Positions 1 through 32,000 of a stretch of DNA of 32,000 nucleotides are shown one piece after another; the first letter of the stretch is position 1, and each line of letters begins with the position of its first letter. Under the pieces are notes generated by a model. The model was not told the DNA's origin, did not search any database, and was given only the letters and a program-made list of their open reading frames with translations. The translations under genes were made by a program, and so were the position numbers. Origin of the DNA: Deinococcus radiodurans R1 = ATCC 13939 = DSM 20539 (GTDB taxonomy: Bacteria > Deinococcota > Deinococci > Deinococcales > Deinococcaceae); assembly GCF_000008565.1 (NCBI RefSeq), contig NC_001263.1, forward strand, positions 174,694 to 206,693, written 5' to 3'.

Positions 1-521
<521 letters not shown>

Positions 522-859
522 GGTGCGTGTCTCCTTTCCGCGCGGCCTGTGTTCGTAGGCGTAACCCGTTGGGCGGGGTGCGGACTGTGCCAAGCCGGCA
601 GTATAGCGGCAAAGCGCGTCCCGAACGGTGCTTTCTGTGGGCTTTGTGGGGAGCGGGGCGGCCCGGGTCCGCGCCCTTGCTCCCGCACCACTGTCTGCGC
701 CGCCCTTGCCCCAGGGGGGTCTGTCTGGTACCCTGACCTTTAGTGTCTCGCGCTTGGTAGGGCCGAGATGACCGGGTGGCTTTCCCGGACACGGACGTTT
801 CTCCCCCCAGAGGCGGGCCGTCGTCGCCAGCCAAATCCCCCCTTTTACGGAGTTTCAAG

Positions 860-1300
860 GTGAAAACCTACATCCCCAAAAACGACGAGCAGAACTGGGT
901 CGTGGTGGACGCCTCGGGCGTGCCCCTCGGCCGCCTCGCCACCCTGATCGCTTCGCGCATCCGTGGCAAGCACCGCCCCGACTTCACCCCCAACATGATC
1001 CAGGGTGACTTCGTGGTGGTCATCAACGCCGCGCAGGTGGCCCTGACCGGCAAGAAGTTGGACGACAAGGTCTATACCCGCTACACCGGCTACCAGGGTG
1101 GCCTCAAGACCGAAACCGCCCGCGAAGCGCTCAGCAAGCACCCCGAGCGCGTGATCGAGCACGCCGTGTTCGGCATGCTGCCCAAGGGCCGTCAGGGCCG
1201 TGCGATGCACACCCGCCTGAAGGTCTACGCGGGTGAAACCCACCCCCACAGCGCCCAGAAGCCGCAAGTTCTTAAGACGCAGCCGCTTGAGGTCAAATAA
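860..1300 (+). CDS. rplM: 50S ribosomal protein L13
   Basis: From GTG 860 the product starts [44 protein letters not shown], which is colinear with the L13 N-terminus. GGAG at 849..852 lies 7 nt upstream. The track ORF start at 776 adds 28 residues with no L13 counterpart. Confidence 0.92.
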
Positions 1301-1302
1301 TC

Positions 1303-1704
<402 letters not shown>

Positions 1705-1727
1705 AGCACCCTGCTCAAGAGCCCCTT

Positions 1728-1748
1728 CCCCCGCGGAGGGGGTTTTTT
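1728..1748 (+). terminator. intrinsic terminator of rplM-rpsI
   Basis: CCCCC (1728..1732) - GCGGA loop - GGGGG (1738..1742) is followed by TTTTTT (1743..1748), about 24 nt after the rpsI stop. Confidence 0.7.
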
Positions 1749-1792
1749 GTGGTTGGAGGACGGGAAAGGCGGGACGCCTTAAACTGTCTTCC

Positions 1793-3217
1793 GTGCGCCG
1801 CTTCCTGCTTCTGAGCTTCCTGCTGCTGCCCGTGGCGGCGCAGTCGTCCACACCGGCACCGCCTGCTCAGGCCACTCAGCCCCAGCCTGCACCCGCGCCG
1901 AGCGTCACCCTGGAGCGCGAGCCGCTGCCGACGGGCGCCCTGGCCCACACCCTCGCTGAGGTGCCGCGCCCTGTCCGCACCGGGCTGCTGGTGCGTGACC
2001 TGAACACCGGCAAGGTGCTCGTCGCGCTCGACCCCGACCGGCCCCTGGTTCCCGCGAGCACCATGAAACTGGTCACGGCGGCGGCGGTGCTGTATGACCG
2101 GGGTGGCGCGGGCGGCTGGTGGAGCACCGAACTGACGGTCCCGGCCCCCGATACGGGCAAAGGACACGTCAGCGCCCTGACCCTGCGCGGCAGCGGCGAC
2201 CCCACCCTGAGCGTATCCGGCACCCCCAACAGCCTGCGGGCGCTCGCCGAGCAGGCGCACACGCGCGGTATCCGGGCGGTGGACGCCGTGCGAATAGACA
2301 CCCTGCCGCTCGACGCGACGAGTTTCGAGGCCACCGAACTCGGCCTCGCCATGCCTGCCGTGCGGCTGCGCGAGTGGGAAAACCGCCCGCCGACCTCGGC
2401 GGCAGAGGCCCGGCGCCGCCTGGGGGCCACCCTGATTGCCGAACTGCGCCGCGTAGGCATCACCGTGGCGCACGAGGAAGTCACCTCGGCCCCGGCCTAC
2501 CGGCCTTATGTTCCGCCGCCCCGTCAGGACGAGAAAGGTCGGCCCCTGCCGCCGGACCTGCTGATTCCGCTGAGTCAGCGCCCCGAGCAGGGAGTAGCGA
2601 GTGTCCGCAGCGGGTCGCCGTTTCCCTTTCTGGCGTCCACCCTGCGCCCCAGCGACAACCTGCGCGCCGAGGCGCTGCTCGCCACCGTCGCGGTGCGCCC
2701 CGGCGAGACCGGCACCCTGAAAAGTGCGCTGAAGCGCGAGCAGGCCATTTTGCAGCGCCTGGGCCTGGACCTGTCGGACGTGGTGCTGGAAGACGGCAGC
2801 GGGCTCGGGCGCGGCAACCGCCTGACGCCCCGGCTGCTGACCGGACTGCTGCGGGAGCTGTACACCCTGCCTTACCCCACCGCCGCGCAGTACGGGCGCG
2901 AGCTGCCGCCAGCGCTCTACCACGCCCGCCACAACGCCTTCGCCGAGCTGCTGCCCCAGGCCGGTACCGGGGAGGACGTGCCCGACCACGACGGACGCGG
3001 GGGCACCCTGGCCCGCCGCCTCGTCGGGACGGGGCTCGACGTGCGCGCCAAGACCGGGACCCTGCCCGGCGTGAGCGCGCTGGCGGGCTACCTGACGGCG
3101 AAAAGTGGGCGGCCCCTCGCCTTCGCCGTGCTAATGAACGGACCAGAAGACAGCCCCATCTTGACGCTGCGGGCGCTGCAAGACCAGGCGGTGCGCGACA
3201 TCGCCGCTGCGTTTTGA
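1793..3217 (+). CDS. dacB: D-alanyl-D-alanine carboxypeptidase/endopeptidase, PBP4 (peptidase S13) family, secreted
   Basis: There is a signal peptide [18 protein letters not shown]. Three motifs are present: SxxK ([13 protein letters not shown]), SxN (RPSDNLRAE) and KTG ([17 protein letters not shown]). This is the PBP4-type domain order. Confidence 0.85.
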
Positions 3218-3250
3218 GATGAATTGTGATTGACGATGGAGGGGCGCAAG

Positions 3251-3270
3251 CTCGTGACTTCAGTCATGAG
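3251..3270 (+). repeat. left-end subterminal hairpin (TnpA recognition structure)
   Basis: CTCGTGAC-TTCA-GTCATGAG: an 8-bp stem with one G:T pair and a TTCA loop. It matches the right-end hairpin in design. Confidence 0.8.
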
Positions 3271-3354
3271 TGAGCCCCCCTCGCCCCGAAAGGGGCGACG
3301 TAGAGCGGAAGCTCTTGTGTTTCCGGCTCAACATATGTCATCTTCCTGTTAGAG

Positions 3355-3750
3355 ATGAAGAAGGGTCGCGGGTACGTCTACAAGCTGGAATACCACCTCA
3401 TCTGGGCGACGAAGTATCGCCATCAGGTGTTAGTGGACGAGGTTGCAGATGGACTGAAAGACATCCTGCGGGACATCGCCACCCAGAACGGACTGGAGCT
3501 TGTCGCGCTGGAGGTCATGCCTGACTACGTTCACCTCCTGCTGGGAGCCACGCCGCAGCATGTCATTCCCGACTTTGTGAAGGCGTTGAAGGGGGCATCC
3601 GCCCGTCGTATGTTCTCCGCTTTTCCGCACCTGAAGCAGCCCCACTGGGGCGGCAATCTCTGGAATCCGTCCTACTGCGTCCTGACTGTCTCGGAGCACA
3701 CCCGCGCCCAGATTCAGCAGTACATCGAGAATCAGCATGCTGCGGAATAA
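3355..3750 (+). CDS. tnpA: IS200/IS605 Y1 (HUH-type) single-strand DNA transposase TnpA
   Basis: 131 codons with [18 protein letters not shown] near the N-terminus. MPD-Y-V-H-LLL sits at the HUH position. The C-terminal catalytic helix QQYIENQ (Y123, Q127) is present. No in-frame ATG/GTG/TTG lies upstream before the TAG at 3301..3303. Confidence 0.93.
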
Positions 3751-4966
3751 GGCGTTCGTCGTCCGGCTGTATCCGAACGCGGCTCAGGCCGAGCGGATCA
3801 ACCGCACCCTGGGATGCGCCCGGTTCGTCTACAACCACTTCCTCGCCCGCCGCATCGAGAGCTACCGACAGGACGGCAAGGGGATGATCTACGCCGCCAC
3901 CGACAAGGCGCTGACCCTGCTCAAGCGGGAAGAAGGCACCGCGTGGCTGGCCGAGGTGGACAAGTTCGCGCTTCAGCAGTCCCTGCGCGACCTGGAAAGG
4001 GCGTACCAGAACTTCTTCCGCACCGCGAAGAAGTCCGGCAAGAAGGTGGGGTTCCCGAAGTTCAAGAAGAAGCGCACGGGTGAGGCGTACCGCACCCAGT
4101 TCACCAACAACAACATCGAGATTGGAGAAGGGAAGCTCAAGCTTCCCAAGCTGGGCTGGGTCAAGACCAGGGGCCAGCGGGACATGCAGGGGAAAATCCT
4201 GAACGTCACGGTGCGTCGCATCCATGAAGGCCACTACGAAGCGTCTGTCCTGTGCGAAGTCGAGATTCCCTATCTGCCTGCGGCCCCCAAGTTCGCGGCG
4301 GGCGTGGATGTCGGCATCAAGGACTTTGCCATCGTGACCGATGGCAAGGGGGAGTTTGAACATCATGCGAATCCGAAATACTACCGTTCCAGCCTGAGAA
4401 GGCTCCGTAAAGCTCAGAAAACCCTGTCCAGACGCAAGAAGGGCAGCGCACGTTACGGGAGGGCAAAAACCACGCTCGCTCGGATACACAAGCGCGTCGC
4501 CAACAAGCGGCAGGACTTCATTCATAAGCTCACCACCTCGCTGGTGCGGGAATACGAAATCACCTGCACCGAACATCTTAAGCCCGACAACATGCGGAAA
4601 AACCGCAGGCTGGCACTGAGCGTCAGTGACGCGGGTTGGGGCGAATTCATCCGGCAGTTGGAGTACAAGGCGACGTGGTACGGACGGCTGGTGTCCAAAA
4701 TCAGCCCCTACTTCCCGTCGAGCCAGATATGCCACGACTGCGGGTTCAAGAATCCCGCCGTGAAGAATCTTGCCGTCCGCGAGTGGACTTGCCCGAACTG
4801 CGGCGAGACCCATGACCGCGACGAGAACGCCGCACTGAACATCCGGCGTGAAGGACTGGTGGCCGCTGGAATGTCGGACACCCAAAACGCTCATGGAGAC
4901 TGCATCAGACCCACTTCGGTGGGCAGCGGTCTGCGAAGTGAGAATCACGCGACTTCAGTCGTGTGA
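3737..4966 (+). CDS. tnpB: TnpB (OrfB/IS1341-type) RuvC-like, RNA-guided DNA endonuclease of the IS
   Basis: 409 codons. RuvC motif I is GVDVGIKDF (D191), motif II is CTEHLKPDN (E279) and motif III is [11 protein letters not shown] (D362). A zinc finger CHDC...CPNC (C332/C335/C352/C355) lies between motifs II and III. The start overlaps the tnpA 3' end by 14 nt. The N-terminus [17 protein letters not shown] is typical of the family. Confidence 0.95.
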
Positions 4967-4990
4967 GGTTCAACTACACTGTCGGGCGAG
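4840..4990 (+). ncRNA. predicted TnpB guide RNA (omega-RNA / right-end RNA): scaffold from the tnpB 3' end plus RE, with a 16-nt guide from flanking DNA
   Basis: There is dense + strand secondary structure: CCGGCG/CGCTGG (4843..4848 / 4864..4869), and CCCAC-UUCG-GUGGG (4910..4923) extended by CAGA/UCUG (4906..4909 / 4930..4933). The 9-bp RE hairpin at 4945..4966 includes the tnpB stop codon. The element ends TTCAA(C), followed by TACACTGTCGGGCGAG (4975..4990). The 5' boundary is a guess based on the published size of ISDra2 omega-RNA. No expression data are available. Confidence 0.6.
4946..4965 (+). repeat. right-end subterminal hairpin (TnpA recognition structure, also the 3' stem of the omega-RNA scaffold)
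   Basis: CACGCGAC-TTCA-GTCGTGTG: an 8-bp stem with one G:T pair and the same TTCA loop as the left end. It extends to 9 bp with T4945:A4966. Confidence 0.8.
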
Positions 4991-5593
4991 ATGCAACAGC
5001 AGACAGGCGGGCGGAGGCGGCAGATCAGGCGCGTGGTCGTGGCGACGAGCAATGCGGGCAAGGTGCGTGAGCTGCAGGGTGCCCTCGCGCCGCTGGGCTG
5101 GCAGTGCGAGGGCCTGGGCGCGGTCACGCTGCCCGAGGAGACCGGCAGCACCTACGAGGAAAACGCGGCCCTCAAGGCCTGCGCCGCTGCGATGGCGACT
5201 GGCCTGCCCGCGCTCGCCGACGACTCGGGCATCGAAGTGCTCGCGCTCGGCGGGCAGCCGGGGGTGTACTCGGCCCGCTTCGGCAACGTGAATAGCGATG
5301 TGGAGCGCAATGTGCTGCTGCTGGAAAAGATGCGCCGGCACACCGACCGCCGCGCCAAGTTTGTGTCGGTGCTGGTCCTCGCCTATCCCGACGGCAAGCT
5401 GGAGGAGTACCGGGGCGAGGTGACGGGGCAACTGCTCGAAGGCCCGCGTGGCGAGAGCGGCTTTGGCTACGACCCCCTGTTTCTGCCCGACGGCTCCGAG
5501 CTGAGCATGGGCGAGATGACGCTGGAGCAGAAGCAGGCCATCAGCCACCGGGGCCAGGCGCTCGCGGCGCTGCTGGCCGCCCACGGTGCGTGA
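4991..5593 (+). CDS. rdgB: dITP/XTP pyrophosphatase (non-canonical purine NTP pyrophosphatase, Ham1/RdgB family)
   Basis: Motifs present: VVVATSNAGKVRELQ, EETGSTYEENAALKA, ADDSGIEVLALGGQPGVYSARF, FGYDPLF and KQAISHRGQA. Confidence 0.9.
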   Translation: MQQQTGGRRRQIRRVVVATSNAGKVRELQGALAPLGWQCEGLGAVTLPEETGSTYEENAALKACAAAMATGLPALADDSGIEVLALGGQPGVYSARFGNVNSDVERNVLLLEKMRRHTDRRAKFVSVLVLAYPDGKLEEYRGEVTGQLLEGPRGESGFGYDPLFLPDGSELSMGEMTLEQKQAISHRGQALAALLAAHGA

Positions 5594-6275
5594 AGGTCAC
5601 TGTGCCGGACGCGCTGTCAGCTACCATGGACCGACTGTGACCCTCCCGCCCGACCCGCCTGTACCCGACCCAGCCGCGCCTGACCCGTCTCCGGCGGACC
5701 TGCCCGCCCCCGCCGACCTGCTGACGGAGGACGCCCACGCCCAGCTCCTCACGGGCGACGAGGCCGCCTGGCACCGGTTTATCAGCGAGTACGAGGGCCG
5801 CATCTACGGCTACCTCTACCGCCTGGAGGGCAACAGCGAGGACGCCCTGGACCTGACCCAGGAAGTCTTTTACCGGGCGTGGCGCTCCATTCGGACTTTT
5901 CGCCCCGGCGAGAGGGTGCTGCCCTGGCTGTATCAGGTGGCCCGCAACACCCAGATCGAGTCGCACCGCCGCAAGCAGCACGCCCGCTTCAGCCTGGAAG
6001 AAGCCCACGAGGACATCGGCTTTGAGGTGACCAGCGAGGCCCGCTCCCCGGTGCAGGCCGCCGAGAGCGAGCAGGCCCAGGACCGCGTGCAGCGGGCGCT
6101 GATGCGGCTCGCCCCCGAGTACCGCGAGGCGGTGGTGCTGCGCTTCGTGGAAGACCTGACCTACGACGAAATTGCCCGCCTTCAGGGCGTCGCCACCGGC
6201 ACCGCCAAGAGCCGCGTCTTCCGCGCCAAAGAGCAACTCGCTGAGCTGCTGGCCGACGTGTCGGACGTGCATTGA
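5586..6275 (+). CDS. ECF-type RNA polymerase sigma factor (sigma-70 family, regions 2 and 4)
   Basis: Region 2 reads EDALDLTQEVFYRAWRSIRTFRPGERVLPWLYQVARN. Region 4 HTH reads EYREAVVLRFVEDLTYDEIARLQGVATGTAKSRVFRAKEQL. There is a Pro-rich N-terminal extension. The start is uncertain: GTG 5586 overlaps the rdgB end by 8 nt, and in-frame GTG 5637 is an alternative. Confidence 0.85.
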   Translation: MREGHCAGRAVSYHGPTVTLPPDPPVPDPAAPDPSPADLPAPADLLTEDAHAQLLTGDEAAWHRFISEYEGRIYGYLYRLEGNSEDALDLTQEVFYRAWRSIRTFRPGERVLPWLYQVARNTQIESHRRKQHARFSLEEAHEDIGFEVTSEARSPVQAAESEQAQDRVQRALMRLAPEYREAVVLRFVEDLTYDEIARLQGVATGTAKSRVFRAKEQLAELLADVSDVH

Positions 6276-6466
6276 GAGGGCTGAGGGGAGAAGAAAGCCT
6301 CCACCGAAAGTTGGTTTCCAGACGCTGATGACGGTTCCAGAATGAGAGTGTGCCTTGTTTCCACCGCTTCTGGCTGACCACGCTGCTGCCGCTGGCCGCC
6401 GCCTTGCCCCTTCTAATGAATGTGACCTGACATCAGCGCGTTTCTGGTCTGCCTCTCGGTGAAGAC

Positions 6467-6781
6467 GTGCAGCAGGCGAACGGCTTTCCCTGGCCAGCAC
6501 TCACCGATTCGCTCATCAGCAGCACGACGCCGCACATTTTTGTCCTGCCGCTGCTGCTGAATTGGGCCTTTGCACTGCTGTGGCTGACCGCCGCCGGGCG
6601 CTGGCTGTGGCCCCGCCTGAAGCCCGATAAGCTGAAGCTCTTGTACTGCCTGACCTGGCTTTTGCTGCTGCCGACGCTGCTGATGAACGGGGTCACTTTT
6701 GGACTGGCACGCTGGAGTTGGGTTTCACCCTTGCCAGTGTTGGAAACGGTGGGGGTGCGGCTCCACTTCGGGTTCTGGTAA
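6467..6781 (+). CDS. hypothetical small membrane protein (Trp-rich, about 3 hydrophobic segments)
   Basis: GTG-initiated 104-codon ORF with mostly G/C third positions. It has hydrophobic stretches ([45 protein letters not shown]) and about nine Trp. No recognisable family motif was found, and the region is lower in G+C than its neighbours. Confidence 0.4.
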
Positions 6782-6786
6782 AGAGA

Positions 6787-6817
6787 AAGGGCAGAGAGCA
6801 CCCGGCCCCCTGCCCTT
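6787..6817. terminator. hairpin between convergent genes; probable gltBD terminator
   Basis: AAGGGCAG (6787..6794) and CTGCCCTT (6810..6817) form a perfect 8-bp stem with a 15-nt loop. On the minus strand it is followed by TCTCTTTAC (U-rich), 16 nt after the gltD stop. Confidence 0.5.
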
Positions 6818-6832
6818 CGCCCACTCCTTGCC

Positions 6833-8299
6833 TCAGCGCGGGAGTACGCTCTCGCCCATCAGGAACTGGTCCACCGCCCGCGCCGCTTGCCGACCCTCGC
6901 GGATGGCCCACACGACGAGGCTCTGCCCGCGCCGCATGTCGCCCGCCGCGAAGACGCCGGGAACGCTGGTCAGGTAGCCGCCGTGCTCCTCGGTGCCCGC
7001 CAGCACGTTGCCGCGCGGGTCTTTGTCCACGCCAAACGCGTCGAGCACGCTCTGCATCGGGTTGGTAAAGCCCATCGCCAGCAGCACCAGGTCAGCCTTG
7101 TGGGTTTCCTCGGAGCCGGGGATTTCCTCCAGCTTGCCGTCCTTCATTTCCACCCGCACGGTCCTCACGCCCGTGACCTTGCCGCCCTTGCCGATAAATT
7201 CCTTGGTGGCGATGGCGAACTCGCGCACGGCGCCTTCCTCGTGGCTGGTGCTGGTGCGGAGTTTCATCGGCCAGTAGGGCCACGTGAGTGGCTTGTTTTC
7301 CTGCTCGGGAGGCTGCGGCATCACTTCGAACTGCGTGACGCCCGCCGCGCCGTGGCGGTTGCTGGTGCCCACGCAGTCGCTGCCGGTGTCGCCGCCGCCG
7401 ATGACGACCACGTGCTTGCCGTCGGCGCGAATCTGGCCCTTGAACTTGTCGCCCGCGTTCACCCGGTTTTGCTGCGGCAGGAACTCCATCGCGTAGTGGA
7501 TGCCGTTCAGCTCACGGCCCGGTGCCGGCAGGTCACGCGGCGTTTCGCTGCCGCCCGCGAGGACCACCGCGTCGAACTGTTCGCGCAGCTCGGCGGGCGT
7601 CACGCGCTCTTTGCTGAGGTTGGTGATCTTGCTGTTCTCGTCCCAGTCGCCCACCAGGACGCCGGTGCGGAAGGTGACGCCCTCGGCCTGCATCTGCTCT
7701 ATGCGGCGGTCGATGTGCGACTTGTCGAGCTTGAAGTCGGGAATGCCGTAACGCACCAGCCCGCCCACTCGGTCGTTCTTCTCGAACACCGTCACGTCGT
7801 GCCCGGCGCGGGCGAGTTGCTGCGCGGCGGCCAGCCCAGCAGGGCCGGAGCCCACCACGGCGACTTTCTTGCCGGTCTTGACTTCGGCGGGCGTAGGTCT
7901 AACCCAGCCTTCCTGCCAGCCGCGCTCGATAATGGCGAGTTCGATGGACTTGATGCCCACCGGGTCCTCGCTGATGTTCAGCGTGCAGGCGGCCTCGCAC
8001 GGGGCGGGGCAGATACGCCCGGTGAACTCGGGGAAGTTGTTGGTGGCGTGCAGCACGTCGAGCGCCGCTTTCCAGTCGTCCTCGAACACCAGGTTGTTGA
8101 AGTCGGGGATGATGTTGTTGACCGGGCAGCCGTTGTTACAGAACGGAATCCCGCAGTCCATACAGCGCGTCGCTTGCAGGCGGGCCGAGGCCGAATCGAG
8201 CGGCAGCATGAATTCGTGGTAGTGCTTGAGCCGGGCGTCAATCGGCGCGTACTGCTCCTTGACGCGGGGTTGTTCTAGAAAGCCGGTGATTTTGGACAT
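6833..8299 (-). CDS. gltD: glutamate synthase (NADPH) small subunit
   Basis: Starts [30 protein letters not shown]. It has the Fe-S Cys cluster [23 protein letters not shown] and two dinucleotide folds ([14 protein letters not shown]; [13 protein letters not shown]). Confidence 0.95.
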
Positions 8300-8310
8300 G
8301 GGTGTCTCCG

Positions 8311-8380
8311 TTGGAGAGGGCTTTTCTGACCCTCTACCGGGGGGAGAGGGTCGTCGCGCAGCGACAGGAGTGAGGGGTCT
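8311..8380. repeat. small non-coding repeat, copy A (internal modules only), in the gltB-gltD intercistronic spacer
   Basis: Modules are GGAGAGGG (8313..8320), then TGACCCTCTACC-GGGG-GGAGAGGGTC, in which GACCCTC (8328..8334) pairs with GAGGGTC (8346..8352). Next are the GTCGC-GCA-GCGAC hairpin (8353..8365) and GTGAGGGGTCT (8370..8380). The same modules recur at 14258.., 16116.. and 26706... Confidence 0.8.
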
Positions 8381-8386
8381 TTGGCC

Positions 8387-13207
<4,821 letters not shown>

Positions 13208-13438
13208 GTCTGCACCCCTTGCGCTGGAAGTCACTCGCCTGCGTCCTCGCAGGCTGCTAAGCTCTAGGGTACAGAGTCATGCAACTTTATGCGGGGCCGT
13301 TGTTTATAACGCGCCCACTTTCGCCGTTCCCCGGATGAGCCGCTGCTTCGGCCTTCCTTGAGAGTTCGTCCCGCTGCCGGACCTGGGATGCGCCACAGGG
13401 CCTCCAGACAAACACGGTCACGATGTTAGCCTCCCCCT

Positions 13439-14257
<819 letters not shown>

Positions 14258-14260
<3 letters not shown>

Positions 14261-14360
14261 AGCATTTGAGAGGAAAAGACACCCTCACCCCTTGCTTTGC
14301 AAGGCCCTCTCCCAGGGGGAGAGGGAGGGAGCCGCGAAGCGGCGGAAGGGTGAGGGGTCT
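14258..14360. repeat. small non-coding repeat, copy B (left TIR plus internal modules, no right TIR)
   Basis: It begins TA-GAGCATTTGAG (14258..14270). Hairpins follow: CCTTGC-TTT-GCAAGG (14290..14304), CCCTCTCCC-AGG-GGGAGAGGG (14305..14325) and GCCGC-GAA-GCGGC (14331..14343). It ends GGGTGAGGGGTCT (14348..14360). Confidence 0.8.
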
Positions 14361-14398
14361 CCCTGCCCCCTCCCCACCCGCGCACTATCCTGCTTCCC

Positions 14399-14779
14399 AT
14401 GTCGTTTCCCCTCTGGCTCTGGCTGGCGCTCGGCGGCGCGGTTGGGGCGGTGTGCCGTCAGGCGGCGGTGCTGTTGCTCGCGCCGCTGGTGGCCCGCACG
14501 GGGTTTCCGGCGGCGGTGCTGCTCATCAACGTGCTGGGCTCGTTTCTGCTTGGGCTGACGCTGGCGCTAACCGGGCGCGGCGTGTGGCCCGAAGCGGTGC
14601 GGATGACCTTCGGCACCGGGGTGCTGGGGGCGTTTACCACCTTCTCGACCTTTTCCACCGAGCTCGATGGCCTGTTGCTGCGCGGTCAGGGCGGATTGGC
14701 GCTCGCCTACGCAGCTCTCAGCGTGGGCCTGGGGCTGACGGCGGCAGTGGCAGGCCGGGTGCTGGGAGCGCGGCTGTGA
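14399..14779 (+). CDS. crcB: fluoride ion channel CrcB/FluC
   Basis: 126 codons with four hydrophobic helices. Family motifs are [21 protein letters not shown] and [15 protein letters not shown]. Confidence 0.9.
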
Positions 14780-14837
14780 GCCGGGAAGCTGGAGGAAGGC
14801 GAGCTGTGCAAGGAGAAGCTGTGAAGGGAGCAAAAGC

Positions 14838-16088
14838 GTGACCGAGCCGGACAGCAAACCGAAAAAGGGCCGTGCGGGCCGCAAGAAAGCCGAGCCGGTG
14901 CGCCCGCCCGAGCAGTTTCTGGAACTCGCCGAACTGCTCGACTATGTGGGGCAGGTCATCGCGCGCGGGGTGCCCGGCGGCGTGTGGGTGCGCGCCGAAA
15001 TCGCCTCGTTGACCGACCGGCGGCACCTGTACCTCGACCTCGTGCAGGCGGGCGAGGGCGGCGCGGGCGGGGTTGGTGAGGTCGCCAAGTGCCGCGCGAC
15101 GGTATGGGCCCGCGAACGCTTTGCGCTGGAGGCTAAGTTCCGGGGGGCGACGAGCGGCGCGACGCTGAGCGCCGGTCTAAAGGTGCTGCTCTTCGGCACC
15201 GCCGAGTTTCACCCGCAGTACGGCTTTTCCTTCAACGTGCTCGACATCTCCCCCGAGTACACGCTGGGCGACGCAGCGCTGCGGCTCGAAGCCATGCGCG
15301 CCGAACTCGTGGCAGAGGGCAGCTACGGCCTCAACCGCCTGCTGCCGGTGCCCACTGACTTCGCGCGGGTGGCGGTCATCGCTCCCAGGGAAGCGGCGGG
15401 CCTGGGCGACTTCCGGCGCGAAGCCGACCCGCTGGAAGCCGCCGGGCTGGTGGAGTTTCATTACCTCGAAGCGACCTTTCAGGGCCGCGAGGCGGGGGCG
15501 AGCCTGCTGCGGGCGGTGGCAGCGGCGCGCGAACTCCACCAGGAGAAGGCTCTCGATGCCCTGTTCGTCATTCGCGGTGGGGGCGCCGTCACCGACCTCG
15601 CGTGGCTCAACGACCTGGAACTGGCCCGCGCCCTGGCGACTTTTCCCGCGCCGGTGGTCACAGGTTTAGGGCACGCCCGCGACGACACCCTGCCCGACGA
15701 GGTGGCCTGCCTGCGGACCGACACGCCGAGCAAGGCCGCCGCGTACCTCGTCCGCACGGTGGTCAACGCCGCCGCGCAGGCGCAGGAGGCCGCCCGCACC
15801 ATCCGCGCCGAGGCCGCCCGCGTGCTGGTCGAGGCTGAAGCTGCCGCTGCGTGGGCGCGTGACCGGGCACTGTCGAGCGCGGTGCGCCGGGTAGACGCCG
15901 CCGCCGCCGAGGTGGACGCCCTGATGCGCCAGGCGCTCGGCCTGACCCCGCAGCGCACCCTGGCGCGGGGCTACGCGCTCGTCCGCGACGCGGCGGGGCA
16001 GCCGGTCACGCGGGCGGCGGGGGCACGGGCGGGCGAGCCGCTCACCCTGGAATGGAGCGACGGCAGCGTGCCGGTGCGGGTGGAATAA
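14838..16088 (+). CDS. xseA: exodeoxyribonuclease VII large subunit
   Basis: The OB-fold N-terminus reads [25 protein letters not shown]. The catalytic core reads [15 protein letters not shown] and [48 protein letters not shown]. There is an Ala-rich coiled-coil tail. GGGAG lies 7 nt before GTG 14838. Confidence 0.9.
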
Positions 16089-16115
16089 CCAGGCTTGACC
16101 TCCGCAACGAGGAAC

Positions 16116-16221
16116 TAGAGCATTTGACAAAAGAATGGCCTCGCGCTGTTTGACCCTCTACCAAGGGGAGAGGGCCTGCCACAGGCAGGGGTGAGGGGTC
16201 TTTATTACGTCAAATGCTCTA
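16116..16221. mobile_element. complete MITE-like copy (copy C) of the small repeat family: 102-bp element with 11-bp perfect TIRs flanked by TA
   Basis: The structure is TA(16116..16117)-GAGCATTTGAC(16118..16128)...GTCAAATGCTC(16209..16219)-TA(16220..16221). Internal modules are TTTGACCCTCTACC-AAGG-GGAGAGGG, CCTGC-CACAG-GCAGG and GGTGAGGGGTCT. There is no coding capacity. Confidence 0.8.
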
Positions 16222-16378
16222 GGCCACCATCGGCCAACTTCTGACGAACTTCCTCGGAGACAAAGGGCCACCTGTCCAAGACTTGCTGGAACTGGCAGAC
16301 CTTCAGCGCGAATATTTGGCCGAGCGGCTTGGCGTTGAGCGCGCTGTATGCAGTTTGATTGTCTTCTGAGCCCCTGGC

Positions 16379-17047
16379 CTACTCCGGCACGTCCACCGGC
16401 TCGCCCAGGAATTTCGGCCCTTTGCCGCGCAGCACGTCCAGCACGGCCTTGACGCGGGCGAGCACCTCACGGCCCTGCACCTTCAGGCCGCTGCGCCCGG
16501 TCACGTCGCGGGCGTTGAGCGCGGCAGCGTCGAGGCCGCGTGTGCGGGCGAGGAAAATGGCGCGCTCGTTGTGAAACGGCTGGCTGATGAGGGTGAACTG
16601 CCGGGTGCCGAAGACCTCGGCGGCGCGGACCACACTGTCGAGGGTACGGAAGCCCGCGTAGTCGAGGACCAACTGCTCGGCGGGAATACCGCGCTCCAGC
16701 AGGTCTTCTTTCATGGTGGTCGGCTCGTCGTAAGACACGCTGCTGTTGTCGCCGCTGAGCAGCAGCACCCGCACTTTGCCCGCTTTGTACGCGGCCTCGG
16801 CGGCGTCGATGCGGTAGAGGTAATAGCGGTTCACGCGCCCGCTCGCCAGATATTTGCTCGTCCCCAGCACCAGCCCGACGTGCCGCGCCGGGAGGTCTTC
16901 CGGGCGGTCGAAGGTCCGGCCCCACGCGGCGAGCGGCACCACGATTTGCGGCAGCAGCACGCCCGCGAGGAGCGCCCCCACCCCTCCTGCGGCCCAGCGC
17001 CGCCAACGAATGCGAGTCTTCACGGGCGTCAGGCTAGCGCTCCCCAT
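16379..17047 (-). CDS. sanA: SanA/YdcF (DUF218) family envelope protein
   Basis: There is an N-terminal membrane anchor. It is then colinear with SanA through GLVLGTSKYLASGRVNRYYLYRIDAAEAAYKAGKVRVLLLSGDNSSVSYDEPTTMKEDLLERGIP..LVLDYAGFRTLDSVVRAAEVF..FTLISQPFHNERAIFLA. Confidence 0.88.
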   Translation of the reverse strand: MGSASLTPVKTRIRWRRWAAGGVGALLAGVLLPQIVVPLAAWGRTFDRPEDLPARHVGLVLGTSKYLASGRVNRYYLYRIDAAEAAYKAGKVRVLLLSGDNSSVSYDEPTTMKEDLLERGIPAEQLVLDYAGFRTLDSVVRAAEVFGTRQFTLISQPFHNERAIFLARTRGLDAAALNARDVTGRSGLKVQGREVLARVKAVLDVLRGKGPKFLGEPVDVPE

Positions 17048-17561
17048 GAGCGGAGGCTCCAGGCAGAGGCCCAGCAGTCAAGCGCCGCTCGAACCGGGCC
17101 ACCCGCCAAGAGCCGGCCTGCACCACGTCCACCTCCCGGAAGCCCGCCGCCGCGTACAGCGCCCGCAGCCGGGGCCGCTCCGCCGCCGTGTCGAGTCGCA
17201 AAAAGCTGCGGCCCAGGGCGCAGGCTTCGGCAGCCGCGTGTTCCAGCAGCGTATGTGAGAGCCCCCGCCCCTGCCAGCCGGGATGCACGCTCAGCTTGTG
17301 CAGGTACGCGGCCTCGCCGGGCGGGTCGTCGGGCCAGAAAAGGGGGTCGGCGTCCAGCAGGACGTAAGTGCCCACCGCCTCGCCGCCGTGCCACGCCACC
17401 CGCCAGCCGGGGCGGGGGTAATACCGTTCCAGCCGCTCGGGGGTCAGGCTGCGCGGGGGCCACAGTTCCTCGCCGCGCTCTACGCGGTCCTGCGCGACCC
17501 GCACCAGCAGCGCCGAGGCTGCGTCCAGGTCGCCCAGCGTATAGGTCAGTTCCAGGTCCAC
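17034..17561 (-). CDS. GNAT family N-acetyltransferase
   Basis: GTG 17561 lies 2 nt after the upstream TAG. The product starts VDLELTYTLGD and carries an acetyl-CoA-binding core, YLHKLSVHPGWQGRGLSHTLLEHAAAEA. The stop overlaps the sanA start by 14 nt. The 281-codon track ORF (to 17879) runs out of frame through the tlpA-like gene and is rejected. Confidence 0.8.
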   Translation of the reverse strand: MDLELTYTLGDLDAASALLVRVAQDRVERGEELWPPRSLTPERLERYYPRPGWRVAWHGGEAVGTYVLLDADPLFWPDDPPGEAAYLHKLSVHPGWQGRGLSHTLLEHAAAEACALGRSFLRLDTAAERPRLRALYAAAGFREVDVVQAGSWRVARFERRLTAGPLPGASAHGER

Positions 17562-17563
17562 CG

Positions 17564-18121
17564 CTAGAGCCCCGGCACGCCGATTTTGCTCAGCCCCGCG
17601 TTGAGGCGCGCGGTGTCCAGCCCGCCCTGGTCGATGTGGCGCACCACGCCCTGCGCGTCGATAAACACGGTGCGCGGAATCCCCGTGACCTGATAGGCGA
17701 TGGCCGTCGCCACGCCGGGGTCTTGCAGGTTGGGGTAGGTCAGGCCGTACTGCCGGGCAAAGTCGCGGGCATTTTGCGGCTTCGTTTCGTTGAACAGAAT
17801 GCCGAGCACGGCGGGCGCGCCGGGGTGGGCAGCAAGTTTGGCGAAGAGCGGCGCTTCCTCGCGGCACGGGCCGCACCACGACGCCCAGAAGTTCAGCACC
17901 ACGGGCCGGCCCCGGTAGTCGGCGAGCGCGACCGGCTGCCCGTCCAGGCCCGTCAGATTGAACTGCGGCGCCGGTTTGCCCACCAGCGGCCCGTTCGCCG
18001 CGTTGCCCGCCGGTTTCAGCAGCGCCCAGCCCAGGCCCCCCACCAGCGCGGCGGCCAGCAGCGGCGGCAGGGCGCGGGTCCAGGCGGGGCGGGCAGGGGA
18101 GGCGGGCGCAGGCTCGGTCAT
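17564..18121 (-). CDS. membrane-anchored thiol:disulfide oxidoreductase (TlpA/ResA/DsbE-like thioredoxin fold)
   Basis: There is an N-terminal anchor, [19 protein letters not shown]. The CxxC active site is [18 protein letters not shown], and the cis-Pro region is GIPRTVFID. Confidence 0.88.
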
Positions 18122-18152
18122 GCTGAGGGCGAGTGTACGGCCTGGGGCCGAT

Positions 18153-19361
18153 TTATTTGCCCCGGCGCTGCGGCCAGTTCTGCTCGATTTCGCGCAGGTG
18201 CCGGATGCGCTCGGCGGTGCCGGGGTGGGTCTGGAGGAACGCGCCGGGGTCGTCGCGCTTGACGCTGTTTTCGTCGGCGTTCTCGTCCTCGGTTTCCAGG
18301 CGGGCGAGCACGTCGCGCAGCGGTTTGGTGGTCCCGTAGCGCTCCATCAGGAAGCGGCCCGCCACCTCGTCGGACTGGGTTTCGGACTGGCGCGAGTAGC
18401 CGTTTTTCAGCAGCCAGGTCGGCACCGCCGCCGCGAAGGTGCTCGCGCCGATCAGGTCGCCGGTCACGGCGGTGGTCAGCAGGGTCAGGCCCAGGCCCTG
18501 GTAGATGCTCGACAGGCTGTGGCGGTGGGTCACGTGCCCGGTTTCGTGTGCCAGGACGCCCATCAGCTCGCGGTCGCTGTGGGCGAGTTTGACCAGTTGC
18601 TCGGTCATCACCACCGTGCCGCCGGGCAGGGCAAAGGCGTTGGTGCCGATGCTGCCGCTCGGCGCCGGGCTGTCCTTGTCGCCGTTTGCCTGCGGGGTGC
18701 CGTCGCGCAGCAGCAAGCGGTAGGGGTAGCCGCCCCCCGCCCACTGCGCCACGTCCTTGAATTCGCGCTGCAACTGCGCCTGCCGCGCCGCGCTGAGGTG
18801 GGTGGGCCCCATGAAGGTGCCGTTGTCGAGCACTTCGATGGCGCTCGTGTCGAAGGAGGTCAGCACGCTGCGTGGGGTGGCGGCGGCGGCGCTGCGGGCC
18901 ATGGCGGGCAGGCCGTAGGTCAGGAAGCCCCACACGAACAGCCCCAGGGTCACCACCGCGCCGAGCGTGAGCCCCCAGTCCGATTCCAGCCGCCGCACCC
19001 CGCGCAGGCCCCGGTTGCGGCCCACGGCGGCTTCCAGCGCCGTAATCGCCCGGTCGTCGTTCGTCTCGAAGCGGCCTCCGTCCGGCAGCTTGACCACCCG
19101 GCGCACCCCGGCGAGCGGCGGGTCGAACTGCACCTGCCGCAGCGGCCACTGCTGCTCGCTGCCCGGCTCCCCGTCGGTGGGAGCGACGCGCAGCACGGCC
19201 AAGGGCGCCCCACTGCTGAGGTCTCCACTGCCCAGCACCCGCAAGGTGGCGGCGCGGTCACGGCTGCTGCGCCCGTCGAAGTACACGCCCTCGACCCCCT
19301 GGGCAAAGGGAGCGGCGAGGGACTGGCTGGTCGGCGTCGGCGTGGGCGTGGGCGTGGTCAT
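18153..19361 (-). CDS. M48-family zinc metalloprotease, membrane associated
   Basis: HExxH is present in [12 protein letters not shown], with a downstream E ([11 protein letters not shown]) and a hydrophobic pair around residues 130-160. GGAGG lies 5 nt before ATG 19361. Confidence 0.85.
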
Positions 19362-19498
19362 GGTGGCCTCCGCCGCTCACGGTACGCCACCGCGCCCCGC
19401 TGCGGGGTGAGGGCGGGAAGAGAGTGCCCAGAATCCGAACGTCATCCCAATTGAACGTCGAGCCGGGCCAAAGTGAAATCTGCCATGCTGGCAGCCGT

Positions 19499-21838
19499 AT
19501 GACCTCCGCGCCCGTTCCCTCTGCCTCGGCGTACACCTACGGTCCCCAGGCGGCCCGCAACCCGGACCTCGAAGTGCTGCTCACCGACGGCCAGGGCGGC
19601 TTTGCCCTGAGCAGCCTCGCCGGGGTGCCCACCCGCTGCCACGCGGGGCTGGTGGTCAGCCAGCAACCCCCGGTGTCGCGCTTTTGCCACCTCGTTTCGC
19701 CGTTTGAGCGGCTGGAAGTCGGCGGCGAGAGCGTGGACCTGCACGCGCTGGAAGTCGCGCCCGGCGTGTTCGAGGGCCGGGGACTGGGCCTGCTGACCGG
19801 GGCGACGGTCTGGGACCTGCTGCCCGAGCGCGAGCAACTGTGGCGCGGCGTGTGGGTGCGGCGCCACGCCTGTATGCCGCAGGACTCGGGCGCACTGGTG
19901 CTGCTCTACGAGGTGCGCTCGCGCCAGAGCGTGACCCTGACGCTGGGCGGCTTTTTCGTGGACCGCGGCATGCACGCCGTGCACACCGCGCCGCCCCGGC
20001 TTCAGTTCACGCCGCTGGGCTCGGAGGTCCGGGTGCAGGGCGAGCGCGCCACCCGTGTCACCTTGCAGCTTCGGCCCGAACTGGCGACGGGCGCTGTCCC
20101 CGCGCAGCCGCTCATTCAGGCGCTCACGCCGCAGCCTTTCGCGCAGCGGGTCTACTACCGCGCAGACGCCACGCGGGGCGAAACGCCGCACGACGTGACG
20201 CTGGGCTGCCCGCTGTGGTCAGTGACCCTGCCGCCCGGTGGGGGCGAGGTCGCGCTGGTCGTGCAGGGCGTGACCCCCACGACAGCTCCCGTCCCCGACC
20301 CCTGGACCGCCTTCGAGGCCGAGCGTGTCCGCCGCCGGGGCCTGGCCGAGCGGGCGTGGCAGACGACCGGCGTGCGCGACGAACTGGTGGCGACGCTGGC
20401 GGTGGCCGCCGACGCCTACCTCGTGCGGCGCGGGCAGGAGACCAAGCGCGGGTCAGGCAAAGGTGGTGCCAGCAAGGGAACGCCCCGTGGCCTGAGTGTC
20501 ATCGCCGGGTATCCCTGGTTCGCCGACTGGGGCCGCGACGCCATGATTGCCCTCTCGGGCCTGACTCTGGTGACGGGCCGGTTTGAGGACGCCCGCGAGC
20601 TGCTGCTGACTTTTCTGGGCCAGCGGCGCCGGGGACTCATTCCCAACCATTTCGACGAGTCAGGTCAGGGCGCCGGGTACAACACGGTAGCACGTCCGCT
20701 GTGGCTGGCGGTGGCGCTCGAACGCTACGCCCGCACCACTGGCGATGCACTGTTCGTGCGGCAGGCGCTGCCGATGCTGCGCGAACTGCTCGGCTCGCTG
20801 GTGCAGGGGACCGACTATGGCATCGGCATGGACCCCGCCGACGCGCTGCTGCGGGCGGGCGAACCGGGCGTGCAGCTCACCTGGATGGACGTGAAAATCC
20901 ATGACTGGGTGGTCACGCCCCGCCACGGCAAGCCGGTGGAGATTCAGGCACTGTGGCTCGCGGCGCTGGGGGCCGAGCTGCGGCTCTCGCAGGCGCTCGG
21001 CGAGCCTCCCCGCTACGCGGCGGTGCTGGAGCGCGCCCACCACTCGTTCAAGGCGCAGTTCTGGAACCACGCCGCCGACCTGACCGCCGCGCCCACCGCC
21101 ACGCTGCTCGGCCTGGGCCAACTCGGCAGCTCGCTCGGCGGGGCGCTGAGCGACGCCCTGGACGGCGACTTCGTGCTCGACGACGAGCCCCGGCGCGACA
21201 CCTCGTCCGACGCACTGCTGACTGTGGGGGGACGGCCAGGGTCCGGCCCAGTCCAGTCCACGACCGGGGCCAGCGAGCTCGGCGTGGGCCACCGCCCCGG
21301 CGCGGCCCCGGCTCAGCCGGCGGTGCTTGCCGACGTGATTCAGCCCTCCGGCGAGCAGGACCTGTCGGTGCGGCCCAACGCGGTCATCGCGCTGGCGCTG
21401 GCCGACACTCCGGTGGTGGACGAACAGCTCGACGCGGTGCTCGCCCAGACCGAGCGCGAGCTGCTCACCCCGGTGGGCCTGCACACCCTCTCGCCGCACG
21501 ACCCGCGCTACCTCGGCAACTATGGCGGCCCGCAACTGCTGCGCGACGCGGCCTACCACCAGGGCACCGTCTGGCCCTGGCCGCTGGCGTCTTACGTGGA
21601 GCTGCTGCTTTCACGCGGCGAACTCAACCGCGCCCGCGCCGCCCTCGCTGGCCTGACCGGGCACGTCTGGGAAGCGGGCATCGGGCATGTCTCGGAAGTG
21701 TTCAGTGGCGACGCGCTCACGCCGGGCGGCTGCCCCTTTCAGGCGTGGAGCGTGGCCGAGCTGCTGCGGGCTCACGTGCTGGTCAGCCTCAGCGAAGCGC
21801 AGGCCCACGAGCAGGCGCGGCAGACCCACACCCGCTGA
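19499..21838 (+). CDS. glycogen debranching enzyme, amylo-alpha-1,6-glucosidase (GDE_C) type
   Basis: The hallmark GYPWFADWGRDAMIALSGLTLVTGRFEDARELLLTF is present, as are LRPNAVIALAL, YHQGTVWPWP and FQAWSVAELLR. The first ATG (19499) is used. The track ORF starts at an upstream in-frame alternative codon (19424). Confidence 0.85.
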   Translation: MTSAPVPSASAYTYGPQAARNPDLEVLLTDGQGGFALSSLAGVPTRCHAGLVVSQQPPVSRFCHLVSPFERLEVGGESVDLHALEVAPGVFEGRGLGLLTGATVWDLLPEREQLWRGVWVRRHACMPQDSGALVLLYEVRSRQSVTLTLGGFFVDRGMHAVHTAPPRLQFTPLGSEVRVQGERATRVTLQLRPELATGAVPAQPLIQALTPQPFAQRVYYRADATRGETPHDVTLGCPLWSVTLPPGGGEVALVVQGVTPTTAPVPDPWTAFEAERVRRRGLAERAWQTTGVRDELVATLAVAADAYLVRRGQETKRGSGKGGASKGTPRGLSVIAGYPWFADWGRDAMIALSGLTLVTGRFEDARELLLTFLGQRRRGLIPNHFDESGQGAGYNTVARPLWLAVALERYARTTGDALFVRQALPMLRELLGSLVQGTDYGIGMDPADALLRAGEPGVQLTWMDVKIHDWVVTPRHGKPVEIQALWLAALGAELRLSQALGEPPRYAAVLERAHHSFKAQFWNHAADLTAAPTATLLGLGQLGSSLGGALSDALDGDFVLDDEPRRDTSSDALLTVGGRPGSGPVQSTTGASELGVGHRPGAAPAQPAVLADVIQPSGEQDLSVRPNAVIALALADTPVVDEQLDAVLAQTERELLTPVGLHTLSPHDPRYLGNYGGPQLLRDAAYHQGTVWPWPLASYVELLLSRGELNRARAALAGLTGHVWEAGIGHVSEVFSGDALTPGGCPFQAWSVAELLRAHVLVSLSEAQAHEQARQTHTR

Positions 21839-21856
21839 CACAAATTCACTGAGAGC

Positions 21857-21877
21857 GGCGCGTCCGGTCGCCTTTTT
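21857..21877 (+). terminator. weak terminator candidate after the debranching-enzyme gene
   Basis: GGCG (21857..21860) - 8-nt loop - CGCC (21869..21872), then TTTTT (21873..21877). The stem is short, so this is low confidence. Confidence 0.3.
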
Positions 21878-21904
21878 CTGTTCTTAGTCGGGACACTTAC
21901 TCCC

Positions 21905-21934
21905 TTGACGTAGGGCGGACACCAACCCTAGCAT
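21905..21934 (+). promoter_or_regulatory. sigma-70-type promoter positioned for a leaderless transcript of the Nudix regulator gene
   Basis: TTGACG (21905..21910) - 18 nt - TAGCAT (21929..21934), then 7 nt to ATG 21942. No Shine-Dalgarno sequence is present. Confidence 0.55.
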
Positions 21935-21941
21935 CGCCGGG

Positions 21942-22619
21942 ATGTCGCTCCTGACCCTTCCCCCGCAGGCCACCGAGGTCGGGCTGGCGGTGGACGTGGC
22001 GGCCTTCGCCATGCACGCGGGCGAGTTGCGGGTGCTGCTGGTGCAGCGCGGCGAGTTGCCCCACGCCCAGACCTGGGCACTGCCGGGCGGCTTCGTGCAG
22101 CCGGGCGAGGAACTGCATGAGGCGGCGCTGCGCGAACTGAGGACCGAAACGAGCGTCAGCCTGGAGCCCCGGCACCTGGAGCAGTTTTTTACCTTCGGCG
22201 AGGTGGGGCGCGACCCGCGCGGGCGCGTCGTAAGCGTGGCGCACCTCGCCGTCTTGCCGCACGGCACGGTGGAGGCGCGCGCAGGCGGGCACACCGTGGG
22301 GGCCGAGTGGCTCGCCGCGCACACGCCTCCGGCGCTCGCCTTCGACCACCAGGCGATTCTGGACCGCGCCATCAAGCGGCTGCAACTGCGGCTCGACTAC
22401 GCCAACCTCGCGCTCGAATTTCTGCCCGACACCTTCACCCTGCCCGAGCTGCAAGGCGTGTACGAGGCCATTGGCCACCGCGAACTCGACAAGCGTAATT
22501 TCCGTAAGCGCATTCTCGCCGCCGGCATCCTGACCCCCTGCGGCGAGCGGCGCAGCGGCGTGGGACGGCCCGCGCAGCTCTACCGCCGCGCCAAAGGCAC
22601 CCGCACGGCGGCGCTGTAA
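21942..22619 (+). CDS. Nudix-domain transcriptional regulator, NrtR-like (Nudix fold plus C-terminal winged helix)
   Basis: The Nudix box GGFVQPGEELHEAALRELRTETSV has a degenerate REUxEE (RELRTE). The C-terminal wHTH is typical of NrtR: FTLPELQGVYEAIGHRELDKRNFRKRILAAGIL...GRPAQLYR. Confidence 0.75.
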   Translation: MSLLTLPPQATEVGLAVDVAAFAMHAGELRVLLVQRGELPHAQTWALPGGFVQPGEELHEAALRELRTETSVSLEPRHLEQFFTFGEVGRDPRGRVVSVAHLAVLPHGTVEARAGGHTVGAEWLAAHTPPALAFDHQAILDRAIKRLQLRLDYANLALEFLPDTFTLPELQGVYEAIGHRELDKRNFRKRILAAGILTPCGERRSGVGRPAQLYRRAKGTRTAAL

Positions 22620-22646
22620 GAAAGGGCCGCGCTGTAGCATGGCCCG

Positions 22647-22997
22647 GTGAGCGCCGCGCCTCCTGCCGACCCCGCCGCCCAGATCACGGCCAGCTTTCAG
22701 AGCATGTTGCCCGACCTGGGGCTGGGCGGTCTGCTCGGCCTCGCCGCTGGGTACGCGGTCAGGGTGGTGGGCCGCGTCGCACTGCTGGTCGTCGGCCTCG
22801 CCTTTATCGTCGTGCAACTGCTCGCGCACTACGGCGTCGTCACGGTGGACTGGCTGCAACTCCAGACGCTCACCGAGCCGTGGTTGCGCGAGGGTCGCGA
22901 GAACTTCGGTGGCTGGTTTTCCCGGGTGTTTCTCGCCAACCTGCCCTTTGCCGGGGCGTTCGCGGCGGGCTTCGTGCTGGGACTGCGGCTGCGGTAG
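22647..22997 (+). CDS. FUN14-family small membrane protein
   Basis: 116 codons. It has Gly-zipper helices GLGGLLGLAAGYAVRVVGRVALLVVGLAFIVVQLL, then GVVTVDW, and a C-terminal hydrophobic helix. Confidence 0.65.
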   Translation: MSAAPPADPAAQITASFQSMLPDLGLGGLLGLAAGYAVRVVGRVALLVVGLAFIVVQLLAHYGVVTVDWLQLQTLTEPWLREGRENFGGWFSRVFLANLPFAGAFAAGFVLGLRLR

Positions 22998-23006
22998 AAG
23001 CAGGCC

Positions 23007-23036
23007 AAAAAAAAGGCCGAAGCGTGTAGCCTCGGC
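23007..23036 (-). terminator. intrinsic terminator (strong for the minus-strand peptidase gene, weaker bidirectional use for the FUN14 gene)
   Basis: The hairpin GCCGAAGC-GTGTA-GCCTCGGC (23016..23036) has 7 bp and one mismatch. Read on the minus strand it is followed by U8 (A-run 23007..23014 on +). It lies 21 nt downstream of the stop at 23058. Confidence 0.75.
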
Positions 23037-23057
23037 GTTCTTCTTGGATGTGATGTT

Positions 23058-23741
23058 TCAATCGTCGCTGCTGCGGGCAATCCCTAGCACGTTCATGAAC
23101 TGCGCGAGCGCCATCGCAAAGCCCGCCACGTAGGTCAGGGCCGCTGCGGTGAGCACCTTTTGCGCGCCCGCCTGCGCTTCACCGCCGCCGCTGATACCGC
23201 GCCCGTTGAGGTATTGCAGCGCCCGGCGGCTGGCGTCGAATTCCACCGGCAGGGTCACGAGGTGAAAGAGCAGCGCCCCGCCGAACAGAATCGCGCCGAG
23301 CCACAGCAGGCCGGTGCTGTGAACAAAGATGCCGATCATCAGCAGCAGGGGCGCGAAGTTCATGCCGAGGCTCAGCGGCACCGCCATCTGGCCGCGCAGC
23401 ACCAGCGCCGGCATCCGCACCTTGTCCTGCACCGCGTGCCCGACCTCGTGCGCCGCCACCGCCATCGCGCCGATGCTGGGCACGCCGTAGGTGGACTCGG
23501 AGAGCCGCACGACCTTTTGCTGCGGGTCGTAGTGGTCGGTGAGGTCGCCCGGCACCGCCTCTACCGGCACATTGTGCAGGCCGTTTTCGTCCAGCATCAT
23601 CCGGGCGACCTCGGCCCCGGTCAGGTTGCGCGGGTTGCGAATGTTGCCCCATTTTTTGTAAGTATTGCTCAGATACGCCTGAATCACCAGCGAGGCGACG
23701 AAGATCAGCAGAATCAGCGGGGTATACGGGCCAAAAAACAT
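23058..23741 (-). CDS. YugP-type putative neutral zinc metallopeptidase (Zn_peptidase_2), membrane protein
   Basis: The N-terminal TM segment is PLILLIFVASLVIQAYL. HExxH is present in AVAAHEVGHAVQD, and there are C-terminal TM helices. A strong SD, AGGAGG, lies 7 nt before the ATG. Confidence 0.85.
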   Translation of the reverse strand: MFFGPYTPLILLIFVASLVIQAYLSNTYKKWGNIRNPRNLTGAEVARMMLDENGLHNVPVEAVPGDLTDHYDPQQKVVRLSESTYGVPSIGAMAVAAHEVGHAVQDKVRMPALVLRGQMAVPLSLGMNFAPLLLMIGIFVHSTGLLWLGAILFGGALLFHLVTLPVEFDASRRALQYLNGRGISGGGEAQAGAQKVLTAAALTYVAGFAMALAQFMNVLGIARSSDD

Positions 23742-23819
23742 GGTCTTTCCTCCTGTTCAAATCTTAGCGTCCCCCACTCAAGTCCCATGAGAAAAATGCC
23801 CTCCCAGTTGACTCCGGGT

Positions 23820-24518
23820 TTACTTCGGCCAAGCCAGCGCCGGATGCGTAACGGCGGGCCAGCGGACCGGCAATTCGCGCTTCCCGAGCCGCGCCACCGG
23901 CACGACCCCGACTCCCGCACCGCAAATCCAGGCCCGCGTGACCTGCGGCAGTTCGGAAACGTGCACCGGCCGCTCCTCATGCGGGTGCCCGGCGAGCCAG
24001 AGCGCCCGCGTCGTTCCTGGTAGCCCGCCCGTCGGCACGACCAGCCGCCCGCCGAAGTCCAGCACCGGCGAGGTGCGCGAGCCGTCCACCACGTGTCCCG
24101 CCGCGTCGGTCAGCCAGCCTTCAAAGGCCTCCGCCGCCGTCGCCTGCGCCCCCGCCAATCGGTAGGGCAGATAATTCCCGGTCTTGTGCGCCGCGAGTTG
24201 CGGGTGTGTCTGCCAGTCGGTGAGGACGACCGCCACGCCGCCCAGGGGCCGGGGGCCGGTGTTCAGGGGCCGAAACTGGTGAAAGGTGCCCTCGTCGGTC
24301 ACGGTGACGCGCAGCAGGTGCGTGCCAGCGGGCAAGGCGGGCAGGTGCTCGTCCGGTGCAGGCAGCCCTAGAACCGCGCACGTTCCCGCCAGCCGCGCCC
24401 AATGCTCCGGCCACAGCAGCGCCGCGCCCTCCTGAAGACGCACGGTGGTGAAGGCGGAGAAGCCGTGGATGGTGGCTGGATGCTGGTTGAGAGAGGGGCG
24501 CAGGTCTTTTTCCATCAC
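23820..24518 (-). CDS. pabC: class IV aminotransferase-fold protein, probable 4-amino-4-deoxychorismate lyase
   Basis: The PLP-Lys context HKTGNYLPYRLAGAQA is present, as are EGWLTDAAGHVVDGSRTSPVL and VVPTGGLPGTTRA. The ATG overlaps the stop of the upstream pabBA-like gene (ATGA, 24515..24518). Confidence 0.7.
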   Translation of the reverse strand: MMEKDLRPSLNQHPATIHGFSAFTTVRLQEGAALLWPEHWARLAGTCAVLGLPAPDEHLPALPAGTHLLRVTVTDEGTFHQFRPLNTGPRPLGGVAVVLTDWQTHPQLAAHKTGNYLPYRLAGAQATAAEAFEGWLTDAAGHVVDGSRTSPVLDFGGRLVVPTGGLPGTTRALWLAGHPHEERPVHVSELPQVTRAWICGAGVGVVPVARLGKRELPVRWPAVTHPALAWPK

Positions 24519-26431
24519 CCCTCACCCCTCAGCGCAGCGGACCCAGCAACAGCCCGCAGCCAGTTGCCGAGCAGCACCCGTCCCGCCGGGCTCAGCACGC
24601 TTTCGGGATGAAACTGCACGCCCCAGGCGGGTTTTCCAGGCACCGCCAGCGCCATAATCTCGCCCCCTTCACTGCGGGCCGTCACCAGTTCGTCGGGTAG
24701 CCCGCGCACGACGAGCGAGTGGTAGCGCCCGAAGGCCGCGCCGTTTTCAATCCCGGCAAACAGCCCCGCGCCGCCGTGCTGCACGCGCTCGGGCCGCCCA
24801 TGCACCGGCTCGGCGCGTTCAACGCGGCCACCCAGCACTTCCCCCAGCGCTTGATGCCCCAGGCACACGCCCAGCAGCGGCACGCCGCGCTCCAGGCACC
24901 GCCGGGTCAAGGCGAGTGTGCAGCCGCTCGTCTGCGGAGTGCCGGGGCCGGGACCGACGAGCACGGCGTCGGGGCGGCTCGCCAGCAGCGTTTCTGCGTC
25001 CTCGTCCTGGCTCCGCACATCCACCATCGCCCCCAGCGCGAGCAAGTCGTGGGCGAGGTTCCAGGTAAACGAGTCGCGGTTGTCGAGCACCAGCACCCGC
25101 AGCGGCGTCTGTGCCTGCTTGGGCACGGGTGGTGGCGTCCAAGGCCGACCCGGCACCGGGGGCTGCCCCGCCTGCGCCGGTCTGCCGGGCACCCCCGCCA
25201 GCACGCTGAGGAGGGCCTGCGCCTTGTGGACCGTTTCGCGGGCCTCGCGGGCCGGGTCGGCGTCGATGACGGTGCCGCCGCCCGCACGGACGGTGACGGT
25301 CCAGCGGGGAGGCGTTGCTGGCGAACCTGCCGCCGTATCCAGCACAAATTCCGCCGTCCGAATCAGAATATTTACGTCCACCCGTCGCCCGCTCACCAGC
25401 CCTGCGCCGCCGGTGTACCAGCCGCGCGGCCCCGGTTCCAGCGCGGCAATCGCGTCCATCACGCGGGCTTTGGGGGCGCCGGTAATCGTGCCGCCGGGGA
25501 AAGTGGCGGCGAGCAGGTCTGGCAGCGTCAGGCCCGCGCGGGCGGTGGCCGTGACCTCCGAAACGAGGTGCATGACGTGGCTGTAGCGCTCCACCAGCAT
25601 CAGGTCGGGCACGCTCACTGTGCCGGGGGCTGCTACCGCGCCCAGGTCGTGGCGCACGAGGTCCACCAGCATGGTGTGCTCGGCCACTTCTTTGGGGCTG
25701 GCGCGCAGCTCGGCTTCGAAGGCGGCGTCTTCCTCCGGCGTGTCGCCGCGCCGCCGCGTGCCGGCAATCGGGCGGGCGCTGATGCCGCCGCCTTCCGACA
25801 CGGCCCAGTCCACCAGCCGCTCGGGGCTGCACGACACGACGACTTCGTTGCCCATGTCCAGAAAGGCCATGAACGGACTCGGATTCACCTCGCGCAGCCG
25901 CAGGTACGCCGCCAGCGGGTCGCCCTGCGCCGGGGCCGACACGCCGCGCGACAGGTTGACCTGATACACCTCGCCCGCCCGAATCAGCTCCTGCACGGCC
26001 CGTACGCCCGCCGGATAGTCCACGTCGTCCGCGCCGAAGTCGCCCACCGTCAAGCTCGGCAGGGGCGCGGGGTCGCTCGCCAGCAGCGCCGCCCAGTCCA
26101 GATGCGGCTCGCCCACGACGCTCAGGGTGCCGGCCTCCCGGTCCCACACCAGCCCGGACGGGTAAAAACCCCACCACTGCGCCGGGCCGCTCGCCGGGTG
26201 CGCCGCCAGACCGAACTCGCGGGCCGCCTCATACTTCAGGCCGCCGAGCCAGGCGGGAAAAAAGGCGTCGGGGGCAGGAAGTTCGGGGAGGGTGTGCTGC
26301 ACGCAGGTCGGCGCGGCGCTCAGGAAGGTGAAACGGGCGTAGGGCAGCACCGGCCCCAGCGATTCGAGCAGGGCGATGCCGGGCAGGCCAGCGGCGCGGA
26401 GGCGGAGGAGGGCGTCGGCGGGGGAGAGCAC
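24515..26431 (-). CDS. pabB: fused aminodeoxychorismate (or anthranilate) synthase: chorismate-binding component I plus class-I glutamine amidotransferase
   Basis: The N-terminal domain carries PFMAFLDMGNEVVVSCSPERLV and GGTITGAPKARVMDAIAALEPGPRGWYTGGAGL. The C-terminal GATase carries LVLDNRDSFTWNLAHDL, GVCLGHQALG and VQFHPESV. Coupling to a PabC-like gene favours PABA synthesis. Confidence 0.85.
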   Translation of the reverse strand: MLSPADALLRLRAAGLPGIALLESLGPVLPYARFTFLSAAPTCVQHTLPELPAPDAFFPAWLGGLKYEAAREFGLAAHPASGPAQWWGFYPSGLVWDREAGTLSVVGEPHLDWAALLASDPAPLPSLTVGDFGADDVDYPAGVRAVQELIRAGEVYQVNLSRGVSAPAQGDPLAAYLRLREVNPSPFMAFLDMGNEVVVSCSPERLVDWAVSEGGGISARPIAGTRRRGDTPEEDAAFEAELRASPKEVAEHTMLVDLVRHDLGAVAAPGTVSVPDLMLVERYSHVMHLVSEVTATARAGLTLPDLLAATFPGGTITGAPKARVMDAIAALEPGPRGWYTGGAGLVSGRRVDVNILIRTAEFVLDTAAGSPATPPRWTVTVRAGGGTVIDADPAREARETVHKAQALLSVLAGVPGRPAQAGQPPVPGRPWTPPPVPKQAQTPLRVLVLDNRDSFTWNLAHDLLALGAMVDVRSQDEDAETLLASRPDAVLVGPGPGTPQTSGCTLALTRRCLERGVPLLGVCLGHQALGEVLGGRVERAEPVHGRPERVQHGGAGLFAGIENGAAFGRYHSLVVRGLPDELVTARSEGGEIMALAVPGKPAWGVQFHPESVLSPAGRVLLGNWLRAVAGSAALRGEG

Positions 26432-26500
26432 GGGGAAAAGGGTAAAGGGTGGGAGGGGGGCGTGGGGGCTATGGCTTTAGCTTTTGGCCCCAACCCCAAA

Positions 26501-26525
26501 CCCCTATCCCCACAGGGGACAGGGG
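26501..26525. repeat. GC hairpin module related to the small repeat family (copy E, degenerate)
   Basis: CCCCTATCCCC-ACA-GGGGACAGGGG: an 11-bp stem with one mismatch. It is followed by CTTTGAC and GTGCAAATGG, which resemble the TTTGACCC and GTCAAATGCTC modules of copy C. Confidence 0.5.
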
Positions 26526-26705
26526 CTTTGACGCTGGCGCTGTGCAAATGGTGATGATTTCGCTTGGCAGGCGATGTTCTTCAAGTGCGCGGGCTGGTGT
26601 AGATGCTCGTGATTTCTATGGACGCGAGGCCCGTGCGCTTACAGCGCCCGACGGCCCTGGCATTCTGCGTTTCGCGATTTTCTGGGGGGAGTGGAAACCG
26701 CAGCC

Positions 26706-26770
26706 AAAGCATTTTTCGTCCCTCTCCCCTTGCGGGAGAGGGCCTTGCCGTAGGCAAGGGGTGAGGGGGC
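26706..26770. repeat. small non-coding repeat, copy D
   Basis: It starts AAAGCATTT. Hairpins are CCCTCTCCC-CTTGC-GGGAGAGGG (26720..26742, perfect 9 bp) and CCTTGC-CGTAG-GCAAGG (26743..26759). It ends GGGTGAGGGGGC. Confidence 0.75.
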
Positions 26771-26810
26771 ATCCAGACCCGCGCCAACGGAATCTCACCC
26801 CGTCACCCCC

Positions 26811-27422
26811 CTAAACCCCACTCCCCAGCCGCCTCTCCAACCCCGCCTTCACCCCTTCCCACTCGTCCGCCAACACGCTGAAAATCACCGAGTCGCGGGC
26901 GTAGCCGTCGGGCCGGACCTGGTACTGGCGCAGCGTGCCCTCGCGCACCGCCCCTAGCTTGTCCAGCGCGCGCAGGCTACGGGCGTTGCGGCTGTCCACC
27001 TTGAACTGCACGCGGCCCGCGCCCAGCACCTCGAAGGCGCGGGCGAGCAGCAGCAGCTTGGATTCGGGGTTGGCGAAGGTGCCGCGCCCGGCGGGCAGCA
27101 GCATGGTGCCGATTTCCAGCCAGCGGTCGTCGGGCCGGGCCTCGCTGTAGCTGATGCGGCCCAGCACCGTTTCGTCCGGCCCCAGCACCGCCCAGTTCAC
27201 GCGGTGGGGCAGGCTGTTGAGCCGCTCGATGTGCGCGGCCCACTCTTCCGGCGTGTTCGTCTGCGGACCGCCGCGGGCCAGAAATTCGACCGTCTGCGCG
27301 TCGGCTCCGGCGCACATTCCGGCGGCGTGGACGGCACTCAGCGGCACGAGGGCAACGAAACGGCCCCGCATCTCTACGGGGCGCGTCCAGTCTTCGGCGG
27401 GGGCAGGGTGTGAGGGCAGCAT
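26811..27422 (-). CDS. GNAT family N-acetyltransferase (RimJ/RimL-like)
   Basis: Motifs present: RGRFVALVPLS, WLEIGTMLLPAGRGTFANPESKLLLLARAFEVLGAGRVQFKVDSRNARSLRALDKLGAVREGTLR, and YARDSVIFSVLADEW. Confidence 0.85.
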   Translation of the reverse strand: MLPSHPAPAEDWTRPVEMRGRFVALVPLSAVHAAGMCAGADAQTVEFLARGGPQTNTPEEWAAHIERLNSLPHRVNWAVLGPDETVLGRISYSEARPDDRWLEIGTMLLPAGRGTFANPESKLLLLARAFEVLGAGRVQFKVDSRNARSLRALDKLGAVREGTLRQYQVRPDGYARDSVIFSVLADEWEGVKAGLERRLGSGV

Positions 27423-27439
27423 GGCTCAGGCTACCGCCG

Positions 27440-28102
27440 TTAGCGGGATGCGGGCACCGCTGCTCCGTCGGCGCCGTCTTCGTCACCGGGACGTTGCGGC
27501 GGCTGGGGCTTGCTCACGGTCTGGCGGCCTGTGAGCGCACGGCCCAGCGTCACCTCGTCGGTGTATTCCAGCGAGCCGCCCACCGGCACCCCGTAGGCGA
27601 TGCGGCTGATGGCGGCGCCGAGCGGTTCGAGCAGCCGCTGAAGGTAGAGCGCGGTGGCGTCGCCCTCCACCGTTGTGCCAGTCGCCAGAATCACTTCCAT
27701 GCCTTGCCCCACGCGGGGCAGCAGCGGCTTGATGTGCAGCTTGTCGGGGCCGACGCCGTTCATCGGGCTCAGAACGCCGTGCAGGACGTGGTAGAGCCCC
27801 CGGTACTCGCCGCTGCGCTCCAGCGCAATCACGTCGCCGGGTTCTTCCACCACGCAGATGGTGCGCTGGTCGCGGCTGGGGTCGGCGCACACGTCGCACT
27901 TCTCGGCGTCGGTGATGTTGAAACAAATCGGGCAGACGTGCAGGTCGCGCTTGGCTTCGAGCAGGGCGGAGGCGAGGCGCTCGATGTCCTCACGCGGCTG
28001 CTCGAACAGGTGAAAGGCGAGTCGCTGCGCGCTCTTGGGGCCGATGCCCGGCAAGCGTGACAGCTCGCGGATGAGGGACACGAGGGAAGGCGGATATTTC
28101 AT
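27440..28102 (-). CDS. recR: recombination mediator protein RecR
   Basis: The HhH motif is LIRELSRLPGIGPKSAQRLAFHL. The Cys4 zinc finger is CPICFNITDAEKCDVC, and the Toprim region is ICVVEEPGDVIALERSGEYRGLYHVLHG. GGAGG lies 6 nt before the ATG. Confidence 0.97.
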   Translation of the reverse strand: MKYPPSLVSLIRELSRLPGIGPKSAQRLAFHLFEQPREDIERLASALLEAKRDLHVCPICFNITDAEKCDVCADPSRDQRTICVVEEPGDVIALERSGEYRGLYHVLHGVLSPMNGVGPDKLHIKPLLPRVGQGMEVILATGTTVEGDATALYLQRLLEPLGAAISRIAYGVPVGGSLEYTDEVTLGRALTGRQTVSKPQPPQRPGDEDGADGAAVPASR

Positions 28103-28125
28103 TTTGCGCCTCCGGCACGTCTAAA

Positions 28126-28175
28126 AGTCTGAGGGTCTAAGAGTCCAAGAGAGGGAGCCCTTAGACCCTCAGACT
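28126..28175. repeat. perfect 16-bp inverted repeat in the ybaB-recR spacer
   Basis: AGTCTGAGGGTCTAAG (28126..28141) and CTTAGACCCTCAGACT (28160..28175) are separated by an 18-nt loop. A third copy of the 11-mer GACCCTCAGAC lies at 28180..28190, and GTCTAA is duplicated at 28119..28124. Confidence 0.85.
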
Positions 28176-28214
28176 GTTTGACCCTCAGACGACCAAGCGC
28201 CAGCGCGGTCACAC

Positions 28215-28505
28215 TCAAAAGCCGGGCAGTCCCAGGCCCGCCGTCGCTTCGCGCTGCAAGCCCTCGGCCTTCTCGGCGGCGTCGTTGATGGCGGCCAGAA
28301 TCAGGTCTTCCAGAGCTTCCACGTCGTCGCCGTCCACCGCTTCGGGCTTGATTTTCAGGCTGGTCACCTTGCCGTGCCCGTTCATCTGCACCGTCACCAG
28401 GCCGCTCGCGGTGCCTTCCACCGACTGCGCCGCCAGTTCGTCCTGAATCTTGCCAGCCGCGACCTGCGCCTGCTGCATCTGCTTCATCAACTTCTTCATG
28501 TCCAT
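28215..28505 (-). CDS. ybaB: nucleoid-associated protein YbaB/EbfC
   Basis: 96 codons, with MKKLMKQMQQAQVAAGKIQDEL, GLVTVQMNGHGKVTSLKIKPEAVD and LEDLILAAINDA. Confidence 0.93.
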   Translation of the reverse strand: MDMKKLMKQMQQAQVAAGKIQDELAAQSVEGTASGLVTVQMNGHGKVTSLKIKPEAVDGDDVEALEDLILAAINDAAEKAEGLQREATAGLGLPGF

Positions 28506-28684
28506 GACCGTCAGTCTAGCGGCTGGCCTCTCACGGCGGCATGACCCGGACCACCGTTGGAGGACAAGCCGCTACGCCGCCACTTTGTGCCAGCAGAGGA
28601 AGACAAAACTGGCAAACGCAACGGCGAGTAACCTTATGAATGCCGTTTGCTCACTTTGACCTGTCAAATGTTAGGCTGAGGACG

Positions 28685-29152
28685 ATGAAATCTCCGGCCT
28701 ACCGTCTGGACGCGCTTGACGAGCGGATTTTGCAGGAATTGCAGCAGGACTCGCGCCTGAGTATGCGCGAACTCGGGCGGCGCATCGGGCTTTCGGCGCC
28801 CGCCGTGACCGAGCGGGTGCGGCGCCTGGAGGAAGCGGGCGTGGTGCTGGGCTACGGCGTGCGCGTGGCCGCCAAACCGCTGGGGCGCGCCATCAGCGCC
28901 TTTATCGGCGTGAAGGACTCGGGCCGCAATGACCCGGCGCTCGTCCGCTGGGCCAGGGAGCGCGACGGCGTGCTGGAATGCCACTCGGTGACCGGCGACA
29001 ACTCCTGCATGCTCAAGGTTGCCGTGGCGGACGTGGCCGAACTGGAAGTGCTGCTCGGAGAACTGATTGACCTGGGCTTTACCTGCGACACGTCCATCGT
29101 GCTCAGCACGCCTCTGGAAGGGAAGCTGCTGCTGCCTCCGCAGGAAGATTGA
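28685..29152 (+). CDS. Lrp/AsnC family transcriptional regulator
   Basis: From ATG 28685 the product reads MKSPAYRLDALDERILQELQQDSRLSMRELGRRIGLSAPAVTERVRRLEEAGVV (HTH), followed by the RAM/ACT-like C-terminal domain. The track ORF start at 28640 adds 15 non-family residues. Confidence 0.88.
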   Translation: MKSPAYRLDALDERILQELQQDSRLSMRELGRRIGLSAPAVTERVRRLEEAGVVLGYGVRVAAKPLGRAISAFIGVKDSGRNDPALVRWARERDGVLECHSVTGDNSCMLKVAVADVAELEVLLGELIDLGFTCDTSIVLSTPLEGKLLLPPQED

Positions 29153-29213
29153 CGGCAAAGAGCGGCGGGCCGAGAGTTCGTCCTCTCCGCCCGCTGCTGC
29201 TGCTCTCCGGTGT

Positions 29214-30032
29214 TTAGCGGCGTCCGCCAAACATCCCAATAAGGTCGTTCAGCGCGTTGCCGTCACCGTCGCGGTCCAGCGTGCGGTTGAGGGTGCCGAG
29301 CAGGTCGCCCTGACCGCCCATTTGAGCTTGGCCCATCTGTGCCTGACCCATCTGGGGCTGCTGCGCTGCGTTGCCCGCCGGAAAGCCGGGGAACATCTGG
29401 CCGCCGCCCATGCCGGTGTTCTGGTTCTGAGACTGCGGCATCTGTGCTTGCGCCTGACCCCCGCCGAGCATCCCGCCCAGCACACTGCCGAGGCCGCCCG
29501 CCGCGCCGCCACCGAGCAGCCCGCCGAGGATGGAGCCGAGGCCCCCGCCCAGACCGCCGCCCATGCCACCAGGAAGGCTCATGCCGCCGCCCGACTGTCC
29601 GCCCATGTTGCCGCCCATCTGCCCACCCTGGGCACGGGAGCGGTTGCTGAGGTAGCTCAGAATCAGGGGCGCGACCATCATCAGAATCTGCATCGCCATC
29701 TGGGGGTCAATGCCCGCCCGCTGGCCGATGGCGTTGGCCGCCGCCTGCTGCTGCCCGCCGAACACGTGGCCCAGGATTTTCTGGCCCTCGTTCATGTCGG
29801 GTGTCTGCCCCTGCTGAAAGCCGAGCATGGCGCTGTCGTCGTGCTGGCCGACCGCCGACGCGAGCGCGTCCAGGCCGCCGGGCTGGGTCGCGTTGCGGGT
29901 CATCGCGCCGAGCAGCAGCGGCACAGCCGCTTCCAGCGCCGCTTCGGTCTGCTGGGGGGTGGTGCCGAGTTGGTTGCCGACCGTCTGCTGTGCCTGACCC
30001 ATGCCGCCGAGCATGTTGAAAATGTCCATCAT
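29214..30032 (-). CDS. DUF937-like protein with a long Gly/Gln/Met low-complexity region and a C-terminal DxDxDG motif
   Basis: The N-terminal part reads MMDIFNMLGGMG...LEAAVPLLLGAMTRN...ILGHVFGG. A hydrophobic segment MMVAPLILSYL follows, then about 110 residues of GGxMGG/QAQMG repeats. The C-terminus is LDRDGDGNALNDLIGMFGG. AGGAGG lies 8 nt before the ATG. Confidence 0.7.
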   Translation of the reverse strand: MMDIFNMLGGMGQAQQTVGNQLGTTPQQTEAALEAAVPLLLGAMTRNATQPGGLDALASAVGQHDDSAMLGFQQGQTPDMNEGQKILGHVFGGQQQAAANAIGQRAGIDPQMAMQILMMVAPLILSYLSNRSRAQGGQMGGNMGGQSGGGMSLPGGMGGGLGGGLGSILGGLLGGGAAGGLGSVLGGMLGGGQAQAQMPQSQNQNTGMGGGQMFPGFPAGNAAQQPQMGQAQMGQAQMGGQGDLLGTLNRTLDRDGDGNALNDLIGMFGGRR

Positions 30033-30119
30033 GGTGGGTGTCCTCCTGAGATGAAGTGAAATCGGCTCAGCGTAGGGTGAGGGCGTGAAGGTGGGGGCAG
30101 AGCCGGGTTGCGCGTTCGT

Positions 30120-30656
30120 TTAGGCGGTGGGGTGCCCCCTGCCGACTGCCGCTAGAAACCGCCGTGCCTCCCCTGGCGAACGCAGGCGCACCAGGCGCAA
30201 GTGAGGAAATTCGGCGGCGAGGGCGGGAGTCTCCTGCCTTCTCCGCCAGTGGGTTTTCCAGAACCAGCGTAAGGGGCCTTCGGGGTCTAGAAGCGCCCCG
30301 CGCCATGTTTCGCGGTTGCCGTTCCAGAGTTCCTGCTGCGTCAGCACTCGCCATAGAGTTCGGCGGACGAGACGCGAATACACCAACCACGCAGGAAAAT
30401 CCAGCCAGATGAGCGTGTCCGCCCGCGCCCAGCCGAGGTCGCGGGCCTTGCCATAGTTCCCGTCCATGACCCAAGCGGGCTGGGACGTGAAGGTATCCAC
30501 CCGGGCGCGGAAGCGGCCCAGCGGGGCCATCTGCCAGTTCGCTTCGTGGTTCCAGGCGTCCTGCTCGCCGTGGGGCAGGCCGAGCCGCTGCGCCAGTGCA
30601 CGGGCAAACGTCGTTTTGCCGCTGCCGGTGGTTCCGATGACGATGATGCGGAGCAT
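30120..30656 (-). CDS. P-loop NTPase, adenylate-kinase-like / topology-modulation (FlaR-like) family
   Basis: Walker A is present in RIIVIGTTGSGKTTFARALA. The small (178 codons) kinase-like layout has WVMDGNY and LIWLDFP segments. Confidence 0.7.
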   Translation of the reverse strand: MLRIIVIGTTGSGKTTFARALAQRLGLPHGEQDAWNHEANWQMAPLGRFRARVDTFTSQPAWVMDGNYGKARDLGWARADTLIWLDFPAWLVYSRLVRRTLWRVLTQQELWNGNRETWRGALLDPEGPLRWFWKTHWRRRQETPALAAEFPHLRLVRLRSPGEARRFLAAVGRGHPTA

Positions 30657-30763
30657 GGGCAGAGTTCAGCACGGACGCCCCCCGCGCCCATGAGCCATCT
30701 GGCCGATGCGCCCGCGCTCCGGCCCTGCCTATCCTTCACGTTCCACAGTTCGGCACAACTGGG

Positions 30764-31591
30764 GTGGAGGTGGCTTTGAATGATTTTTTGAGTATTCCGG
30801 CGGTCAATGCCGGTCTGTATCTCGCGCTCGCCCGGCTGGGGTTCCGGCGGCAGTTCGCGTACCTGCAAGCGGCGCTGTGGGGGTTGGTCACGAATCTGTT
30901 TTTCGGGCTGCTGCGGATTTCTATTTTGCTGGCGCTGTTTGATGGGCGGCCCCAGGTGGCGGGGCTGACGGGCGGCGACGCGGTGACGTATGTCGCGCTG
31001 ACGCAGACGTTTATCGCGTCGTTTTCGCTGTTCGGGTGGTCGGAGTTCATGCGGACCATTCACCGGGGCGAGGTGGCGACCGACCTGCTGCGTCCGCTGG
31101 ACCTGCTGGCGTCCTGGGCGGCGCAGGATGCGGGCCGGGCGGCGGGACAGTTCGTGCTGCGCGGGCTGCCGATGCTGGTGCTCTTTGCGCTGCTGTGGGG
31201 GGCGCGGATGCCCGCTTTGCCGCCTGAGACGCTATTGAGCGTGGTGCCCGCGTGGGCGTGCGGCTTCGCCTACCGCTTTCTGGTCAACTGCGCCGCCTTC
31301 TGGTCGCCGGACGCGGTGGGCATCGGGCGCTTCGCCTGGGTGCTGCTGGGGCTGGGCTGCGGGTTTCTGATGCCGCTGCGCCTGTTTCCCGACTGGCTGC
31401 GGGCGGCGCTGGCGTGGACGCCGTTTCCTTCCATGCTCAACACCACCGTGGAGCTGTGGCTGGGCCTGAAAACCGGCGCGGCGGCGTGGGGAGCACTCGG
31501 CGTGCAGATGGGCTGGACCGTGGCTTTGCTGGGGCTGTGCGCCTGGGTGCTCCGGCGGGGCCTCGGGCGGCTGGAGGTGGCCGGTGGGTAG
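30764..31591 (+). CDS. ABC-2 family transporter permease (DUF990-type)
   Basis: There are six predicted hydrophobic helices. Family-typical segments are FRRQFAYLQAALWGLVTNLFFG, IHRGEVATDLLRPLDLL and FWSPDAVGIGRF. The start codon is uncertain (GTG 30764 or GTG 30770). Confidence 0.7.
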   Translation: MEVALNDFLSIPAVNAGLYLALARLGFRRQFAYLQAALWGLVTNLFFGLLRISILLALFDGRPQVAGLTGGDAVTYVALTQTFIASFSLFGWSEFMRTIHRGEVATDLLRPLDLLASWAAQDAGRAAGQFVLRGLPMLVLFALLWGARMPALPPETLLSVVPAWACGFAYRFLVNCAAFWSPDAVGIGRFAWVLLGLGCGFLMPLRLFPDWLRAALAWTPFPSMLNTTVELWLGLKTGAAAWGALGVQMGWTVALLGLCAWVLRRGLGRLEVAGG

Positions 31592-31641
31592 GGCGTCAAT
31601 GGGTGATGGACGAAGGTTGATGGAAGGGGGAGCCAGAGCTG

Positions 31642-32000
31642 ATGCGTGACCCCCATCATCCATCACCCCTCTACCATCTCCGGCTCTACTTCCTGCTGCT
31701 GCGCGCGCAGGCCCGGTCGCAGCAGGTCTACCGCCTGTCCTTTGCGCTGGACGCGCTGGCCGCCGCGCTTATCACGTTTACCGAGTTCATGGCGTTTGTG
31801 CTGGTGCTGCCCCGCTTTGGGGGCCTGGGCGGGTGGACACTGCCCGAGGTGTCGCTGCTCTACGGCCTTGCAGAACTGAGTTTCGTGGTGATGGACATGC
31901 TGTTTGGCGGCTTTGACGCGCCCAACATGAGCCAGCAGGTCCGCAGCGGCAGTTTTTCCACCTTCCTGCTGCGGCCCTTGCCGTTGCCGCTGCAAGTCTT
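31642..32000 (+). CDS. second ABC-2 family permease (5' part; gene runs off the right edge)
   Basis: ATG 31642 opens the frame MRDPHHPSPLYHLRLYFLLLRAQARSQQVYRLSFALDALAAALITFTEFMAFVLVLPRFGGLGGWTLPEVSLLYGLAELSFVVMDMLFGGFD...FLLRPLPLPLQV. It is open to the window end with G/C-rich third positions. It is not in the track because there is no stop. The track ORF at 31646 is in the wrong frame. Confidence 0.65.
   Translation, partial: MRDPHHPSPLYHLRLYFLLLRAQARSQQVYRLSFALDALAAALITFTEFMAFVLVLPRFGGLGGWTLPEVSLLYGLAELSFVVMDMLFGGFDAPNMSQQVRSGSFSTFLLRPLPLPLQV

Follow-up and report, generated by a model that had tools for sequence, protein, structure and literature searches.

On chromosome 1 of Deinococcus radiodurans, the locus flanked by a dacB-like gene and by rdgB raises the question of which kind of RNA-guided nuclease system is carried there, and of whether its nuclease, guide RNA, and transposase are still in working order. 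ISDra2-type TnpB and its omega-RNA have been textbook knowledge since 2021. Within the stretch of DNA analyzed here (the window, 32,000 nt), the interval 3235 to 4973 is a single diverged ISDra2-family IS200/IS605 element, for which we use the published name ISDra2*. Our reading, held with a probability of about 0.85, is that ISDra2* combines an intact TnpB with a conserved scaffold, belongs to a sister lineage using TTGAC, and has a TnpA that is most likely dead. Both the system and the copy have been described previously, and the kind of finding is not new: DR0177-DR0178 was named ISDra2* and considered a degenerate inactive copy of ISDra2 (Pasternak 2010), and TnpB*/reRNA* of D. radiodurans has already been tested experimentally (Luo et al., PNAS 2025).

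Layout of the element and its flanks

The ends of the element were set by the experimentally defined LE and RE oligonucleotides of ISDra2, and all features described here lie on the + strand. A gap-free alignment to the ISDra2 LE 59-mer (TTGAT followed by GCTTGAGGGGCGCACACTCGTGAC) places the start of the left end at 3235, with LE covering 3235 to 3354. At the other end, 42 of 43 bases are the same as in the ISDra2 RE oligonucleotide of the cleavage assays, and by this comparison A4973 is the last base of the RE terminus TTCAA (4969 to 4973) and the guide runs from C4974, in agreement with the end at 4973/4974 given by the original prediction. Both ends contain subterminal hairpins that can be aligned to the ISDra2 oligonucleotide substrates. 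The LE hairpin (3251 to 3270, CTCGTGAC-TTCA-GTCATGAG) is identical to that of ISDra2, and the RE hairpin (4945 to 4966) serves in DNA form as the site bound by TnpA and in RNA form as stem 4 of the omega-RNA. The pentamer TTGAC (3230 to 3234) adjoins LE on its 5' side, and there is no target duplication at RE. The donor joint predicted after excision would read GTGATTGAC joined directly to CTACACTGTCGG, with TTGAC as its predicted TAM.

Two genes lie between the ends. tnpA (DR_0177; 3355 to 3750) encodes a 131-amino-acid Y1/HUH transposase recognized by Pfam as Y1_Tnp, and tnpB (DR_0178; 3737 to 4966), assigned from Pfam and from alignment with ISDra2 TnpB, starts with ATG and encodes the 409-amino-acid TnpB*. 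The 14-nt overlap of the two genes noted earlier is confirmed, with nucleotides 3737 to 3750 being shared. ISDra2* is present at the dacB-rdgB site in every D. radiodurans assembly examined, that is, on every contig with the DR_0177/DR_0178 proteins, and the TnpB* protein is identical across all D. radiodurans assemblies sampled. No further copies of the element were found within the window.

The RE boundary also fixes the predicted 16-nt guide, CTACACTGTCGGGCGA, at 4974 to 4989, as had been proposed from the flank in front of rdgB; G4990 and the rdgB ATG at 4991, 17 nt past RE, follow. This guide region is native dacB-rdgB spacer, as relatives have the same sequence in front of rdgB whether or not they carry this IS. 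The IS is likewise in place in a relative whose RdgB is 98% identical, and in a 79% relative dacB and rdgB are uninterrupted, adjacent, and co-oriented, with the upstream part of the spacer too diverged to show TTGAC. None of the D. radiodurans contigs offers an exact empty site, all of them carrying the IS, and the native origin is confirmed for the right flank only. No two related loci have the same sequence after TTCAA; comparison of these loci gave the picture expected from the original prediction, a conserved scaffold followed by a locus-specific flank, unrelated between loci. Searches within the window revealed no off-site guide matches beyond chance, and a scan of 3150 to 5150 for sigma-70-like promoters found none.

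A conserved omega-RNA scaffold at the right end

The omega-RNA (reRNA) scaffold was assigned to 4858 to 4973 (positions -116 to -1) by combining the cryo-EM architecture, covariation, and a covariance model. The architecture of the ISDra2 omega-RNA, with stems 1 to 4 and a pseudoknot, is taken from the cryo-EM paper (PMC10097598), and the scaffold was mapped through the nucleotide identities quoted in that paper and through the relative L086, whose protein is 96% identical. The exact ISDra2 TnpB was not among the protein-search matches, the closest being P0007/L086 at 96%, and a genome-contig scan for the ISDra2 type copy returned no D. radiodurans locus. A full-text literature search for scaffold strings found nothing beyond the Pasternak RE oligonucleotide, the Karvelis 2021 supplements being without scaffold sequence, and the type-copy DNA used here is the published 43-nt RE and 39-nt LE.

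Stem 1 (4858-4865/4875-4882) and stem 3a (4897-4903/4926-4932) are placed by the cryo-EM architecture and by covariation, and stem 2 (4890-4893/4939-4942) and stem 3b (4910-4914/4919-4923) by the cryo-EM architecture. Stem 4 (4945-4953/4958-4966) is 99% paired with four covarying pairs, and the pseudoknot (4869-4871/4969-4971), which joins the stem-1 loop to the last bases of RE, is 97% paired. When the ISDra2 architecture is laid over 26 relatives, 97.3% of cells pair, compared with 30 to 40% in slid controls, and compensatory changes occur in 19 of the 35 pairs. ISDra2* itself shows such a change, with C4903:G4926 in place of -71U:-48A in ISDra2. A covariance-model scan had been recommended along with the original prediction; a model built from 22 relatives, with the window left out, matches exactly 4858 to 4973 (137.4 bits, E=1.6e-37). 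The 132-nt RNA folds with -52.5 kcal/mol (z = -2.6 versus shuffles). An Rfam scan of 3000 to 5400 on both strands at E<=1 matched no family, and Rfam 15 appears to be without a model for the ISDra2-type scaffold. As such, the central proposal that an omega-RNA scaffold of ISDra2 type accompanies TnpB at the right end is supported by homology, covariation, and the covariance model.

It had also been proposed that the C-terminal tail of TnpB* is poorly constrained as protein and that the DNA beneath it is constrained. Amino acid identity in the tail is 0.75 versus 0.82 upstream, and identity at silent sites is 0.78 in the scaffold versus 0.60 in upstream tnpB (p=4e-6), so that the proposal withstands the test put forward with it, in which 4840 to 4974 was to be compared with synonymous sites elsewhere in the gene. 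In several relatives the reading frame and the stop position shift and the RNA is kept.

The individual RNA pairings proposed at the outset fared less evenly, as all of the complementarities exist but two of the three helices are unsupported. The 9-bp hairpin at 4945 to 4966, which holds the tnpB stop codon (TGA, 4964 to 4966), is the covarying stem 4, and the complementarity CCCAC-UUCG-GUGGG (4910 to 4923) is present as stem 3b. The extension of this UUCG hairpin by CAGA/UCUG was rejected in favor of stem 3a, being 59% paired with zero covariation. The CCGGCG/CGCTGG helix (4843-4848/4864-4869) is 82% paired, but compensatory change is all but missing, being limited to one A-T pair; the helix is lost in distant members and clashes with the covarying stem 1 and pseudoknot. 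Neither this helix nor the CAGA/UCUG extension is supported by cryo-EM.

By homology, the mRNA that encodes TnpB* would also be the source of the RNA bound by the protein. Processing of the 3' end of this mRNA would yield the 116-nt scaffold (4858 to 4973) with approximately 16 nt of flank, CUACACUGUCGGGCGA, and reRNA* is probably produced in this way in Deinococcus.

An intact nuclease beside an altered transposase

TnpB* is approximately 85% identical end to end with ISDra2 TnpB (PDB 8BF8/8EX9/8EXA/8H1J; E=4e-238) and contains the Pfam domains HTH_OrfB_IS605, OrfB_IS605, and Cas12f1-like_TNB. The catalytic residues D191/E279/D362 align with D191/E278/D361 of ISDra2, the +1 offset resulting from one extra residue after position 204, and the zinc finger CHDC-x16-CPNC sits between E279 and D362. 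The triad and the CxxC-x16-CxxC motif read from the 409-codon ORF are therefore all where they were predicted to be. The extra residue, the level of identity, and the identification of DR_0178 as ISDra2* in the literature likewise bear out the view of a diverged paralog and not the type copy. None of the residues invariant in 19 relatives is altered in TnpB*, and compared with these relatives only I51, I331, and I390 are private to it. As judged from its sequence, TnpB* is an intact nuclease, with RuvC and zinc finger in the fold ancestral to Cas12. A TldR-like, domesticated, nuclease-dead regulator was considered and rejected, since the RuvC triad is intact and, within the window, the guide matches its own flank only.

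The condition of the transposase is different. The 131-amino-acid ORF matches Pfam Y1_Tnp (E=7e-41), is 100% identical to PDB 2FYX, aligns with ISDra2 TnpA (PDB 2XM3), and has the C-terminal YIENQ tyrosine. Codon 58 (3526 to 3528, TAC) nevertheless specifies tyrosine at the first HUH histidine, giving PDYVHLLL versus PDHVHLLL in ISDra2. PDHVH is kept in every relative with a tnpA, and Y58 is unique to ISDra2*. An intact HUH motif, required for autonomy, is thus absent from DR_0177, and the transposase is most likely dead through H58Y in the HUH metal site.

In the life cycle of the family, TnpA excises the element, the ribonucleoprotein cuts the resealed donor joint formed by target motif and flank, and the sister chromosome then provides the template from which the element is restored. 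Such a cycle of excision, empty-site cleavage, and retention had been attributed to the present copy. As H58Y coincides with the literature label "inactive," it is unlikely to run in cis today, and with TnpA dead the ribonucleoprotein would be without substrate unless ISDra2 TnpA acts in trans.

A TTGAC lineage and its proposed TAM module

TTGAT had been expected as both target and TAM, but the pentamer 5' of LE is TTGAC. This is the rule of a sister lineage, with TTGAC present at at least 14 related insertion sites. TTGAC, a G as LE guide nucleotide, and D56 are combined at 14 sites, and TTGAT, A, and S56 at 7; one element of the TTGAC set was found at three different TTGAC sites, and all 12 TTGAC-type proteins have D56. 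In ISDra2* the TnpA guide nucleotide is G3250, directly 5' of the LE hairpin foot, which would pair with the last target base by the mechanism described in PMC6006769. One metagenomic contig (L179) breaks the association between D56, TTGAC, and guide G, and the association could stem from very few evolutionary events.

D56 (codon at 3902 to 3904) corresponds to the residue through which ISDra2 TnpB touches the final base of its TAM; TAM contacts of ISDra2 TnpB are available from the cryo-EM structure (PMC10097598). Over residues 40 to 120, TnpB* and ISDra2 TnpB are 67% identical, compared with 89 to 90% elsewhere, and outside this region TTGAC and TTGAT types intermix. The sequence comparison suggests that residues 40 to 120, D56 included, are a recombining module that tracks TTGAC and acts as a TAM-reading unit that can be exchanged. 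In the ISDra2* lineage, with TTGAC as target and TAM in place of TTGAT, the shift would have left three marks, namely the flank itself, the LE guide G for A, and the residue 40 to 120 module (D56, Q81, R84).

These observations can be placed beside the published activity data. Luo et al. (PNAS 2025) used a 231-nt reRNA* and predicted TTGAC as TAM. Native TnpB* with reRNA* gave no detectable editing in S. coelicolor at one TTGAT and one TTGAC site, for which the authors blame Asp56 as a defect. In the same study, reRNA* with ISDra2 TnpB gave nearly 100% editing, eTnpB* (residues 40 to 100 swapped) with reRNA* about 40%, and TnpB* with ISDra2 reRNA low editing. Others have shown that ISDra2 TnpB can work with the scaffold of ISDra2*, and that the TnpB* nuclease core works once its TAM-reading region is swapped. 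Our comparison suggests that Asp56 is a lineage-wide adaptation to the TTGAC target and not a private defect, and it points to T51I in TnpB* and H58Y in TnpA as the changes truly specific to ISDra2*. The I51 codon (3887 to 3889) encodes T, S, or N in the 19 relatives, and I51 adjoins Y52, an essential TAM-contact residue, so that it could be a real lesion.

We infer that TTGAC is the true TAM of TnpB* and that the native protein may be active at present. Taken further, TnpB* would be a member of a TTGAC-reading lineage in which a cassette of residues ~40 to 120 (D56/Q81/R84) and the matching LE guide nucleotide travel together, and the native failure would come from T51I or from the single target tested; we give this extended interpretation slightly less than even odds. 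If true, the retargeting of a transposon by a single base would be mirrored in a DNA-guided transposase and an RNA-guided nuclease, and reverting I51 to T, or turning to a close relative, would directly supply an editor with a TTGAC TAM. The TTGAC lineage would provide a clean natural case of a transposase DNA guide co-evolving with the TAM reader of its partner nuclease. The ISDra2* result correctly re-identifies known biology. Its residual value is practical, as comparison of the TAM modules shows a concrete and inexpensive way of obtaining TnpB editors that use another TAM.

Alternative explanations

A decaying fossil is the strongest alternative, and one that we hold to be somewhat less likely than not. 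Here, the IS would be immobile, TnpB* itself impaired by T51I near Y52 or by D56, and the intact ORF and scaffold a sign of recent immobilization. The private H58Y in TnpA, the unique I51, the description of ISDra2* as inactive and degenerate, and the absence of editing by native TnpB* with reRNA* all fit such a history, as do the lineage-specific changes in tnpB*, which at 4 synonymous and 5 non-synonymous are too few to demonstrate purifying selection. Against it, D56 is shared by all 12 TTGAC-type proteins, the invariant, catalytic, and zinc residues are all kept, the protein does not vary across the sampled D. radiodurans assemblies, and the published negative comes from a heterologous host in which each TAM was represented by a single target.

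An improbable alternative is that the host retains the element, either because rdgB is transcribed through tnpB or because of cross-talk between reRNA*/TnpB* and active ISDra2 copies. Examples of such cross-talk would be ISDra2 TnpB loading reRNA* and ISDra2 TnpA mobilizing ISDra2* in trans. In its favor stand fixation of the IS at its site in all D. radiodurans contigs, the adjacency and co-orientation of dacB and rdgB in a relative without the IS, the lack of a sigma-70-like promoter between 3150 and 5150, the efficient use of reRNA* by ISDra2 TnpB, and the shared LE hairpin. This evidence is purely circumstantial, the RuvC triad is intact, unlike in domesticated TldR-type regulators, and ISDra2* was replaced by a sacB/hygromycin cassette in strains that were then used in transposition assays (Pasternak 2010).

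The literal first reading, an autonomous ISDra2-like copy with a TTGAT TAM now running excision and RNA-guided homing, draws on the mechanism established for ISDra2 and on a TnpB, scaffold, and LE/RE hairpins all present and close to those of ISDra2, but is very improbable given the TTGAC flank and LE guide G, the Y-V-H motif of TnpA, the single fixed site in all strains of a copy described as inactive, and the failure of TnpB* with reRNA* to edit a TTGAT site.

Comparison with known systems

The reading of ISDra2* as an intact TnpB with a conserved scaffold in a TTGAC lineage is best seen against ISDra2 itself (IS8301; Karvelis 2021; Nakagawa 2023; Sasnauskas 2023), with which it has in common the order LE-tnpA-tnpB-RE, the catalytic triad, the zinc finger, and omega-RNA stems 1 to 4 with the pseudoknot. 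ISDra2* differs from it in using TTGAC (not TTGAT) with a compensating LE guide G, in TnpB* residues 40 to 120 with S56D, N81Q, and K84R, in the one additional TnpB* residue, in H58Y of TnpA, in the 14-nt tnpA/tnpB overlap, and in being a single fixed copy. Compared with the earlier accounts of ISDra2* (Pasternak 2010) and of TnpB*-reRNA* (Luo et al., PNAS 2025), the locus is the same and the object unchanged, and it is Asp56 that is reinterpreted here.

In IS608 of Helicobacter pylori, the TnpA target is read through base pairs to the nucleotides that directly precede the foot of the LE hairpin, as in ISDra2* (PMC6006769), and the T:A to C:G covariation of the ISDra2* lineage is what an IS608-type DNA-guide mechanism predicts. 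The IS608 target is the tetranucleotide TTAC, and its TnpA and TnpB are only distantly related to those of ISDra2*. Finally, Cas12f and the type V CRISPR effectors have in common with TnpB* the RuvC and zinc-finger (TNB) lobe and a pseudoknotted guide-RNA scaffold, whereas TnpB* is a monomer of ~400 amino acids that has no CRISPR array and whose guide is set by where the element has inserted.

Identity of the locus and its nuclease

The element at 3235-4973 (+) is the one named ISDra2* in the literature (DR0177-DR0178), a single "inactive degenerate" ISDra2 copy found in ATCC 13939 and BAA-816 strains beside active ISDra2 copies, and the original prediction of a diverged paralog rather than the type copy is borne out by this identity. 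The gene order S13 peptidase (dacB-like)-tnpA-tnpB-rdgB is identical in every D. radiodurans contig read, the 409-amino-acid TnpB and neighbouring RdgB are both encoded on D. radiodurans chromosomes (CP150840, CP094462, CP050120, and others), and PDB 2FYX is 100% identical to the tnpA product encoded upstream of tnpB.

TnpB (3737-4966, +, 409 amino acids) carries the Pfam domains HTH_OrfB_IS605, OrfB_IS605, and Cas12f1-like_TNB and can be aligned along its entire length to the ISDra2 TnpB of known structure (E=4e-238). Owing to a one-residue insertion following position 204, the published D191/E278/D361 correspond to D191/E279/D362 here; this triad, a CHDC-x16-CPNC finger between motifs II and III, and the 14-nt overlap with tnpA (3355-3750, +) are all as predicted. 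All positions invariant in 19 relatives are unaltered in this copy, and only I51, I331, and I390 are private to it. Residue 51, which adjoins the essential Y52, is Ile here versus T, S, or N in relatives. The 4 synonymous and 5 non-synonymous changes specific to this TnpB lineage are not enough to assess selection. As a separate observation, synonymous third-position identity among relatives is about 0.75 in tnpB codons 201-220 and 241-260 versus about 0.55 in adjacent stretches; this region (4337-4516, codons about 201-260) lies well upstream of the omega-RNA scaffold, and the rise may come from an internal signal, a recombination tract, or chance.

The guide RNA scaffold

The cryo-EM study of ISDra2 TnpB (PMC10097598) describes stems 1-4 and a pseudoknot of -105..-103 with -5..-3 by numbered nucleotides. 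With -1 set at 4973, the window agrees with the nucleotide identities given in that study except for three: -91 is C rather than U, -70, within flexible stem 3b, is A rather than G, and -71 is C rather than U, where the partner -48 is G rather than A, so that U:A in ISDra2 becomes C:G here and the change is compensatory. When 25 related right ends gathered from Deinococcus genomes, plasmids, and metagenomes were aligned, the published structure had standard pairs in 97.3% of cells and both sides changed in 19 of 35 pairs, values reached by 0 of 500 shuffles; sliding the 3' partners lowered pairing to 30-40%. A covariance model built from 22 relatives, with the window left out, returned one strong match at exactly 4858-4973 (+) (137.4 bits, E=1.6e-37), which, together with the Pfam and full-length alignments, upholds the recognition of a TnpB/omega-RNA module. 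The 132-nt RNA also folds more stably than shuffles (z = -2.6).

Conservation of the coding sequence points the same way. Across 16 close relatives, synonymous third-position identity is 0.78 in codons 374-409 versus 0.60 in codons 1-373 (p=4e-6), placing the scaffold above the synonymous background elsewhere in tnpB, and amino acid identity drops from 0.82 to 0.75 across the same boundary. In some relatives the ORF has another tail, its stop lying about 40 nt further upstream, and the RNA is still kept. The flank 3' of TTCAA is unrelated between loci, as anticipated. The originally proposed RNA pairings fared less uniformly: the complementary segments are all present where they had been placed, but two of the helices are unsupported. 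CAGA/UCUG is 59% paired with no covariation, its UCU being part of stem 3a. In CCGGCG/CGCTGG, compensatory change is all but absent (a single A-T pair), and forming this helix would conflict with stem 1 and the pseudoknot.

Element ends and the transposase

The in vitro cleavage oligonucleotides of Pasternak et al. define the left end (LE) as TTGAT|GCTTGAGGGGCGCACACTCGTGACTTCAGTCATGAG... and the right end (RE) as ...CACGCGACTTTAGTCGTGTGAGGTTCAA|flank. Gap-free alignment with these places the first LE base at G3235 and the last RE base at A4973 (42/43 identity). ISDra2 has the same LE hairpin as this copy, and the RE hairpins of the two differ at one loop base. The pentamer 5' of LE (3230-3234) is TTGAC and not the TTGAT originally proposed.

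TnpA contains a Y1_Tnp domain (Pfam) and reads PDYVHLLL, versus PDHVH in ISDra2 and every related TnpA; Tyr58 thus stands where HUH has its first, metal-liganding histidine. This agrees with the published description of the copy as "inactive", and, judged from its sequence, this copy's TnpA is probably dead. TnpA H58Y (CAC to TAC, 3526-3528) and TnpB T51I (ACC to ATC, 3887-3889) are each one C-to-T transition, private, and potentially damaging. Elsewhere in the family, tnpA is lost from many loci (L006, L008, L010, L012, L088, L089, L095, L096, L180), in most of which an LE hairpin can be located 100-150 nt upstream of tnpB; mobilisation of such tnpB-only derivatives would have to come in trans. 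In L010, L012, and L087, tnpB is disrupted and the right end is well kept.

TAM specificity and published activity

Among related elements with a readable left end, 16 insertion sites have TTGAC 5' of LE and G directly 5' of the LE hairpin foot, and residue 56 is Asp at all 14 of these where TnpB is readable (including one element at three sites). The alternative set, TTGAT with Ser56 and with A at this LE position, is seen in ISDra2 and six further elements. In IS200/IS605 elements, TnpA recognises its cleavage/target site by base interactions involving the nucleotides immediately 5' of the hairpin (PMC6006769), so a retargeted element would be expected to carry the T:A to C:G exchange, and in ISDra2 TnpB the last base of the target-adjacent motif (TAM) is contacted by S56 and Y52 (PMC10097598). 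D56, Q81, and R84 separate the two types perfectly, and A72 and A117 mostly do so. The split is restricted to residues 40-120, where this copy is 67% identical to ISDra2 versus 89-90% in 1-39 and 121-373, and outside that region the types intermix: the TTGAC-type loci L176 and L180 are 94% identical to ISDra2 in 121-373. Residues 40-120 therefore look like an exchangeable TAM-reading module. On these comparisons TTGAC is a property of the lineage and not a product of decay, which argues that Asp56 is not unique but the conserved state of TTGAC-targeting elements; if this copy has a private lesion, T51I is the likelier candidate.

L179 is one exception to the association: its TnpB has D56, but the LE is of the TTGAT type, with A as guide nucleotide and TTGAT in the flank. 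L179 and L176, metagenome contigs of one study, have identical TnpB and right flank, and the LE of L176 is TTGAC-type; L179 may be a natural recombinant with mismatched TnpA/TnpB specificities or an assembly chimera. In metagenome contigs L180-L182, a TTGAC-type tnpB-only element has small ORFs on one side and a Mu-like portal gene (Portal_Mu) on the other, and is apparently carried in a prophage or phage genome.

This nuclease (TnpB*) and its 231-nt reRNA* were the subject of work by Luo et al. (PNAS 2025), who predicted TTGAC as an alternative TAM. TnpB* with reRNA* gave no detectable editing at one TTGAT and one TTGAC site in S. coelicolor; this negative test and the HUH lesion further correct the original prediction. 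ISDra2 TnpB was more effective when paired with reRNA* (nearly 100% editing) than when paired with the ISDra2 reRNA, and TnpB* carrying ISDra2 residues 40-100 reached about 40% editing at a TTGAT site. According to these data, both the 4858-4973 scaffold and the TnpB* nuclease core are functional, native specificity apart.

Guide and proposed mechanism

Since RE ends at A4973, the predicted 16-nt guide is 4974-4989 (+), CTACACTGTCGGGCGA. It is native spacer: CTACACTGTCGGGCAAGATG or CTAGACTGCGCGGCAGGATG precedes rdgB in relatives. [quoted passage not shown] The element would spare itself because the guide match in the intact locus is preceded by GGTTCAA. As its own TnpA is probably dead, the donor-joint substrate would be expected to form only if ISDra2 TnpA acted in trans. 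We infer RNA expression, the TAM, and present activity of the native protein.

Only 17 nt separate the right end from the rdgB ATG, a search for sigma-70-like promoters across the IS and its surroundings (3150-5150) found none, and dacB and rdgB are adjacent and co-oriented without the IS in one relative (RdgB 79% identity). Transcription of rdgB therefore probably comes from read-through across tnpB, in which case the 3' end of the omega-RNA has to be cut from that transcript. In metagenome contig L186 (1-946; RdgB 93% identical), a different TnpB (34% identity; OrfB_IS605 and TNB domains) occupies the spacer before rdgB, its stop codon 37 nt ahead of the same CTACACTGTCGGGCAAGATG that follows RE in the window. 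In a sister lineage, then, a second and unrelated TnpB element has inserted at this point or a few nt away, with a guide that could be almost identical.

Elsewhere in the window, a 108-nt element (16115-16222) with perfect-looking terminal inverted repeats CTAGAGCATTTGAC...GTCAAATGCTCTAG lies just after the exonuclease VII large-subunit gene, with a related partial copy 1.8 kb upstream (14258-14325); it looks like a small non-coding mosaic (MITE-like) repeat of D. radiodurans.

In conclusion, the ISDra2* locus is already known and partly tested by experiment, with nothing new in the object itself, and the covariation of the TAM module with the LE guide nucleotide, seen by comparison with ISDra2 and its relatives, is a modest new lead.
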